From NCBI GenBank assembly GCA_965112635.1, contig OZ218778.1, forward strand, positions 544,001-608,000: DNA of 64,000 nt, read 5' to 3'. The notes beneath the pieces are model-generated. The model was not told the DNA's origin. It saw only the letters and a list, made by a program, of their open reading frames with translations, and searched no databases. The position numbers and the translations under genes were made by a program. This stretch comes from an uncultured bacterium (lineage in GTDB: Bacteria > Oederibacteriota > Oederibacteriia > Oederibacteriales > Oederibacteriaceae). Of the stretch, positions 1 through 64,000 are shown piece after piece (the first letter of the stretch is position 1; each line of letters starts with the position of its first letter).

Positions 1-3000
1 CCACAGCCTGGGGTTCATGCCGGACAAGGCCAGGGATTTTTCCAGCCACAAGAGGGCCTGTTCCATCTGGCCCGTCTTGAAATACAGCTCGACCAGTCCC
101 ACGTGAGGGGCCAGTAAAGCCGGGGCGATCTTCAAGGCTTTTTTGTAGGACTCCATGGCGTTCCCGACGGCGCCCTGCTCAACCTGGTACTGGGCCATCT
201 GGGTGTAAGCTTCGGCGTTCTCGGGTCCCAAAGCCACGGCCTTGGCAAAAGACTCCCGGGCGTACCCGTCCAGTCCCTGCTTTTGGTAGTACATCCCCAG
301 CCAGAAATAGGCTTTGCCCTCTTTGGGGAAACGGCTGAGCAGTTTTTTCCAGACCACGCTCGCCTGCTTCTCCTGTTTGTTGTCCCACAGGGCCTGGCCG
401 AGCTGGTAATAGTATTCCACGCGGTCGGGATCTCCCTTGACCGCCTTTTCCCATTCGTGGATGGCCTCACCGCGCCGTCCCTTGGCGCCAAAATGCTCCG
501 CCAGCTTCACGTGGGCCGGGCTGTAGTCGGGGTCCAGGGTGCAGCAGGTCTTGTAGCTGGCCACGGCTTTTTCTTCCTTGCCCATGGCCGACAGGATCTG
601 CCCCAGGCCGTAATAGATCTCCGTCTCTTTTTCAGGCGAGTGCTGCTTGGCCTTTTCGTAGGCCTCCAGGGCCAGCTCCCAGTAAGCGCTGGCCTGGCTG
701 GCTCTAGCCAGCGAGAGGGCCAGCTCCGGCTGGCCGGGGTCGATCTCAAAAGCCTTGCGCAGGGACACCACCGCCTCTTTGGGCTTGTTCTGCTGGAGCT
801 GGATCCGGCCTGTCTCGTAGATGGCCGGGGCATAGTCCGGTTTCAGGGCCAGCGCCTTGGCCAGGCTGTCCAGGGCCTTGTCAGGCTCGGACTTTTTGGC
901 CAGGACACGGGCCAGTTCCAGATGCCCTTCCAGCCACTGCGGCTGGTTTTGCACGGCGCGCATCAGGCAGGACAAAGCCTCTTCCAGATGCCCCCGTCCG
1001 GCAAAGCTGCGGCCGAGATAGAGGTTGGCCTGCGCCTGTCCGGGATCCAGTCTCAGGATCCGGGACCAGCAAAGGTGCGCCTGCTCAGGCTGTTCCAGGC
1101 CCTCAAACGCCAGGCCTTGCCCGAGGTTGGCTTCGATGTCTTCGGGTTTGTCTTTTAGAATCTCTTGGTAGGCCTGTTGGGCCTCGGCCCACCGTTTGAG
1201 CCCCAGCAAAGATTCTGCCAGCTGCCTCTGGCCTTCCACGAGGCCGGGCTGGTTTTCCAGCGCCTTTTTCCAGCACCGGATGCTTTCGGCCCAGTCTTTT
1301 TGTTTGAAGGCGGCTCTGGCCATGCCTATGAGGCACTCCTGCTCCGCCTGGTTCAAACGCAGGGCCCTTTTGTAGTAGGCATAGGCTTTGGCCGGCTGTT
1401 CCAGTTCCGCGGCCAGATGTGCGGTCTTGAAGCTCAGGACCCCGTGGGACGGGGCCAGTTCCAAAGCGTTTTCCCAGGCTTTAAGACCGTCCTGCTTCTG
1501 TCCTTCCCTGAGGTGCAACCTGCCCAGACCTTCCCAGGCCAGGGTGTCCTTGGGGTCCAGCTTGACCGATTCCTGCCAGAACTTGAGCGCTGTCTGGGTC
1601 TGGCCCAGCTGCTCGTGCACCTTGCCCAGCTCGTCCAGGATGGTCTTGCTCTGCCGGTCCAGGTCCAGGGCTTTTTCCAGGTACGAACGGCTGCGGTCCC
1701 ACTCTTGCTTTTTGGCGTGGTAAAAACCCAGCTCCGCGTAGGCCGGCTGGAGCTTGGGGTCAAGCTGGATGGCTGTCTGCCATTCGTTGACCGCCAGGTT
1801 GATCCGGTCCTGCTTTTGGCTGATAAGACCGAGCTCGTAGTGGGCCAGGGCCAGCACGGGCTGGGGCGCGTCCCCGCTCTGCAGGGCTTTTTCCAGGCAG
1901 GGCTGGGCTTTCTTGTATTCCCCTTGTTTCAGGTAAAGCCGTCCCAAAAGTTCCTGGGCCTCGGCCAGTCCCGGCAGCAGGCGCAGGACCTTTAGAAGAT
2001 AGGCGATGGAATCGCCCCATTCCTTTTTCTCAAAACTCATCTTGGCCAGTTGCAGCAGGGCCGTCCCGTTCTTGGGATCATACTCCAGCGACTTTTCGTA
2101 AGCGTGGTGCGCATCCCCGGTCCGGCCCTGGATCATGGCCAGTTCCGCCAGGTTGACCCAGACCCGGGCGTGCCGCGGGTTGAGCTTCAAAGCTTTTTTG
2201 AAATAGTCCATGGCCAGGACCAGGGCGTCCTGGGGCAGGTCCGGCGTGGGAGAACTCTTCCTGGCGAGCACCCCGAGGTGATAAAAGACTTCGGCGTTCT
2301 TGGGATGGACGCGGGACGCCTTTTCCAGCATCTCCCTGGCTTCGGGCAATCGGCCGGTGTCCGCCAGGGCCTGGGCCAGCCCGAAAAGGGACTCCAGGTT
2401 TTCCGGTCTGAGGCTCAAGGCGTGGCGGAACGCTTCCTCCGCCCCGCGGCTGTCTCCGATGGCCAGGCAGGATTTGCCCAGGCCTTCATAGGTCTCGGAC
2501 AGATTCTTGAAACTGCTGGTCGCGCTGCGCGGTACCCGTCCCACGATTCTGCGGAACATCTCCACGGCTTTGTAGGGGTAACCCAGGCGGCTGTAAATCT
2601 GGCCCAGTCTAAAACACACGGACAGGTAATTCTCGTTCTCGGGGATTAGGCATTTCTCATAAAGGCCGGCTGCCCGTTCCAGCTTTTTCTCCTCTTCATA
2701 GAGCCCGGCCAGCTCCAGGCAGGTTTCCCAGTGCTGCGGATTGAGGCTCAATCCTTTTTCCCATTCCTGGGCCGCCTTGTCCAAAGCTTTGGTCTTGGCA
2801 TAGGCCTGGCCAAGCCAGTAATGGAACATCTCGGGTGGCACGAGCACTTCGGGCTGGGCCAGCACGACTTTGAATTCCTTCAGGGCTTTTTGGGGCTGAT
2901 CGGTCTTGAGGTACAGCTGTCCCAGCAGGCGGTGGGCCTTGGGAATGTTGTCGTCTTGTTGCAAAGCCTCCAGCAGAACCTTCTCGGTTTCGGCCAGCTC

Positions 3001-6000
3001 TCCCCTTAAAAGCTGCATTTCCGCCAGCCCCAGTCTTGCTCTGAGGTCGTGGGGGTCCAGGGCCAGCGCCTCCTGGAAGGAGACCGAGGCTTCCCTGGGA
3101 AGGCCTAAGAGCATTTGGGCCTGTCCCCGTCCCACCAGGGCTCCGGCGACCTTTTCCTTGTCCAGGGCGCGGTTGAACCAGCCCAAGGCCTCGGCCGGTT
3201 TGCCCAAAAAGACCAGGGCTTCGCCCATGCCTGACAAAGCGGCCACGTCATACGGGGAGGATTCCAAAACTTTTTCATAAAGCTGGATGGCCTGGGGGTA
3301 TTCCGCCAGGTTGGCGCAGGCTTTGGCCAGCTCCAGCATGGTCGGGCGGTCCAGGGCCGCGCCGGTCATGGCCTGCGAGAGCGACTCGCGGCAGGCCTGC
3401 CACTGTCCCTGCTGGAAATAGACCTTGCCGATGGCCCTGTGGACCTGGGCATTCCCAGGGTCCAGGGCCAGCGCCAGCTCGTATTGGGCCAGGGCTTCCG
3501 GCCACTGGCGCCGGTTAAAGAACAGATGCCCCAGTTCGGTGCGGGCCGCGGCCTGGTGCTTGGCCGTGGCTTTGGCCGGGCCGGACTTGAGCACCCGTTC
3601 GTAAAATTCCCTGGCCTCGTCCGGCTGCCCCTGGGCCTTCAAGGCCTGGCCCATGCCTAAAAGCGCTTCGGGCTGGAACGGGTCGCGCCGGAGGATATCG
3701 GCGAAGGCCTGCCTGGCTTTGTTCCACAGTTCCAGATGCAGGGCGGTGTGGCCGATGAGGACGGAGATCTCGTCGTCGGGTCTGAGCTCATAGGCCCTTT
3801 CCAGGATAGGCAGGGCCCGGGAAAATTCCTTTTTATAGATAAGATAGCGGCCGTATCCCCACTGGGCCTCCCCGCTGTCCGGGTCTACCTGCACGGCCCG
3901 TTCATACTCGGTCCCGGCGGTCTCCAGTTTTTCCTGTTTGGTGTAGAAGCGGGCAAGCCCCAGGGTGGCGTCGAGGTTGAACCGGTCCCTCTGCAGCACC
4001 TCTTCCCAGACCTGCTGGCAGGTGTCCACGCCCATCTTTTCGTAGGCATGGCCCAGGGTCACCAGGGCGGGAACATGGTCGGGCTTGATCCTCAAACTTT
4101 CCTTGAGAGCCTCGCTGGATTTCTGGTAAGCGGCTTGCCGGAAATAGAGCATCCCCAGGTTCCGCCAGGCTTCAGCGTGCTGGGGCAGCCTCTTGACGGT
4201 CTGTTCCAGGCTGCGGATGGCTTCGTGGACCACGCCCTGGCGCATGAACTCCATGGCCAGCTCAAAGTAAGCGTCTCCGTTTTCCGGGTCGCCCTCGATG
4301 CAGCGCATGAAGGCGGCCATGGCCTCGGAGCCGGCGTTCTGTTCTTTATAGGCCAGTCCCAAAAGGAAGTAGGCCTGCGGGTCGCGGGGGTTTAACTGCA
4401 GGGCCCTCTTGAGGCTTTCCAAAGCCTCTCGCACCTGCCCGGCTTTGAGCAGGGCAAAGCCGAGCTCCCTCTGGTAGGCGGCTTCCTCGGGCTTGAGGTC
4501 GACCGCGTGCTTGAGGGCCCGGGCCGCTTCCGCATAATCGCCTTTTTTGAGGTAGACCTCGTATAGGCTCAAGAATCCCTGTTCCTGCTCCGGCTTTTTG
4601 TCCACCGCCTGCTTTAACAGTTCCTGGGCCCGCTCCAGGTCGTTCCTTTGAACGCAGACAAAGGCCAGTTTGCGCAGGGCATTATAAAGGTCGGGCAGGT
4701 CCTTGGCTCCGGCAGCCTGGGCGTCCGTGATGCTTTGCAAAACTCGGTCCCAGTAATAGGCGGCCTGGTCCCAGTTCCGCCTGGCCAGGGAAAGTTCGCC
4801 CAGTTTTTCCATGATCCGGGCCTGGTCCGGAGCCAGTTCCAGGCTGGCGTGGTACATCTGCCAGGCTTCTTCGAGGTAGCCCAGCCTTTCCAAAGTTTCC
4901 GCGTAGGCGGTCTTGTAGGAGACCTCCCGGGATTCCAGTTCCACGGCCTTTTTCAGGCACGGCTCCGCGCTCTCTTCGCTGTGCATGGCCTGGTAAGCGC
5001 AGCCCATCTTGTAGTGGGCCAGGGCCAGATCCGGGTTGAGGAACAGGGCGTGTTGCAGCAAAGGCAGGGATTCTCCCCACTTTTCTTCCTTTTGCTCCAA
5101 AAGGCCGAGCAGCAGGTAAGCGTAGGGCTGCTGCTCTTCCCTCTGCAGGCTTTCCTGGATGTAGCTGCGCGCCTTCTCCCCCTCACCCTTGTCCATGTGG
5201 ATCTTGCCCAGCTGGAACAGGACCTCGGCGTCCGCGGCCTGCAGGCTGATGACCCTCTCCAGGAGTTCCGCGGCCTTGTCATTTTTTTCCGCGCGGACCA
5301 GGAGCAGGGCGTACTCTTTGAGGACTTGGGGCTGTTCGGGGTTGAGCTCGGCGGCTTTTTCAAAAGCGTCCAAAGTCTGTTTAAAGGTTCCGCTCTGTTT
5401 GAGAAGCTGCGCTTTGTGCCAGGCCGCCCCGCTATGGCGCACCTGGACCTGCAGGGCTTTTTGGAACGATTCCAGTGCTTCCTTGTAGGCGCTCCGCTCC
5501 TCATAGAGCAGGCCCAGCTGGTAGGACGGCTCCGGGTCGTGGGGGAGCAGGGTGACGGCTTTTTTCAAACAGCTCTCAGCCTGGTGCGCGTCCCTGATCT
5601 CATGGTAAGCCAGGCCCATCTGGAGAAAGGCCTTGCCGTCGTCCGCGTCAAGCCGCACGACCTCGTTCCACTGTTCCAACGCCTCCCGCCACTGCAACCT
5701 CTTCCCGTAGACCAGGGCCAGCTGGGACCGGTACTCCGCGTTCTTCAGGTCCAGCTGCACGGCCTGCTTGAGCTGCAGGCTGGCTTCGGTGTGCATGCCG
5801 CGGCTCGTGTAAAGCATGCCCAGGTTGAAATGGCCCAGGGCGTGCCCGGGCGCCAAATTGAGGGCGTGGTGATAATACTGCATAGCCTTATTGAAGTCGT
5901 TCTTCTTGGCCAGCACCCCGGCCAGGCCCAAAAGCGCCTCCACGTGGTCGGGGTTGCCCAGGAGCACCTCCTGGTACATCTCCAGGGATTTATCCAGGAT

Positions 6001-7881
6001 GCCTTTTTTCAAATAGGCCTGGGCCAGGCCGCAGCGGGCCTCGAGATCCTTGGGCAAGCCTTCCAAAATCTTTTTCCAGACCAGGATAGCCCGGTCCGCC
6101 AGGTTCTTGCTGTTGAGGGTATGCCCCATCCCGGTCTGGGCCGCCAGGCTCTGCGGATCCAGTTCCAGCGTCAGGCGGTACTCGTGCATGGCCTCGTCCA
6201 GGAGTCCGCGTTTGCGGTAAAGGCTCCCCAGCCCGCAATGGGCCGCGAGGTTTTCCTGGTCCACGTCCAGGGCGCGGCCGAACTCTCTGACCGCCCCCTC
6301 GTCGTCGTCCTTGATGAGGCAGATCTGGCCCAAGCCAGCGGAGGCATCGGCCGAAGGCCTCTTTTGCACTATTCGTTGGTAAATGGCCCTGGCCCCCTCC
6401 AGATTGCCTTGTGAAATAAGGACTTCCGCTTCAGCCAGCTCAGCGGCCTGGTTAAAGGGGTCGGCCTGGCTGGCCTGGTGGAAACAGTTGGCGGCTTCGT
6501 CCAACTTACCCTTCTCACGGTAAAGGATGCCCATGTTGAAATAGGCCTTGCTGTAGGAAGAGTCGACCTCCACGGCGCGCTTGAAATATTCCAGCGCCTC
6601 ATCGATCTGGCCAAGCGCGTAATAGGACACACCGATGCGGTAGGGCGCTTCGGCCTGCAGGGGGTCGATCTCCAGGGCCTCCTGGAACTCGGCCAGCGCC
6701 TCCTCGTAACGGCCCTGCTTGTTGTAGCAATGTCCCAGTCCGCAGTAGGCCCTCACCAGGGTCGGGTTGATCTCGATGGCTTTTTCTAGCGCGGCGACCG
6801 CCTTGTCGAACTGGCTCTTCTCGGTATAGGCCTCGCCCAGGTCGCTGTAGGCATCTCCCTGGTTGGCATTCAAGGTCAGGGCTTTTTTCAAAACCTGGAT
6901 GGCCAGGTCCAGCTGGCCGCTCTTGCGCAGGGCGTTGCCCAGGTAAGCCTGCGCCTGGGCGTTCTCCGGCGCGATCTCGACGGCTTTTTTGAACTCGTTG
7001 ACGGCTTTGGACAGGAAACTTTTTTTCTCAAAGGTGAGCCCGAGGTTGAGGCGCGGCTCGACGAAATGGGCATCGCAGTTCACGGCCTTTTTCCATTCCG
7101 TGATGGCCTTGCGGACCAGCCCCTGCTGGCTCCAATACAGCCCGAGGTTGTTATGCGCCCCGGCGAAATCCGGATCGAGCTCCAGCGCCCTCTGGAACTC
7201 CTTGTGGGCCTCTTCAAACTCTCCCCGGTCCGCGAGCATCTCGCCTAGGAGGTTGTGGGGCGCCGCCTGGTCATGGGTGAGCTTGACCGCTTTCCTGCAG
7301 GCGTTCAGGGCCTTCTCCGCCTGGTTCTGCAGGCGGCAGGACTGGGCCAGGTTGAAATAGGCGCTGCCGTTGTCCGGCTCCAGCCTCACGACCTCTTCCC
7401 ATTCCGCGGCCTCTTCGTTGTAATGACCGTGCTCACCGTAGGCCACGGCCAGGTTGAAGTGAGCCTTGGCGTGGTCGGGGTCCAGCTCCAAAACCTTCCG
7501 CCACTCTCTCAACGCGGTCTCATAATTTTCCTGGGTGTAGTGGAGGACTCCGAGGAGATAATGGGCTTGCACATGGGCTGGGTCGATCTGCAGGGCTTTT
7601 TCGTAATTGAGCTGGGCGTCCTCATAGGCTTGTTCGGCGAAATCCACCTGGCCCTGGCCCAAACGGGCCTCCACGAAGTTCGGCTCCAGCTTGAGGGCCT
7701 GGCTGAAGGCGTCCCGGGCGTTGACAAAATCCTTCAGCCCCAGGTAAGCCTGCCCCAGTTGTTCGTAGGGCTCGGCCCGGTATGGCCTGGCCTGGATCTC
7801 TTTTTTCCAAACTCCAACCGCTAGTTCAGGAGGCAGCTTGGAATTGGCTTTTTGGGATCCCCGGCCTGTGACTTTCGGCAT
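1..7881 (-). CDS. Giant tetratricopeptide-repeat (TPR) protein, at least 2,627 aa; 3' end lies beyond the window start
   Basis: ATG at 7881-7879 preceded by AGAAGGAG RBS. Manual translation begins MPKVTGRGSQKANSKLPPELAVGVWKKEIQARPYRAEPYEQLGQAY and continues as TPR units (e.g. AHFNLAVAY, AHNNLGLYW, AYFNMGILY, KALELDP-like turns) to position 1 (...ALSGMNPRLW). The ORF track lists no stop-terminated ORF in this frame, consistent with an uninterrupted frame. Confidence 0.93.
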   Translation of the reverse strand, partial: MPKVTGRGSQKANSKLPPELAVGVWKKEIQARPYRAEPYEQLGQAYLGLKDFVNARDAFSQALKLEPNFVEARLGQGQVDFAEQAYEDAQLNYEKALQIDPAHVQAHYLLGVLHYTQENYETALREWRKVLELDPDHAKAHFNLAVAYGEHGHYNEEAAEWEEVVRLEPDNGSAYFNLAQSCRLQNQAEKALNACRKAVKLTHDQAAPHNLLGEMLADRGEFEEAHKEFQRALELDPDFAGAHNNLGLYWSQQGLVRKAITEWKKAVNCDAHFVEPRLNLGLTFEKKSFLSKAVNEFKKAVEIAPENAQAQAYLGNALRKSGQLDLAIQVLKKALTLNANQGDAYSDLGEAYTEKSQFDKAVAALEKAIEINPTLVRAYCGLGHCYNKQGRYEEALAEFQEALEIDPLQAEAPYRIGVSYYALGQIDEALEYFKRAVEVDSSYSKAYFNMGILYREKGKLDEAANCFHQASQADPFNQAAELAEAEVLISQGNLEGARAIYQRIVQKRPSADASAGLGQICLIKDDDEGAVREFGRALDVDQENLAAHCGLGSLYRKRGLLDEAMHEYRLTLELDPQSLAAQTGMGHTLNSKNLADRAILVWKKILEGLPKDLEARCGLAQAYLKKGILDKSLEMYQEVLLGNPDHVEALLGLAGVLAKKNDFNKAMQYYHHALNLAPGHALGHFNLGMLYTSRGMHTEASLQLKQAVQLDLKNAEYRSQLALVYGKRLQWREALEQWNEVVRLDADDGKAFLQMGLAYHEIRDAHQAESCLKKAVTLLPHDPEPSYQLGLLYEERSAYKEALESFQKALQVQVRHSGAAWHKAQLLKQSGTFKQTLDAFEKAAELNPEQPQVLKEYALLLVRAEKNDKAAELLERVISLQAADAEVLFQLGKIHMDKGEGEKARSYIQESLQREEQQPYAYLLLGLLEQKEEKWGESLPLLQHALFLNPDLALAHYKMGCAYQAMHSEESAEPCLKKAVELESREVSYKTAYAETLERLGYLEEAWQMYHASLELAPDQARIMEKLGELSLARRNWDQAAYYWDRVLQSITDAQAAGAKDLPDLYNALRKLAFVCVQRNDLERAQELLKQAVDKKPEQEQGFLSLYEVYLKKGDYAEAARALKHAVDLKPEEAAYQRELGFALLKAGQVREALESLKRALQLNPRDPQAYFLLGLAYKEQNAGSEAMAAFMRCIEGDPENGDAYFELAMEFMRQGVVHEAIRSLEQTVKRLPQHAEAWRNLGMLYFRQAAYQKSSEALKESLRIKPDHVPALVTLGHAYEKMGVDTCQQVWEEVLQRDRFNLDATLGLARFYTKQEKLETAGTEYERAVQVDPDSGEAQWGYGRYLIYKKEFSRALPILERAYELRPDDEISVLIGHTALHLELWNKARQAFADILRRDPFQPEALLGMGQALKAQGQPDEAREFYERVLKSGPAKATAKHQAAARTELGHLFFNRRQWPEALAQYELALALDPGNAQVHRAIGKVYFQQGQWQACRESLSQAMTGAALDRPTMLELAKACANLAEYPQAIQLYEKVLESSPYDVAALSGMGEALVFLGKPAEALGWFNRALDKEKVAGALVGRGQAQMLLGLPREASVSFQEALALDPHDLRARLGLAEMQLLRGELAETEKVLLEALQQDDNIPKAHRLLGQLYLKTDQPQKALKEFKVVLAQPEVLVPPEMFHYWLGQAYAKTKALDKAAQEWEKGLSLNPQHWETCLELAGLYEEEKKLERAAGLYEKCLIPENENYLSVCFRLGQIYSRLGYPYKAVEMFRRIVGRVPRSATSSFKNLSETYEGLGKSCLAIGDSRGAEEAFRHALSLRPENLESLFGLAQALADTGRLPEAREMLEKASRVHPKNAEVFYHLGVLARKSSPTPDLPQDALVLAMDYFKKALKLNPRHARVWVNLAELAMIQGRTGDAHHAYEKSLEYDPKNGTALLQLAKMSFEKKEWGDSIAYLLKVLRLLPGLAEAQELLGRLYLKQGEYKKAQPCLEKALQSGDAPQPVLALAHYELGLISQKQDRINLAVNEWQTAIQLDPKLQPAYAELGFYHAKKQEWDRSRSYLEKALDLDRQSKTILDELGKVHEQLGQTQTALKFWQESVKLDPKDTLAWEGLGRLHLREGQKQDGLKAWENALELAPSHGVLSFKTAHLAAELEQPAKAYAYYKRALRLNQAEQECLIGMARAAFKQKDWAESIRCWKKALENQPGLVEGQRQLAESLLGLKRWAEAQQAYQEILKDKPEDIEANLGQGLAFEGLEQPEQAHLCWSRILRLDPGQAQANLYLGRSFAGRGHLEEALSCLMRAVQNQPQWLEGHLELARVLAKKSEPDKALDSLAKALALKPDYAPAIYETGRIQLQQNKPKEAVVSLRKAFEIDPGQPELALSLARASQASAYWELALEAYEKAKQHSPEKETEIYYGLGQILSAMGKEEKAVASYKTCCTLDPDYSPAHVKLAEHFGAKGRRGEAIHEWEKAVKGDPDRVEYYYQLGQALWDNKQEKQASVVWKKLLSRFPKEGKAYFWLGMYYQKQGLDGYARESFAKAVALGPENAEAYTQMAQYQVEQGAVGNAMESYKKALKIAPALLAPHVGLVELYFKTGQMEQALLWLEKSLALSGMNPRLW

Positions 7882-7999
7882 CCAGACTCCTTCTAAAAAG
7901 TTTAAAATTTAGACGAACTGGTCTTTCCCCTGAAGGCCATACTTTCAGGGTTTTTTGCCCAAAAAATGTGTAATACCCTAAAAAGGAACGAATATAGAT

Positions 8000-8028
8000 A
8001 TTTTAAATTATAAATTACGGCTTGTCAA
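8000..8028 (-). promoter_or_regulatory. Sigma70-type promoter for the giant TPR gene
   Basis: Minus strand reads TTGACA-N17-TAAAAT in an AT-rich intergenic region about 120 bp upstream of the ATG. Confidence 0.7.
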
Positions 8029-8182
8029 TTTATTCATTAAATAAAGGGGTTACAGGATAGCTTTATAGTCATTTCTAACGAAAAACTCATATTTCTTTAA
8101 AACTCAAAGGTATGCCAAATCATAGAAAAATCGAAGTTTCTGCCAACAAAAACAGGGCTATTAAATATTGAGGGGAGTTTAT

Positions 8183-8258
8183 TGGTGGAGCCGACCGGGT
8201 TCGAACCGGTGACCTCTTCCCTGCCGAGGAAGCGTTCTCCCAACTGAACTACGACCCC
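8183..8258 (-). tRNA. tRNA-Ala(GGC)
   Basis: GGGGTCGTAGTTCAGTTGGGAGAACGCTTCCTCGGCAGGGAAGAGGTCACCGGTTCGAACCCGGTCGGCTCCACCA: 76-nt cloverleaf, G3:U70 Ala identity pair, A73, encoded CCA. Confidence 0.93.
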
Positions 8259-8494
8259 ACCTTGAAAGGGCTGGAAAAAACTGGATGGTTTTTTTCAAGA
8301 ACCTACTAAATATATCACAACAACGGGATTTTCAAACTGTTTTCTTCGCCTCAAACATGATGTCCTTTTGTCGCAAAACCCTTAGAAGACCACAACCTTG
8401 CCAAAAGCGGGTCCCGTGGAAGTTTATTTTGTAATATTCGTTTTTCGAGTGTAGAATTGAAAAATTATACCATTCCCTTGAGCACGGAGACTTG

Positions 8495-8893
8495 ATGCGG
8501 CCTGTAAAAATCCCGAGAAAGCTCTACCTTTGTATAGTCATAGCCCTGGGTTTGATCGGTCTATTTGTGGCCCGGCTCCCTTTACTGATGGCCACGAATG
8601 GGGGTATCGCGGACAACCTCGTGGCTTACCCTAACCCCACCGCCGGGCCGGTCCATTTAAACTTCATATCCACGATCAACGGCACCGCCACGCTGACCAT
8701 CTATACCATCATGGCCAAACCGGTCAGGACCTTTTCGCTGGCCGTGACACCCGGGGTCAATGATTTTTACTGGGACGGGACCACGGATGGCCTGACTATC
8801 GTGGCCAGCGGGGTTTATTTCTGGGTGGTTAAAGTGAGCGTAGCCGGCGGAGGCTTTGGCGAGAACTATTCCAAATTAACTGTCATAAGGTGA
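8495..8893 (+). CDS. Small exported protein consisting of a T9SS C-terminal sorting / FlgD Ig-like domain
   Basis: Hydrophobic N-terminal segment, then AYPNP...TLTIYTIMAKPVRT...WDGT...VASGVYF...KLTVIR, the typical CTD/FlgD_ig pattern. Confidence 0.8.
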   Translation: MRPVKIPRKLYLCIVIALGLIGLFVARLPLLMATNGGIADNLVAYPNPTAGPVHLNFISTINGTATLTIYTIMAKPVRTFSLAVTPGVNDFYWDGTTDGLTIVASGVYFWVVKVSVAGGGFGENYSKLTVIR

Positions 8894-9909
8894 CCATGCT
8901 CGGCAGACCATGCGCAGGTATTTCTGACAAGATAAAGTGTATAGGGATTGCGGCCGTTCCGTTCCTGCTGGCCGCCGGTGCCCTGTTCCTGGCCAATCCC
9001 TCCCTGGAGGCCGACCCCGGCCTCAGTTCCATGGAATTCCTGCAGCTGCCCGTGGGAGCGGTGGGCACCGGGATGGCCGAGGCTTACGGCGGCGAAAGTT
9101 CCCTGGAAGCGACAGAGGTCAACCCCTCGGTCCTGGCTAATTATAAAGGCACGGGCCTGCAGGCCACCCATGAGATGTGGCTTTCTGACATCACCAACGA
9201 TACCGTGCTGGGCGCCTTCGAGCTGGGCAACGAAGGCGGAGTCGGGATTTACCTAGGCTACACCAACCTGGGCTACCAGCAAAGCGCTCAGCCCAGCGTC
9301 ATCCCCGGCGCTTACTATACCCTGGGCGATTACTTCAACAACTACGCTTATCTGATGCAGGTCTCTTATGGGAGAAAACTAGGCGATTTCCTTTCTTTGG
9401 GAGCGGGCGTCAAGATAGCCCAGGAAGTTCTCTATTCCGTCTCCAGCATGGCTGTGGCCTTTGATGTGGGCGCTTCCTGGGTCGAAAAAGACCTGTGGAC
9501 CTTTGCCCTGTCCGTCAAGAACATCGGGGCCGCGCCGACTCCTTACCTTTACGACACGTCCCCCCTGCCGCTGCTTATCCGGCTGGGCATGTCGAAGACC
9601 TTCAAGTTTTCCACGGGTTGGACCCAAAATAACAGTTTTAAGCTGGCCATCGACGGCAAGTTTTTCTCCAGCGACGACAAGGTTTTCTGTTTTGGCGGGG
9701 AATACCAGACCGAGTGGGTCAAGGATAATTCCGTGGCTTTAAGGATAGGATACTCTCGTAAAACCATCGACCAGTCCATTTCCAATTTCAATTTCGGGGC
9801 CGGTTGGACGGGGGTTTACAAGGATTTTGCCCTGTCCCTGGACTACGCCCTGACTCCCTTCATGGACTTCGGCAACACCCATCTTTTAACTCTGGGGGTC
9901 CATTACTAG
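8890..9909 (+). CDS. PorV/PorQ-family outer-membrane beta-barrel protein
   Basis: Signal peptide, FLQLPVGAVGTGMAEA and NPSVLA N-terminal motifs, AFDVG, C-terminal DYA...FGNTHLLTLGVHY. Exact start uncertain (GTG 8890 or ATG 8896). Confidence 0.8.
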   Translation: MTMLGRPCAGISDKIKCIGIAAVPFLLAAGALFLANPSLEADPGLSSMEFLQLPVGAVGTGMAEAYGGESSLEATEVNPSVLANYKGTGLQATHEMWLSDITNDTVLGAFELGNEGGVGIYLGYTNLGYQQSAQPSVIPGAYYTLGDYFNNYAYLMQVSYGRKLGDFLSLGAGVKIAQEVLYSVSSMAVAFDVGASWVEKDLWTFALSVKNIGAAPTPYLYDTSPLPLLIRLGMSKTFKFSTGWTQNNSFKLAIDGKFFSSDDKVFCFGGEYQTEWVKDNSVALRIGYSRKTIDQSISNFNFGAGWTGVYKDFALSLDYALTPFMDFGNTHLLTLGVHY

Positions 9910-9913
9910 CCCA

Positions 9914-10963
9914 TTAGCGGGCCAGGGTCAGCGCTTTCATCCTCTCGCTTAATTTGACCATAATGAGGCCTTTTTTGGATTTCGTGACCAGGACCCCAGC
10001 TGCTCCCTTATACCTTTCCAGGAGCTCCATACCCTGGGACTTGCCCCCCACCAGCAAAACCGAGCTCAGCGCGTCGGCCCAAGTGCCCTCGCGGCCGTCC
10101 TCGGGCCGGTCCAGATAGACCGCAGCGGCCACGGCGCTCAGGAGCGGCTTGCCCGTCCTGGGGTCCATCATATGGTAGTAGATATCGTCCTTGCCTTTGA
10201 AATAACTCTCATAGTAACCGGCCGTGCACAAAGTTCCTTCGGTCAGCTGGAGCATGACAATGACTTTGGAGGGGTTGGCGGGGTCTGGGACGGCCAGGTT
10301 CCATTTCTTGCCGTCAGGTCCGTGTCCCATGACTTTCGTGTGGGCGCCGTCGCTGATCTTGGCGTTCAGGACCCCATACCCCCGTAAAACTACAGCGGCC
10401 AAGTCTAGGGCGTAACCGCTGGCCAGACCTTCCAGGTCCAGGCCCATCCCTTCCAGGTTGAACCGCACGGTCTGTCTCTGGGGATGCGTGATGAAATTTT
10501 TATAATTGCTCAGCTGGTGCGCCTCATCCAGGGCCGTTTTATCCGGCACCCTCTCGGTCCTGCCTTCAGCCGTGTTCCAGGCGCGCATCTCAGGCTCCAT
10601 CGAAATATCAAAAACCCCCTCCGACAGGCTGGTCACCTTGAGGCCTAGCTGCAAAAGCTCCCACATCTCGGGAGACACGCTGACCTCCCGGCGGAACGCT
10701 TCTTGGTTGATAAGGTTCAATTCGCTGTCCTGCCTGGACAGGCTGACCAACTGGTCCACCTTCTTGATGGCCTCAAAGGCATGGCGGAAGACTATCCAGC
10801 TCTTAAGAGCCGGCACGCCCACCAGGGTGACCTCCCAGTCCGAACCCATGATGACCTGCCTTTCGGTATAGACCGCTGTCCGGCTGGAGCAGGAAACTAG
10901 CAGGCCGCCCAAACACCCCACGAATAACACGAGTAGTTTCCCCTTGTTCATCAAAGCAGACAT
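9914..10963 (-). CDS. apbE: FAD:protein FMN transferase (ApbE family) lipoprotein
   Basis: Lipobox LLVSC; IMGS, SELNLIN, GVFDIS, HMMDPRTG and ADALS motifs. Confidence 0.85.
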   Translation of the reverse strand: MSALMNKGKLLVLFVGCLGGLLVSCSSRTAVYTERQVIMGSDWEVTLVGVPALKSWIVFRHAFEAIKKVDQLVSLSRQDSELNLINQEAFRREVSVSPEMWELLQLGLKVTSLSEGVFDISMEPEMRAWNTAEGRTERVPDKTALDEAHQLSNYKNFITHPQRQTVRFNLEGMGLDLEGLASGYALDLAAVVLRGYGVLNAKISDGAHTKVMGHGPDGKKWNLAVPDPANPSKVIVMLQLTEGTLCTAGYYESYFKGKDDIYYHMMDPRTGKPLLSAVAAAVYLDRPEDGREGTWADALSSVLLVGGKSQGMELLERYKGAAGVLVTKSKKGLIMVKLSERMKALTLAR

Positions 10964-10990
10964 GATTTCCTCCTCAGATTAACTGACGGG

Positions 10991-12229
10991 TCAGCGGTAC
11001 TTGTCCAGAGGCACGAGGTCGTTGATCTTGATGGGCCGGCCTTCTTTGATGGACTTGTTGGCGGCGCAGCCGATCAGGATGGAAACTGCCCCGGCAAAAG
11101 AACCGGCCTTGAGATTGAGCGGGTCGGGCACATTGCCCTCGAAGAGCATGCGCCTCAGTTTGGTATCGGCGCCTCCGTGATCACCTTCTTCGGGTGCCAC
11201 CGTGTGGGTGACCTTGTGTCCCTGATGGGGATAAACATCGATACGGTAGAGCTTATCAGTGTGGTAAGGCGATGACACACTGTTGAACTCCAGGATGCCC
11301 TTGCTTCCGTTGAGGCTGACCTTATACCCCTCATAGGGATGGGGGTGGTAGGAGATCAGGGAATAGGTCAAAAGCGCCCCTTTGGAATATTTGAGGGTCA
11401 GGGACATGGTGTCCTCGATGTCGATGTCATCCGCGAAAACACAACGGTCGCGGAAATACTGGTCCGCCGTCTCGCACTCCGAATAAAGCGCCCGGGTGGT
11501 CTCGTCGGCGTTGATGTCCCAGAAGAACTCGCAGGTCTTGGTATGGCTGCAGGTGAGGCAGCGCTCGCCCCGCTCCTTGCGGGTGGGGCCGTAGACCCGG
11601 CGGGACCCAAAGGCCATGAGTTCCAGCGGTTCTTCCTCGAGCCACCAGTTGATGAGGTCGAAATGGTGGGTGGCCTTGTGGATCAAAAGCCCTCCGGAAT
11701 TTTCCTTCCTGCGGTGCCACCGGCGGTAATAGTCCGCCCCGTGCGAGGTGTCCAGGATGTATTCATAGTCCACGCCCAGGATCTGGCCGAGGACCCCGCT
11801 CTTCAAGATCTCTTTGACCGCCACGTTGTAGGAAATAAAGCGATAATTGAAGGTCACAACGACCTTAATCCCAGTCCTTTTTTCGGCGTCCAGGATGGCC
11901 CGGCACTTGTTCTCGTCGATGGTCATGGGCTTTTCCGTAATGGGTTCGATGCCTGCCTCCAGGCACTTGATGATGTAATGGTCATGCGTCTTGTCGATGG
12001 TCGTGATGATGGCCCTGTCCGGCTTGAGCTCCTTGAGCATCTTGTCAAAATCCGTGTAGGAGGGGCAGTCCACACCCGTATCCTTTTTAAAGGCCTCGCA
12101 GCGCAAGAGGTTGGGGTCAAACAGCCCGATGATCTGACAGCAGTGCCCAAACTCTTTCACCATAGGCCGGGCGAACATGAAATCCGCCCTCCAGCTGGCT
12201 CCGATGAGCACGTAGGTTTTTTTGTCCAT
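10991..12229 (-). CDS. Gfo/Idh/MocA-family oxidoreductase
   Basis: EKPM motif, FNYR, HGADYYRRWHR, HKATHHFDL, HGGAD. Confidence 0.9.
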   Translation of the reverse strand: MDKKTYVLIGASWRADFMFARPMVKEFGHCCQIIGLFDPNLLRCEAFKKDTGVDCPSYTDFDKMLKELKPDRAIITTIDKTHDHYIIKCLEAGIEPITEKPMTIDENKCRAILDAEKRTGIKVVVTFNYRFISYNVAVKEILKSGVLGQILGVDYEYILDTSHGADYYRRWHRRKENSGGLLIHKATHHFDLINWWLEEEPLELMAFGSRRVYGPTRKERGERCLTCSHTKTCEFFWDINADETTRALYSECETADQYFRDRCVFADDIDIEDTMSLTLKYSKGALLTYSLISYHPHPYEGYKVSLNGSKGILEFNSVSSPYHTDKLYRIDVYPHQGHKVTHTVAPEEGDHGGADTKLRRMLFEGNVPDPLNLKAGSFAGAVSILIGCAANKSIKEGRPIKINDLVPLDKYR

Positions 12230-12290
12230 TTTTAGGCTCCTCCTTTAGCGGGTATGTTTGTTTTTTCGGTTAGGCCTGCGGGCCAGGTCA

Positions 12291-13877
12291 TCAATCCTGG
12301 TCGATCAAAGCCTTGATGGATAATTCTTCCTCGTTTGGAGAAAAACCCTGCAGGTGCCTAGCCAGATGCCTGGCCAGGCTTTCGTAATGGGCCGTTTCAT
12401 TGGTTTTGAGCACCGTGAATATCTCGTCTTTATATAGGTTTTTTCCGGCCTCGTCCTTGCCCGACAGGATGGACCCGAAGGTCACGTGCAGCATCTGCCG
12501 GGTGTCGAACTGGTCCAGGCAGGCGGGCAATTCGGCCTCGGCGACATGCTCCGGCACAGGCACTTTGGTCATGTCCGCGGAAACATGGTAGGAGGCCTTA
12601 TCGGTCTCGTAGTGGCTCTGGCCAAAAGTATAGATATGCCTGAAAAGTTCCGGGCTGGTCCCCGCGATGACCCGCAGGGCCTCCAGCCAACTGGTGCCGG
12701 CGGTTTTAAGATGCACGGCCCCTTGGGAGATCTTGGCGCATTTGGGGTACAGGCTGAATTTGTCCGACCCGGAGTGCAGGCTCAGCTTGTAGTCGCCCAT
12801 AAGCTTGGCCACTCCGGCGTGCGCCATATAGGAGGCCTCGAACTGCCTCATGTTTCCGATGTAATCCACGCCTTTCTCGAAGCTCCCCACGAACCTCGGC
12901 GCCAGGCTGACCCATTTGACGCCCAGCCGGTCCAGTTCCCTGGCCACGAAATAATGTTCCTGCGGGGTGGTGGGCGTTTCGGTCTCGTCCACGGACATCT
13001 CCATTTCGAAATTGCCCTCGCCTTTGACGCTCAGGAGGTGCTGGTACATCTTGACGGTGTGAGCGATGGCCTTGCCGTACTTGACGCCGGCCTTGGCGAC
13101 CTCTTCGTCGGTAAAGGTGAGGTAGCCGGACGGGGTCTTGAACTTTTTCTTACCGTAGTTCAGTTTCCACTCGGCGATCGTGGTCCCCAGCTCCTGCCAG
13201 GGAAGGTTGGCGAGTTTTTTCTCCAGCTTGTTGGAGGTGTCGGTGTCCGCCTCGTTGTCCACGTGGGCTCCCGGGTCGATGGTGAACATGGTGAACCCGG
13301 CCTTGGCGCACGCGTCGATGTCCTCGGGGGTCTTCAGATGGTCCGCGTCAGAGCCGTAACCCGTGGTCCAGCCGTACTCAAAAACTCCCCACATGGCGTC
13401 GTCGATGACGTTTTCCGGGGTCCTGCCGGTCCTGCCCATCTCGCGCATGGACTGCTGGGCCAGGACGGGAAAGAACGCGGTGCCCTCGACGGCCTTGAGG
13501 TGTCCTGGTGTGGCCAGGCCCAGCCTGTCCCCGCATCCCACGGACATCCTGCGTCCGACCAGGCACGGGTTGAGGTAGTTTAAGCGCTGTCTTAAAACCG
13601 CGGCATTCTCGTGGGTCAGGGGGAATCTTTTGAGGGTTATATTCTCAACGCTCGCGCTGGGTCCGGCTTCGCCCGTAAAACTTTGGAACGCCTGCTCCTG
13701 GCTGCTCCCCACGACGAGGAACTTTTCCAGTTCCTTCTTGCCCAGGGCATAGAGACTGCCGCCTAAAGCCACGCAGGAGCCCGGATAAACTTCCGCTTCC
13801 AAAGCTTTTTGCAGGATCTCCGCGGCTTGCGGGGCCTTGGTCAACTCAGCTGCGTTACAAAGTTCATTTAAACCCAT
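12291..13877 (-). CDS. uxaE: Tagaturonate/fructuronate epimerase
   Basis: GDRLGLATPGH, AQQSMREM, DADHLK, SVDET, FEKGVDY, LSLHSGSDKF, HLKTAGTSWLEALR, YHVSA. Confidence 0.9.
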   Translation of the reverse strand: MGLNELCNAAELTKAPQAAEILQKALEAEVYPGSCVALGGSLYALGKKELEKFLVVGSSQEQAFQSFTGEAGPSASVENITLKRFPLTHENAAVLRQRLNYLNPCLVGRRMSVGCGDRLGLATPGHLKAVEGTAFFPVLAQQSMREMGRTGRTPENVIDDAMWGVFEYGWTTGYGSDADHLKTPEDIDACAKAGFTMFTIDPGAHVDNEADTDTSNKLEKKLANLPWQELGTTIAEWKLNYGKKKFKTPSGYLTFTDEEVAKAGVKYGKAIAHTVKMYQHLLSVKGEGNFEMEMSVDETETPTTPQEHYFVARELDRLGVKWVSLAPRFVGSFEKGVDYIGNMRQFEASYMAHAGVAKLMGDYKLSLHSGSDKFSLYPKCAKISQGAVHLKTAGTSWLEALRVIAGTSPELFRHIYTFGQSHYETDKASYHVSADMTKVPVPEHVAEAELPACLDQFDTRQMLHVTFGSILSGKDEAGKNLYKDEIFTVLKTNETAHYESLARHLARHLQGFSPNEEELSIKALIDQD

Positions 13878-14024
13878 GTTGTCCCTTTCTATAATTGATT
13901 TAAGGTCATGCCTTCCCCAGCCTGGTACAAAAAAAGCGTTTGGGGTTCAGGGCTACCATATTACCACAACATCAGTCCGGTACTGCAGAAAGGAATGGGT
14001 GCTTTGGCTGGAAAAAAACGGTCT

Positions 14025-15545
14025 TTAGGTGGTTTCCAGGACATGCCCTTTGTCCGACAGGACCACGATATCTTCCCAGTGAAGGGTCGGGTCGGCCACG
14101 ACCTCTATCCTGGCGCCGGTCTCCCTTTCCAGTTCCCCGATATGGCCCTGGGCTTCCTGGTTCACCGTTTTGGCGATCTCAGGGTGGACTTTTACCGTGA
14201 TCTTATTCTCCTTGTGCAGCCTGCAAAATTTAGTCATCAGCCGCTGGACCTTGAGGCTCAGGGTGGTGCTGGACAGGAGCTTGCCTTTGCCGTCGCAATA
14301 GGAGCAGTTCTCGTACATGTTTTGGAACAGGTTGGGCCTGACCCTTTTGCGGGTCATCTGCACCAATCCCAGGTCCGAGATCTCCAAAAGGTTGATGCGC
14401 GCCTTGTCGCTCTGCACGGCATCCGACAGGGCCTTCATCACCTTGTCCCGGTTCTCTGCCTTTTCCATGTCAATGAAATCAATCACGATGATGCCGCCCA
14501 GGTCCCGCAGCCTCAGCTGCCGGGGTATCTCTTCGGCGGCCTCCAGGTTGGTCTTGAGCACGGTCTCTTCTAAACTCTTCTTGCCGGTATATTTGCCGGT
14601 ATTGACGTCGATAACCTCCAAAGCTTCGGTATGATCAAAGATGAGGTAGCCGCCGCTTTTGAGCCAGACCTTGCGCCGCAGCGCCTTTTCGATCTCGCTC
14701 TCCAGGTTGTAGGCGTCAAAAATGGGCTCGCTGTCGTGGTAGTACTTGAGCAGCGACCTGACCTTGGGCGATATCTTCTCGGCCAGGGACACGATCTCCA
14801 GGTAGGCTTGGTAGTCGTCCACCAGGACCTCTTTGATCTGGTCGGTCAGGATGTCGCGCACCACCCGCAGGGGCAGGGACTGTTCGCCGTAGATGAAACT
14901 GGGGGCCTGTTTTTCCTTGGACTGGGCCAGCACGCTCTCCCACTTGGCGGAAAGCTCCTGGGCCTCGGCCTGCAGCTCTTCCTCGCTGGCGCCCTGGCTG
15001 GCCGTGCGGATAATGATCCCGCACTTTTCCGGCTTGATCTTCCACCCGATCTGTTTCAGGCGCTGGCGCTCGGCCTGGTCCGTGATGCGCCGGGAAATGC
15101 CCACGTGGTTGACCCCGGGCAGCAGCACCATGAACCTGCCCGGCAGGGAAACGTAACAGGTCACGCAGGGGCCTTTGGTGCCGATGGCCTCTTTGAACAC
15201 CTGGACCAGGATCTCCTCGCCTTTCCTCAGTAGCTCCGAAACTTTGGCCCTCTTGCGCCGCCTTTTGGGCCTTTGTTCCTCTTCCATTTCTTTTTCCCAG
15301 CGCGGGGAAATGCCTTCGGCCTGCAGGATCTCATCCTCGAACAGGAACCCGTGCTTGCCGATGCCCAGGTCCACGAACGCCGCCTGCATGCCGGGCAGGA
15401 TGCCTGACACCTTGGCCTTAAAAATGCCTCCCACGAGCGGTTTGTCCGTGGTCCGCTCCTGGATGAACTCCACCAGCTTGCCCTTCTCCAGCACAGCCAC
15501 CCGGGTTTCGCCGGGATGAACATTGATCATGATCTCTTTGGCCAC
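14025..15545 (-). CDS. rng: Ribonuclease G/E family (Rne/Rng)
   Basis: S1 domain (LPGMQAAFVDLG), IDVNTG, LRDLGGIIVIDFIDM, MTRKR, CxxC Zn-link. Confidence 0.93.
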   Translation of the reverse strand: MAKEIMINVHPGETRVAVLEKGKLVEFIQERTTDKPLVGGIFKAKVSGILPGMQAAFVDLGIGKHGFLFEDEILQAEGISPRWEKEMEEEQRPKRRRKRAKVSELLRKGEEILVQVFKEAIGTKGPCVTCYVSLPGRFMVLLPGVNHVGISRRITDQAERQRLKQIGWKIKPEKCGIIIRTASQGASEEELQAEAQELSAKWESVLAQSKEKQAPSFIYGEQSLPLRVVRDILTDQIKEVLVDDYQAYLEIVSLAEKISPKVRSLLKYYHDSEPIFDAYNLESEIEKALRRKVWLKSGGYLIFDHTEALEVIDVNTGKYTGKKSLEETVLKTNLEAAEEIPRQLRLRDLGGIIVIDFIDMEKAENRDKVMKALSDAVQSDKARINLLEISDLGLVQMTRKRVRPNLFQNMYENCSYCDGKGKLLSSTTLSLKVQRLMTKFCRLHKENKITVKVHPEIAKTVNQEAQGHIGELERETGARIEVVADPTLHWEDIVVLSDKGHVLETT

Positions 15546-15563
15546 ATTTTCTCCTTTAAATGA

Positions 15564-16304
15564 CTACTTTTTTGAATACTTTCTGATAAAAGCCAGGATC
15601 CTCCGGTTCAGCTCCTCGTGGTCCCTGTCCATGGTCAGTATATGGAACGAATGGTCCAGCCAGACGAGCTCCTTTTGCTTGGAACCCACGGACCTGTAAA
15701 TGATCGGGCCGTTCTCAGGCGGCACCGTGTGGTCCAGATGCGACTGCATGATGAGGATAGGCATCCGTATCTGGGCCAGGTCCTCTCTCACGTGATGGAT
15801 GAGGGTCTTGAGGTTGGTCACCCCGGCCGTGGGGGTCTTGTCGTAACACACGGTCTTGACCTTGTCCTGGATATCCGAACCCAGCTCATGGGTCCATTTC
15901 TGGATATGCTCCCAAAAGGGCAGCAGCCTGAGCCTGGGGTCGGTCAAATACACAGGCGCCGCCATGGATATCACCCCTCGGACAGGCGCGTGCGTAGCCA
16001 GGTGCAAAGCCAACGACCCTCCCATGGAAAGCCCGGCCACAAAAACTGTACTGCAGCTCTTGGCCAGTTCCTGATAGGCCTTGTCCACGCAGGCCACCCA
16101 CTCGTGCCATCTGGTCTTGGCCAGGTTTTCGGGCTTGGTCCCGTGCCCGGGCAGCAGCGGCCCCAGGACCGTGATGCCGGCGTCAGCCAAAAACTTTCCC
16201 AGCGGCTTCATCTCAAAGGGCGTACCTGTGAATCCATGGATGAGCAGACAGCCCACCTTGCCTTTTTTGTAAAAAAACCGGTTTGCACCCACCATCAACT
16301 GCAT
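15564..16304 (-). CDS. Alpha/beta carboxylesterase / monoacylglycerol lipase-like
   Basis: HGFTG oxyanion motif, GLSMGG nucleophile, DHTV and SFH triad residues. Confidence 0.88.
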   Translation of the reverse strand: MQLMVGANRFFYKKGKVGCLLIHGFTGTPFEMKPLGKFLADAGITVLGPLLPGHGTKPENLAKTRWHEWVACVDKAYQELAKSCSTVFVAGLSMGGSLALHLATHAPVRGVISMAAPVYLTDPRLRLLPFWEHIQKWTHELGSDIQDKVKTVCYDKTPTAGVTNLKTLIHHVREDLAQIRMPILIMQSHLDHTVPPENGPIIYRSVGSKQKELVWLDHSFHILTMDRDHEELNRRILAFIRKYSKK

Positions 16305-16329
16305 GATTTTCTCCTGAATGGAAATATTA

Positions 16330-17829
16330 TCACCTTGAAGTTTTTAATAACACCCTTTTTACGGCCTGCTTCCAACCCTCATAAAGCCGGTCCGCCTGGG
16401 CCTTAGGCATCTTAGGCCAAAAGGTCTTATCTTTTTTCCGGGTTTTAGCCAGGCTCTTCTTATCCTTCCAAAAACCAGAGGCCAGTCCGGCCAGAAAGGC
16501 CGCGCCGAGCGCCGTGGTCTCGATGACTTTGGGCCTGACGACCGGGATACCGAGGAGGTCAGCCTGGAACTGCATCAAAAAATCGTTCCTGACCGCTCCG
16601 CCGTCCACCTGCAGCTGCTTGATCCTGATACCCATGTCCCTTTGCATGACCTCGACCACTTCCCGGGTCTGGTAAGCGATGGCTTCCAAAGTGGCCCTGG
16701 CCACATGGGCGCGGGTCGCTCCCCGGGTCAGCCCCACCAGCGCTCCCCGGGCATTCATGTCCCAGTAAGGCGCTCCCAGTCCCACAAAAGCCGGCACCAG
16801 ATAAACGCCGTTGTTGTCCGGAATGGACTTGGCTAAGCCCTCGGTCTCCGCGGCGGTTTGGATGAGATGCAGGGAATCCCGGAGCCACTGCACGCCTGCT
16901 CCGGCGATGAACACGCTGCCCTCCAGGGCATACGCCAGCTTGGAGGAATCATCAGCCGCCAATGTGGTCAAAAGCCCGTGCCGGGACGCGTAAGCCTTGT
17001 TCCCCGTGTTTAATAATAGGAAACAGCCTGTGCCATAGGTGTTTTTGAGCTCTCCCGGTTCAAAACAGGCCTGACCGAACAAAGCCGCCTGTTGGTCACC
17101 GACCACTCCGCACAATGGAATAGGATGGCCGAACACTGCCGGAGAAGTAAATCCATACAGATAAGAAGAAGGACGCACAGTAGGCAGGAGCGACACCGGT
17201 ATGCTGAGTTTTTTGAGGATGTCTTTGTCCCATTCCCCTTTGTGTATATTGAACAACAGGGTACGGGAAGCATTGGTATGGTCCGTGGCATGGATCTTAC
17301 CTCCGGACAGGTTCCACAAAAGCCAGGTATCGATCGTCCCAAAAGCCAGCTCGCCTTTAAGCGCTCGTTTCCTGGCTCCCGGGACATGGTCCAGGATCCA
17401 GGCGGCCTTGGTGCCGGAAAAATACGCGTCCAAAACCAGGCCGGTCCTCTGCCGGAAAAAAGGGGCCAGCCCCTTTTTCTTTAAAGCCTCGCACATCGGG
17501 GCGGTCCGGCGGCACTGCCACACGATGGCCCGGCTGACCGGCTTGCCGGTCTTTCTGTCCCAGAGCAAACAGGTCTCCCGCTGGTTAGTGATGCCGATGG
17601 CCTTGACCTGGTCCGGCCCGACCTTGGTTTTTTTGAGGACCTGGGCCAGGACCGTCTTGACCGACCGCCATATTTCCATGGCATCGTGCTCCACCCAGCC
17701 CGGCTGGGGGTAGTACTGGGTGAATTCCTGGCTGACCTGGCCTTTGACCCTGGCCCGGCTGTCAAAAAACACTGCCCTGCTGCTGGTCGTCCCCTGGTCA
17801 ATGGCTAGGATGTAACCTTTGTTGTCCAA
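16330..17829 (-). CDS. glpK: Glycerol kinase
   Basis: [53 protein letters not shown]. Confidence 0.97.
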
Positions 17830-17908
17830 ATGGATTCAAGACCTCCGTTTTTAAATTATACAACTTTGTTTTTAAATCCTCCCCCTACAAAGGAGGGTAA
17901 ATACTTAA

Positions 17909-18658
17909 TTAAAAAAGCAGGAGTTTAAGCGAAGCCACAAGGGTCAGCCCCAGCGCCAGGTTCTCGAACACCCGCTGGTTCAGCATTTTGAGGATATAAC
18001 GGCCCAGCAGGGCTCCGGTCACACCCCAGGGCACAAGCCACAGGTCCACCTTGAGCGAGTCGAACTGGATGAGCCCGAGGCCCACGCTAAAAGGCATCTT
18101 GAAAAGGTTCATGATGAAAAAATAGATCGCGCTGGTGCCCATGAACTCCATCTTGGGCAGCCCGGCCGCCAGAAGATACAGGATCATGATGGGACCGGCG
18201 GCGTTGGACACCATGGTCGTGAACCCGGCCAGGAGTCCCATCACCCCGACCCAGAGCAACCCCTGCGGCGGCCGGACCGCTTTATCGGTCTTGGGGCCGC
18301 TCCGGTCCCGGTAAAACTGCAGGCAGACCATGGCCAGCAGGATGGCGCCGATGAGCCGCCGTATCTCCTGCTCGTTGCCTTTGCCCAGGACCAGGCACCC
18401 CAGGACCACCCCGGCCACGGTCCAGGGAAAAAGCCTCCACAGGTGGGACCAGACCGCCAGACGCCGGAAGGACAGGACAGCCACTACATCCGCGCAGATG
18501 AGCACGACCAGCACCACGCCCACGGACGCTTTGCTGGGCAGGACCGTGGCAAAAACAGCCACACCCAGGGCGCTGATGCCGGCGATACCGGTCTTGGACA
18601 TCCCCATCATAAAAGCCGCCGCGCAGGCCGCTACCCACTGCCACGGGCTCAACGACAT
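17909..18658 (-). CDS. TauE/SafE (TSUP) family membrane exporter
   Basis: About 8 TM helices; MGMSKTGIAG, GFTTMVSNAAGP. Confidence 0.85.
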   Translation of the reverse strand: MSLSPWQWVAACAAAFMMGMSKTGIAGISALGVAVFATVLPSKASVGVVLVVLICADVVAVLSFRRLAVWSHLWRLFPWTVAGVVLGCLVLGKGNEQEIRRLIGAILLAMVCLQFYRDRSGPKTDKAVRPPQGLLWVGVMGLLAGFTTMVSNAAGPIMILYLLAAGLPKMEFMGTSAIYFFIMNLFKMPFSVGLGLIQFDSLKVDLWLVPWGVTGALLGRYILKMLNQRVFENLALGLTLVASLKLLLF

Positions 18659-18740
18659 CTTAGGCCTCCTCGGGGTTTGGTTGCTTTTCGGGTGTCAGGT
18701 TCAATGGAAGATGGTCCCGGACCACGACAGGAAAGTACAA

Positions 18741-19280
18741 TTATTTCTGTCCGGCGGCTTTGTCAGAGATTACGGTTTTGGAAGGGATGGCCATGGTCTG
18801 CATTTCGGCCTCCAGGTGCTCCCGGTTGAGCTGGGGCTTTTCATAAGTGGGGTCTGCCTGGCAGCCTTTTTTATAGCAGGACATGGCCTTGGCAAAATCC
18901 TTCTGGTATTCGCAGGCCTGGCCCAGGTTGTTCCAGATGATGGAGCGGTATCTGGGCTTTTTGTTGGTCTTGTCAAAAGAAGCGGCCTTTTCCAGGTATT
19001 CCTTGGCCTTGTCCAGGTTGCGGCGGGTCAGGTAAAAATAACCGATGTTGTTCAGGGCAATGGCTTTGTCCGTGTCCTTGGTGGCCAGCTGCGACGCCTT
19101 GTTGAAATATTCCACCAGCCCCAGCTCATCGCCCCGGTCCATGGCCTCGTGGCCGGCAATGAAAAAATCCCTGGTGGTTTGGGGCGGTTTAGGTGCTTCC
19201 GTGGCCGTGGTCGTGACCTGGCCATAGAGGGCCCCCCAGCCGAGCAGGACCAGGCTCAAAGTCCCCCAAAACCTTTTCAA
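18741..19280 (-). CDS. Exported short TPR protein
   Basis: TTG start at 19280 after AAGGAGG; signal peptide; ALNNIGYFY and IWNNLGQAC TPR units. Confidence 0.8.
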   Translation of the reverse strand: MKRFWGTLSLVLLGWGALYGQVTTTATEAPKPPQTTRDFFIAGHEAMDRGDELGLVEYFNKASQLATKDTDKAIALNNIGYFYLTRRNLDKAKEYLEKAASFDKTNKKPRYRSIIWNNLGQACEYQKDFAKAMSCYKKGCQADPTYEKPQLNREHLEAEMQTMAIPSKTVISDKAAGQK

Positions 19281-19348
19281 ATATGCCTCCTTCAAAGTTA
19301 TATCCCGGTATTTTAGCCCTAAATCCGGCTGTTAGCCAGCGGGCCGGC

Positions 19349-21025
19349 TCAAATTTCCCTATTCTTTAGTGCTCTGAGCCCTATCTGGTAAGGCAGCCAC
19401 AAGGTCAGGCTGTGCACGAGCAGGACGGCAAGGAGGGGTATCCACAGTTCCAGCAGGGGGTCGTAATGCAGGCCCACCACCATCTTCCTGAAATAGTGCC
19501 GGTAGACTGGAAAGGCCAGGATGGCCAGGACCACGGCGATATACAATACCGCGAACATCATGTAGACCAGTCCGCCCCAGCTAGTGACGATCTCTTCCGG
19601 GTTAGCCACCTCGAACCTGGCGAAATACGCGCCCAGTCCGGCGGCCAAAGAAGTGATGCCCAGGGTCAGCAGAACCGTGGTGGAAAGCGAGAGCACGGCC
19701 ATATACCGGTCCACCTTGAAGATGTAGATGGAAAAACCCATCAGGATCAGGGACAGGAAAACAAGCGTGGCGGCGCCAAAAAAATATTTTTCGCGCAGGA
19801 TGGTGCGGTTCAGCACCGGCCCGTTTTTGATGATCCAAAAGCTCTTGCCCTCCAGAGAGATGGCCGGGAACACGAACCGCGCGCCGATGGCGGCCACGAT
19901 GAACGCCCCGGCTCCGATGGTGATGAAGAACAGGGCGTTGACCAGGTCGGCCATGATGTTCATCGGCAGCTTGTAGAGATTGTACACATAGATGACCACC
20001 AGCGAGGACAACAGCAGGAGCTGGGACCATTGGGTGGTATCCCGCAGCAGTATCTTGAGGTCCTTGGTCAGGAGAGCGCCGAAGGCCGTGTCCATAGGCT
20101 TGAACTCCGGCCATCCCCTCAAAAATCTGGCCTTGCCCCGCTGGACCCCCAGGGACTCCTGGGCGTGGCACCACCCGCCGTAAAAAAAGTAGTAGGCCAT
20201 GGTCCAGCACAACCCCAGGCTGAGCAGACTGGAGGATAATAGGTAAAGGCCGTTCCGGAGCGTCCTTCCCAGGTCCTCGTTCAAAAGCCCGGTGACCGCT
20301 TCGGTCAGCCAGGCACTGGGCAGGTAAGGCGCCGTGGGCACCTGCATCTGGTCCAAAAATTCCATGTATTCCATGGCCTCGCTGGGGTTGATCATTTTTT
20401 CCGGCTCCAGGAAGCGGAAAAAGATGGCCAGGGCACAGACAAAGATGATCCCCAGGAGCAGGAAAAGGTCGCGCATCTTTTGCGCCGGGAAGAACCGCAT
20501 CAGCACCATGGTGAACATCACGCCGACCCCGGCGCTGAAAACCAGGAACAGGAAAACAAAGAACAGGGAACCCAGGTAAAACCCCATGTCCGCGTGATAC
20601 ACGGTCCCCAAGGCCATCAGGATGGGCACGCTCATGAGGAGGATCATCCAGGAACTGGCCACAAAGGTCCTGTAGAACCGCGACAAAAACAAGGACAGGT
20701 GCTGGATGGGGTAGGACCAGAGGAGCAGCAGGTCCTTGGACAAGTAAATGGTGGATAAGGAGGTGATGATATTGCTGAAAAGGAGCATAGCGAAAAACCC
20801 GAAGAACACCATGGACAGGAACCGGAAAACCAGCGTGGGGCCCAGCAGAGGGACCTTTAAAAAATAATGAAAAAGTTTCCAAAAACCTCCGAAAATAAAG
20901 CCTAAAAAGAACACGCCCAAAAACACCAGGGCGGCTATCTTGAGGATGTCCATCCAGCGGATGCGCTGGACCCAGTTATTAAAAGCCAGCCTTTGGACCG
21001 ATAAAAGAATACCGATCTCGTTCAA
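19349..21025 (-). CDS. Putative ABC-2-type exporter permease
   Basis: About 13-14 TM segments, SLEGKSFW motif, KDLKILLRD; directly downstream of an ABC ATPase. Confidence 0.85.
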   Translation of the reverse strand: MNEIGILLSVQRLAFNNWVQRIRWMDILKIAALVFLGVFFLGFIFGGFWKLFHYFLKVPLLGPTLVFRFLSMVFFGFFAMLLFSNIITSLSTIYLSKDLLLLWSYPIQHLSLFLSRFYRTFVASSWMILLMSVPILMALGTVYHADMGFYLGSLFFVFLFLVFSAGVGVMFTMVLMRFFPAQKMRDLFLLLGIIFVCALAIFFRFLEPEKMINPSEAMEYMEFLDQMQVPTAPYLPSAWLTEAVTGLLNEDLGRTLRNGLYLLSSSLLSLGLCWTMAYYFFYGGWCHAQESLGVQRGKARFLRGWPEFKPMDTAFGALLTKDLKILLRDTTQWSQLLLLSSLVVIYVYNLYKLPMNIMADLVNALFFITIGAGAFIVAAIGARFVFPAISLEGKSFWIIKNGPVLNRTILREKYFFGAATLVFLSLILMGFSIYIFKVDRYMAVLSLSTTVLLTLGITSLAAGLGAYFARFEVANPEEIVTSWGGLVYMMFAVLYIAVVLAILAFPVYRHYFRKMVVGLHYDPLLELWIPLLAVLLVHSLTLWLPYQIGLRALKNREI

Positions 21026-21029
21026 AGGT

Positions 21030-21788
21030 TCAATCCCCCAATACCTTGACGAATTCCTTCATCACTTCCCCGCCGGTCAGCTCCAGGAAAAGGTCCTCCA
21101 AATTATCATGAACGGTCTTGGCCTTGGACCTCAGCTCATCTATGGTGCCCATGGCCAAGAGGCTCCCCTGATGGATAATGCCTATCTGGTCACAGACCTT
21201 TTCAGCTATTTCCAGCACATGGGTGGACATAAAAATGGCCGTCCCCCTTTTGGCCAGTTCGCGGAACATATTTTTGAGAAGCCTGGCGCTCTTGGGGTCC
21301 AGCCCCACCATGGGTTCATCCACAATGAGTATCTTGGGGTCGTGGATCAAAGCCGCGGCAATGACTATCTTTTGTTTCATCCCATGGGAATAGCTCTCAA
21401 TGAGCTCATCCTTCCAATTGGTCAGCTCAAAAAGCTCCAGAAATTCCCCTATCCTTTTATCCGTTAATTTGGGGTCCAGTTTGTATATCTGTCCCACAAA
21501 CCTCAGGAACTCATAACCGGTCAGCTTTTCATAGACGAACGGCTGGTCCACCACCAACCCGAACGTCTGCTTGGCCTTGATGGGGTCTTTTTGGATATCA
21601 ATGCCGTTAAGCTCCACTGTTCCTGCTGTGGGTTTTAACAGCCCTGACATTAATTTGATGGTCGTGGTCTTACCCGCGCCATTGGGCCCCAAAAACCCAA
21701 ACACCTGCCCGGCCTGGACCTCTAAGTTGAGCCTATCCACCGCCAGCACTTCGCCATAACGTTTAGTTAAATCCTTCAACTTGATCAT
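21030..21788 (-). CDS. ABC transporter ATP-binding protein
   Basis: Walker A GPNGAGKTT, YSHGMKQK signature, Walker B IVDEP. Start MIKLKD at 21788 follows an AGGAG RBS. Confidence 0.95.
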   Translation of the reverse strand: MIKLKDLTKRYGEVLAVDRLNLEVQAGQVFGFLGPNGAGKTTTIKLMSGLLKPTAGTVELNGIDIQKDPIKAKQTFGLVVDQPFVYEKLTGYEFLRFVGQIYKLDPKLTDKRIGEFLELFELTNWKDELIESYSHGMKQKIVIAAALIHDPKILIVDEPMVGLDPKSARLLKNMFRELAKRGTAIFMSTHVLEIAEKVCDQIGIIHQGSLLAMGTIDELRSKAKTVHDNLEDLFLELTGGEVMKEFVKVLGD

Positions 21789-21801
21789 TCCGTCTCCTTT
21801 T

Positions 21802-22389
21802 TCATTTCGGCGCAGGACCGCATTTTGTGAAAAACATATCACTTCCATAATAACCAACAAATGCTCCTATAATTGCGCCATATACAAAACCTGTTAATCC
21901 AGAAAAATCATATTGGGATTTACCTGCACCTGCTATTATTGCCCCCCCTATCGCAAATACAATCGTTCCCATTGATGTCCCTAATATACGAATATTTAAA
22001 TTACTTATTCCACAATTATTCCAGTCTTGATAGGCTTCAAATTTCAATCTTTCCTCCTGAGTCCAGGGAATATCATCGCAATTGTTATTACTAAAAGGGA
22101 CCAATGACTCAGATTGGCTCTTGTAGATCGGCACCAACACATTAATTAGTGGAATTATTGGCCCAGTGCAGCATCCTGCCCAAGCTAAACCCTCCCAAAC
22201 ACTTCTATTAAACCTTAATCGATTCCTCTCACACTCAAAACGTGTCATACCGAATCTACTTTGTATCGAATTATCTGTTTCATCTTTTTTTTCATCTGCA
22301 AAAATAATATTATGAGACATAAAAATATTGAACAGAAACAAAAAAATTAATATAACAATCCATCGCCTTTTTCTATACAGATATTTCAT
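21802..22389 (-). CDS. AT-rich hypothetical membrane/exported protein
   Basis: 195-aa ORF filling the gap between polX and the ABC ATPase; signal-like N-terminus and Gly-rich C-terminal TM helices. Confidence 0.65.
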   Translation of the reverse strand: MKYLYRKRRWIVILIFLFLFNIFMSHNIIFADEKKDETDNSIQSRFGMTRFECERNRLRFNRSVWEGLAWAGCCTGPIIPLINVLVPIYKSQSESLVPFSNNNCDDIPWTQEERLKFEAYQDWNNCGISNLNIRILGTSMGTIVFAIGGAIIAGAGKSQYDFSGLTGFVYGAIIGAFVGYYGSDMFFTKCGPAPK

Positions 22390-22392
22390 TTA

Positions 22393-24120
22393 TTAACCTC
22401 TTTTCTTCCCCACAAACTCCCTGAACTCTTTTACCTCTAGGGTATTGAGGACATCCTTTTTTTCCAACCAGGCCCGGCGGGCGGTGAGGACGCCGAACAG
22501 CATCCACTCAAAATGCCTGGCCTGGTGGCTGTCCGTGTTGATGACCAATTTGACCCCGGCCTCTTTGGCTGCCCTGGCCATGACATCGTTCAAATCCAGC
22601 CTCCAGGGCGAGGCGTTTATTTCCAGGGCCGTGCCGGTCTCCCGGGCGACCCTGAAGACCGTTTCCCAGTCCATTTCATAGGGCTCCCGGCTGCCGAACA
22701 GCCGACCCGTCGGATGCCCCAGTACCGACAAATACGGGCTTTGCATGGCCCGGCATATCCTGGCGGTCATCTGCTTTGCTGTCAGCTTGAAATGGGAGTG
22801 CACCGACCCGACTGCGTAGGCCAGCTCCTTAAGGCAGGAGTCCGGCAAATCCAAACTGCCGTCCTCTTTGATATCCACCTCGCTCCCGTGAAATATCGTG
22901 AAATTTTTGAGCGACTTGTTCAGTTTCCTGACCTCTTCCGCCTGCTTTTTCAAGCGGGCCGGGGTCAGGCCGTTGGCAATGGCCAGTCCCTGGGAATGGT
23001 CGGTCACACATATATAACTATACCCTCTTTTTATGGCTGCTCGTGCCATTTCCTCCAGGGAACCGGCTCCGTCCGAACTGCTGGTATGCACATGGCAGTC
23101 GCCTTTAAGGTCATCGGGCTGGATAAGTCTGGGTAAATTCCCTTTTTCCGCGGCCTCTATCTCTCCCCGGCTCTCCCTCAACTCCGGCGGGATATAGGGG
23201 AGCTTCAAGGCCTGGTAAACTTCCTCCTCGGTATTTCCCGCCACCCTTTTCGCGCCTTTGAACACCCCGTATTCGCTCAGCTTCAGACCCATTTTGATGG
23301 CCCGCTCGCGCAGGATGATATTGTGCTGTTTGGAGCCGGTGAAATAGCACAGGGCCGCCCCAAAATCCTTCGCTTCCACCACCCGCAAGTCCACCTGCAG
23401 GTTAGCTTCCAACCTCACGCTGGATTTGGTTTCTCCCTTGGCAATAACTTGCTTCACCTGTGGTAGCTGGGTAAAAAACTCCATGACCTCTTCGGCTTTT
23501 CTGGATACTGCCAAAAGGTCAATGTCGCCGACCGTTTCGCAGCCCCGCCTAAGACTCCCGCCTATTTCACAGAGCATGACCAGCTTGGATTTTTTCAAAG
23601 CTTCCTGTATTTCCTGGGCCACGGGAAGGGCTTCGCCCAGCAAGGTCCGTCCCTGGCCTTTTTTGACAATGGCAATGCCCTTGAGGATATTTTCCTCAAC
23701 TTTGGGCCCCAAGCGCGGTAAGGCCTGGATGCGGTGCTCTTTGGCCGCTGCTTCCAGGTCATGCAGATTCTTTATCCCCAGCTTTTCATGGACCAGGAGC
23801 ACGGTCTTGGGCCCCATGCCCGGCACGCTCAAAAGCTCGTCCATGCCTTCGGGAAACTCTTTTTTCAGGTCCTCCAGAAATTTCAGTTTACCGGTCTTGA
23901 CCATCTCCTCTATCTTGAGGGCCAGGGCTTCGCCGATGCCCGATATTTCCTGCAAAGCCTGGAGCCCCCCTTCTTTATAAATATGGGAAACATCCTGGGT
24001 CAGGCCGGCGAGTGTTTGGCTGGCTTTTTGGTAGGAACGGATACGGAAAGGGTTTTCCTGCTTTATCTCCAGGTAAGTGGCTATCTTGTCGAATATCTCG
24101 GCAACCTCATTATTGATCAC
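22393..24120 (-). CDS. polX: DNA polymerase X with PHP 3'-5' exonuclease domain
   Basis: GSLRR, GDIDL, VDLR, YFTGSKQHN, and PHP motifs HVHT, TDHS, HPTGR, NTDSH. Confidence 0.96.
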   Translation of the reverse strand: MINNEVAEIFDKIATYLEIKQENPFRIRSYQKASQTLAGLTQDVSHIYKEGGLQALQEISGIGEALALKIEEMVKTGKLKFLEDLKKEFPEGMDELLSVPGMGPKTVLLVHEKLGIKNLHDLEAAAKEHRIQALPRLGPKVEENILKGIAIVKKGQGRTLLGEALPVAQEIQEALKKSKLVMLCEIGGSLRRGCETVGDIDLLAVSRKAEEVMEFFTQLPQVKQVIAKGETKSSVRLEANLQVDLRVVEAKDFGAALCYFTGSKQHNIILRERAIKMGLKLSEYGVFKGAKRVAGNTEEEVYQALKLPYIPPELRESRGEIEAAEKGNLPRLIQPDDLKGDCHVHTSSSDGAGSLEEMARAAIKRGYSYICVTDHSQGLAIANGLTPARLKKQAEEVRKLNKSLKNFTIFHGSEVDIKEDGSLDLPDSCLKELAYAVGSVHSHFKLTAKQMTARICRAMQSPYLSVLGHPTGRLFGSREPYEMDWETVFRVARETGTALEINASPWRLDLNDVMARAAKEAGVKLVINTDSHQARHFEWMLFGVLTARRAWLEKKDVLNTLEVKEFREFVGKKRG

Positions 24121-24129
24121 AATGATCCC

Positions 24130-24447
24130 CTAACCACGAATGGAATCCTCTATCCATTTCAAATAATCCTTATTCCCTTTCACAATAGGCAGGGCAATGA
24201 TCTCCGGGACCGTGTAAGAATGGAGCTTTTTGACTTCTTTTATTAATGCAGGAACCCTGGACTGGCTGGTCTTAAAAATGAGCAGATCTTCCCGGGCTGT
24301 TTCTATCTTACCCTTCCACCAATAGGTGGAAACAAGGCCCGGCACCTGGTTGACGCAGGCCGCCAGTTTTTTCCTGACCACAGAACCGCCTATTTTTCTG
24401 CCTTCTACGGCTGAGGAAACTGTGACCAGCACCACCATTGCTTTCAT
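24130..24447 (-). CDS. cutA: Divalent-cation tolerance protein CutA
   Basis: LAACVN, YWWKGKIE, HSYTVPEII. Confidence 0.95.
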   Translation of the reverse strand: MKAMVVLVTVSSAVEGRKIGGSVVRKKLAACVNQVPGLVSTYWWKGKIETAREDLLIFKTSQSRVPALIKEVKKLHSYTVPEIIALPIVKGNKDYLKWIEDSIRG

Positions 24448-24782
24448 GGGACACTGACTTTGTCTTCGGGCAGATAGGGTATCTTGATGAACAGCACCCT
24501 GAGGTTGGCCGCGCTGTTGTTGATGATGTCATGCGTCTCCTCCGGGTCTAGGCGATAAGCGTCCCCGGCTGAAGCCGCCATCTCCTGGCCGTTCACTTTC
24601 ATGATGCCCTTGCCTTCCATAAAATAGAACGACTCCTCCACCTCCCGGTGCTTATGCTGGCCTAGGACCTCTCCGGGTTTTAAAACTAAAAAACCCCATT
24701 CGGTCCGGGGGCCTTTGACCATGGTCTGCTTGCCTGAATCTTTTTTACTGAACGGCTGGTTGGACTGGACTATTTTTTGCAT
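24444..24782 (-). CDS. Cupin domain protein
   Basis: HKHREVEESFY...G and PEETHDI metal-binding cupin motifs. Confidence 0.85.
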   Translation of the reverse strand: MQKIVQSNQPFSKKDSGKQTMVKGPRTEWGFLVLKPGEVLGQHKHREVEESFYFMEGKGIMKVNGQEMAASAGDAYRLDPEETHDIINNSAANLRVLFIKIPYLPEDKVSVP

Positions 24783-24904
24783 GGCTATTCTCCTTTCTTC
24801 CAAGATTTTAGAACATAATCCAAACCCCGCAAAGCTGTTTTTCCGGCTGCTCCTGTATGTGGTAAAATGGTCTTTGTTATGTATCTAACTTAAAGGAGGT
24901 AACA

Positions 24905-25447
24905 GTGAAAATGTGCTTTCTCTTTTCAGGAATATTCTGGGGCCTGGTCCTGGTGGCATTGGGCGTGGCTGTCATCATCAAAGTTCTGTTCCATATTGAT
25001 ATCCCGGTTTTCCGCATTGTCTTCGCTATGGTGCTCATTTACTTTGGCCTCAAACTGCTCGTGGGCGGGTGCGGCCGGGGTTATAGCCACACTTCCCAGG
25101 AAAGCGTGGTCTTCAATGAAGGCACCCTGAGCGCCGAGGAAAGCAGGGATGAATATTCCGTGGTGTTCGGCAAAGGCACCATCGACCTGACCGGTCTCAA
25201 GGCCAAGGACAAAAATACCAATATCCGCGTCTCCACCGTGTTCGGGGCGAGCACCCTCAAACTCGACCCCGCCGTGCCGGCTGTCGTGAACGTGAGCGCG
25301 GCTTTTGGCTCCGCCCATATTCCGGACGGCACCACCACCAGCTTCGGCCATTACACCTACAAGACCAAGGCCTACAAGGAAGGCAAACCCTATCTGGCCG
25401 TTATGGCCAACGTGGTGTTCGGCGAAATGACCATTGTCGCCCCGTAA
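24905..25447 (+). CDS. LiaF/DUF2154-like membrane protein
   Basis: AAGGAGG RBS; two N-terminal TM helices; repeated VFG motifs (VVFGKGTIDL, TVFGAS, AAFGS, VVFGE). Confidence 0.75.
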   Translation: MKMCFLFSGIFWGLVLVALGVAVIIKVLFHIDIPVFRIVFAMVLIYFGLKLLVGGCGRGYSHTSQESVVFNEGTLSAEESRDEYSVVFGKGTIDLTGLKAKDKNTNIRVSTVFGASTLKLDPAVPAVVNVSAAFGSAHIPDGTTTSFGHYTYKTKAYKEGKPYLAVMANVVFGEMTIVAP

Positions 25448-25470
25448 TGAACAGAGTTAGGAGAGGGTTT

Positions 25471-27372
25471 ATGCGTTCTTTCAGCAGGGTCCTAGCGCTG
25501 TGGGCCGGCCTGCTCATCCTGGCTGTCAGCCTTTGGGCCCAGGCACCCGGCCCCCTGTCCCTAAAGGCCAAAGGCACCACCCTGACCCTGGACCCCCAGG
25601 ACCTTTCCCTCCATATCATTAAAGAAGACAACGACTACAAGTTCGCGGGCTTGGCTGGCCAAACCACATTAGAAAGCGTCACCAAGACCAGCGACAGCAT
25701 CCTGACCCTGTCCCTGTCTTTTCCGGGCAAACTCACGGCCACGGCTCTCATCACCATGACAGAGGACGCGGACATCGTCATCGCCCTAGAGGGGCAAGGT
25801 GTCCTTAAGCAGCCTGTCGAGTTCCCCGGCTCCCTGACCGCGGTCCGGAGCCAGTCCTGGGTCGTGCCTATCAACGAAGGCCTGCTCATCCCGGCCAACG
25901 ACAAGTATTTCCATCCTTTTGACAAACCTGAGGCGTTCTTCACCCTGTGCGGCGGCCACGGCCTGTGCATGCCCATGCTCGGCCTGACCGACGGCACCAA
26001 CGGCCTGCTCGTCATCTGCGAAACGCCCAACGACGCCGCGGTCCGTTTCACGGTCCCGGACAACAAAAAAAAGACCTCCACCTGGACTTTCCGGTGGGAG
26101 CCGGAAAAAGGGGCCTGGGGCTACGAACGCCGCCTGCGCTTGAAACTACTGGCCGAGGGCAGCTATGTGTCCCTGGCCAAAGCCTACCGGGAATACGCCC
26201 AATCCCAGGGCTTGCTCAAGACCCTGCGGGAAAAGGCCAGGCTGGTCCCGGCCGTGGACAGGCTCATCGGAAGTGTGGACCTATGGTATTGGGGTGACGC
26301 CGCCTGGAAAAAAGACCCGCATCCCGAGGCTTTTGGCCAGCAGCTGGCTGACGCGGGTATCCGCCGCGTCCTGTGGTCCAGCTCCGGCCCGGCGCCGGCC
26401 ATTGACCTGTTGAACAGCCTGGGGTTTTTGACCGGCAAATACGACATCATCCAGGATGTCTGGGCTCCTGGCACACCGCTCCCCTGGCTTACCCACGAAG
26501 GCTGGCCCGCAGACCTGGCCTGGGGCCCCGGCAATGTGACCATGACCGGCTGGGTCGCGAGAGATAAAGAAGGCAAAGAATACCCCGGCGGGGTCATCTG
26601 CGACTCCCGCGGCCTGGACCATCTCCGCAAACACGTGGAAACGGACAAAGCGCTGGCCCTGGCGGCCCGGTTCCTGGACACCACCACGGCCTCCTCCCTG
26701 CGCGAATGTTATAACCCGGCCCATCCCATGACACGCACCGAGGACCGCCAATACAAGATGGCCCAGCTCGCCTATCTATCGGAGGAAAAGAAATTGGTGA
26801 CCGGCTCCGAGACCGGCGTGGACATGGCCGTGCCGTATCTGGAATATTTCGAGGGTATGATGAGCCTGGCTCCCTACCGCCTGGCGGACAGCGGGCACGA
26901 CCTTTTTACCTATATCAAACCCGGCCCGGATGTCTGGCGTTTCCAGGTGGGCCCCTATTACCGCATCCCGCTGTTTGAACTGGTCTACCATGACTGCGTG
27001 GTCACCACCTGGTATTGGGGCGACTCCTCCAACCGGGAACCCGAGGAATGGGACCAGCGGGATATGCTCAACGCCCTTTATGGCAACAGCCCCCTGTGGA
27101 TCTGCGACCCCAGCCGGTGGGCACGCGACAAAGCCCGCTACCTCAAAAGCTATGAGTGGGCCACGACCGTGGCCAGACATACCGGCTACTCGGAAATGCT
27201 CTGGCATGAATTCCTGACCAAGGACCACACGGTCCAGTACGCGAAATTCGCGGATGGGACGCAGGTGTGGGTCAATTTCGGCAAGCAGTCCCGCCATCTG
27301 GAGAACGGACGGAAATTGAAGGGAATGGGTATTTTCGCGCAGTTCCCCGACGGCCAAACCCTGGTCAAATGA
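25471..27372 (+). CDS. Secreted putative glycoside hydrolase (GH129/DUF5696-like)
   Basis: Signal peptide, GYVSLAKAYR-like segment, FLDTTTA, GSETG, PLFELVYHDC. Family assignment is by motif recall only. Confidence 0.65.
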   Translation: MRSFSRVLALWAGLLILAVSLWAQAPGPLSLKAKGTTLTLDPQDLSLHIIKEDNDYKFAGLAGQTTLESVTKTSDSILTLSLSFPGKLTATALITMTEDADIVIALEGQGVLKQPVEFPGSLTAVRSQSWVVPINEGLLIPANDKYFHPFDKPEAFFTLCGGHGLCMPMLGLTDGTNGLLVICETPNDAAVRFTVPDNKKKTSTWTFRWEPEKGAWGYERRLRLKLLAEGSYVSLAKAYREYAQSQGLLKTLREKARLVPAVDRLIGSVDLWYWGDAAWKKDPHPEAFGQQLADAGIRRVLWSSSGPAPAIDLLNSLGFLTGKYDIIQDVWAPGTPLPWLTHEGWPADLAWGPGNVTMTGWVARDKEGKEYPGGVICDSRGLDHLRKHVETDKALALAARFLDTTTASSLRECYNPAHPMTRTEDRQYKMAQLAYLSEEKKLVTGSETGVDMAVPYLEYFEGMMSLAPYRLADSGHDLFTYIKPGPDVWRFQVGPYYRIPLFELVYHDCVVTTWYWGDSSNREPEEWDQRDMLNALYGNSPLWICDPSRWARDKARYLKSYEWATTVARHTGYSEMLWHEFLTKDHTVQYAKFADGTQVWVNFGKQSRHLENGRKLKGMGIFAQFPDGQTLVK

Positions 27373-27381
27373 CCGTCAAGG

Positions 27382-27969
27382 TCACTTTTTGAGGAAGTCT
27401 TCCACGGTCTTCATATAGTCGTCGAACAGCGTATCCACGGAAACGCCCCCGATCTCCGTGATGGAGATCAGGCCGTTGATCTCCCTGCCTTTATCGTCAA
27501 TAGCCCTGGAAAAAACCACCTTGACCTTGTCCAGTTTCGCCCAGACCAGTTCGCAGGGGACAAAATCCGGGTCATCGGGCTTGGCTGGGACCGTGAGCAC
27601 CTTGACGATTTTGAGTTTGGGGGAAAGAGGCAGCCGGGTCCTGAGCCACCCCAGGAACAGGGACGCTGTGGTGGAGGCGTTGGCTTCTGCTTGCAGGATC
27701 ATCTTATCGCAGTCGTTCTGCCGCTTGTCCGCCTCATTCTGGCTGGGTTCCGGCCATCCCCTTTTTTGGCACTCTAGTTTTATCAGCCGCGTTTCGCGGA
27801 TGTCATGGACGCCGTAAAACTTTTTGAAATCCAGGACCGTAGGCGTGTATGGGGTGTCCAGGAGTTTGAGGTAGGCCTTAATGTCGCTGGTCCTAGTCGC
27901 ATCCTCAGCCCATCCTTTGACCACCAGCGCCAACAAGATGATCCCGGCCAACAACACAATTTTTTTCAT
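27382..27969 (-). CDS. Hypothetical exported protein
   Basis: MKKIVLLAGIILLALVVKGWA signal peptide after GGAGG RBS; no recognisable domain. Confidence 0.7.
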   Translation of the reverse strand: MKKIVLLAGIILLALVVKGWAEDATRTSDIKAYLKLLDTPYTPTVLDFKKFYGVHDIRETRLIKLECQKRGWPEPSQNEADKRQNDCDKMILQAEANASTTASLFLGWLRTRLPLSPKLKIVKVLTVPAKPDDPDFVPCELVWAKLDKVKVVFSRAIDDKGREINGLISITEIGGVSVDTLFDDYMKTVEDFLKK

Positions 27970-28061
27970 ATTTACCCTCCCCTTACCAAACCATTTTACC
28001 GCTAACACGCGGGGGCATCCTGGTTAAATTTCTTTTTTTCTTCAGGAAAAACCGGAAAAGA

Positions 28062-28847
28062 TCAGTAGGCGTAGAGCTTGCCGTAGGGCCGGTTGCTGTA
28101 GGGATACAGCTTGTAGAACGGCTTTTTGAGGATATCGGCCATATTGAGGTTGAAAAGGCCGCAGTATTCCGAAAGGTATTTTTTCAGGGTCTCCATGTCT
28201 TCCTTGGACGGGTCAATCATTTTCACTTCTTTGCCCAGCATCCTCTCGTCCACTTTGCCCCTGAGCAGGATGGTGCCGTTGTGCATGCCGGTCCCGACAA
28301 AATCGCCCACGATCTCCCTTTCGGAGTTGTAAGCGCTCTGCCGCTGAAGGGGACTGTCCAAACCCAAAATGACCAGCAAGCCGCCGGCCATGTATTCGCC
28401 CAAAAAATCCCTGGCCCTGCCGCCCGCGATGAGCACGGGGAAAAGCTCCTTGTAGGCTTTCATGTGGATGCCCACCCGGTAGCCCACGTCACCCCGCACG
28501 TAAATCCTGCCGCCCCGCATGGAATGTCCCGTGATGTCCCCGGCGTTGCCGTGGACCACGACCAGGCCGTTGTTCATCGTGTTGCCGACCCCGTCCTGGG
28601 CGTTGCCGTGGACGATGATGCGGGGTCCGTCCATAAAGGCCGCCAGGTCGTTGCCCGGCGTGCCGTTGATGACGATCTCCACCCCGCCGCCCAGGTTGTC
28701 GCCGATGAACCGCTGGCCCAGCACGTTATCGAGCACGAACCTGCGGACGCCCTGCCCAACTGCCTCGTGGATCATCTCGTTGAGCTGGCGGTAGGCGATC
28801 TCCCGGCAGTCGATGGTCTTGATTTTCGTTTCCACGGCCGTTTTCAT
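28062..28847 (-). CDS. Glutamate synthase, GXGXG (domain 3) subunit
   Basis: GQRFIG, GTPGNDL, GNAQDGVGNTM, GEYMAGG, GTGMHNG beta-helix repeats. Confidence 0.92.
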   Translation of the reverse strand: MKTAVETKIKTIDCREIAYRQLNEMIHEAVGQGVRRFVLDNVLGQRFIGDNLGGGVEIVINGTPGNDLAAFMDGPRIIVHGNAQDGVGNTMNNGLVVVHGNAGDITGHSMRGGRIYVRGDVGYRVGIHMKAYKELFPVLIAGGRARDFLGEYMAGGLLVILGLDSPLQRQSAYNSEREIVGDFVGTGMHNGTILLRGKVDERMLGKEVKMIDPSKEDMETLKKYLSEYCGLFNLNMADILKKPFYKLYPYSNRPYGKLYAY

Positions 28848-28849
28848 GG

Positions 28850-30145
28850 TCAGATCTCTATCCCTTCTCCGTTGATGAGGTTTTTCCTCAGGTCGCTCGG
28901 CAGATGCAGGAGCCCGAAATCGTCGCTGAGAAGCTCTACCTTCATCTTGCTGGCGTCTATCTTTTCCCGGATCATCACGCTGTAAAGGCCGGCCCGGTCT
29001 ATCTCGTTCAAAAGGATCACGCCCACCACCTTGTTGTCCCTGAGCACGATCTTCCTGTAAAAGCAGCGCTCAGGGTCCTTTTTGACCAGCACTTCATAGC
29101 GCTCGTCCCTTTCCGGCGGGTTGGTGATGCCGAACGAAATGGTCGGGACATCCATGAACTGCACGGAGTTCATGGGGAAAAAGCCGGCGTAGGTCTCCTC
29201 AGCCCCGGCCATATTGGCCCCGGCCACCTTGCCCTGCCGGGCCGCCACGGGCCAGATGGCCAAAACCTGGTCCTTGTTGCTGATGTTGTCATACCCCTGG
29301 GCGCAGTCGCCCGCCGCGTAGATGTCCTTGACGCTGGTCTGCAGGCGCTTGTCCACGACAATGCCCCGGTCGCAGCGGATGCCCGTCTTGGCCGTCAGGT
29401 CAAGGTTGGGTTTGACCCCCACCGCCACGATCAAAAGCTTGGTATCCAAAGCTTGTCCGCCTTTGAGGGCCACTGCCGTGATCTTGCCCTTGGAGGCCAC
29501 GATCTTCTCTATGGAATTGTTTTTGTAAACCTCGCACCCGGCCGCTCTGAGCTTTTGCTCCAGCATATCCGAAGCGGTCCGGTCAAAGGTGCTGGCCAAG
29601 ACCCGGTCGGCCAGCTCCACCAGCTTGACCCGGACCCCTTTTTCGAGCAGTCCTTCCGTGGCTTTGAGGCCGATAAGCCCCGCTCCCAGGACCACGGCAT
29701 CCTTGATCTTGTTCTTGGCGATATAGGAGACCAGGGCTTGGGCGTCGGAGAGCCGGATAAAGTTGAAAACCCCGGCCATCCCCTCGTCATACCCGCTGAT
29801 GGCGGGCAGGATGGGCTTGCCGCCGGTGCTCAAAAGCAGCTTGTCATACCGTATCTTTTGCTTGTTTTCCAGCGTCACCTGGTGCTTGGCGGGGTCGAGG
29901 CTGATCGCTTTGGTTTTGAGGACCAGTTTCACTTTGTTTTTCTCGTAAAAATCATGTTCCTTGAACCCCAGGTCTTTTTCAGCCACCCGGCCGGCCAGGT
30001 AATAGGAAATGAGCGGCCTGGAATAGTTGGCCTGGGCCTCGTCGCTCACGATGGTGATAGTTCCCTCAAGGTCGCGGCTCCGGATGGCCTCGCAGGCGTT
30101 GGCCGCCGCCACCGAATTGCCGATGATGAGGTATTTGATCTTCAC
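28850..30145 (-). CDS. NAD(P)H/FAD-dependent oxidoreductase (NirB-N/rubredoxin reductase-like)
   Basis: GTG start at 30145 overlapping the upstream TGA; IIGNS, YSRP, LSTGG, VLGAGLIG, IYAAGDC. Confidence 0.9.
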   Translation of the reverse strand: MKIKYLIIGNSVAAANACEAIRSRDLEGTITIVSDEAQANYSRPLISYYLAGRVAEKDLGFKEHDFYEKNKVKLVLKTKAISLDPAKHQVTLENKQKIRYDKLLLSTGGKPILPAISGYDEGMAGVFNFIRLSDAQALVSYIAKNKIKDAVVLGAGLIGLKATEGLLEKGVRVKLVELADRVLASTFDRTASDMLEQKLRAAGCEVYKNNSIEKIVASKGKITAVALKGGQALDTKLLIVAVGVKPNLDLTAKTGIRCDRGIVVDKRLQTSVKDIYAAGDCAQGYDNISNKDQVLAIWPVAARQGKVAGANMAGAEETYAGFFPMNSVQFMDVPTISFGITNPPERDERYEVLVKKDPERCFYRKIVLRDNKVVGVILLNEIDRAGLYSVMIREKIDASKMKVELLSDDFGLLHLPSDLRKNLINGEGIEI

Positions 30146-30633
30146 GCTTTGACCCTCTTTCCGTCCTGGTCCACCAGGATGATGGCCTCGTTGGGGCAAT
30201 GCTCCACGCAGGCCGGGAAACCTTTTTCCATGCACAGGTCGCACTTGAAATCCACCTTGTGCCCTTGGACGTCCGGCTTGATGACGCCCCACGGGCAGAC
30301 CATGATGCACATCCAGCACCCCACGCATTTGTCCTTTTTATGCAGGACGCGGCCTTCGCTGTCCCGGTACATGGCACCGGTCAGGCACGCCTCGATGCAC
30401 GGCGCGTCCGGGCAGTGCCGGCACTGCATGGCCAGGGCGGTCGCCCCCTTTTCCTCGAACACGATGCCCGAGGTGGGCCGCTCGGCCGAACCCTTGTAGA
30501 CTTTGACGATGTTCTTGGACTTGGAGTGCTGGGTGATGCAGTAGACCTCGCACAGCCGGCATCCCATGCAGTACTCTTCCCGTATCACGATCCTTCTGGA
30601 TCTCTTTTTGTTCTCCAACAGTTTTTTTACCAT
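30142..30633 (-). CDS. 4Fe-4S dicluster (CooF/HydN-like) electron-transfer protein
   Basis: CMGCRLCEVYC, CRHCPDAPCIEAC, CVGCWMCIMVCP, KCDLC...PACVEHCP. Confidence 0.92.
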   Translation of the reverse strand: MVKKLLENKKRSRRIVIREEYCMGCRLCEVYCITQHSKSKNIVKVYKGSAERPTSGIVFEEKGATALAMQCRHCPDAPCIEACLTGAMYRDSEGRVLHKKDKCVGCWMCIMVCPWGVIKPDVQGHKVDFKCDLCMEKGFPACVEHCPNEAIILVDQDGKRVKA

Positions 30634-32150
30634 GATTCCCCCGCGTGTTTGATGTCCAGTATTTTAAGTTCGGTGTCGCTCAAGCTGACCGCGCGCAGCT
30701 GCTCGCGGTTGCCCCGCAACGACTCGATGGCGTTGATGCCCATGCCGCCCAGCATGTCCTTGATCTCCAGGGACCAGGCGCGCAGGAGGTTGACCAGCCT
30801 CCGCGTCCCGATCTCCGGGTTGAGCCTCCGGGTCAGGATGGGGTCCTGGGTGGCGATGCCCCAGTTGCATTTGCCCTGATAGCATTTCTGGCACATATGG
30901 CAGCCCAGGGCGATGAGGGCCGCGGAACCGATATAGACCGCGTCCGCTCCCAGGGCGATGGCCTTGATGATGTCCGCGCTGCTCCTGAACCCCCCGGCCG
31001 CGATGAGCGAGGCCCGGTGCCGGATGCCCTCTTCCCGCAGGTGCTTGTCCACGACCGCGATGGCCAGCTCGATGGGGATGCCCACGTTGTCGCGGACCAC
31101 CAGGGGCGCCGCGCCCGTGCCTCCGCGGATGCCGTCGATGGCGATGAAATCCGCCCCGGCCCGGACAATGCCGGACGCGATGGGCGCCACGTTGTGCACC
31201 GCGGCGATCTTGACCCCGACCGGTTTTTTGTAACGGGTCGCTTCTTTCAGGGCGAAAATGAGCTGTTTCAGGTCTTCGATGGAGTAGATGTCGTGGTGCG
31301 GCGCGGGAGAAATGGCGTCGCTCCCCTCCGGGATCATGCGCGTCTGGGACACGTCTGCCGACACTTTTTCGCCGGGCAAGTGCCCCCCGATGCCGGGTTT
31401 GGCGCCCTGGCCGACCTTGATCTCAATGGCCGCGGCGCGGTCCAGATACTCTTTATTGACCCCGAAACGCCCGGAAGCCACCTGGACAATGGCCCGGTGG
31501 GAATAGGGGTAGAGGTCCTTGTGCAGGCCGCCCTCGCCCGTGTTCCACAGGGTGCCGAACTCGGTCGCGGCCGCCGCCAAAGATTTGCAGGCGTTGAGGG
31601 AAATGGACCCGTAGCTCATGGCCGAGAACAGGATGGGCGTGTTGAGTTCCAGGAACGGGGGCATCTTGGTCCCCAGCCTGAGCTTACCCGTGTTGTCCCG
31701 CACCAGCTCGAGGTGGTCCGGCTTTCTGCCTATAAAAGTCTTTAATTCCATGGGTTCCCGCAGGGGGTCGATGGACGGATTGGTCACCTGCGACGCGTTG
31801 AGGACGATATGTTCGAAATAGTTGGTGAGGTCCTTGTCGTTGCCCATGCCCGTCAGGGCCATGCCGCCGGTGTCCGCCAGCTTGGTCAGGTTGGAGATGA
31901 CGCTTTTGGTCCAGTTGGAGTTTTCCTTGATCTCCGACGGGCTCCTGCGGATGGTGATGGCGCCCGTCGGGCAGTTCTCCTCGCAGAAATGGCATCCCAC
32001 GCAGCGGGAGCTGTCGGCCTTGAGCGTCTTGGTCTCCTCGTCCCAGATATGGGCGGAATAGGAGCACAGCCGCACGCAGGCCAGACACTGCACGCATTTG
32101 TCTTCGTCGCGTTCGATGATGAACTCGTTGAGGTATTGGGGTTTAGCCAT
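30627..32150 (-). CDS. Glutamate synthase FMN-binding subunit with N-terminal 2x[4Fe-4S]
   Basis: [59 protein letters not shown]-terminal CxxCxxCxxxxC. Confidence 0.95.
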
Positions 32151-33267
32151 GGCCCACCTTCAGCTTTCCGATGGTCGGGACGCCGGCGTCCGGCATCCAG
32201 ACCTCGCTCAGGTCGGGGCAGACGACGCGGATGGCGGCCTCTTCCGAGGCCAGATAAAGGAAATCGCCTTTGCGGCCCGCGACCAGCGGCCTGAGCTTGA
32301 CGCGGTCGTTCAGGCCCACCATGAACTGGTTGTTGGCCACGATGACGCCGAAAGGCCCGTTGATCAGGGCCGGCCCGTATTGCATCCGCAGGGCTCTCAG
32401 CATTTCTTTCTCCTGCGGGTCCATCTTCCGTTCGATGGTGCTCCAGAACGGCGCGGCCAAAACCTTGCCCGTGGTCTCGAAGTCCAGCCCGTTTTTCCTG
32501 ACCAGAAGGTCAAAGAGGTAGGTGATGACCTCGGTGTCCGTGGACAGGGTGCAGTCATATCCGAAATTTTTGAGGTAGCGCCGGTTGGTGCCGTAGGAGG
32601 ATATCTCGCCGTTGTGCACTACGGACCAGTCCAGCAAACCAAAAGGATGGGCCCCGCCCCACCACCCGGCCGAGTTGGTCGGGAACCGGTTGTGCGCAGT
32701 CCATAGGTAGCCTTTGTAAGTGGGGATGCGGAAGAACTCGCCGATCTCCTCCGGATGCCCCTGGCCTTTGAAGATGCCCATGTTCTTACCCGAGGAGAAC
32801 ACGAACGCGCCGTCGATGTCCCTGTTGATGTCCATCACGATCTTGACGATGAAATCCTGCTCGTCGTACCGTTCCAGCGGGTTGTTCAAAGACTCTTCTT
32901 TGACGTCCAGGAAATACCGGCGCAGGATGGGGACGAACCGCAGGGTCTTCACATAGGTGCTGGGGATGGGCTCCTCAAGGACGACCTTGAAATGCTTTTT
33001 CAAAAGCGCCTCGGTCTCCGCCACAGCCGTGTCTTTTTGGAACATCAGGTGGAAACACCACTGGTCTTTGAGCTGGGGGTAGATGCCGTAGGCGGCAAAA
33101 CCCGAGCCCAGGCCGTTGCCCCTTTCCCTCATATTGACGATGGACGCGTAAATATCGGCGCCGGAAAAGGCAACGCCTTTTTCGTTCATGATGCCGGTCA
33201 CTCCGCACGCGGAGGGTATCCGGTAATCAACATCTCCTAAAGGTTGTCCATCATTTCTTCTGAACAT
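32143..33267 (-). CDS. Glutamate synthase glutamine-amidotransferase (class II, Ntn) subunit
   Basis: SACGVTG with catalytic Cys after a propeptide, ERGNGLG, HNRFPTN, HPF, HNGEI, TDTE. Confidence 0.93.
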
Positions 33268-33622
33268 TTCTCATTCTCCTGATATTGCAGTGGCTTAGTT
33301 ATATCGCATTTTTAATGATTTTGTAGCCCCAGCCGTATTTTTCCTGCAGTTATACCTGTTATTTGGCCTTTACACGGGAAAAATAAGGATTGGGCATAAC
33401 AGAAATCAAGTAACTAGTGGGGTTACTTCAGACCTCGCTTGAAAACTGGCTGTTTTTGGAACCACCCAGCCCGCTGTTCTCTCCCGGGTCTAAGGATTGT
33501 AAGTTGTTCTACCAAAGAAACCTTGTAACTTAATACTAACGCACAAAGGGTAAAGAATCAATAAAGATGTCAGAGCTGAGTGGAATGGAAACAATCTGTT
33601 GTTCCTGAGGCAAAAGAACCTC

Positions 33623-34402
33623 CTATTGAATTGGAATATTCCACTTCTTGGGATCGGTCAGCACTGTTTGATTGGCGATGGTCTGCAAAAACTGCGCGGT
33701 CTCTTTGGGCAAATCCGCCCGATACCCCAATCCCTCCGGGCTTTTGGCATAGATAGCCGCGTAGAACACACAGGCGGCCAGATAGGTCCCGGTCATGGTG
33801 GGATGGCTTCCGTCCCCCTGCCACAGGTCCAGGCCCGGCCTCTGTGCCAAAGCCGCTTTCCAGGCCTCGCCCACCGGAGCGACCCTGAGCCCCAGCTCCT
33901 GGGCTATGCCCAGATAACCCCGGGTCAACTGTTCCTGCATGGAATTAAAATCACTGAACCCGAACTCCGGCATGCCCCCTCGCCTGCCCCAGGTCAGGTA
34001 AAGAATGGGACTGGCTCCGGCCTGCTTTATCTTTTCGTTCAGGCTGCGGACCGCCGGATACATTTCATTGTTCCTGGAATTTTCTACGGCAGGGACCACG
34101 CTCTGCTCCTGCAAAACCACAAAATCCCATTGGCGCTCTTTGAGCTTGTTCAGGGCCGGCTCGGCCGTATCATGCTGTCGGAGCGTCCACCCGCCCGGGG
34201 CCGACATGCCGGTCACGATCTCATAACCGCCGGAATCAGCCAGTTTTACCAGGGTCTGAGGCAGGTCGTTCACATAGGTGTAACTGTTGCCGATGAACAG
34301 GATGGATTTTTTGGGTCCGGCCTGATGTCTGCTGCAACCCGCACTTAGGCCAAGGAGCAGGACTGCGCTAACAAAATATCGGAGAATTGCTTTGTTTCTC
34401 AT
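33623..34402 (-). CDS. SGNH/GDSL hydrolase-like lipoprotein
   Basis: Lipobox LSAGC; FIGNSYT, VVLQEQS, DGSHP. Confidence 0.85.
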   Translation of the reverse strand: MRNKAILRYFVSAVLLLGLSAGCSRHQAGPKKSILFIGNSYTYVNDLPQTLVKLADSGGYEIVTGMSAPGGWTLRQHDTAEPALNKLKERQWDFVVLQEQSVVPAVENSRNNEMYPAVRSLNEKIKQAGASPILYLTWGRRGGMPEFGFSDFNSMQEQLTRGYLGIAQELGLRVAPVGEAWKAALAQRPGLDLWQGDGSHPTMTGTYLAACVFYAAIYAKSPEGLGYRADLPKETAQFLQTIANQTVLTDPKKWNIPIQ

Positions 34403-34492
34403 TTATCTCCTCCGGTCGCGGGAGAACACAAGTCAGAGCGTATTATCTTTTCTTACCGCAGGGGCACGACGCCCAATGCTATGGGGTGGATT

Positions 34493-35203
34493 TTAACGCA
34501 CCAAATGGTCCAGTAAAAATTGGGTCTGTTTTTGCACCACCGACAGGGGCATCATGGAGCCGTGGCCCATGCCCGGGACTTCCACATACTCGATGTCGTG
34601 TTTCCCCAGCCTCATGGCCCGCACAAAACGGTCCGAATGCATCTTTTTGTTGACTAAATCGTCCTTGTCCCCGTGAATGACCAGGTAAGGGATACGCGGC
34701 ATGGCCCTGACCTGGTGCAGGGGAGAATGTTCGCGGAGCACTTTGGCCAAAGGCTGTTTGTATCCGCTGAAAGCGTGGAGAAAGGTGCGGGGCAGATCGG
34801 GCCGCTCGTTGAAATGGCCGGGCAGGTCGCAGACCGGGAACAAGGCCATGCAGGCGGACACGGGTTTCCTGGCATAGCGGGTGTACAGCAGGGCGCTGCA
34901 GCCGCCCATGCTGGCGCCGGTCGACAACAAAGGCACGGAGTCGGCCAGTTTGTATTCCCTATAGACCGCCCTGACCAGGTCGTCGACCATGGCCCGGGCC
35001 TGCCGGTTCATCCATGCCCAGGGGCCGTAATAGGGATAGACCAGCAGTCCCCCGGCCCGGGCACACTCGATCTCCGCGGGTGATTCCGGGCTTTCCTTCA
35101 TAATGGTCGAGCCCAGTCCGTGGAACTGCAGTACCACCCCGGTGACGGGCTTTTTGGTAAAACGGTCGGATATCCAGGCAACCTGTTTGATCCATGGGTC
35201 CAT
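34493..35203 (-). CDS. Alpha/beta hydrolase (esterase/S9-like)
   Basis: FHGLG, GASMGG, HGDKD, GMGH. Confidence 0.85.
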   Translation of the reverse strand: MDPWIKQVAWISDRFTKKPVTGVVLQFHGLGSTIMKESPESPAEIECARAGGLLVYPYYGPWAWMNRQARAMVDDLVRAVYREYKLADSVPLLSTGASMGGCSALLYTRYARKPVSACMALFPVCDLPGHFNERPDLPRTFLHAFSGYKQPLAKVLREHSPLHQVRAMPRIPYLVIHGDKDDLVNKKMHSDRFVRAMRLGKHDIEYVEVPGMGHGSMMPLSVVQKQTQFLLDHLVR

Positions 35204-35215
35204 TGTCCAGCTCCC

Positions 35216-35572
35216 CTAAAACCTCTTGCTCAAAATGTGGATGAGGACCTCGGCCAGGGTCAAATAGACCAGGTCCGTGAGGATGACCGTCAGGTAGAAC
35301 CAGACGCTCTCGGATTGTTTGAAAAAAGAACGCAGGAGCCTGAAACTCATGAAACAAACGATGCAGAGGCAGACGGCCAGGATGACCATCACCTTCATGG
35401 AGATGACAATGCCTTTGAGCTCGTCATAGCCCATGCTGGCCAGCTTGGCCAGGCAGTAATTGATGACCAGCCAGATGACCGAAAAAGCCAGGCTCATGGC
35501 CACGTTGATCATCGAGGAATCCGTCCTGTTGATCCAGTCTTTTTCTCCAACCACTTTAGGATCGTCTGCCAT
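35216..35572 (-). CDS. Hypothetical 3-TM membrane protein
   Basis: AGGAG RBS; three hydrophobic segments; sits within the operon. Confidence 0.65.
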   Translation of the reverse strand: MADDPKVVGEKDWINRTDSSMINVAMSLAFSVIWLVINYCLAKLASMGYDELKGIVISMKVMVILAVCLCIVCFMSFRLLRSFFKQSESVWFYLTVILTDLVYLTLAEVLIHILSKRF

Positions 35573-35625
35573 AGCTTCTCCTAACAGTCTGCTTCAAATG
35601 TTTTTTATGATACCAAAGCAGACTG

Positions 35626-36696
35626 TTAATACTTCCCGTATTGTTGCCCGGTCTCGTACATGGCCAAAACATTTTCCGTGGGCGAGTTGTCCTGCAATTC
35701 GTGGGTCGGCGAAAAGCAATAGCCTCCGCCGGGCATCATGATGTCCAAAATGTTCTTGCAATACTCCCTGACCTGCTCCTCGGACCCGAAGGACACGGGC
35801 CCGGCCGTGCTGATGCAGCCGTGGAACGCCAGCCTGCCCCCAAAGGTCTTTTTAAGATATTCCGGGGACATATTCTTGGCCTCGGGCTGCAGAGTATCCA
35901 CGATATTGACGCCCATCTCGATGAAATCCTCGTAAACCCAGCTGCTCGACCCGCAGGTATGGACCATGACCGGCAGGTCAAAGGACTTGGCCACGTCAAT
36001 AAGCTTCTGGTGCAAAGGCCGGATGTTCTTGCGGTAGGTCTCCTTGCTGACCATGGGCGCCTGCTGGGTGCCCAGGTCTTCGCCCATCCAAAAAAAATCT
36101 ATCCCGCCTTTGGCCGCTTCCAAAGTCCGGGCCAGCATCTCCACCTGGATGTCCACCCGCCTCTTGGCCAGCAAAAGCCCGGCCGGCTCGTCGGTCACCA
36201 GGTCCACCAGGGTCTGCTCCATGTTCCTGATCATGCCGTTGGTGTTGATGACATCGCCCATGCCGGCATGGCCCGTAAACACGGCAAACTCCTTGTATCT
36301 ACGGCACTGCTCTGCCACTCCGCTGTAGTCAAAATCGTCCGCTGAGGGCATGGGCCAGCGGGCCACTTCCTCTTTGGTGGCGTTCTGCAGCGGGAAATCG
36401 CAAAAATCCCAGTATCCGCCGCTGCCATGCTCGATATAGCGGCGGTGGATGCCCCAGATATCCACCAGCACCCCTCGCTCCGGGATATCGCTGTGCTTTT
36501 TCTTTCCGATAAATTCCGGCCATATTCCGCGGAAATCCACCTCCAGGGCCTGCCTCAACCCCTCTGCATCTTCCGGGCCCAAACCAAAATGCTTTTTGAG
36601 CCTGGCGTCTATCCCCGGATTGGCCATGTAATCAATGGGCACCCGGTCGGTTTTTTGGTAGCCGAAAGTTTTTAAAACCCGTTCTTTAGAAGTCAT
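35626..36696 (-). CDS. Uroporphyrinogen decarboxylase-family (MtaA/CmuA-like) protein
   Basis: MTSKERV...DRVP, EDLGTQ, HTCG, LQPEA, GGGYCFSPTH, PTENVLAM. Confidence 0.85.
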   Translation of the reverse strand: MTSKERVLKTFGYQKTDRVPIDYMANPGIDARLKKHFGLGPEDAEGLRQALEVDFRGIWPEFIGKKKHSDIPERGVLVDIWGIHRRYIEHGSGGYWDFCDFPLQNATKEEVARWPMPSADDFDYSGVAEQCRRYKEFAVFTGHAGMGDVINTNGMIRNMEQTLVDLVTDEPAGLLLAKRRVDIQVEMLARTLEAAKGGIDFFWMGEDLGTQQAPMVSKETYRKNIRPLHQKLIDVAKSFDLPVMVHTCGSSSWVYEDFIEMGVNIVDTLQPEAKNMSPEYLKKTFGGRLAFHGCISTAGPVSFGSEEQVREYCKNILDIMMPGGGYCFSPTHELQDNSPTENVLAMYETGQQYGKY

Positions 36697-36716
36697 ATGC
36701 TTCCTCCTTGGAAATC

Positions 36717-39020
36717 TTACATCACCACTTTGACGCTGTGGGTCTTATTATCCGTGAATAAAGGAAGGAGGTTGCCGGTAATCTTTTTGCCGTCCACCTC
36801 TATGGAGGTTACGCCGAACTGCTTTTTATTGGGGTTGGCAAACTCCACTTCATACTGGCATCCCCGGAAAGCCCTTTTTAAACTGAATTTGTCCCAGTGC
36901 GAAGGCACGCAGGGGTCGATCAAAAGGCCGTTATAGGAGGCCCGCACGCCGATCATGTAGCTGGTCATGGTGTTATACAGCCAGTCCGCCGTACCCGTGA
37001 TCCAGGAATACAGGATCTCGCCTTTCCTGGGATGCTCTGGCCCGTAATACATGTTGGTCACCATATAGGGCGGGCATCCGGAATGGGATGAGGGATTGAC
37101 CTCGCTGTCCGGCAGGATCTTTTTCATGGACCGGTAGGCCTCGTTGGCCCGTTTGATGCTGATATCCGCGAATATTTTAAAGGAGGTGCCGTGGCAGTAG
37201 GGCGAGGAGTTTTCCCACATACCCGGGATAAAGGTGGTCAGGCGGCCGATGCCGGGGTTTTTATGGCGGTAGGCCGGAGTCATGACCAGAGAGCCGTAAT
37301 CGCACTCCAGGTCGTTGTCGATGACCTTCAAAATGCTCTTGAGCCTTTCGCCTTCCGCGACCCCGGCCATGATGGCCCAGGTCTGCGGGTTGAGGTAGAC
37401 CCGGCCCTCTTTTTCCGTATGGGAGCCGACCTTTTCACCGGCGTCATTGATGCCTTCCAAATACCATTGGCCATCCCAGCCCTGCTCGTTGATGGTCCGC
37501 TTGAGCCGCTCCGACCTGTCCTTGAGCTCGTGCACCAGGCTGTTGTCGTGAAAAACTTCCCGGGCGATGTCCATGGCCTTGGACATGCTGTAGACCATGG
37601 CAATGGAGGTCCAGACCGTCTCCCCTTTTTCCCCGATGCCTATCCAGTTCAAAGAGTCGTTCCAGTCCCCGAAATGCGCCTTGATGAGCCGGTGCGAACC
37701 CAGGTCGTCCGTGGAGTGTCGGATGGCGGTCAGGGTGTGTTCCCAGACCGTGGCTTCGCCTTTGTCGAAATACGGCACTTTTTCATGGAGCAGCCTGAGG
37801 TCGCCGGTCTCCCGCAGGTACGAGTCCAAAGCCGGCGCGATCCACACCGGGCCGTCCGAATAATGGTGGTCGTCCACCGGGTCCCAACCCCGCAGGGTGT
37901 GTCCGTCGCTGTACTGGTGCTTCAAAGACTCGATGATCTTGCGCTTGGCGCCCTCCGGGTCGTAGCCGGCCACGGCCCAGACCGCCTGCAAAACATCCCG
38001 CAGGCCCTTGCCCGTGTCGGTGCCCACCTCGGTGTGCAGCTGCACGGAGCGCTTGATCCAGTAGTTGAACAGGCTGTTTAGCTTTTCCTCGGGCGTCTCG
38101 ATAAACACGCTGGTGTAACTTTTGACCAGGTTCTCCGTGACCGCCTGGAACTCCTCGTCTATCTTGCCCGGCTGGAACCAGCGGTCGCAAAAACTCTCGG
38201 CCAGTTCCATGGTGTCCGTGGCGCCGAACATCACGTTGAAAGTGGTCTCCTGGCCTGGTTTGAGCTCAAAGGTATGCTCCAGAGCGCCGCAGAGCTTTTC
38301 CGCCGCGGCCAGGCTGTTGCGGCAGCGTCCCTCCATCACGGCCTGCGGGCAGTTGACCTGGCTCATACCCAAAAACGCCTTGCGGGAGGAGTCAAAGCCG
38401 GTGGGTTTCAGGTCCGAGGCCACAAACGCGTTGAAAAAGTTGTGAGGCCTCTCCGGCGCGCCGTTAAAACTGACCAGCAGATTTTTTTCCTGATTGTAAG
38501 CGCCCGTGAGGGATGAAAAGTAATCGCAATATTCCTGGTAGCCCTTGAGGAGCCAGTCCGCGAAAGAATAGAACTGGACCTTGCGCGGGTTGGCGCCTTT
38601 GTTCCTGAGGGTGACGGTCCACAGTTCCACCGGGTCGGTCGAGGGTACGAACACCCGCATCCTGGTCTCGATCTGGTCTTTTTCCGACTCCAGCGTGGAA
38701 TACCCCAGCCCGTGCCTGCAGGAAAAGCGGTCCAGCTTCTCCAATACCGGGTACCACCCCGGGCTCCAGACCTTGGCCGTGTCGGCGTCCCGCAAATAAA
38801 AATGCCGGTTCTCGTCCCGCACCATCAGGCAGCGACAATGCGGGTCCATGTACTGCATGGGCCGCTCCGTGAAACACCCGATGCCCGCCAGATGCTGGCT
38901 AACTCCGGAGATGATCTGGCGGTTCCAGAAATAGTTCACAAAAGGGAGCGGCGTGTTGACTTCGGTCACCACATATTCCCTGCCCTGCTTATCAAAATAA
39001 CCGTAATCGACCCTCTCCAT
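36717..39020 (-). CDS. GH94 glycoside phosphorylase
   Basis: GYFD...EYV, CRHGLGYS, GLRDVLQ, GDWND catalytic motif, ENSSPYCH, SWITGTADW. Start chosen at MERVDYG (39020). Confidence 0.9.
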   Translation of the reverse strand: MERVDYGYFDKQGREYVVTEVNTPLPFVNYFWNRQIISGVSQHLAGIGCFTERPMQYMDPHCRCLMVRDENRHFYLRDADTAKVWSPGWYPVLEKLDRFSCRHGLGYSTLESEKDQIETRMRVFVPSTDPVELWTVTLRNKGANPRKVQFYSFADWLLKGYQEYCDYFSSLTGAYNQEKNLLVSFNGAPERPHNFFNAFVASDLKPTGFDSSRKAFLGMSQVNCPQAVMEGRCRNSLAAAEKLCGALEHTFELKPGQETTFNVMFGATDTMELAESFCDRWFQPGKIDEEFQAVTENLVKSYTSVFIETPEEKLNSLFNYWIKRSVQLHTEVGTDTGKGLRDVLQAVWAVAGYDPEGAKRKIIESLKHQYSDGHTLRGWDPVDDHHYSDGPVWIAPALDSYLRETGDLRLLHEKVPYFDKGEATVWEHTLTAIRHSTDDLGSHRLIKAHFGDWNDSLNWIGIGEKGETVWTSIAMVYSMSKAMDIAREVFHDNSLVHELKDRSERLKRTINEQGWDGQWYLEGINDAGEKVGSHTEKEGRVYLNPQTWAIMAGVAEGERLKSILKVIDNDLECDYGSLVMTPAYRHKNPGIGRLTTFIPGMWENSSPYCHGTSFKIFADISIKRANEAYRSMKKILPDSEVNPSSHSGCPPYMVTNMYYGPEHPRKGEILYSWITGTADWLYNTMTSYMIGVRASYNGLLIDPCVPSHWDKFSLKRAFRGCQYEVEFANPNKKQFGVTSIEVDGKKITGNLLPLFTDNKTHSVKVVM

Positions 39021-39151
39021 CCCGGCCTGCTCTCTTTCTTTTGGTTGTTTAAAATAACGGCCTTCATTATACAATAGAAACGACTTTATAAATATTTCCC
39101 CGCCCTTTGATGCCATAGGCGTACAAAGGGGAGGAATCCATAAGGAGAACC

Positions 39152-40189
39152 ATGGCTGGATCAATAAAAGTCGGTATTATCGGAGCGGGCGCCAACGCCA
39201 AGCTCCGCCATATCCCCGGTTTTCAGGCCATTCCCGGCTGCGAAGTTGCGGCCGTAGCCAACCGCACCATGGAGTCCGGCCAAAAGGTGGCCAAAGAGTT
39301 CAAGATTCCCAAGGTCTATGACCACTGGTCTAAGCTGTTGGACCAGCCGGATATTGACGCGGTCTGCATCGCCACCTGGCCTTATATGCATTGCCCTATC
39401 ACCGTGGAGGCTCTCCGGAAGAACAAGCATGTCCTGTGCGAGGCACGGATGGCTATGAACAGCCGCGAAGCCCATAAAATGTTAGAAGCCAGCCACAAAC
39501 ACCCCCGGCTGATAGCCCAGGTGGTGCCCGCGCCATTTACTTTCAAGGTGGACCAGACCATCAAGGAACTGGTCGCCAGCGGTTTCCTGGGCGACCTCCT
39601 CGCCATGGAAGTGCGGGTTTTGGACAAAAATTTTGCGGACACCCAGAGCCCTTTGACCTGGCGCCAGGACCGCCAGTTGAGCGGTTACAACACCATGACC
39701 ATGGGCATCTGGTACGAGTGCCTGATGCGCTGGGTCGGCGAGGCCAAAAAGGTCCAGGCCATGTCTAAGGTCTGCGTGGACAAGCGGCCCGGCCCGGACG
39801 GCAAAACGCGTTTTGTGAAGGTCCCTGACCACGTGGATATCACTTGCGCTTTTGGCTGCGGGGCCCAGGCCCACTTGCGTTTCAGCAGCGTGACCGGACT
39901 GGCTCCGGAAAGCGAGGTCTGGCTTTTTGGCTCCAAGGGTACGCTCTACCTCAATGCCGACAAGATGGTCTTGAAGGGCGGCCAAAAGGGCGACAAGGAA
40001 CTGCGTGAGATCCCCGTCCCTCCGGAAAAGCAGGGGCAATGGCAGGTGGAAAAAGATTTCATTGATTCTATCCGGGACCATAAACCTGTTACCCTGACGG
40101 ATTTTGCCACCGGCGTGAAATATATGGAATGGACCGAAGCGGTCATCAAGAGCGCTAAAAAAGGTAAGGCCATCAAACTGCCCCTGTAA
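39152..40189 (+). CDS. Gfo/Idh/MocA-family oxidoreductase
   Basis: GIIGAG Rossmann motif, IATWPYMH, KHVLCEARMA (EAR variant of EKP). Confidence 0.88.
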   Translation: MAGSIKVGIIGAGANAKLRHIPGFQAIPGCEVAAVANRTMESGQKVAKEFKIPKVYDHWSKLLDQPDIDAVCIATWPYMHCPITVEALRKNKHVLCEARMAMNSREAHKMLEASHKHPRLIAQVVPAPFTFKVDQTIKELVASGFLGDLLAMEVRVLDKNFADTQSPLTWRQDRQLSGYNTMTMGIWYECLMRWVGEAKKVQAMSKVCVDKRPGPDGKTRFVKVPDHVDITCAFGCGAQAHLRFSSVTGLAPESEVWLFGSKGTLYLNADKMVLKGGQKGDKELREIPVPPEKQGQWQVEKDFIDSIRDHKPVTLTDFATGVKYMEWTEAVIKSAKKGKAIKLPL

Positions 40190-40193
40190 AGGA

Positions 40194-41192
40194 CTAGCGG
40201 CTGGCCTTTTCGCAGTATTCCCGGAACAACCTGAGGTAAACTTTGTAATTCTCCAGCGATACGCCCGGCGGGGTCTGGTGGTCCACCGAGGGGATGTAAC
40301 CTCCCGACCGCATGACCGGCAAGAGCCTCTCGAACTCGGCCCGCATGGCCACTTCGCCTTTGTCCATCACCAGCTTGTCATACCCGCCCATCATCAGGAA
40401 ACGCGGATGCTCCCGCCGGATGCGCGCTAGGTCCACCCCGGCCTGCCTCTCCAAAGGGTAAATCCCCTCCAGCCCGGCCTCTGTAAGCCAGGGAATGACC
40501 TCGTGGATGTCGCCGTCGCTGTCCACCAACACCTTGACCCCGTATTTTTTGATATGAGGGATGACCTGGCGGTAATAGGGCGTCATAAACTCCTTGAAAG
40601 CCTTATAGGAAAGCATGGGGCCGTTGTTATAGGAAAAATCCTCGGCAAACCCGACCATATCGGGCTTAATCACCGGGAAAAGCGCTTCCACGGCCCGGAC
40701 ATTAAAGTCAGCCAAATCCTGGTTGATACGGCTTAATAGCTCGGCTTGGTCATAAAAGGAATAGAGATGCCTTTCAATGCCCAGCATGGCCCTGGGAAAC
40801 CAGAAAAACCCGTCCAGCCACAGCCTGATACTGATGGCCCCGGCGTCGTGCTTGGGCTTTAGTTCCAGAGCGGATCTTTTGAGTCCTTCCAGGATGGAAT
40901 CCTGGAAAAGGTAAGGCTTAATCTTCTCATAGGAGGCTTCGTCCGTAAGGATACCCGCGCCGTGGGTCTTTTCCCTGGGGCAATCCACTGTGGCCGCGCC
41001 ACAGCCCAAGCAGATCAAATGGTCCAGCCCGAAAAGCTCTACGAGCTCCTCCCCCTCCAGACCAGCGGCCAGACCTTCCTTTTTCCAGCGCTCTATCGTT
41101 TGGTCCCACCAGGGAGCCCATTCGATCATGGCTAGCCGGTCGTCAGGTTTTTCAAAGTTGAGCGTCTTGAGGAAGCGCTCACGGGGAGTCAC
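40194..41192 (-). CDS. Uroporphyrinogen decarboxylase-family protein (second type)
   Basis: MTPRERF, AEDFSYNNGP, VDSDG, PLERQAG, GGYIPSVDH. Confidence 0.83.
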   Translation of the reverse strand: MTPRERFLKTLNFEKPDDRLAMIEWAPWWDQTIERWKKEGLAAGLEGEELVELFGLDHLICLGCGAATVDCPREKTHGAGILTDEASYEKIKPYLFQDSILEGLKRSALELKPKHDAGAISIRLWLDGFFWFPRAMLGIERHLYSFYDQAELLSRINQDLADFNVRAVEALFPVIKPDMVGFAEDFSYNNGPMLSYKAFKEFMTPYYRQVIPHIKKYGVKVLVDSDGDIHEVIPWLTEAGLEGIYPLERQAGVDLARIRREHPRFLMMGGYDKLVMDKGEVAMRAEFERLLPVMRSGGYIPSVDHQTPPGVSLENYKVYLRLFREYCEKASR

Positions 41193-41201
41193 AAAAACCT
41201 C

Positions 41202-41942
41202 CTAGTCCAGGTTAAGAAGCTTGAAGGCCAGCATGAGCCCGATGCCCAGGATAAAGAGAGCCATGGAAATCGCGGCGCGCTTTGAGTCTTCCTGCTTGTG
41301 CAGTTCCGGGATGAGGTCGCAGCAGGCGATATACACGAACCCTCCGGCTGCAAAGGGCAGGACCATTTGGCCGAACCCGCTCACAGCCAGGCCGTAAAAA
41401 TATCCCAGGACCGAGCCCAGGATAGCCGTGACCGCGGTCAGGAAGTTATAGAACAGGGCCCTGGTCTTGCTAAACCCGCCGTAGACCAGTATGCCGAAAT
41501 CGCCCAGTTCGTGCGGGATCTCGTGCATGACGATGGCCAGGGTGGCCACCAGCCCGAAATTGATACTGACCAGGAAGCTGGCTCCGATGATGACCCCGTC
41601 CATGAAATTATGGAGGCTGGAGCCGAATATATTAAGGTAGGTATAGGGGTGCACCTTGCACTCCACGTCGTGACAGTGCCTCCAAAAAAAATACCGTTCC
41701 ATCACGAAGAAAAGGATGAAACCCAGGATCAGGGTGACATAGGTGGCCAGGCCGTTGTGCTGAGCCAAAGATTCGGGCAGCAGGTGGAAAAAGGCCGCGC
41801 CGATCAATCCGCCGGCCGCGAACGCCACCAGGTAGATCAGAACGGCATGGAGCGTCTTCTCGTTGAGCAAAAAAGTGAGGATGCCGATCAGGGAAAGCAG
41901 GCTCACCGCCACGCTGGCCCCCAGGACCCAGACAATCAACAT
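41202..41942 (-). CDS. ZIP-family metal (zinc) transporter
   Basis: HLLPES, HCH, HNFMDG, HEIPHELGDF, DLIPELH. Confidence 0.92.
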   Translation of the reverse strand: MLIVWVLGASVAVSLLSLIGILTFLLNEKTLHAVLIYLVAFAAGGLIGAAFFHLLPESLAQHNGLATYVTLILGFILFFVMERYFFWRHCHDVECKVHPYTYLNIFGSSLHNFMDGVIIGASFLVSINFGLVATLAIVMHEIPHELGDFGILVYGGFSKTRALFYNFLTAVTAILGSVLGYFYGLAVSGFGQMVLPFAAGGFVYIACCDLIPELHKQEDSKRAAISMALFILGIGLMLAFKLLNLD

Positions 41943-42069
41943 AAGCAGAGCTGCTCCTGTTCCGGGCAAAAGATTAACAAACAGGCCCTAGAATGTTATA
42001 CTTCTTCCTGTTAATGTTAAAAAGAATAGGGATATCTTAACTGCCTTTATGCGTCAAGGAAAGGACAAA

Positions 42070-43380
42070 ATGAGCAGGACCAAAGGCTTGAAACCCCTGG
42101 GCTCGGCCAGGCTGATCGTTGACGGGCAGGAGCTGGAACTGCCAGTTTATGTAGGCACGGAAAAAGAGAAAACCATAGATATCGATGACTTGCGGGAAAA
42201 AACAGGCTGCATCACCCTGGACCACGGCTATCTGAACACAGGCTCCTGCCTCAGCACCATCACCTATATCGACGGTGACAAAGGCATCCTGCGGTATCGG
42301 GGCTACCCCATCGAGGAGCTGGCCAAGCACTCTAATTTTATAGAGACCAGCTTCTTGCTCATCCGGGGACATTTGCCCTCCCCGGACGAGCTCCACGAAT
42401 TCATCAGCGAGATAAAACATTCTACCCCGCTGGATAAAAAGATCCAGCAGTTCTATGACGGGGTTCCCCAGGGCGGCCACCCCATGGCGGTCCTGGCTTC
42501 GATGGTGAGCGCCATGTCCACCTTTTATCAGGAGTACGCCGACCCCCAGGACTCACGGCACATTCATCTGGCCATCTACCGGCTGATGGGCAAGATCCCC
42601 TCCATCCTGGCCTACGGATTTAAAAAGACCATGGGCCAGGCCATCGTGGAGCCCGACCCGTCGCTCGACTACAGTTCCAACTTCCTCCATATGATGTTCG
42701 CCAACCCCGCGGGCAATTACAAGGTGGATCCGGTACTGGCCAAGGCCCTGGACACGGCCCTGCTCCTCCACGCCGACCACGAGCAGAGCTGCAGCACCTC
42801 CACGGTCCGGCTGGTGGGCACGAGCGGCGCCAACATGTACGCCTCCATCTCGGCCGGCATCAGCGCCCTCTGGGGATATTTCCACGGCGGTGCGGCCCAG
42901 GCCGTGGTCGAAATGCTGCAGGAGATACACAACAGCGGTATTAGCGCCAAAGACTACATTGAAAAGGTCAAACGGAAAGAGGACGGCATCCGGCTCATGG
43001 GATTCGGCCACCGCGTGTACAAAAACTTCGACCCGCGGGCCAAGATCATCAAAAAACTCTGCCACGATGTCCTCAAAAGGACCGGGCATAAGAGCCCCCT
43101 CTTTGAGCTGGCCCAAAAACTGGAGAACATCGCGCTTAAAGACGACTATTTCCTGGCACGCAAGCTGTATCCCAACGTGGACTACTATACCGGGATCACC
43201 TACCTGGCCCTCGGCATCCCCGTCAACATGTATACGGTCATGTTCGCCATGGGACGCATGCCGGGCTGGATCGCCCAGTGGCTGGAAATGAAGCACGACC
43301 CGGCCACAAAATTGGGCCGGCCGCGGCAAGTTTACACGGGCTCGACCATTCGCCACTACCCGGCCAATAAAAAAAGATAG
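42070..43380 (+). CDS. gltA: Citrate synthase (type II-like)
   Basis: YIDGDKGILRYRGY, HPM, HADHEQ, HGGA, GFGHRVY, YPNVD, RPRQVY. Confidence 0.93.
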   Translation: MSRTKGLKPLGSARLIVDGQELELPVYVGTEKEKTIDIDDLREKTGCITLDHGYLNTGSCLSTITYIDGDKGILRYRGYPIEELAKHSNFIETSFLLIRGHLPSPDELHEFISEIKHSTPLDKKIQQFYDGVPQGGHPMAVLASMVSAMSTFYQEYADPQDSRHIHLAIYRLMGKIPSILAYGFKKTMGQAIVEPDPSLDYSSNFLHMMFANPAGNYKVDPVLAKALDTALLLHADHEQSCSTSTVRLVGTSGANMYASISAGISALWGYFHGGAAQAVVEMLQEIHNSGISAKDYIEKVKRKEDGIRLMGFGHRVYKNFDPRAKIIKKLCHDVLKRTGHKSPLFELAQKLENIALKDDYFLARKLYPNVDYYTGITYLALGIPVNMYTVMFAMGRMPGWIAQWLEMKHDPATKLGRPRQVYTGSTIRHYPANKKR

Positions 43381-43407
43381 GGCGGCTTTTGGTTTTTCGC
43401 CGCGCCC

Positions 43408-43436
43408 TTTACAAACGGTGTTTTTGCTGATATCTT
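43408..43436 (+). promoter_or_regulatory. Sigma70-type promoter of the ech operon
   Basis: TTTACA-N17-TATCTT about 90 bp upstream of echA. Confidence 0.55.
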
Positions 43437-43449
43437 ATATTCATTAGTT

Positions 43450-43472
43450 TTTGCTTAAGTTTTTTAAGCAAA
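43450..43472. promoter_or_regulatory. Palindromic operator candidate
   Basis: Perfect inverted repeat TTTGCTTAA-N5-TTAAGCAAA just downstream of the predicted -10 box. Confidence 0.55.
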
Positions 43473-43523
43473 TCACCCTGAACTTCAAAATCCAAAAACA
43501 ATTAGCTCAGAGAGGTCTTTTTA

Positions 43524-45413
43524 GTGGGGCTACTTTTATTTCTGATCGGATTTCCGCTGCTGGTCGCGTTCTTGGTCCTGGCGGCAAAAAATGACCGCCT
43601 AAGGGGCGGGGTCATCACCCTGGCCACGGTGGTCCTGTGCGCGGCTTCCATCCTGCTCTTGTTCGACAACTTCCACCGTCCTCCCCAACTTTTTAGCGCC
43701 GAGTTTCCCGGGGTTGAAAAAATCATGCTGGGGCTGGAGATATTGCTGGGCGCCTACATCTTCTTCCTCAGTCTTAAATTCAAACAATACATGGTGGCCA
43801 GCCTGGTCACCCTCCAGGTCTTAATAATGGTAGTCTGCGAGCTCACTTTCGGAGCCTCGGTCAAGGTGGACTACAACCTCTTTGTGGACAATTTATCCGT
43901 CATCATGGCCCTGATCATCGGCATTATCGGCAGCCTGATCTGCCTTTACTCCGTGGGCTATATGAAGCGCCTGCACGAAGAGCACCACAAAGAGATCCCC
44001 GACCGCCGGCCTTTCTTTTCCTTTATCTTATTCGTCTTCCTTGCGGCCATGTTCGGGGTAGTCTTCGCCAACAACCTCGTTTGGCTGTACTTTTTCTGGG
44101 AAATCACCACCCTGTGCTCCTTCTTCCTGATCGCCTACAAGCAGGATGAAATATCCTGGAAAAACGCTTTCCTGGCCCTCAAATACAACCTTTTGGGCGG
44201 CTTGGGCTTTGCCCTGGCCCTGGCCTACCTTATGTATACGCCTAAAGTCATCGAAATGGACAAGGTCCTGGCCCTGGGCAAGGCCAGCGTCATGATCCCG
44301 GTCGCCTTGATCTGCTTTGCCGGACTGACCAAATCGGCCCAGATGCCCTTCTCCTCCTGGCTCTTGGGCGCCATGGTCGCTCCGACCCCGGTCTCGGCCC
44401 TGCTGCATTCCAGCACCATGGTCAAGGCTGGCGTCTATATCCTGCTCAAATTTGCCACCGTGCTCCAGGGGACCCTGGTGGGCGGCATGCTGGCCCTGGT
44501 CGGCTGCCTTACTTTTGTCCTGGCTTCTTTTATCGCCATTACCCAGAGCGATGCCAAAAGGGTCCTGGCCTACTCCACCGTGGCCAACCTCGGCCTCATC
44601 GTGATGTGCGCCGGGATCGGTTCCTATGAGGCGGTCTGGGCCGGCGTCTTTTTGATCATTTTCCACGCCATTGCCAAAGGGCTTCTTTTCCTCTGCGTGG
44701 GTACCACCGAACATAACATCCACAGCCGCAACATCGAGGACATGGGCGGCCTGATCCTGAGGCTCCCCAAGATTGCCGTCATGATGCAGATCGGCATGGC
44801 CGGCATGTTCCTGGCGCCTTTTGGGATGCTCATCAGCAAATGGGCCGTGCTCAAGGCCCTGGTCGTCAGCCCCTACATGGCCATGGTCTTTTTACTGGCC
44901 GTGGGCAGCAGCGCGACCCTGTTCTTCTGGGTCAAATGGATGGGCAAGCTCATCACGGTCATGGGGCCGCAAGAGAACGTGGAAAAAGGCGTCACGGTGA
45001 GCGAATGGACGCCGCTCTACATCCTCGCGGGCTTGACCATCGTGGTCTGCGCGATCTTCCCCCTGATCTCGACCCACCTCGTCGAGGTTTACCTGATAAA
45101 CATTTACAACACCACGGTCATGGTCATGAGCCAGGGCAATACCCTGATCATGCTCCTGATGATGGTCATGGTCCTGCTGTTCCCCCTGACCTTTTTGAAT
45201 TACGGCAAGAATGTCCGCGTCACGGACGCTTACCTGGGCGGAGCCAATGTCCAGGGCAGCACCCAGTTCACCGGGTCCACCGGCGACGTGACCGACCTGG
45301 AGACCAAGAACTATTATCTTGAGAACATCTTTGGGGAATCCAAACTCATCAAGGTAGGAGCTATTTTGACGATCATTTCGATCCTGGTCATGGTGGTGGT
45401 CCCATGGGTCTGA
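43524..45413 (+). CDS. echA: Ech hydrogenase subunit A (NuoL/MrpA-like antiporter)
   Basis: FWEITT, KSAQMPF, AMVAPTPVSALLHSSTMVKAG, KRVLAYST. Confidence 0.92.
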   Translation: MGLLLFLIGFPLLVAFLVLAAKNDRLRGGVITLATVVLCAASILLLFDNFHRPPQLFSAEFPGVEKIMLGLEILLGAYIFFLSLKFKQYMVASLVTLQVLIMVVCELTFGASVKVDYNLFVDNLSVIMALIIGIIGSLICLYSVGYMKRLHEEHHKEIPDRRPFFSFILFVFLAAMFGVVFANNLVWLYFFWEITTLCSFFLIAYKQDEISWKNAFLALKYNLLGGLGFALALAYLMYTPKVIEMDKVLALGKASVMIPVALICFAGLTKSAQMPFSSWLLGAMVAPTPVSALLHSSTMVKAGVYILLKFATVLQGTLVGGMLALVGCLTFVLASFIAITQSDAKRVLAYSTVANLGLIVMCAGIGSYEAVWAGVFLIIFHAIAKGLLFLCVGTTEHNIHSRNIEDMGGLILRLPKIAVMMQIGMAGMFLAPFGMLISKWAVLKALVVSPYMAMVFLLAVGSSATLFFWVKWMGKLITVMGPQENVEKGVTVSEWTPLYILAGLTIVVCAIFPLISTHLVEVYLINIYNTTVMVMSQGNTLIMLLMMVMVLLFPLTFLNYGKNVRVTDAYLGGANVQGSTQFTGSTGDVTDLETKNYYLENIFGESKLIKVGAILTIISILVMVVVPWV

Positions 45414-46264
45414 ACACGCTTGTGGCCTTGATCATCTATCTCATCGCTGCTCCCCTCGTGGGAGGCATCCTCGCTGGCTGGGACCGCCGGTTGACCGCCC
45501 GCCTGCAAAGCCGGGTCGGCCCGCCCATCCTGCAGCCTTTCTATGATGTTCTTAAGCTGATGAGCAAGGAGAACCTGGTCGTCCGCATGTCCCAGAACTT
45601 TTATGTTCTTTTCTTCCTCATCCTGGTCATTTTCACCGGCGCTCTGTTCTTCACGGGCGGCGACCTGCTGCTGGTCATCTTTTCCCTGACCCTGGCCGCG
45701 GTCTTCTTTGCCCTGGCCGGTTTTAAGACCAGCTCGTCCTATAGTTTCTTGGGCGCTCAGCGGGAGCTCATCCAGATGATGGCCTATGAGCCCATGATCA
45801 TCCTGGCGGCCGTAGGCATGTTCATGGTCGCCAAGAGTTTCGCGGTCAGCGATATCTTGGCTTGCCCCCTGTTGCTCATCGCCTACCTGCCCGGCATTTT
45901 CCTGGGATTCCTTTTCATCCTGATCATCAAATTCCGCAAATCGCCCTTTGACCTGTCCATGTCCCACCACGCCCATCAGGAGCTGGCCCGCGGCATCATC
46001 ACCGAATTCTCCGGCTCCACCCTGGCCATGATCGAGATCGCCCATTGGTACGAGAACGTCCTCCTGCTGGGTTTTGTGGGGCTGTTTTTCGCCAACAACC
46101 TCTGGCTCGCCGTCATCGCGGCGTTGGCCTCTTACTTCGTGCTGATCTTTATCGACAACACTTTCGCCCGCGTGAAATGGACCCTGGCCCTGCGGAGCTC
46201 CTGGATCGTCACCTTGGTCCTCGGTCTGGGCAACCTCGCGGTTTTGATATTCGTGCTTAAATAA
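45404..46264 (+). CDS. echB: Ech hydrogenase subunit B (NuoH-like)
   Basis: ARLQSRVGPPILQPFYD, KSPFDLS..HHAHQEL, EFSG. Confidence 0.92.
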   Translation: MGLNTLVALIIYLIAAPLVGGILAGWDRRLTARLQSRVGPPILQPFYDVLKLMSKENLVVRMSQNFYVLFFLILVIFTGALFFTGGDLLLVIFSLTLAAVFFALAGFKTSSSYSFLGAQRELIQMMAYEPMIILAAVGMFMVAKSFAVSDILACPLLLIAYLPGIFLGFLFILIIKFRKSPFDLSMSHHAHQELARGIITEFSGSTLAMIEIAHWYENVLLLGFVGLFFANNLWLAVIAALASYFVLIFIDNTFARVKWTLALRSSWIVTLVLGLGNLAVLIFVLK

Positions 46265-46275
46265 AAGGAGTTTAA

Positions 46276-46734
46276 ATGTCTTATTTAAAAAGGTCGCCGT
46301 GGGTCATCCACTATGACGCCTCCAGCTGCAACGGTTGCGACATCGAGGTCCTGGCCTGCCTGACCCCGGTTTACGACGTGGAACGCTTCGGCATCATCAA
46401 TACCGGCAACCCCAAGCACGCGGACATTTTTTTGATCACCGGTTCAGTCAACGAGCAGAACAAGACCGTAGTCCTGAATATCTATAATGAGATGCCCAAC
46501 CCCAAGGTCGTGGTGGCCATCGGCGCCTGCGCTTTGACAGGTGGCATTTTTGCCGAGACCTATAACGTGCAGGGCGGGGTGGACAAAGTCATCCCGGTGG
46601 ACGTCTATGTTCCCGGCTGCGCCGCCAGGCCCGAGGCCATCATCGATGGCGTCGTGCAGGGTCTCGCGGTCCTCGAGGAAAAATACGCCAAACTTCACAA
46701 GGAAAAAACCGCTAAAAATGAGGTAAAAAAATAA
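46276..46734 (+). CDS. echC: Ech hydrogenase small subunit C
   Basis: SCNGCDIE, GACA, VPGCAARP. Confidence 0.94.
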   Translation: MSYLKRSPWVIHYDASSCNGCDIEVLACLTPVYDVERFGIINTGNPKHADIFLITGSVNEQNKTVVLNIYNEMPNPKVVVAIGACALTGGIFAETYNVQGGVDKVIPVDVYVPGCAARPEAIIDGVVQGLAVLEEKYAKLHKEKTAKNEVKK

Positions 46735-47117
46735 TGGACGCGCAAACCTTTACCCCGATCAATGTCTCCGAGCTGGTCTCCAAGGTCGGGGAGCTGAAAA
46801 ATTCTGGCTATAGGATGGTCCAGATCTGCGCCGCCAAAGTGGACCAGGGCCTGGAACTCACCTATTCCTTTGACAAGGAGTACGGTCTGGTCAACTTGCG
46901 GTTCACTCTGCCCTCGACCGAGGTGGAGGTCCCCAGCGTCAGCGGAGTTTACTGGAACTCCTTCTTGTACGAGAACGAGCTGCACGATCTTTTCGGCATC
47001 AAGGTCACCAACATCAACGTGGACTACAAGGGAAAATTCTACAAGACCTCGGTCAAGTGGCCCTTTAATCCCGAGCCAAAACCCGCCGAGAGCGCGGAGA
47101 AAGATAAACAGCCATGA
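46734..47117 (+). CDS. echD: Ech hydrogenase subunit D (NuoC-like)
   Basis: RMVQIC, YENELHDLFGI. Confidence 0.9.
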   Translation: MDAQTFTPINVSELVSKVGELKNSGYRMVQICAAKVDQGLELTYSFDKEYGLVNLRFTLPSTEVEVPSVSGVYWNSFLYENELHDLFGIKVTNINVDYKGKFYKTSVKWPFNPEPKPAESAEKDKQP

Positions 47118-48193
47118 GCAAACGGACGATCATCCCCTTCGGCCCCCAGCATCCGGTGCTGCCGGAGCCTATCCATCTGGACCTGGTGATGGAGGACGAG
47201 AAGGTCGTGCAGGCCATACCCTCCATTGGGTTCATCCACCGGGGGCTCGAAAAACTGGTGGAGAAAAAGGATTTCATTGACTACGCCTTTGTGGCGGAGC
47301 GCATCTGCGGCATCTGCAGCTTTATCCACGGCATGACCTACTGCCTGGCCGTTGAGTCCATCATGAAACTGGAAGTCCCGCCGCGCGCCGCTTACCTGCG
47401 CATCATCTGGGGCGAGCTCTCCCGTATCCACAGCCACCTGCTCTGGCTGGGCCTGATGGCTGACGGGTTCGGCTTTGAGAGCCTGTTCATGCAATCGTGG
47501 CGCATCAGGGAAAAGATCCTCGACATCATCGAGGCCACGACCGGCGGCCGGGTCATTTTCGGGACTTCCAAGGTCGGCGGGGTGCGCCGGGACATTTCCA
47601 AGGAAACCATGGCGGATATGCTGAAAAAACTCGCGGAATACGAGAAGGAAATCAACAAGCTGACCAAGGTCTTTATGAACGACAGCTCGGTCAAGCACCG
47701 CCTGGTCGGGGTCGGCGTCCTGTCCCAAGAGGATGCCTACGCCCTGGGCGCGGTCGGCCCGACTCTGCGGGGCAGCGGCGTAGTCCGGGACACCCGCAAA
47801 CTGGGTTACAGCCTGTATAACGAGATCACTTTTGAACCCATCGTGGAAAAGGACGGCGACAGCTACAGCCGCTGCATGGTCCGGGTGAGGGAGCTTAACC
47901 AGTCCTTTGACATCATCCGCCAGGCCGCCCAAAAGATGCCCGAAGGCCCCATCGCGGCCAAGGTTACGGGGCTTCCTGACGGCGAAGTGGTCATGCGCAC
48001 CGAGCAGCCCCGCGGCGAGGTCGTTTATTACGCCAAGGCGAACGCTACCCGCTATCTCAAGAGGTTAAGGGTACGGACGCCCACTTTTGCCAACATACCG
48101 CCCCTGGTTAAACTTCTGCCGGGATGCGAGCTGGCTGATGTGCCGGTCCTGGTCCTGACCATCGACCCCTGCATCAGCTGTACGGAGAGATAA
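47114..48193 (+). CDS. echE: Ech [NiFe]-hydrogenase large subunit E
   Basis: GPQHP, L1 ERICGIC, L2 DPCISCTER ending without a cleavable C-terminal extension. Confidence 0.95.
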   Translation: MSKRTIIPFGPQHPVLPEPIHLDLVMEDEKVVQAIPSIGFIHRGLEKLVEKKDFIDYAFVAERICGICSFIHGMTYCLAVESIMKLEVPPRAAYLRIIWGELSRIHSHLLWLGLMADGFGFESLFMQSWRIREKILDIIEATTGGRVIFGTSKVGGVRRDISKETMADMLKKLAEYEKEINKLTKVFMNDSSVKHRLVGVGVLSQEDAYALGAVGPTLRGSGVVRDTRKLGYSLYNEITFEPIVEKDGDSYSRCMVRVRELNQSFDIIRQAAQKMPEGPIAAKVTGLPDGEVVMRTEQPRGEVVYYAKANATRYLKRLRVRTPTFANIPPLVKLLPGCELADVPVLVLTIDPCISCTER

Positions 48194-48194
48194 A

Positions 48195-48527
48195 ATGCCT
48201 AACTTTTCCATGTCATCGACGGTCCTGAAAAACCTGTTCCACAAACCCTCCACGGTGAAATACCCGTTCGAGACCAAGGCTCCCCTGCCCATGTCGCGGG
48301 GAAGCATCCGCTACGACGTTTCCCAGTGCATCTTCTGCGGGATGTGCCAGAAAAAATGCCCCACCGGCGCCATCACCATGTTCAAGGAAGAGAAAAAATT
48401 CACGGTGAAGCGCCAGAACTGCATTGTCTGCGGTTACTGCGTTGAGGTCTGCCCCAAGAAGTGCATCTACATGGACGCCGCCTACTCCAAACCCTTCCGC
48501 GCCAAAGGCGAGGATACTTTCCTCTGA
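48195..48527 (+). CDS. echF: Ech hydrogenase subunit F (2x[4Fe-4S])
   Basis: CIFCGMCQKKCP and CIVCGYCVEVCP. Confidence 0.92.
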   Translation: MPNFSMSSTVLKNLFHKPSTVKYPFETKAPLPMSRGSIRYDVSQCIFCGMCQKKCPTGAITMFKEEKKFTVKRQNCIVCGYCVEVCPKKCIYMDAAYSKPFRAKGEDTFL

Positions 48528-48871
48528 TGCACGAATACCACCTGGTCGAAGACATCGTCAAAAAGGTCCTGGAATCCGCAGCGCAAAACCATGCCGTCAA
48601 GGTCACCAAAGTGAACCTGGTCGTGGGTGAGCTGTCGGGTCTCGCGGAAAGTTCGGTCCGGCTGTACTTTGAAAGCCTTTCCAAAGGCACCATCGCCGAG
48701 CAGGCCAAATTGGTCATCACACCTCTTCCCGCCAAGCTCCAGTGCAAGTACTGCGGCTTTTTGTTCGTCCGTAAAAAAGGCGAATTCGACTGTCCCCAGT
48801 GCGGCAAACCCGCTGTCCCGACCGAGATCGGCAAGGAGTTCTATATCAAGGATATTGAGGTCGAAGAATAG
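48527..48871 (+). CDS. hypA: Hydrogenase nickel metallochaperone
   Basis: MHEY start (TGATG overlap with echF), VGELSG, CxxC...CPQC, GKEF. Confidence 0.93.
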   Translation: MHEYHLVEDIVKKVLESAAQNHAVKVTKVNLVVGELSGLAESSVRLYFESLSKGTIAEQAKLVITPLPAKLQCKYCGFLFVRKKGEFDCPQCGKPAVPTEIGKEFYIKDIEVEE

Positions 48872-48956
48872 GCCTCCTGATCCAGTTGGAAGTTGCATTA
48901 GGCGCAAAAACCTTCCTCTAGGATTTGTTACAAGGAGTTTCCAACGACGGGTTAGA

Positions 48957-49346
48957 TCAGAATTTTACGGATGAACCTAACATTTTCTGGCTGATCTGGA
49001 TGAGGAATTTCACGATCTGTTCTTTGCTTTCCGCTGATATCTTTTGGTATCTTATCCCATAGCCGTAAATACCGATATTCTGGTTCTCTTCCTTTTTCCA
49101 CAGGACATGGCAAAGCAGGATGATCTGCTTGAAGGAGTTGGGAAGGTAAAAGTTCAACCGCAGCAAGGTGCCCACGGGGATCAGGGTGTCGGAAACGAGG
49201 TAGACCCCTTCGGCGCCCAGGTTTTCTATGCAGGTATCGGGGCCGAGGTTTTTCAGCTCTTTTTTGCCGGTGACCACATTTTTGACCTGGTAATAACCCC
49301 TTGCCGGGATCAGGGTATTATATCTTAAACTTTTTCTGTATCTCAT
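48957..49346 (-). CDS. PilZ-domain protein
   Basis: RKSLR (RxxxR), NLGAEG variant of D/NxSxxG, YGYGIRY. Confidence 0.75.
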   Translation of the reverse strand: MRYRKSLRYNTLIPARGYYQVKNVVTGKKELKNLGPDTCIENLGAEGVYLVSDTLIPVGTLLRLNFYLPNSFKQIILLCHVLWKKEENQNIGIYGYGIRYQKISAESKEQIVKFLIQISQKMLGSSVKF

Positions 49347-49367
49347 GTTAAATCGCTCCCGCCGTTC

Positions 49368-49736
49368 TCATTTTGTTTTCTTCGTGCCCAGGATATATTC
49401 GCTGACCTTGATCTTGTCCGCCTCTTTGATCTCCATGGTCAGGATGCCGTAGCCGTATTTTCCGCCGATATCCGCTTTGGTCTCCTTTTTTCTGATCACT
49501 TCGCCTATCAGGTTGATCGGCCTGGTATATCCGGGCAAATAAAACCCGATCTGCACAATGCTCCCCAGGCGCACGTCTGAATCCGAAGCAATGAAAATCC
49601 CGTCGGAACTGACATTGCCGATCATCGTGTGTTCGTCCAGCTTGGAGACCAGGTGGTACGCCTTTTTCCTGTATTCCAGCACCGCCCCTTTGGCGAACAT
49701 CAAAACATCGACTCTCGAGCCTTTTCTCCGGTACAT
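49368..49736 (-). CDS. PilZ-domain protein
   Basis: RKGSR (RxxxR), NVSSDG, GEVIR, YGYGI. Confidence 0.8.
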   Translation of the reverse strand: MYRRKGSRVDVLMFAKGAVLEYRKKAYHLVSKLDEHTMIGNVSSDGIFIASDSDVRLGSIVQIGFYLPGYTRPINLIGEVIRKKETKADIGGKYGYGILTMEIKEADKIKVSEYILGTKKTK

Positions 49737-49863
49737 TCCCCACCTCTTCGGACCAAAACCATTGTTAAATTTAGCAAAAAATAGGCCTTTAGCAAGACGT
49801 GTCCCTGACTTTTTTATAAAATTTCAGGAATAGGAAAGTGAGAGCCAGGTCCAGGCTCTTGGG

Positions 49864-51783
49864 CTAGCGGCCGGTCAAGGCGATGACCTGCTGGGCGTGG
49901 ACGTGCCCGCTCCGCTTGAGGTCCGGCGACTCGTCCACCAGGATATAAAGGTCGCCGTCCGCGGCGATCATGTCCGGCACGCGGGTTTGCTTGTTGCCCC
50001 TGCCTATTTCCGGCGTATCCCGGATGGGCACTTTAAGGTCCAGGGTGAATGGGGCCGGAAGGCTGGGTGCCTTTTCCGCAGTGATATCCACCCCTGCCAC
50101 CTTGAGGGTCAGGTCAGGCCCTGTGGCCGTGTCCACCCAGGCGATGTAAGCGTAGCGGCCTGTGACGACCATCCGGTTGACCTCGAAAAAGTTCTCGAAA
50201 TAGCCAGGTCTCAGGTCAGGATAGTTGCCGGTTTGGTTGGCGTTATTGAGTTCCAGCGTCCATTTTTCCTCTCCCGCCGTGGCGTCAAAGACCGTGAGGG
50301 TGCTGGGCCCCACGGCTGGCTGGTCCGGAAAGGGCGGCTTGTCCCCTGTGGTGGTATCCGCGTTAAAAAGGGCGTAAACGATGTATTCCCGGCCGTCCAC
50401 TTTGGTATAGGCGATGTTAGGCCAGATGTCCCGTCCTCTCATTCCCCGCCCCACCGAAAGGTCATAGGTAATCGAAGCGCGGGGGTCTGCGTGGACGAGC
50501 TGGACGGTCTCTTCTTCACCGGGTTTCCAGGCCACCCACACGCCGTCATCCACGACCATCTTGGCGATGTTGCGGTAACAGTTGAAAATGCCTCCAGGGT
50601 CCACCGGGAACCATGACTCCTCGTCTTTGCCGGCAAAATGATAATCAAAGATCCTGGCTTTGACCTGGGCGGTTTCGCTCCTGCCTACGCCGGCGATCTT
50701 GCTGGCCTGGTTATGTAAATTTTTGTCCTCATAACTCAGGCAGGCCAGGCGCAGGCCTTTTTTGACATCGCTCGCAGCGAGCTCGTTGCCCGGCACAGCC
50801 GGGTCATAGGGGCCGATATAGTAAACTTTGTCGTTCTGCACCAGGGCTCCGTTCCACATCTTGAAGACCGGGAACCCCAGGTCGGTCTTGTAGGACTGGT
50901 CCCAGTCCCTGCTGGCTGCCAGGCCCGTGTATTTGTTGACCAGCATGTCTGACCAGCACAGGCTGTGCCCCAGGTTTTTGCTGACCACCAAATATTCGCT
51001 CCCCGGCTGCAAGTCAAAAAACCCGCACATGTTGGGGTCGTTGCTGCCCAGGATGGCGCCCATGTCCCATTCATCATCCGGCATGGGATGGGTCTCGGTG
51101 TTGGGGTCGTATTCATCCGCCCGGGTCCGGCCCGTGCTGGTGAGGACAGCCTGGGAAACACGTCTGGCGCTTTTCATGTCCGGATAGGCCGCCGCCAGGG
51201 CCGCGTAAGCTCCCACAGCCGGTTGGGGATCGCCTTTAAAAGAAGAAAGGTTGGCCAGAGGGTCAATGGCCACCCGGCAGGCCTGGTCGCCTCCAATGGA
51301 GAGGAACAAATAGCCGCTGTCCGGGTCCCACCCCACGATCTCTTCACCCATGCCCGTTTCAGCGTTGTCTTCCATGTATTTATACGGCCCGATATTCTGT
51401 TTGGTCATCAGGCAGTTGAGCACATGGCCGTCGTTGGCGTCCAAAATGGTTACGCAGGCGTTATTGGCCGGCATACCGTCCTTGGTCGTGGCGGACAAGG
51501 CCAGCTTGCCGTTCAGCAAAGCCAGGTTGCGGCTGTACATGGTCCACGGTCCTGGGTCCAAAACCGGTCCCTTGTTCCCAAAACTCTTCCATATCCTCGG
51601 GTCATTAACCTCGACCAGGCTGGTGAACCGGCGCAACCATTTGAGTTTCAAAGAGGAAGGTTGGATGTCCACAGCCGAGGCGCTTTGGTGCAGGATGCCC
51701 TCATACCCCGGCCAGTTCTCCGCAAAAGCCTGAGCGGAAACTACGAGAATGATTGCCATACAGACTTTTAAAATCCTTAACAT
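49864..51783 (-). CDS. Secreted hypothetical protein, possibly PQQ-like beta-propeller
   Basis: Signal peptide ending AFA, then ENWP; LKLKW, ILDANDG, VFDATAGEEKW resemble PQQ/BamB repeats. Confidence 0.6.
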   Translation of the reverse strand: MLRILKVCMAIILVVSAQAFAENWPGYEGILHQSASAVDIQPSSLKLKWLRRFTSLVEVNDPRIWKSFGNKGPVLDPGPWTMYSRNLALLNGKLALSATTKDGMPANNACVTILDANDGHVLNCLMTKQNIGPYKYMEDNAETGMGEEIVGWDPDSGYLFLSIGGDQACRVAIDPLANLSSFKGDPQPAVGAYAALAAAYPDMKSARRVSQAVLTSTGRTRADEYDPNTETHPMPDDEWDMGAILGSNDPNMCGFFDLQPGSEYLVVSKNLGHSLCWSDMLVNKYTGLAASRDWDQSYKTDLGFPVFKMWNGALVQNDKVYYIGPYDPAVPGNELAASDVKKGLRLACLSYEDKNLHNQASKIAGVGRSETAQVKARIFDYHFAGKDEESWFPVDPGGIFNCYRNIAKMVVDDGVWVAWKPGEEETVQLVHADPRASITYDLSVGRGMRGRDIWPNIAYTKVDGREYIVYALFNADTTTGDKPPFPDQPAVGPSTLTVFDATAGEEKWTLELNNANQTGNYPDLRPGYFENFFEVNRMVVTGRYAYIAWVDTATGPDLTLKVAGVDITAEKAPSLPAPFTLDLKVPIRDTPEIGRGNKQTRVPDMIAADGDLYILVDESPDLKRSGHVHAQQVIALTGR

Positions 51784-51802
51784 TTTGGACTCCTTTTCTT
51801 AT

Positions 51803-52927
51803 TTACAAAGCTTTTTCCAGAATTGAACTTAATTCTTCCTTGCTCGCCTGGCGGGGGTTGTATTTCAAAGAACCCGAGTATTGGGTATCGGCCAAAAGCT
51901 GGGGAATATCCTCTTTTTTCACGCCTAGACACGCCAGTCCCCGTGGCATTTTAAGGTCTTGGAGCAATTTTTTGACCGCCTTGATGGCGTCCGCGCCTAT
52001 TTCTCCCACCCTCATCCTGTAAGCCATTTTGGCGTACTGGGCTTCAGCCACAGCTAGATTGAACTCCATGACCGCGGGCAAAAGAAGAGCGCAGACCAGG
52101 CCGTGGCTGATATGGTAACGCGCCCCTACGGGGTGGGCCAGGCCGTGCACGGTGCCCAGTCCTGAATTGGAAAAAGACATGCCTGCCACAAAACTGGCCA
52201 GGAGCATGGCGTCCCTGGCTTGTTCGTTTTCGCCGTGCTGGAACGCCTCCAGCAAGTTTTCCCCGGTCATTTTCAAGCTGGTCAAAGCCAGGGATTCAGT
52301 CAGGGGTGTGGCCGTATTGCATACGAGCGCTTCGCAGGCATGGGTCAAACAGTCCATTCCGCTCAGGGCCGTGAGTTCTGGCGGCATGCTCACAGTCAGG
52401 CTGGGGTCCAAAATGACCAGGTCGGCCATGAGATACGGGCTCCGCAGGCTGATCTTGATGCCTTTTTGCTTGTCGGATAGGACGCTGTTCTTGGTGGCTT
52501 CGCTGCCAGAACCGGCCGTGGTGGGTATGGCCACAAAAGGAACTCCCTTGGCTTTGATCTCCTGGTTATATAAAAACTCTCTTACCGAACCGGTTAACTT
52601 CATCAGCCCGGCAACGGATTTGGCTGTATCCAGGGCACTGCCTCCGCCCAGCCCGATCACAAAATCACATTTTTCTTTTTTACCTAGCTCAACGGCCTGG
52701 TCAACTGTCTCCAGTGACGGCTCCGGCTCCACTTCCGAAAAAAGCACGGGAACAATGCCCGCCTCATTTAAGGATTGGAGAAGTTTAGGGAGGAATCCCT
52801 GCTGGCTGGCCATGGTTTTTCCAGTGATGACCAGGGCTTTTCTTCCTAAAATCTTGGCATGGGAACCGGTTTCGCTGAGGCATCCCCAGCCGGATACGAC
52901 TTTGGTAGGAAAAAGATACTCGGTCAA
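51803..52927 (-). CDS. Iron-containing alcohol dehydrogenase
   Basis: GLGGGSALD, PTTAGSGSE, DCLTH, HGLAH, HG. Confidence 0.93.
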   Translation of the reverse strand: MTEYLFPTKVVSGWGCLSETGSHAKILGRKALVITGKTMASQQGFLPKLLQSLNEAGIVPVLFSEVEPEPSLETVDQAVELGKKEKCDFVIGLGGGSALDTAKSVAGLMKLTGSVREFLYNQEIKAKGVPFVAIPTTAGSGSEATKNSVLSDKQKGIKISLRSPYLMADLVILDPSLTVSMPPELTALSGMDCLTHACEALVCNTATPLTESLALTSLKMTGENLLEAFQHGENEQARDAMLLASFVAGMSFSNSGLGTVHGLAHPVGARYHISHGLVCALLLPAVMEFNLAVAEAQYAKMAYRMRVGEIGADAIKAVKKLLQDLKMPRGLACLGVKKEDIPQLLADTQYSGSLKYNPRQASKEELSSILEKAL

Positions 52928-52944
52928 AAGAAGTACTCCTGTGG

Positions 52945-54462
52945 CTATTTCACTCCCGCCCAGTTACGCAGGAACTGGACCAAAAGCCTGACCCCAAAAC
53001 CTGTGCCGCCCTTGGGGATATAGGGCTTGGCCTTGTCGTCAAAGGCCGTGCCCGCGATGTCCAGGTGGGCCCAGGCATAACCCTCTGTAAAATGTTTCAG
53101 GAACATGGCGCCGGTGATGGTGCCGGCCCCGCGGGCCCCGACATTTTTGATGTCAGCCAGGTCGCTTTTGATGTTTTCCGCGTATTCTTCGTACATGGGC
53201 AGCGGCCAGGCGCGCTCACCGGTCTGTTCCGAGGCTTTTTTGACCTTGTCCATCAAAGCCTGGTCAGAGCCCAAAAGCCCGCAGGCTTCATGGCCCAGGG
53301 CCACGACACAGGCGCCGGTCAGGGTGGCCAGGTCGATCACGGCCTTGGGTTTGAAATGCTTGGCATAGCTCAGGGCGTCGGCCAGGATGACCCTTCCCTC
53401 GGCGTCCGTGTTGATGACCTCGATCGTTTTGCCGTTCAAAGCCATCACGATATCACCTGGCTTGGTGGCATGTCCGCTGGGCAGGTTTTCCGTGGCCGGA
53501 GCCAGGCCCACCACATGCAGGGGTAACTTGAGCTTGGCCACGGCTTGCAAAACGCCCAGGACCACTCCGGCGCCCGCCATATCGCCTTTCATTTCCTCCA
53601 TTTTTTCCGCGGGTTTGAGGGATATCCCGCCGCTGTCAAAAGTGATGCCTTTGCCCACGATCACAATGGTATCCCACTCCTTGTGGTTGGCCCCGTGTTC
53701 CAGAACGATGAACCGGGGCGGCTCGTCGCTGCCCTTGGCCACACTGAGAAGCCCGCCCATTTTTAATTTTTGGATCTCTTTGGGCTCCATGACCTTGCAG
53801 GCCAGGCCGTTCTTTTTGGCAACTTCCTTGGCCACGAGTCCCAATTTGGTGGGGGTCAGTTCGTTGCTGGGCGTGTTGACCAGGTCCCGGACCAGGTAAA
53901 CCGACTCGTTGGTGACCTGGGCCAGCTGCACGGCTTTTTGCGCTTTGGCCATTTTTTGGCCGTTGTTCTCCATAATGGTAATGGACTTGATCTCTTTGTC
54001 CTTGTCCTCTTTTTTGGTCTTGAAACGATCATATTCATAAAGGGCCAGGATGGAGCCCTCGGCCATGGCCAGGCACGCTTCCTGGATATCCGTACCCTCG
54101 TGGCCTCCGCCGAAGATCACCGTGGCGTACTCTTTGACCCCGAGCTCCCTGGCCTCGGTGGCGGCCCTGCCTGCGGCCTGCCTGACCTTTTCCATATTGT
54201 ATTCGTCCCACTTGCCCAGCCCGACCACTAAAACCTTTTCCGCCGCTAGCTTGCCGCCAGTCCTCAAGAGGGTGGTCTTTAAAAATTTTCCCGTAAACTC
54301 CCCGCTCTGGACGATCTTGCTCAAAACCCCCGAGAGGGCCTTGTCCACGGCTTCCGCGGCGCCCCGGGGGGCTTTCAAACCCTCAAAAAACCCCACCACA
54401 ATCATCTCGGTCTTTTCTTTAAGGATGTCGCCTTCTTTGACGTTCAGATTCGTTTTAACCAT
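52945..54462 (-). CDS. pepA: Leucyl aminopeptidase (M17)
   Basis: VGKGITFDSGG, MKGDMAG, NTDAEGR, ATLTGA, HLDIAG. Confidence 0.96.
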   Translation of the reverse strand: MVKTNLNVKEGDILKEKTEMIVVGFFEGLKAPRGAAEAVDKALSGVLSKIVQSGEFTGKFLKTTLLRTGGKLAAEKVLVVGLGKWDEYNMEKVRQAAGRAATEARELGVKEYATVIFGGGHEGTDIQEACLAMAEGSILALYEYDRFKTKKEDKDKEIKSITIMENNGQKMAKAQKAVQLAQVTNESVYLVRDLVNTPSNELTPTKLGLVAKEVAKKNGLACKVMEPKEIQKLKMGGLLSVAKGSDEPPRFIVLEHGANHKEWDTIVIVGKGITFDSGGISLKPAEKMEEMKGDMAGAGVVLGVLQAVAKLKLPLHVVGLAPATENLPSGHATKPGDIVMALNGKTIEVINTDAEGRVILADALSYAKHFKPKAVIDLATLTGACVVALGHEACGLLGSDQALMDKVKKASEQTGERAWPLPMYEEYAENIKSDLADIKNVGARGAGTITGAMFLKHFTEGYAWAHLDIAGTAFDDKAKPYIPKGGTGFGVRLLVQFLRNWAGVK

Positions 54463-54949
54463 GAAAATCCCCTTTCAGCTTTGTTTTGACGGCTTGTTCC
54501 ACGATCCTCGGCACAAAATGGCTGGCGTCCCCGCCCAGGGCAATGACTTCTTTGACCAGGTGAGAATTGAGATAGGTGTAATCCTCCGAGGGCGTCATAA
54601 AGACCACCTCGAACTTTTTGCTGAGTTTGCGGTTCAGGAGGGCCATCTGAAACTCATACTCAAAATCCGAAATGGCTCGCAGGCCTCTTAGGATGACCCG
54701 GGCGTTCCTTTGCGCGGCAAAATCCACCAAAAGCCCGGTAAAACTTTCCACTGTGACGTTCTTCATGCTCTTGGTGACCTGGCGGATCAAGGAAACCCTT
54801 TCCTCCAGGCTGAAGAGAGGTCTTTTGCCCTGATTTTCCGCGACCCCGATGATCAGGCGGTCAAAAACCCGCAGCCCTCTTTTGATGAGGTCCAAATGAC
54901 CGTAGGTGATGGGATCAAAACTTCCGGCGTAAATGGCTGTCCTTTTCAT
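54455..54949 (-). CDS. coaD: Pantetheine-phosphate adenylyltransferase
   Basis: GSFDPITYGH, RGLRAISDFEYE. Confidence 0.97.
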   Translation of the reverse strand: MKRTAIYAGSFDPITYGHLDLIKRGLRVFDRLIIGVAENQGKRPLFSLEERVSLIRQVTKSMKNVTVESFTGLLVDFAAQRNARVILRGLRAISDFEYEFQMALLNRKLSKKFEVVFMTPSEDYTYLNSHLVKEVIALGGDASHFVPRIVEQAVKTKLKGDFHG

Positions 54950-54991
54950 TCTTCCCCCTTAAAATCATAATGGCAACATTTTACCACAGGC

Positions 54992-55558
54992 TCACCCGTG
55001 TTTTTCAGGCTGATGTTTGAAGAGCGTGATGGAAACCTGGCCGTAGAGCTTGTGCCTGAACTGGACAAGTCCAGCCACCCTTTGGGGCAGCTCTTCTTTT
55101 ATATGGTGCTCCGCCACAATGACGGCTCCTTTGACCAGCAATTTAGCGTCAGCCAATTCCTGTAAACACTCCGGGACCAGGTTTTTGCCGTAAGGAGGGT
55201 CCAAAAACACGATATCAAACTTAGCCTTTTCCTGTTTGAGCTTGTGGATGGCGGATAAATGGGGCAAATTCCACACCTCAACCTCATCCCTGAGCCCCAA
55301 AGAGTCCAGGTTCTTCTGGATGACCTGGATGGAATCCCTGCTCTGGTCCACCAGGCAGGCAAAGCTCGCTCCCCGGCTTATGGCTTCGATGGCCATGTTG
55401 CCGGTGCCCGCGAAAAAATCTACCACCCGGGCACCTGGGATCTTCGGGGTCAGGATGGAAAAAAGCGATTCTTTGACCCTGTCCAGGGTGGGCCGGATGG
55501 ACTGGCCTTCGAGGCAATAAAGTTTTCGATGACGATATTTTCCAGCAATGATCCGCAC
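54992..55558 (-). CDS. rsmD: 16S rRNA m2G966 methyltransferase
   Basis: GTG start VRIIAGKY, RPT..RVKESLF, DFFAGTG, DPPY. Confidence 0.95.
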   Translation of the reverse strand: MRIIAGKYRHRKLYCLEGQSIRPTLDRVKESLFSILTPKIPGARVVDFFAGTGNMAIEAISRGASFACLVDQSRDSIQVIQKNLDSLGLRDEVEVWNLPHLSAIHKLKQEKAKFDIVFLDPPYGKNLVPECLQELADAKLLVKGAVIVAEHHIKEELPQRVAGLVQFRHKLYGQVSITLFKHQPEKHG

Positions 55559-55582
55559 TGAATATCCCTTTCTTTGCCAATG

Positions 55583-55732
55583 GGTGCTACTTCGCATGCT
55601 CATAAAATTTCGGAGATGCGCATGCGAAGTGCACCTCCGCTCACTACGTTCGCTCCGGGCTGGTCTTGTCCCCGACTTGTTCTACCATAGTCCCCTTTGG
55701 GGACTTCTAAGGTAGGTCAGGGACAAGACCAG
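55583..55732. repeat. Two long intergenic inverted repeats (REP/MITE-like)
   Basis: GGTGC-T-ACTTCGCATGC...GCATGCGAAGT-GCACC (55583-55635) and CTGGTCTTGTCCC...GGGACAAGACCAG (55660-55732) with nested inner stems. Confidence 0.6.
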
Positions 55733-55734
55733 TG

Positions 55735-58131
55735 CTAGCTCAGGCTGGCCAGCTCAAACCTCTTGCCGTATTTGCTGACCAGGTTCTCTTTTAATACCTG
55801 GTTGGCGGCTTTGCTCAGGTCCGGGTCCGCCTCCACGATGGCTTGCGCCACGCTCCGGGCAGACTCCAAAAGCGCCACGTCCCTGGTCAGGTCCACCAGG
55901 GCCGAATCCAGGATGCCGTGCTGCCTGAGACCCGAAAGTTCGCCAGGCCCCCGCAGGGCCAGGTCGGTCTCGGCGATCTTGAACCCGTCGTTGGTGGCTT
56001 CCATGGCCCGCAACCGCTTGATGGCCTCGCCGGTCAGCGGCCATCCGGTCAGGAGGAAGCAATAAGAATCCTGCGCTCCCCTGCCCACCCGGCCCCTGAG
56101 CTGGTGGAGCTGGGCCAGGCCGAACCGCTCGGCGTTTTCAATAACTATAATAGAAGCGTTGGACACATCCAGCCCCACCTCGACCACCGTGGTGGCTACC
56201 AGGATGTCGATCCGGCGTGCGTGGAAGTCGTTCATCACGGCTGCTTTTTCCTGCGGTTTGAGCCTGCCGTGGATGAGCCCGACCCTGAGGTCGGAAAAAA
56301 CAAAGCGGGACAGCTGTTCCGCCATCTGCGTGGCCGCCTTGAGCTGGGGCCGGCTGTTCTCCTCCACCAGGGGGTACACGATATAGGCCTGCTCCCCGGC
56401 TTTGATTCTATCCCGGATGAACTGGTAAAGGGACGCTTTTTCGCTCTGGCGCAGCCATTTGGTCTTGATGGGTTTGCGGCCGGGCGGCAGTTCGTCGATG
56501 ACGGAAAGGTCCGTGTCGCCGTAAAGGGTCAGGACCATGGCCCTGGGAAAAGGCGTGGCGGTCATCATCAGGGCGTCCGGATAGACCCCCTTGGACTCCA
56601 GGACCGCGCGCTGCATGACCCCGAATTTATGCCGTTCATCCACGACCACCATGCCCAGCCTGGAAAAAACAACCCCTTCTTCCAGCAAGGCGTGGGTGCC
56701 GATGGCCAGCTGGCTCTCCCCGCTGGCCAGCCTGGCCAAAGCCTCCCGTTTAGCCTTGGCCCTGACCCCGCCGGTCAAAAGTTCCACTCTTACCTCCAGG
56801 GGCGAGAACAATCTCGAAAACGTTTCACTGTGCTGTTCGGCCAGGATCTCCGTGGGAGCCAGCAAAGCGCCCTGGAAACCGCTGTCGATGGTTTTCAAAA
56901 GGGACAGGGCTGCCACGATGGTCTTGCCCGAACCCACGTCTCCCTGCAGCAGACGGTTCATGGGTTTGGGCGATAGGAGGTCGCTATCGATCTCCTTGAT
57001 CACCTTTTGCTGGCTGGGGGTCAGGGAAAAAGGAAGGGTTCGGAGCAAAGCCTGGACACGGGTTCCGCTGGTCTGGTAGACCCTGTTCTTTTTGATCTTT
57101 TCCACATGCTTTTTCCTGACCGCCAGGGAGACCTGCAAAGCCAACAGCTCGTCAAAAGCCAGCCTCTTCCTCGCGCCCCACCATTCCGCCTTGCTGACCG
57201 CTGTATGGATCCTCAAAACCGCCTCGCTCAGCCCCAAAAGCCCCAACTGCCCGAGGCCAGCGCTGTCCAAAATTTCTTTTTCGGCCAGCAAGGCGTGATG
57301 CTGGCGTGCCAATTCCGGCATGGCCTTCCGCAAAAAGGCCTGGCTCAGCAGAGGCGTGGTGTGGTAAAGCGAAAGGCAGCGGCCCTGCTCCAAGATGGCC
57401 AGTTCTTCTTCGTCCAGGAACTCAAAGCTGTTGTTGGTGCCCACGACCTGCTTGCCCCAGGGGGTCTTTTCCACCTGGTCCCAGAGGAGTACTTTCCGGC
57501 CTGCTCTGAACTTTTCGTTCAGGTATGGCCGGTTGAACCAGACCCAGCTGATGATCTCGTTATCGATCTTCAGCAGGACCTTCAATATCCTTCTTTTACC
57601 TTTGACCATTTCTTCCGTGGCCATGACTTCGGCCAGCATAAAGGCCCGGTCGCCCGGGCTGGCCCGGCCAGCCAGGAGGTCCTGTTTTTCGATGACCCAT
57701 TTAGGGAAATAATAAAGAAGCTGGAAAAGATTATGAATCCTGAGGTGCTTGAAGGAAAGGCATTTTTGGGGGCCTATTTCGGGGATTTCGCTGACCTTTT
57801 GGCCCAGGTTGGCGGTTGGGGCTGGGTTGGTTTTTTTGGGTGGAGCTGCCGATTGGAGGTTCGCTTCTCTCAGCAGCAGGAGTTTACCCAGGAATTCTTT
57901 TACCTTTTTTTCCCTTTCTTGCAGTGAAAGGCTCTGATAATTTTTCAGAATGCCGGTGAAAGCTTCAAAACCCTGCCGGTTTTGCTGGTAATAATCCTGA
58001 CCTTTGACTTCTGTGAGCCACAGGTTTTGGTATGACTCCAGCCCGCCCTGGACGGCCTTATCCTGGCAGCCGCCCTTGACCTCAAGTTTCAAAGGCTTTT
58101 CTATCTTTAGGATCCATTCTTCCAAATTCAA
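55735..58131 (-). CDS. recG: ATP-dependent DNA helicase RecG
   Basis: RLAFDEL, GDVGSGKT, APTEILAEQH, DERH, TATP, QLHQLRGRVGRG, DLALRGPGE. Confidence 0.96.
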   Translation of the reverse strand: MNLEEWILKIEKPLKLEVKGGCQDKAVQGGLESYQNLWLTEVKGQDYYQQNRQGFEAFTGILKNYQSLSLQEREKKVKEFLGKLLLLREANLQSAAPPKKTNPAPTANLGQKVSEIPEIGPQKCLSFKHLRIHNLFQLLYYFPKWVIEKQDLLAGRASPGDRAFMLAEVMATEEMVKGKRRILKVLLKIDNEIISWVWFNRPYLNEKFRAGRKVLLWDQVEKTPWGKQVVGTNNSFEFLDEEELAILEQGRCLSLYHTTPLLSQAFLRKAMPELARQHHALLAEKEILDSAGLGQLGLLGLSEAVLRIHTAVSKAEWWGARKRLAFDELLALQVSLAVRKKHVEKIKKNRVYQTSGTRVQALLRTLPFSLTPSQQKVIKEIDSDLLSPKPMNRLLQGDVGSGKTIVAALSLLKTIDSGFQGALLAPTEILAEQHSETFSRLFSPLEVRVELLTGGVRAKAKREALARLASGESQLAIGTHALLEEGVVFSRLGMVVVDERHKFGVMQRAVLESKGVYPDALMMTATPFPRAMVLTLYGDTDLSVIDELPPGRKPIKTKWLRQSEKASLYQFIRDRIKAGEQAYIVYPLVEENSRPQLKAATQMAEQLSRFVFSDLRVGLIHGRLKPQEKAAVMNDFHARRIDILVATTVVEVGLDVSNASIIVIENAERFGLAQLHQLRGRVGRGAQDSYCFLLTGWPLTGEAIKRLRAMEATNDGFKIAETDLALRGPGELSGLRQHGILDSALVDLTRDVALLESARSVAQAIVEADPDLSKAANQVLKENLVSKYGKRFELASLS

Positions 58132-58278
58132 TAGGGGCTCCTTAAGAACCTCAAAAAAATCTTGTCGTCCTTGTCCGGATATGGTACTTTAATCCTTCCA
58201 AACTAAGATTTTCCGGCATCCCCAACATTTTATAGGAAGTTCCGGCTGGATAAAAGGATTTACAAAGGAGCAACTAGG

Positions 58279-58503
58279 ATGAAAAGGGTCAAAAAAGTAA
58301 CGGGTTCCGTGAGGACTACAACTTGTTTTTACTGCGGTAAAAGCACCCAAGTGGGCAGGCAAGTCAGCCATTCCAAAAGAAGGACCCACAAGACCTGGCA
58401 CGCCAACTTACACCAGGCTCATGTGCTCATCGACAATGTCCGCCGCCACGTCCTGGCCTGTACGCGCTGCCTGCGCTCCGGAGTGGTCAAAAAGGTAGTC
58501 TAA
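58279..58503 (+). CDS. rpmB: 50S ribosomal protein L28 (Zn-ribbon form)
   Basis: CFYCGK, GRQVSHS, WHANL, CTRCLRSG. Confidence 0.92.
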   Translation: MKRVKKVTGSVRTTTCFYCGKSTQVGRQVSHSKRRTHKTWHANLHQAHVLIDNVRRHVLACTRCLRSGVVKKVV

Positions 58504-58529
58504 ACTTCCACCTGATTCTCCCGAAGAAG

Positions 58530-59558
58530 TTACCTGACTACGATCTTCCTTAGGAAATCTCCAGGCTGGTCCAGCATCCTTCCGCAACCCATCACCACGC
58601 AATTCATGGGGTCTTCGGAGAGATTGACCGGTACCTGGGTCTCGTCCCTGAGCCGGTCCTCCATGCCTTTGAGCAAAGAAGAACCTCCCGCGAGGACGAT
58701 GCCCCTGTCCACGATGTCCGCGATCAACTCTGGCGGCGTCTTTTCTAGGACTTGTTTGATGGCGTCGATGATCACCAGTAAGGGTTCTTCCAGGGCTCCC
58801 CGGATCTCTTCGGAGGTTATCTCGATGGTCCGAGGCAAACCCGTCACCAGGTCCAGCCCCTTGACCATGGTCTTGAGCTCTTCCTTAAGGGGAAAAGCCG
58901 AGCCGACCTTGAACTTGACGATCTCGGCGCTGGGTTCTCCGATCAGGACATTGTAGGTCTTTTTGATGTAGTTCACGATGGCTTCGTCCAGCTTGTTGCC
59001 GCCGACCCTGACCGATTTGGAATAAACCATGCCGCTCAGGGAGATCACGGCCACTTCGGTCGTCCCTCCCCCGATATCCACGATCATGTTCCCGGACGGC
59101 TCCTCGATGGGCAGATTGGCGCCGATGGCCGCGGCCATGGGCTCTTCCACGAGAAAGACCTCCCTGGCGCCGGCCTGCTCGGCTGAATCCCTCACCGCCC
59201 TTTTTTCTACTTCAGTGCCTCCGGAAGGGATGGCGATGATGATCCGCGGCCGGATCATCCTATGGCGGTTATGGACCTTGGTCAGAAAAAAACGCAGCAT
59301 CCGTTCCGTCACCTCAAAGTCAGCGATAACGCCGTCCTGCATGGGCCGGATGGCCGCGATATTGATCGGGGTGCGGCCCAGCATGGCCTTGGCTTCCTTG
59401 CCTACCGCCAAAACCTCGCCGGTGTCTTTTTGGACCGCCACGATGGACGGTTCGGTCAGGACAATACCCTGGCCTTTGACATAGACCACGGTGTTGGCCG
59501 TCCCCAGGTCGATAGCCATATCCTTGGAAAACATGCCGATCATTGCATCATAGATCAC
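58530..59558 (-). CDS. mreB: Rod shape-determining protein MreB
   Basis: [37 protein letters not shown]. Confidence 0.97.
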
Positions 59559-59592
59559 GCTGAACTCCTTTCTTGCTGTCTGGATATTTTTT

Positions 59593-59671
59593 TGGCGGGG
59601 TCGACGAGATTCGAACTCGCGATCTCCTGCGTGACAGGCAGGCGTGTTAGGCCAGGCTACACCACGACCCC
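59593..59671 (-). tRNA. tRNA-Asp(GTC)
   Basis: GGGGTCGTGGTGTAGCCTGGCCTAACACGCCTGCCTGTCACGCAGGAGATCGCGAGTTCGAATCTCGTCGACCCCGCCA; G73, encoded CCA. Confidence 0.96.
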
Positions 59672-59686
59672 AATTAATTATTTACA

Positions 59687-59855
59687 GTGGGTCCCCCACA
59701 GGCAAACGCTCCTCGCCTTCGGCGACCCCGTGGCTCCCACAAAACATTCAGCCAGCTGCGCTGGCTGACCAAAGGAGTATCCTCCTTTGGAATCCTCTCG
59801 GAGAGGAATAGTTTATAGAATCCGCGTTTTTCCAACCACGGGCAGAACCCGTGGT
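59687..59855. repeat. Cluster of GC-rich hairpins in the tRNA-Val/tRNA-Asp spacer (REP-like)
   Basis: TCAGCCAG-N5-CTGGCTGA, CCAAAGGAG..CTCCTTTGG, TCCTCTCGGAGAGGA, ACCACGGG-N5-CCCGTGGT, TCGCC-TTC-GGCGA. Confidence 0.55.
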
Positions 59856-59953
59856 CTTCAAAACGCTAATCCGATAAATCCTGCTGCTGCTTCGAAACCC
59901 TTAAATGATAAAACTAAAACCTGCATTCCGCAATCCGAAATCCACGGAAGAAA

Positions 59954-60030
59954 TGGTGGGCGAAACCCGGATCGAACGGGTGACCTCCTGCTTGTAAGGC
60001 AGGCGCTCTAACCAGCTGAGCTATCCGCCC
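59954..60030 (-). tRNA. tRNA-Val(TAC)
   Basis: GGGCGGATAGCTCAGCTGGTTAGAGCGCCTGCCTTACAAGCAGGAGGTCACCCGTTCGATCCGGGTTTCGCCCACCA. Confidence 0.96.
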
Positions 60031-60075
60031 TCCAACTCCCAAATAAACAATCCCCTCCAATGCTTTTGGTGCGTC

Positions 60076-60492
60076 CTACCCAACCACCTGCAGGATGATC
60101 TCGCGGCTCCTGGGCCGGACGTCAAAATCAACGAAAATGATCTGCTGATAGGTCCCCAACAACAATTCCCCATGGACCAAAGGCACGCTCAAGGAGGGTC
60201 CCAGCAGGGACGCCCGGACATGGGAGTGCCCGTTGCCGTCGTCATAAGCCAAATGGTGGGCGTAATCGATGGACCGGGGCACCAGCCTCTCCCAAGCCTC
60301 CTGCAGGTCTTTGACCAGCCCCGGTTCAAATTCCAGGGTGGTCAATCCGCCGGTAGCGCCGGGCACAAAGATCGTGACTAGGCCGTCCTTGATCTTGGCT
60401 TTGGCCAGATTTTGCGCCACCTGAGGCGTTATGTCTATGACCTGCGTGTTTCCTTTTGTTTTAAATGCAAACTTGATCGTTTCTGCGCTCAT
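60076..60492 (-). CDS. yjbQ: YjbQ/UPF0047 family protein
   Basis: DIT, EFEPGL, NGHSH, LGTYQQI..DFD. Confidence 0.92.
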   Translation of the reverse strand: MSAETIKFAFKTKGNTQVIDITPQVAQNLAKAKIKDGLVTIFVPGATGGLTTLEFEPGLVKDLQEAWERLVPRSIDYAHHLAYDDGNGHSHVRASLLGPSLSVPLVHGELLLGTYQQIIFVDFDVRPRSREIILQVVG

Positions 60493-60608
60493 GATCTCCT
60501 AACCGTACTTTTAAAACCCACGATTTAAAAAATAGGTGAAAGTCCCTTTTAGGAATAGGGAGAGATTATATCATAACCAGGGCAAGGTGTTGAACTGCAG
60601 GCGGGCCA

Positions 60609-63188
60609 TTAGTAATGCATGACAAGGCTGGTAAAGATCTCGGAAGCCTGGTAAGAAGCCGGGCTGTTCTGGAAATCCGTGTAGATCATGTCCATATATT
60701 GCAGGGTCAGGGTGGTGGTCCGCAGCCATTTCCAGGTCAATCCCACTCCAAAGGTCTGCTGGTCGATGTTCCAGAAGCAAGGCGTAAGGACCAATCCGTT
60801 GAGATTGCCCCCGATGGAATTGTACTGTTCATTGGCAATGATGCCGTAGGTGGCAATGCCTGGATAATCGCCGAAGATATATTCCGTCCCGCTTGAAGTT
60901 AGGTGCTGGACCCCGCCCAGAAGCACCAGGTCCTTCAAGATGGGGACTTCCAGACCCAAGTGCAAGATCTGCGTGGTCAGGCTCACCTGTGCCTGGTTGG
61001 TCGGGTCCACATCCGGAGCAGGGTTGTTGGTCGTATGTTCCGTGCGCAACCCTACCTGCACCGCGATGGGCACGGTGTATCTCAGCCAACTCTTATTTTC
61101 CAGCCTTAGCCCGAGCATCGTGTCGCTGAATGACCTGGGCGAAAGATGGTTGACGTCTGGCCCTTCGGTGGCCACCCTTTCCACGGCGTTCTCAACGGTT
61201 AGAAAAGGTTCATAGGCATAGGATTGTTCTTTATCGGTGTAATATTTTCCATGGTAGTTGAACACATAGGCGTTGCGGTTGGGTGTGGCCTCGCCGTAGG
61301 GCCGGAGATTGTTATAGATGATGCTGTAAGGCGTGAAACCCGGCACAAGGTAATTCACATAGGAGGGCTGGATCTGATAACCCAATTTGTTCCAGGGCAG
61401 GGTCAATTCCTCGGGGGTCATGTCCATGCAATATCCTGGAATGCCTAAAGCGGGGATGGAGGGCATCATGATGCCTCCGTAGGTGGAATTGCCTTGCAGC
61501 ATCTGGCCTGGCGCAAGATAACTAATGACGTTATACATGTTGGCAATATCCTCCCCGCTATAAGGGTTATTGCTCTGATTAAAGATCTGGAGCAAGGGGT
61601 CCCAGACCCTGGTTTGGGCCATGGGATTGTAATAAGCGGGCCCGACGCTACGGTAACTCCAATCCAGGATGGCTCCCATGGGCAGTTTAAAGGATGCCTT
61701 GCCCTCCCCGGCAAAATCCGTGAGATAAGCCTGGTATGTGGGTTCCGTATAAGTGGCTCTGAGGTTGGAGTCCAAGCCGCTTTCTACCCCTTCAAAAGAC
61801 AGGGTCACAAAATCATGTAAATTTACAGACGCCTCTCCGGAAGCGTCATAAAGGTCCCAGGGTTGGTAAGGAGGAGCAGGCACACCCAATGCAGGATTAG
61901 CAGCACCTGGAGGACCCGTGCCGGCTATGCTCCTCAAATCCTGGATACTGGTCCCTAAATGCAGCCACGGCAAAGGCTGGGATTGGGCTTTGCCCCCCAA
62001 AAGCCAGGTCCAATACTGATAGCTTATTGTCGGTGCAGCCCCAGCCGTAGTCGTAAGGCCGGGAGCGCCATTCGCGGGAATATTAAAGTAATACTGGGTC
62101 GCCCATTGCGTAGTTACATTGGGATTTTGCGCATACCAGATATTATCAAAAGAAAATGGCCCATTGGTGGAGTAAGAGCCAACGCTGTCTAGGAAAGGCT
62201 CAGCCATAACATCAACATCGATGTCATAGTCATTGAAAAATCTGAATGTGGTGCCTGCGGAAACCATATTGGTCAGGAACCGCTCATTATCTTTCACATG
62301 ACACACTTCCTTGTCGTAATCTTTATAAAGCCTGAAGATCTTTGCTTCCAGGGGGTCCAAGTCGTCGTCATCCGCAGCGAAAAGCGTCAAAGGAGTCCAT
62401 TTTTTCCACTGATCTCCGCCAGAAAAATAGATATTGTCCAGGTTGGCGTCAAAACGGATCTCCATGATTCCAAAACTCTGCGTGGGAGTGCCGTAGGCAA
62501 AAGTCGGGGAGCCCCAGGCTCCTCCCAATGAATTTATAAAACGGTCTATGAGCACGGCATCTACCCGGTCATTATGGAAATGGATGTTCATATCCAGGGT
62601 TTGTATAAAATCGTTATAGAGCGGAGAGGTCATGCCTATGGGAGTGGTGGTCAAAGCCAAAGCCTGTTGGTTGCCGCTGAGCTTGATGCCCTGATAGTTC
62701 ACGCCGTAATCCCCGCTGATCCGGATGCCCCAGAAATCACTAAGGTCCTGCTCTCTTTTTTCCAGGTCAGCCTCTTTGAGTTTCAAGGTGACCATCTGGT
62801 CCGAGAGGCTCTTGATGTCCTCCTTAAGGGCCATAAGGTCGTCCTGATAAGCCCGCGCCAGTTTATAGACTTGGTCCAGGTCCGCGGCCACAACACCCGC
62901 GTCCGGAGGGCTGGGGGGCTGGTCCTCATCCTCGCTCTTGAGCTGGGCCGTTTCCAGGGCTTCTCCGGTAAATCTGGCCAGGTCAGCCCTGGTCAAGACC
63001 TTGCCTGCCGGGAAAGGTGTTTTCAAGTAACCGTGGTCGCTGAGCCGCTCCAGAGCCCCATAGGACCAGTCCGTCAAAGGGACTGTATCGGACAAATCTG
63101 CAGGGTCAGTACTGGCCAGCAGGCCCGTGGGACAGAGCAGTATCCCCAAAAGCAACCCTAACCATAACCATGCTGTCTTTTTAGACAT
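60609..63188 (-). CDS. Large outer-membrane protein: signal peptide + SLH-like domain + coiled coil + beta-barrel (OmpM/SlpA-like)
   Basis: MSKKTAW... signal peptide; VPLTDWSYGALERLSDHGYL...LTRADLA SLH-like segment; heptad stalk LARAYQDDLMALKEDIKSLSDQMVTLK; amphipathic beta strands from IRISGDY; terminal Tyr. Confidence 0.75.
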   Translation of the reverse strand: MSKKTAWLWLGLLLGILLCPTGLLASTDPADLSDTVPLTDWSYGALERLSDHGYLKTPFPAGKVLTRADLARFTGEALETAQLKSEDEDQPPSPPDAGVVAADLDQVYKLARAYQDDLMALKEDIKSLSDQMVTLKLKEADLEKREQDLSDFWGIRISGDYGVNYQGIKLSGNQQALALTTTPIGMTSPLYNDFIQTLDMNIHFHNDRVDAVLIDRFINSLGGAWGSPTFAYGTPTQSFGIMEIRFDANLDNIYFSGGDQWKKWTPLTLFAADDDDLDPLEAKIFRLYKDYDKEVCHVKDNERFLTNMVSAGTTFRFFNDYDIDVDVMAEPFLDSVGSYSTNGPFSFDNIWYAQNPNVTTQWATQYYFNIPANGAPGLTTTAGAAPTISYQYWTWLLGGKAQSQPLPWLHLGTSIQDLRSIAGTGPPGAANPALGVPAPPYQPWDLYDASGEASVNLHDFVTLSFEGVESGLDSNLRATYTEPTYQAYLTDFAGEGKASFKLPMGAILDWSYRSVGPAYYNPMAQTRVWDPLLQIFNQSNNPYSGEDIANMYNVISYLAPGQMLQGNSTYGGIMMPSIPALGIPGYCMDMTPEELTLPWNKLGYQIQPSYVNYLVPGFTPYSIIYNNLRPYGEATPNRNAYVFNYHGKYYTDKEQSYAYEPFLTVENAVERVATEGPDVNHLSPRSFSDTMLGLRLENKSWLRYTVPIAVQVGLRTEHTTNNPAPDVDPTNQAQVSLTTQILHLGLEVPILKDLVLLGGVQHLTSSGTEYIFGDYPGIATYGIIANEQYNSIGGNLNGLVLTPCFWNIDQQTFGVGLTWKWLRTTTLTLQYMDMIYTDFQNSPASYQASEIFTSLVMHY

Positions 63189-63202
63189 GCCAGGTTCCTT
63201 TT

Positions 63203-64000
63203 TTAGAAAGTGATAGACCATTTGATGTTATACTCCTCAGCTGAATAATCATTGAGCATGGTAGCCTGGTCTTCGTATTTATCCATCTGCCATCCTAAAG
63301 CCAGGATGGAGTGGTCGGAATTCAGGACATTGCAGACAAAACCCAGCCCAAAGATCTCTTCTCTGGCGTCGTAATTATTTAAGTACAGATACTGGTGGGT
63401 CAACCCATAACCTAAACTGTTAAAAAGCCCCTGCGGGCCCACGATATCATATCTGGACAGGGCACCAGCCCCGGGTAAACCTCCAGGGTAGGTCAGGGTA
63501 TACTCCCGGCCGTAGCCGTTGATGGTCTTATAGGCTGCCAGCAGCTTTAGCCCTTCGTACAGAAAACTCAGGCCGTAATTGATCTCTCCGCTCCAGGTAA
63601 TGGTCCTCAGGTCCACGTCGCCGGGAAGCCCATCCGTGGTGTATTCCTGTTTCCAGCCCCCGGTAAGGATCACAGGCAGGGGGATGGGATATTTTTCCTT
63701 GCTTTTGGTCAGGTCCAGGGATAGACCGTCAGTCTGTACCCAAAAATGCCTCTGGGTCAGCTGGTTCAAACTCGGTCCTTCGGTGGCCCAGATCTCCTGG
63801 TAATTATCCATCCGGACATAAGGGTTGAAGAAACCCCCGAAATAACCTCCCTGCCACTGGCAGGTCATCCCCTGGCGGTTGGGTGTGGCCGGGCCATAGG
63901 GGAAAGTATTGTTCATTAAAACGTTGTAATAGTCATAGCCTGTCCAGGTCCTGCGGTCATAATGCGGGTAACCGGGAAAGGTGGTCGGCATATTGTCGTA
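63203..64000 (-). CDS. C-terminal part of a paralogous outer-membrane beta-barrel protein (5' end outside the window)
   Basis: Frame is open to 64000. Shares NN..PYG.ATPNR, ATEGP..N.L..R.F and G.EY...YPG with the downstream gene; ends in Phe (WSITF). Confidence 0.8.
   Translation of the reverse strand, partial: YDNMPTTFPGYPHYDRRTWTGYDYYNVLMNNTFPYGPATPNRQGMTCQWQGGYFGGFFNPYVRMDNYQEIWATEGPSLNQLTQRHFWVQTDGLSLDLTKSKEKYPIPLPVILTGGWKQEYTTDGLPGDVDLRTITWSGEINYGLSFLYEGLKLLAAYKTINGYGREYTLTYPGGLPGAGALSRYDIVGPQGLFNSLGYGLTHQYLYLNNYDAREEIFGLGFVCNVLNSDHSILALGWQMDKYEDQATMLNDYSAEEYNIKWSITF

What the first reader, a model, noticed from the sequence alone, without database searches (positions are those of the whole stretch)
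1..7881. Giant TPR-only protein (at least 2,627 aa) absent from the ORF track
Seen: one open minus-strand frame from an RBS-preceded ATG at 7881 to the window edge, made almost entirely of divergent TPR units. At 34 aa per unit this gives roughly 70-77 repeats. It has no signal peptide, no enzymatic domain in the visible part, and its own consensus promoter. Known: most bacterial TPR proteins have far fewer repeats. Inference: a very long cytoplasmic alpha-solenoid that could act as a scaffold, ruler or multi-ligand sensor, with any effector domain lying beyond the window.
Basis: partly seen in the sequence, partly recalled or inferred. Interest (0 to 1): 0.7.

Follow-up and report, generated by a model that had tools for sequence, protein, structure and literature searches.

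The report
Giant all-TPR scaffold protein gene
This is a real, intact gene for a 2,861-residue protein built only from about 81 tetratricopeptide repeats, probably a long cytoplasmic docking scaffold co-expressed with two cell-envelope proteins; it is unusual in size but of a known kind.

Summary
Window 1-7881 (minus strand) is one open frame with an ATG, an AAGGAG ribosome site and a TTGACA-17-TAAAAT promoter. The gene ends only 234 codons beyond the window edge, so the whole protein is 2,861 aa (322 kDa). It consists of about 81 contiguous, strongly diverged TPR units, 75 of them in the window. The largest gap between units is 23 aa. It has no signal peptide, no membrane segment and no other domain at either end. 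No orthologue was found in 30 phylum relatives, in the species-representative genomes, in JGI metagenome contigs or among 5.8 billion proteins. The best long hits are generic TPR proteins at 19-33% identity. The gene is followed at 19 nt by a membrane-anchored mini-TPR protein, and then, with overlapping stop and start, by a TsaP-like (secretin-belt) periplasmic protein. In six relatives this pair lies between a pilus-type ATPase::TPR fusion and a Che cluster that holds cytoplasmic TPR proteins; this genome has no CheW. Most likely reading: a giant protein-docking scaffold tied to a type IV pilus or secretin-type machine. The function is inferred, not shown. Interest is moderate to low.

The parts
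1..7881 (-). Coding sequence of the giant TPR protein, residues 1-2627. The gene runs 705 nt beyond the window's left edge to G000:C1:543296 (= L001 9296). The full gene is L001 9296-17881 (-), 2,861 aa plus stop.
   Evidence: Open frame; full length from the genome; TPR families only; 81 units from residue 38 to 2832.
7887..7892 (-). Ribosome-binding site AAGGAG, 5 nt before the ATG at 7881-7879
   Evidence: Read directly from the sequence.
8000..8028 (-). Sigma-70-like promoter: TTGACA (8028-8023), 17-nt spacer, TAAAAT (8005-8000). It implies a 5' untranslated region of about 110 nt.
   Evidence: Consensus scan, 11 of 12 matches. This is a consensus match only, not evidence of use.
7928..7950 (.). 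GC-rich hairpin inside the predicted 5' untranslated region. It reads as a terminator-like site on the + strand; its role is unknown.
   Evidence: No Rfam family matches, and the fold of the leader is not better than shuffles (z -1.14).
8183..8258 (-). tRNA-Ala (GGC), directly upstream of the promoter on the same strand
   Evidence: ARAGORN; Rfam tRNA 58.1 bits.

Best explanation
Shown: the gene is real, intact and native. It encodes a 2,861-aa, 322-kDa protein made of about 81 contiguous, strongly diverged TPR units and nothing else, and it has no export signal. Inferred from established TPR structural knowledge and from its closest solved relatives (consensus-TPR superhelices and the O-GlcNAc-transferase TPR domain): it folds into one or a few long right-handed alpha-superhelices that bind other proteins or extended peptides along their inner face. 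Shown: its stop codon is followed after 19 nt, with a GGGAGGAG ribosome site, by a 141-aa membrane-anchored mini-TPR protein (P0125). That gene's stop overlaps the start of a 360-aa secreted protein (P0124), whose two beta domains match TsaP, the belt around the type IV pilus secretin. Inferred: the three genes form one operon. Shown: in six relatives the same pair lies between a PilB/PilT-type ATPase fused to TPRs and a Che cluster that contains two signal-less TPR proteins. Inferred, as the weakest step: the giant protein is the cytoplasmic docking scaffold of a type IV pilus or secretin-type envelope machine, working much as the TPR-only protein SgmX does in Myxococcus but about six times longer.
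For: Reality and integrity: the frame is open, against 90 stops expected in shuffles. GC3 is 78.7%, close to the neighbouring LeuRS at 77.5% and P0124 at 72.8%. Short contigs from three peat studies and one sediment study are identical to it (X1: 20 of 24 laid records at 99% or more; the listed pieces have 0 differences). No long DNA repeat could cause misassembly: the longest direct-repeat family is 57 nt at 60-72% identity, and Tandem Repeats Finder reports only four short arrays. Architecture: there are 81 units (80 at i-E 0.01 or better), and the largest gaps between units are 23, 18, 17, 15 and 14 aa. Mean pairwise unit identity is 16% and the maximum 50%. A repeat model trained on 3,726 units of the 120 other long hits, with this protein left out, still finds 63 units, rank 1 of 121. 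PDB sequence search: an engineered consensus TPR protein scores E 1.9e-128, and residues 89-518 align colinearly with OGT TPR residues 40-470 at E 1.1e-45. Operon partners: the gene spacing is read. P0125 matches TPR_6 at E 1.1e-6 and gives sub-threshold YbgF/BamD-like hits. The P0124 C-domain has 130 relatives at E 0.001 or better; of the 50 I aligned, 31 match FlgT_C and 23 match LysM. The P0124 model (pLDDT 78.7) best matches the TsaP chain of 6ve2 (E 2.2e-6, probability 1.00, TM 0.59 on the target). Conserved context: 6 of the 6 relatives' loci with the cluster (of 7 relatives' loci fetched; L023 of G004 was not resolved) carry a protein matching the P0124-family profile at E 9e-20 to 5e-41, each preceded by an ORF of about 135 aa with a membrane helix. 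The full domain order ATPase::TPR, pair, CheR, TPR, CheW, TPR, PII, CheC, CheD, CheW, CheY, CheB, CheA was shown by Pfam for one of them, L021. In L019 the gene before the pair is a prismane-family protein and the one after it an HD protein; the other four were compared by ORF sizes only. The SgmX analogy rests on passages read in PMC7668184 ('composed solely of 14 TPRs'; activates type IV pili).
Against: No direct evidence of expression: no RNA run holds the stretch. Both partner proteins face the periplasm, whereas the giant protein has no export signal, so they cannot touch directly; the link rests on gene order alone. In the relatives the pair follows a different TPR-bearing gene, and the gene order differs from that in this genome. 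This genome has no CheW domain, and its ATPase::TPR orthologue sits elsewhere, behind the ribosomal-protein operon, so the relatives' system is not intact here. P0124 itself scores below threshold on FlgT_C (E 0.21) and lacks the LysM domain of TsaP. The single-sequence AlphaFold model of residues 1-1150 was poor (pLDDT 44.5), so the superhelix is inferred from family knowledge, not modelled. Two contig records suggested internal joints (skips of 5,407 and 3,835 nt), but each has only 22 letters on the shorter side, which the tool itself warns is typical of other organisms or repeats. No contig spans the whole gene.
Confidence: 0.5

Rival explanations
1. It is a general-purpose cytoplasmic TPR hub or chaperone-like platform with many unrelated clients. 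Its position next to the TsaP-like pair would then be a by-product of genome rearrangement and carry no functional meaning.
For: TPR arrays are generic binding modules. The units are highly diverse (mean identity 16%), as expected for many different binding surfaces. The locus otherwise holds housekeeping genes: LeuRS, tRNA-Ala, ApbE. Gene order differs from that of the relatives.
Against: The 19-nt spacing, the strong ribosome site and the overlapping stop and start downstream suggest co-transcription. The pair sits inside a cluster with TPR genes in 6 of the 6 relatives' loci that carry the cluster, of 7 fetched.
Confidence: 0.3
2. It is the detached sensor or substrate-binding arm of an enzyme whose catalytic part is encoded elsewhere: an O-GlcNAc-transferase/SPINDLY-like or family-9 glycosyltransferase, a Ser/Thr kinase, or a STAND NTPase.
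For: Many of the best long hits join similar TPR arrays to a glycosyltransferase (PF01075, PF13844), a kinase (PF00069) or AAA_16. Residues 89-518 align with the OGT TPR domain. Asn at the OGT-ladder position occurs in 9 of 81 units, 6 of them within the first 720 residues.
Against: No catalytic domain lies in the protein or in the adjacent genes. The Asn ladder is patchy. No split partner was identified.
Confidence: 0.1
3. It is an exported envelope TPR protein of the PrsT, BcsC, PelB, PgaA or PilW/Tgl type, acting in polysaccharide export or secretin assembly in the periplasm alongside P0125 and P0124.
For: NCBIfam scores exceed the cut-offs for PrsT (1010 against 312 bits), PilW, Tgl and others. 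Both operon partners are periplasmic.
Against: Those scores are sums over 14-22 separate repeat matches. The protein has no signal peptide, lipobox or membrane segment, and only 9 further open codons lie upstream of the ATG (open frame 2,870 aa). It has no beta-barrel or any non-TPR part. The genome has no exosortase.
Confidence: 0.06
4. It is a decaying or functionless repeat expansion that happens still to be open.
For: No orthologue was found. There is no expression evidence.
Against: The frame stays open over 8.6 kb, against about 90 stops expected. Codon-position GC matches that of neighbouring essential genes. The units are old and diverged, yet 80 of 81 still fit the TPR pattern. A good promoter and ribosome site are present.
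Confidence: 0.04

Closest known systems
SgmX of Myxococcus xanthus (TPR-only cytoplasmic activator of type IV pili)
   Same: Both consist solely of TPRs, lack an export signal and are linked to type IV pilus machinery (SgmX: passages read in PMC7668184; here: the operon with a TsaP-like gene).
   Different: SgmX has 14 TPRs; this protein has about 81. No sequence orthology was tested, because no SgmX sequence was available to me. SgmX works with MglA and FrzS, which I did not look for here. The pilus link here rests on gene order only.
Consensus TPR (CTPR) superhelices and the TPR domain of O-GlcNAc transferase (solved structures)
   Same: They are the best sequence matches among solved structures (E 1.9e-128 and 1.1e-45). 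The unit consensus AxxxLGxxYxxxGxxxEAxxxxxKALxLDP is canonical TPR by my recollection of the motif.
   Different: The solved arrays have 3-20 repeats. OGT carries a catalytic domain, and this protein has none. A continuous superhelix over 81 units is not shown. If the recalled CTPR geometry held (about 8 repeats per turn, about 7 nm pitch), the array would be roughly 70 nm long.
Uncharacterised giant TPR proteins in metagenomes (for example P0058, 3,311 aa)
   Same: They are long and TPR-rich, with no named function. P0058 covers 97% of the query at 23% identity and has no stretch over 150 aa without a TPR unit.
   Different: None is an orthologue: identities are 19-33%. Of the 120 best long hits, 119 have a stretch of more than 150 aa without a recognisable TPR unit, and all have fewer units (at most 52, against 63 by the unbiased model). 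Their gene neighbourhoods could not be examined.
PrsT, the XrtA/PEP-CTERM system TPR lipoprotein (TIGR02917)
   Same: It is the highest NCBIfam score (1010 bits).
   Different: The score is the sum of 14 stretches. This protein has no lipoprotein signal, is three times longer, and the genome has no exosortase.
TsaP (type IV pilus secretin-associated protein), for the operon partner P0124
   Same: It has two tandem FlgT-C-like beta domains after a disordered linker and is the best PDB fold match (6ve2 chain O). Its relatives carry FlgT_C (31 of 50) and LysM (23 of 50). The TsaP architecture was read in passages of 10.1101/2020.05.29.123786.
   Different: P0124 has no LysM domain. In its place is a Pro/Thr-rich linker directly after the signal peptide. 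Binding to any of the genome's three secretins was not tested.

Membership tests
TPR repeat superfamily (Pfam TPR clan) | Tandem 34-residue helix-turn-helix units with the canonical small and large residue pattern | tested here: met
   TPR_2 E 1.1e-258, TPR_1 E 1.2e-225 and others. 81 units with consensus AxxxLGxxYxxxGxxxEAxxxxxKALxLDP. The last 334 residues match TPR families only.
PrsT (TIGR02917, XrtA/PEP-CTERM TPR lipoprotein) | N-terminal lipoprotein signal; length about 900 aa | tested here: not met
   The N-terminus MPKVTGRGSQKANSK... has no hydrophobic segment or lipobox. The highest hydropathy mean is 1.29. Length is 2,861 aa.
PrsT (TIGR02917, XrtA/PEP-CTERM TPR lipoprotein) | Occurs in genomes with an XrtA/EpsH exosortase system | tested here: not met
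   PF09721 finds nothing in the 96.9%-complete single-contig genome.
PilW/PilF/Tgl pilotin TPR lipoproteins | Small (about 250 aa) outer-membrane lipoprotein with about 6 TPRs | tested here: not met
   The scores exceed the cut-offs only through 14-19 summed stretches. There is no signal or lipobox, and the protein is 11 times longer.
O-GlcNAc transferase / SPINDLY and TPR-glycosyltransferase fusions | A C-terminal glycosyltransferase catalytic domain after the TPR array | tested here: not met
   No non-TPR family at E 0.01 or better is shown in the last 334 residues. The largest gap between units is 23 aa.
STAND/NLR-type or Ser/Thr-kinase TPR sensors | An N-terminal NTPase or kinase domain before the TPR array | tested here: not met
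   The first TPR unit starts at residue 38. No such family appears among the 25 best of the 44 Pfam families matched.
SgmX-like type IV pilus activators | TPR-only, cytoplasmic | tested here: met
SgmX-like type IV pilus activators | Binds MglA-GTP or FrzS and is needed for pilus extension | not testable with these tools
   Needs experiments. I did not search the genome for MglA or FrzS.
TsaP family (for the partner P0124) | Two tandem FlgT-C-like beta-roll domains | tested here: met
   The fold match to TsaP in 6ve2 has E 2.2e-6. 31 of 50 aligned relatives match FlgT_C. P0124's own FlgT_C match is sub-threshold (E 0.21).
TsaP family (for the partner P0124) | An N-terminal LysM peptidoglycan-binding domain | tested here: not met
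   P0124 has no LysM hit, whereas 23 of 50 relatives have one.

The most novel reading that the evidence does not exclude
This may be the longest uninterrupted canonical TPR array yet seen in a bacterial protein. It would be a single superhelical rod of roughly 70 nm that serves as a cytoplasmic ruler or track for a pilus or secretin-type machine. In a deep-branching lineage that has lost its chemosensory cluster, it may have taken over the role of the several shorter Che-cluster TPR proteins of its relatives.
Probability: 0.1. Interest if true: 0.6.

Novelty: new member of a known kind. Interest (0 to 1): 0.3.

Why it matters
If the protein is made, it is an extreme natural example of a repeat array that protein engineers build only up to about 20 units. 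It would test whether a TPR superhelix stays continuous over some 80 units. Its operon with a TsaP-like protein, together with the conserved cluster of ATPase::TPR, TsaP-like pair, Che genes and TPR genes in relatives, gives a concrete and testable lead on how cytoplasmic TPR scaffolds are wired to pilus or secretin machines outside the model Proteobacteria. There is also a practical point for annotation: summed repeat scores push the protein above the 'equivalog' cut-offs of many unrelated TPR families, so automatic names for such proteins cannot be trusted.

Tried and rejected
The AlphaFold2 single-sequence model of residues 1-1150 had mean pLDDT 44.5 and pTM 0.28.

Expression: no RNA holder is listed for the stretch. 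The reads laid were DNA contigs only, and no contig spans the gene.

Orthologue hunts:
- The species-representative genomes gave 4 loci at 22-26% identity. The two that covered most of the query by tblastn (L010, L013) turned out to be runs of shorter TPR genes, with longest ORFs of 1,051 and 597 aa.
- JGI metagenome contigs gave 3 loci at 24-27% identity.
- Thirty relatives, all only 'same phylum', gave nothing longer than a 1,391-aa open frame.

Naming the phylum from LeuRS failed. The best hit is 72% identical, and the MAG labels disagree (Acidobacteriota, Planctomycetota, Brocadiia, Chitinivibrionales).

The 5' leader matches no Rfam family, and its fold has z -1.14. Net charge per unit shows no 8-unit periodicity, and unit identity shows no higher-order repeat period. 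My self-BLAST for segmental duplications returned no rows after filtering, so I did not rely on it.

Two other G000 hits of the P0124-family profile (at 519,798 and 1,536,693) match only its LysM part, so I dropped them as TsaP-like candidates.

Literature: five full-text searches found no paper on bacterial TPR-only proteins of this size. The giant-gene preprint 10.1101/2023.11.21.568195 (passages read) mentions TPR only as one domain of multi-domain giants. PMC5585712 (passages read) was irrelevant.

I did not run complex prediction, because I make no specific binding claim.
Full report
OBSERVATION. The window's minus strand is open from 7881 to base 1 (2,627 codons, ATG start). The window is G000:C1:544001-608000 of a single-contig genome of 2,876,006 bp. 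Reading on in that genome, the frame stops after another 234 codons. The gene is therefore G000:C1:543296-551881, encoding 2,861 aa, 322,375 Da, pI 6.04. Two hundred shuffles of the gene's bases give a mean of 90 in-frame stops and a minimum of 65. AAGGAG lies 5 nt before the ATG. A TTGACA-17-TAAAAT promoter (11 of 12) lies at window 8028-8000, although the region as a whole has no more promoter-like sites than shuffles give (4 against 3.2). Only 9 further open codons lie upstream of the ATG (open frame 2,870 aa), so no hidden signal peptide is possible.

IS IT AN ARTEFACT? The gene has no long internal DNA repeat. The longest direct-repeat family is 57 nt at 60-72% identity, with spacings in multiples of 102 nt, and Tandem Repeats Finder reports only four short arrays of up to 39 nt. 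A collapse or chimera driven by repeats is therefore unlikely. Short contigs from three peat metagenome studies and one freshwater-sediment study match pieces of the gene without a single difference. One of these runs may be the source sample, and no contig spans the whole gene. Two contig records suggested internal joints, but each has only 22 letters on its shorter side, which the tool flags as typical of other organisms or repeats. Codon-position GC (GC1 66%, GC2 37%, GC3 79%) resembles the adjacent LeuRS (GC3 77.5%) and P0124 (72.8%). The gene thus looks native, even though its overall GC (60.8%) is above the genome mean (51.3%).

ANATOMY. Pfam finds only TPR-type families in the window part (TPR_2 E 1.1e-258) and in the last 334 residues. 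I seeded a repeat model from the first 14 units, which run in perfect 34-residue register, and iterated it on the protein. It finds 81 units from residue 38 to 2832. Eighty of them have i-E 0.01 or better, and 75 lie in the window part. The largest gaps between units are 23, 18, 17, 15 and 14 aa, which leaves no room for another domain. Because that model is self-trained, I built a second one from 3,726 units of the 120 other long hits, leaving this protein out. It still finds 63 units here, the most of the 121 proteins compared. The unit consensus is AxxxLGxxYxxxGxxxEAxxxxxKALxLDP. The units are old and diverged: mean pairwise identity is 16%, the maximum is 50%, and 43 of 3,240 pairs reach 40%. 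I found no higher-order period in unit identity or in net charge. The highest 19-residue hydropathy mean is 1.29, and the N-terminus is basic and polar. With no signal peptide and no membrane segment, the protein is most probably cytoplasmic. Among solved structures, the best sequence matches are engineered consensus-TPR proteins (E 1.9e-128) and the TPR domain of O-GlcNAc transferase, where residues 89-518 align with OGT residues 40-470 (E 1.1e-45). A single-sequence AlphaFold model of residues 1-1150 was all-helical but of low confidence (pLDDT 44.5). The superhelical fold therefore rests on family knowledge.

RELATIVES. A search of 5.8 billion proteins in the length range 1,573-5,007 aa gave 797 hits among 7,999 scored candidates. 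The best 120 have 19-33% identity, and many carry a glycosyltransferase, kinase or AAA_16 domain. The protein's own sequence is not in that collection, although LeuRS and P0124 of the same genome are. Of those 120, only P0058 (3,311 aa, 52 units) lacks a stretch of more than 150 aa without a recognisable TPR unit. All 30 genomes offered as relatives are related only at phylum level. TPR matches occur in all 31 genomes searched, but the longest matching open frame in a relative is 1,391 aa, and the best match is 32% identical over query residues 99-463. Pattern scans of the species-representative genomes and of JGI metagenome contigs found only generic TPR genes at 22-27% identity. Of the two genome loci whose tblastn match covered most of the query, the longest single ORFs are 1,051 and 597 aa. 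No orthologue is therefore known. In so poorly sampled a lineage this cannot be told apart from true lineage specificity. I could not name the phylum.

CONTEXT. Nineteen nucleotides after the stop codon, behind GGGAGGAG, a GTG opens a 141-aa ORF (P0125). It has an N-terminal membrane helix and a TPR_6 match (E 1.1e-6), plus sub-threshold YbgF/BamD-like matches. Its TAA overlaps the ATG of a 360-aa ORF (P0124), which has a signal peptide, a Pro/Thr-rich linker and a beta-rich C-terminal part. A GC-rich hairpin followed by U6 comes next (it is not better than shuffles), and after a gap of about 100 nt comes LeuRS with its own ribosome site. P0124 has no Pfam hit of its own. Its C-terminal 246 residues find 130 relatives at E 0.001 or better among 1.84 billion representatives. 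Of the 50 I aligned, 31 match FlgT_C and 23 match LysM. The AlphaFold model built with that alignment (pLDDT 78.7) best matches the TsaP chain of the PilQ-TsaP complex 6ve2 (E 2.2e-6, probability 1.00); the next hit is far weaker (E 8.3e-4, probability 0.23). The ESM Atlas gave the same lead. According to passages read in 10.1101/2020.05.29.123786, TsaP has a LysM domain, a disordered linker and two FlgT-C-like domains that form a heptameric belt around the type IV pilus secretin. P0124 has the linker and the two domains but no LysM. The genome has three secretins and 11 T2SSE-type ATPase matches, and a 32%-identical paralogue of P0124 at C1:2420532-2421509.

THE SAME PAIR IN RELATIVES. Weak matches to P0124 in three of the 30 relatives (E 2.6e-5 to 9.2e-5) all lie beside the best TPR matches. 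I fetched seven such loci from relatives. Six of them (L019, L020, L021, L022, L024, L025) show one conserved cluster; in the seventh (L023, G004) my ORF filter picked antisense frames and I did not resolve it. A profile built from the P0124-family alignment matches one ORF in each of the six at E 9e-20 to 5e-41. Each of these ORFs is preceded by one of about 135 aa with an N-terminal membrane helix, and four of those give P0125 matches at E 6e-6 to 9e-3 in a small database. In L021 the Pfam order is: T2SSE ATPase fused to TPRs (767 aa), the pair, CheR, a 390-aa TPR protein, CheW, a 739-aa TPR protein, PII, CheC, CheD, CheW, CheY, CheB, CheA. In L019 the gene before the pair is a prismane-family protein and the one after it an HD protein; the remaining four loci I compared by ORF sizes only. 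The two TPR proteins have no signal peptide. The 739-aa protein's best match in G000 is the giant protein, residues 100-837 (29% over 744 aa, E 7.5e-80), but TPR alignments slide, so I do not claim orthology. G000 itself has no CheW domain (the control genomes respond) and no CheA, CheR, CheC or CheD match. Its orthologue of the ATPase::TPR fusion (39% identity over the full length) sits behind the ribosomal-protein operon at 1.70 Mb.

INTERPRETATION. What is shown: an intact native gene for an exceptionally long TPR-only protein without an export signal, packed tightly ahead of two periplasm-facing genes, one of them TsaP-like, with that pair recurring beside TPR and pilus-ATPase genes in relatives. 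What is inferred: a superhelical fold and protein or peptide binding (from established TPR knowledge); co-transcription (from the spacing); and a role as cytoplasmic scaffold of a type IV pilus or secretin-type machine (from gene order). The last step draws on an analogy with SgmX, a protein 'composed solely of 14 TPRs' that activates type IV pili in Myxococcus (PMC7668184, passages read). It is weak: the partners lie on the other side of the membrane, the gene order differs from that of the relatives, and the chemosensory part of the system is missing here. Using recalled CTPR geometry (about 8 repeats per turn, about 7 nm pitch), 81 units would make a rod of roughly 70 nm. This is a back-of-envelope figure, not a result.

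KNOWN FAMILIES. NCBIfam scores exceed the curated cut-offs of PrsT, MamA, PilW, Tgl, LcrH/SycD, GltE, LapB, NlpI and others. Each of those scores is a sum over many repeat stretches, and the defining features of these families (small size, lipoprotein signal, an exosortase system) are not met. The protein belongs to the TPR superfamily and to no narrower described family that I could test.

VERDICT. The genome holds six still longer ORFs, so giant genes are a habit of this organism. The most useful outcome is the testable link between large cytoplasmic TPR proteins and a TsaP-like envelope pair.

Noticed in passing
G000:C1:29359-80156 (-), 1817782-1829004 (+), 1840236-1853780 (+), 2639993-2658178 (-); all outside the window: The 2.88-Mb genome has six ORFs longer than the TPR gene: 8,344, 6,061, 5,587, 4,514, 3,740 and 3,183 aa. 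Three of them lie head to tail. Several of their N-termini have hydrophobic, signal- or membrane-like starts.
   Followed up: no
L021 (G020:C1:543000-561000) and L019, L020, L022, L024, L025: Six relatives share a cluster. In L021 it runs: T2SSE ATPase::TPR fusion, a membrane protein of about 135 aa, a TsaP-like protein, CheR, TPR, CheW, TPR, PII, CheC, CheD, CheW, CheY, CheB, CheA (Pfam for L021 and part of L019 only). This looks like a chemosensory system with built-in cytoplasmic TPR proteins and a pilus-type ATPase. The window's genome has no CheW domain at all.
   Followed up: partly
L001 7772-9276 (-), i.e. 724-2,228 nt beyond the window's left edge: Two genes lie directly downstream of the giant gene. 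P0125 (141 aa) is a membrane-anchored mini-TPR protein. P0124 (360 aa) is a TsaP-like protein without LysM, and its start overlaps P0125's stop. P0124 has a 32%-identical paralogue at G000:C1:2420532-2421509.
   Followed up: yes
window 1-7881 (the protein as a whole): The exact 2,861-aa sequence is absent from the 15-billion-protein collection, and no near-identical long entry was returned, although neighbouring genes of the same genome are present. The public gene calls for this genome may lack the gene or split it.
   Followed up: partly
window 1-7881 (the protein as a whole): Summed repeat matches push the protein above the curated 'equivalog' cut-offs of many unrelated TPR families (PrsT, MamA, PilW, Tgl, LcrH, GltE, LapB, NlpI), which is a hazard for automatic naming.
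   Followed up: yes
window 8492-8893 (+) and 8890-9909 (+): Two plus-strand ORFs of 133 and 339 aa have no Pfam match. They diverge from the tRNA-Ala and giant-gene promoter region.
   Followed up: no
window 7928-7950: A GC-rich hairpin in the giant gene's predicted 5' leader reads as a terminator-like site on the opposite (+) strand, where no gene ends.
   Followed up: partly
G000:C1:1699453-1701750 (+): The 765-aa T2SSE ATPase::TPR fusion lies directly after the SecY-Adk-Map-S4-RpoA-L17 ribosomal operon, an unusual place for a pilus-type ATPase. An earlier search flagged one TAA inside its 765-aa open frame, but my ORF call gives an intact 765-aa protein.
   Followed up: partly
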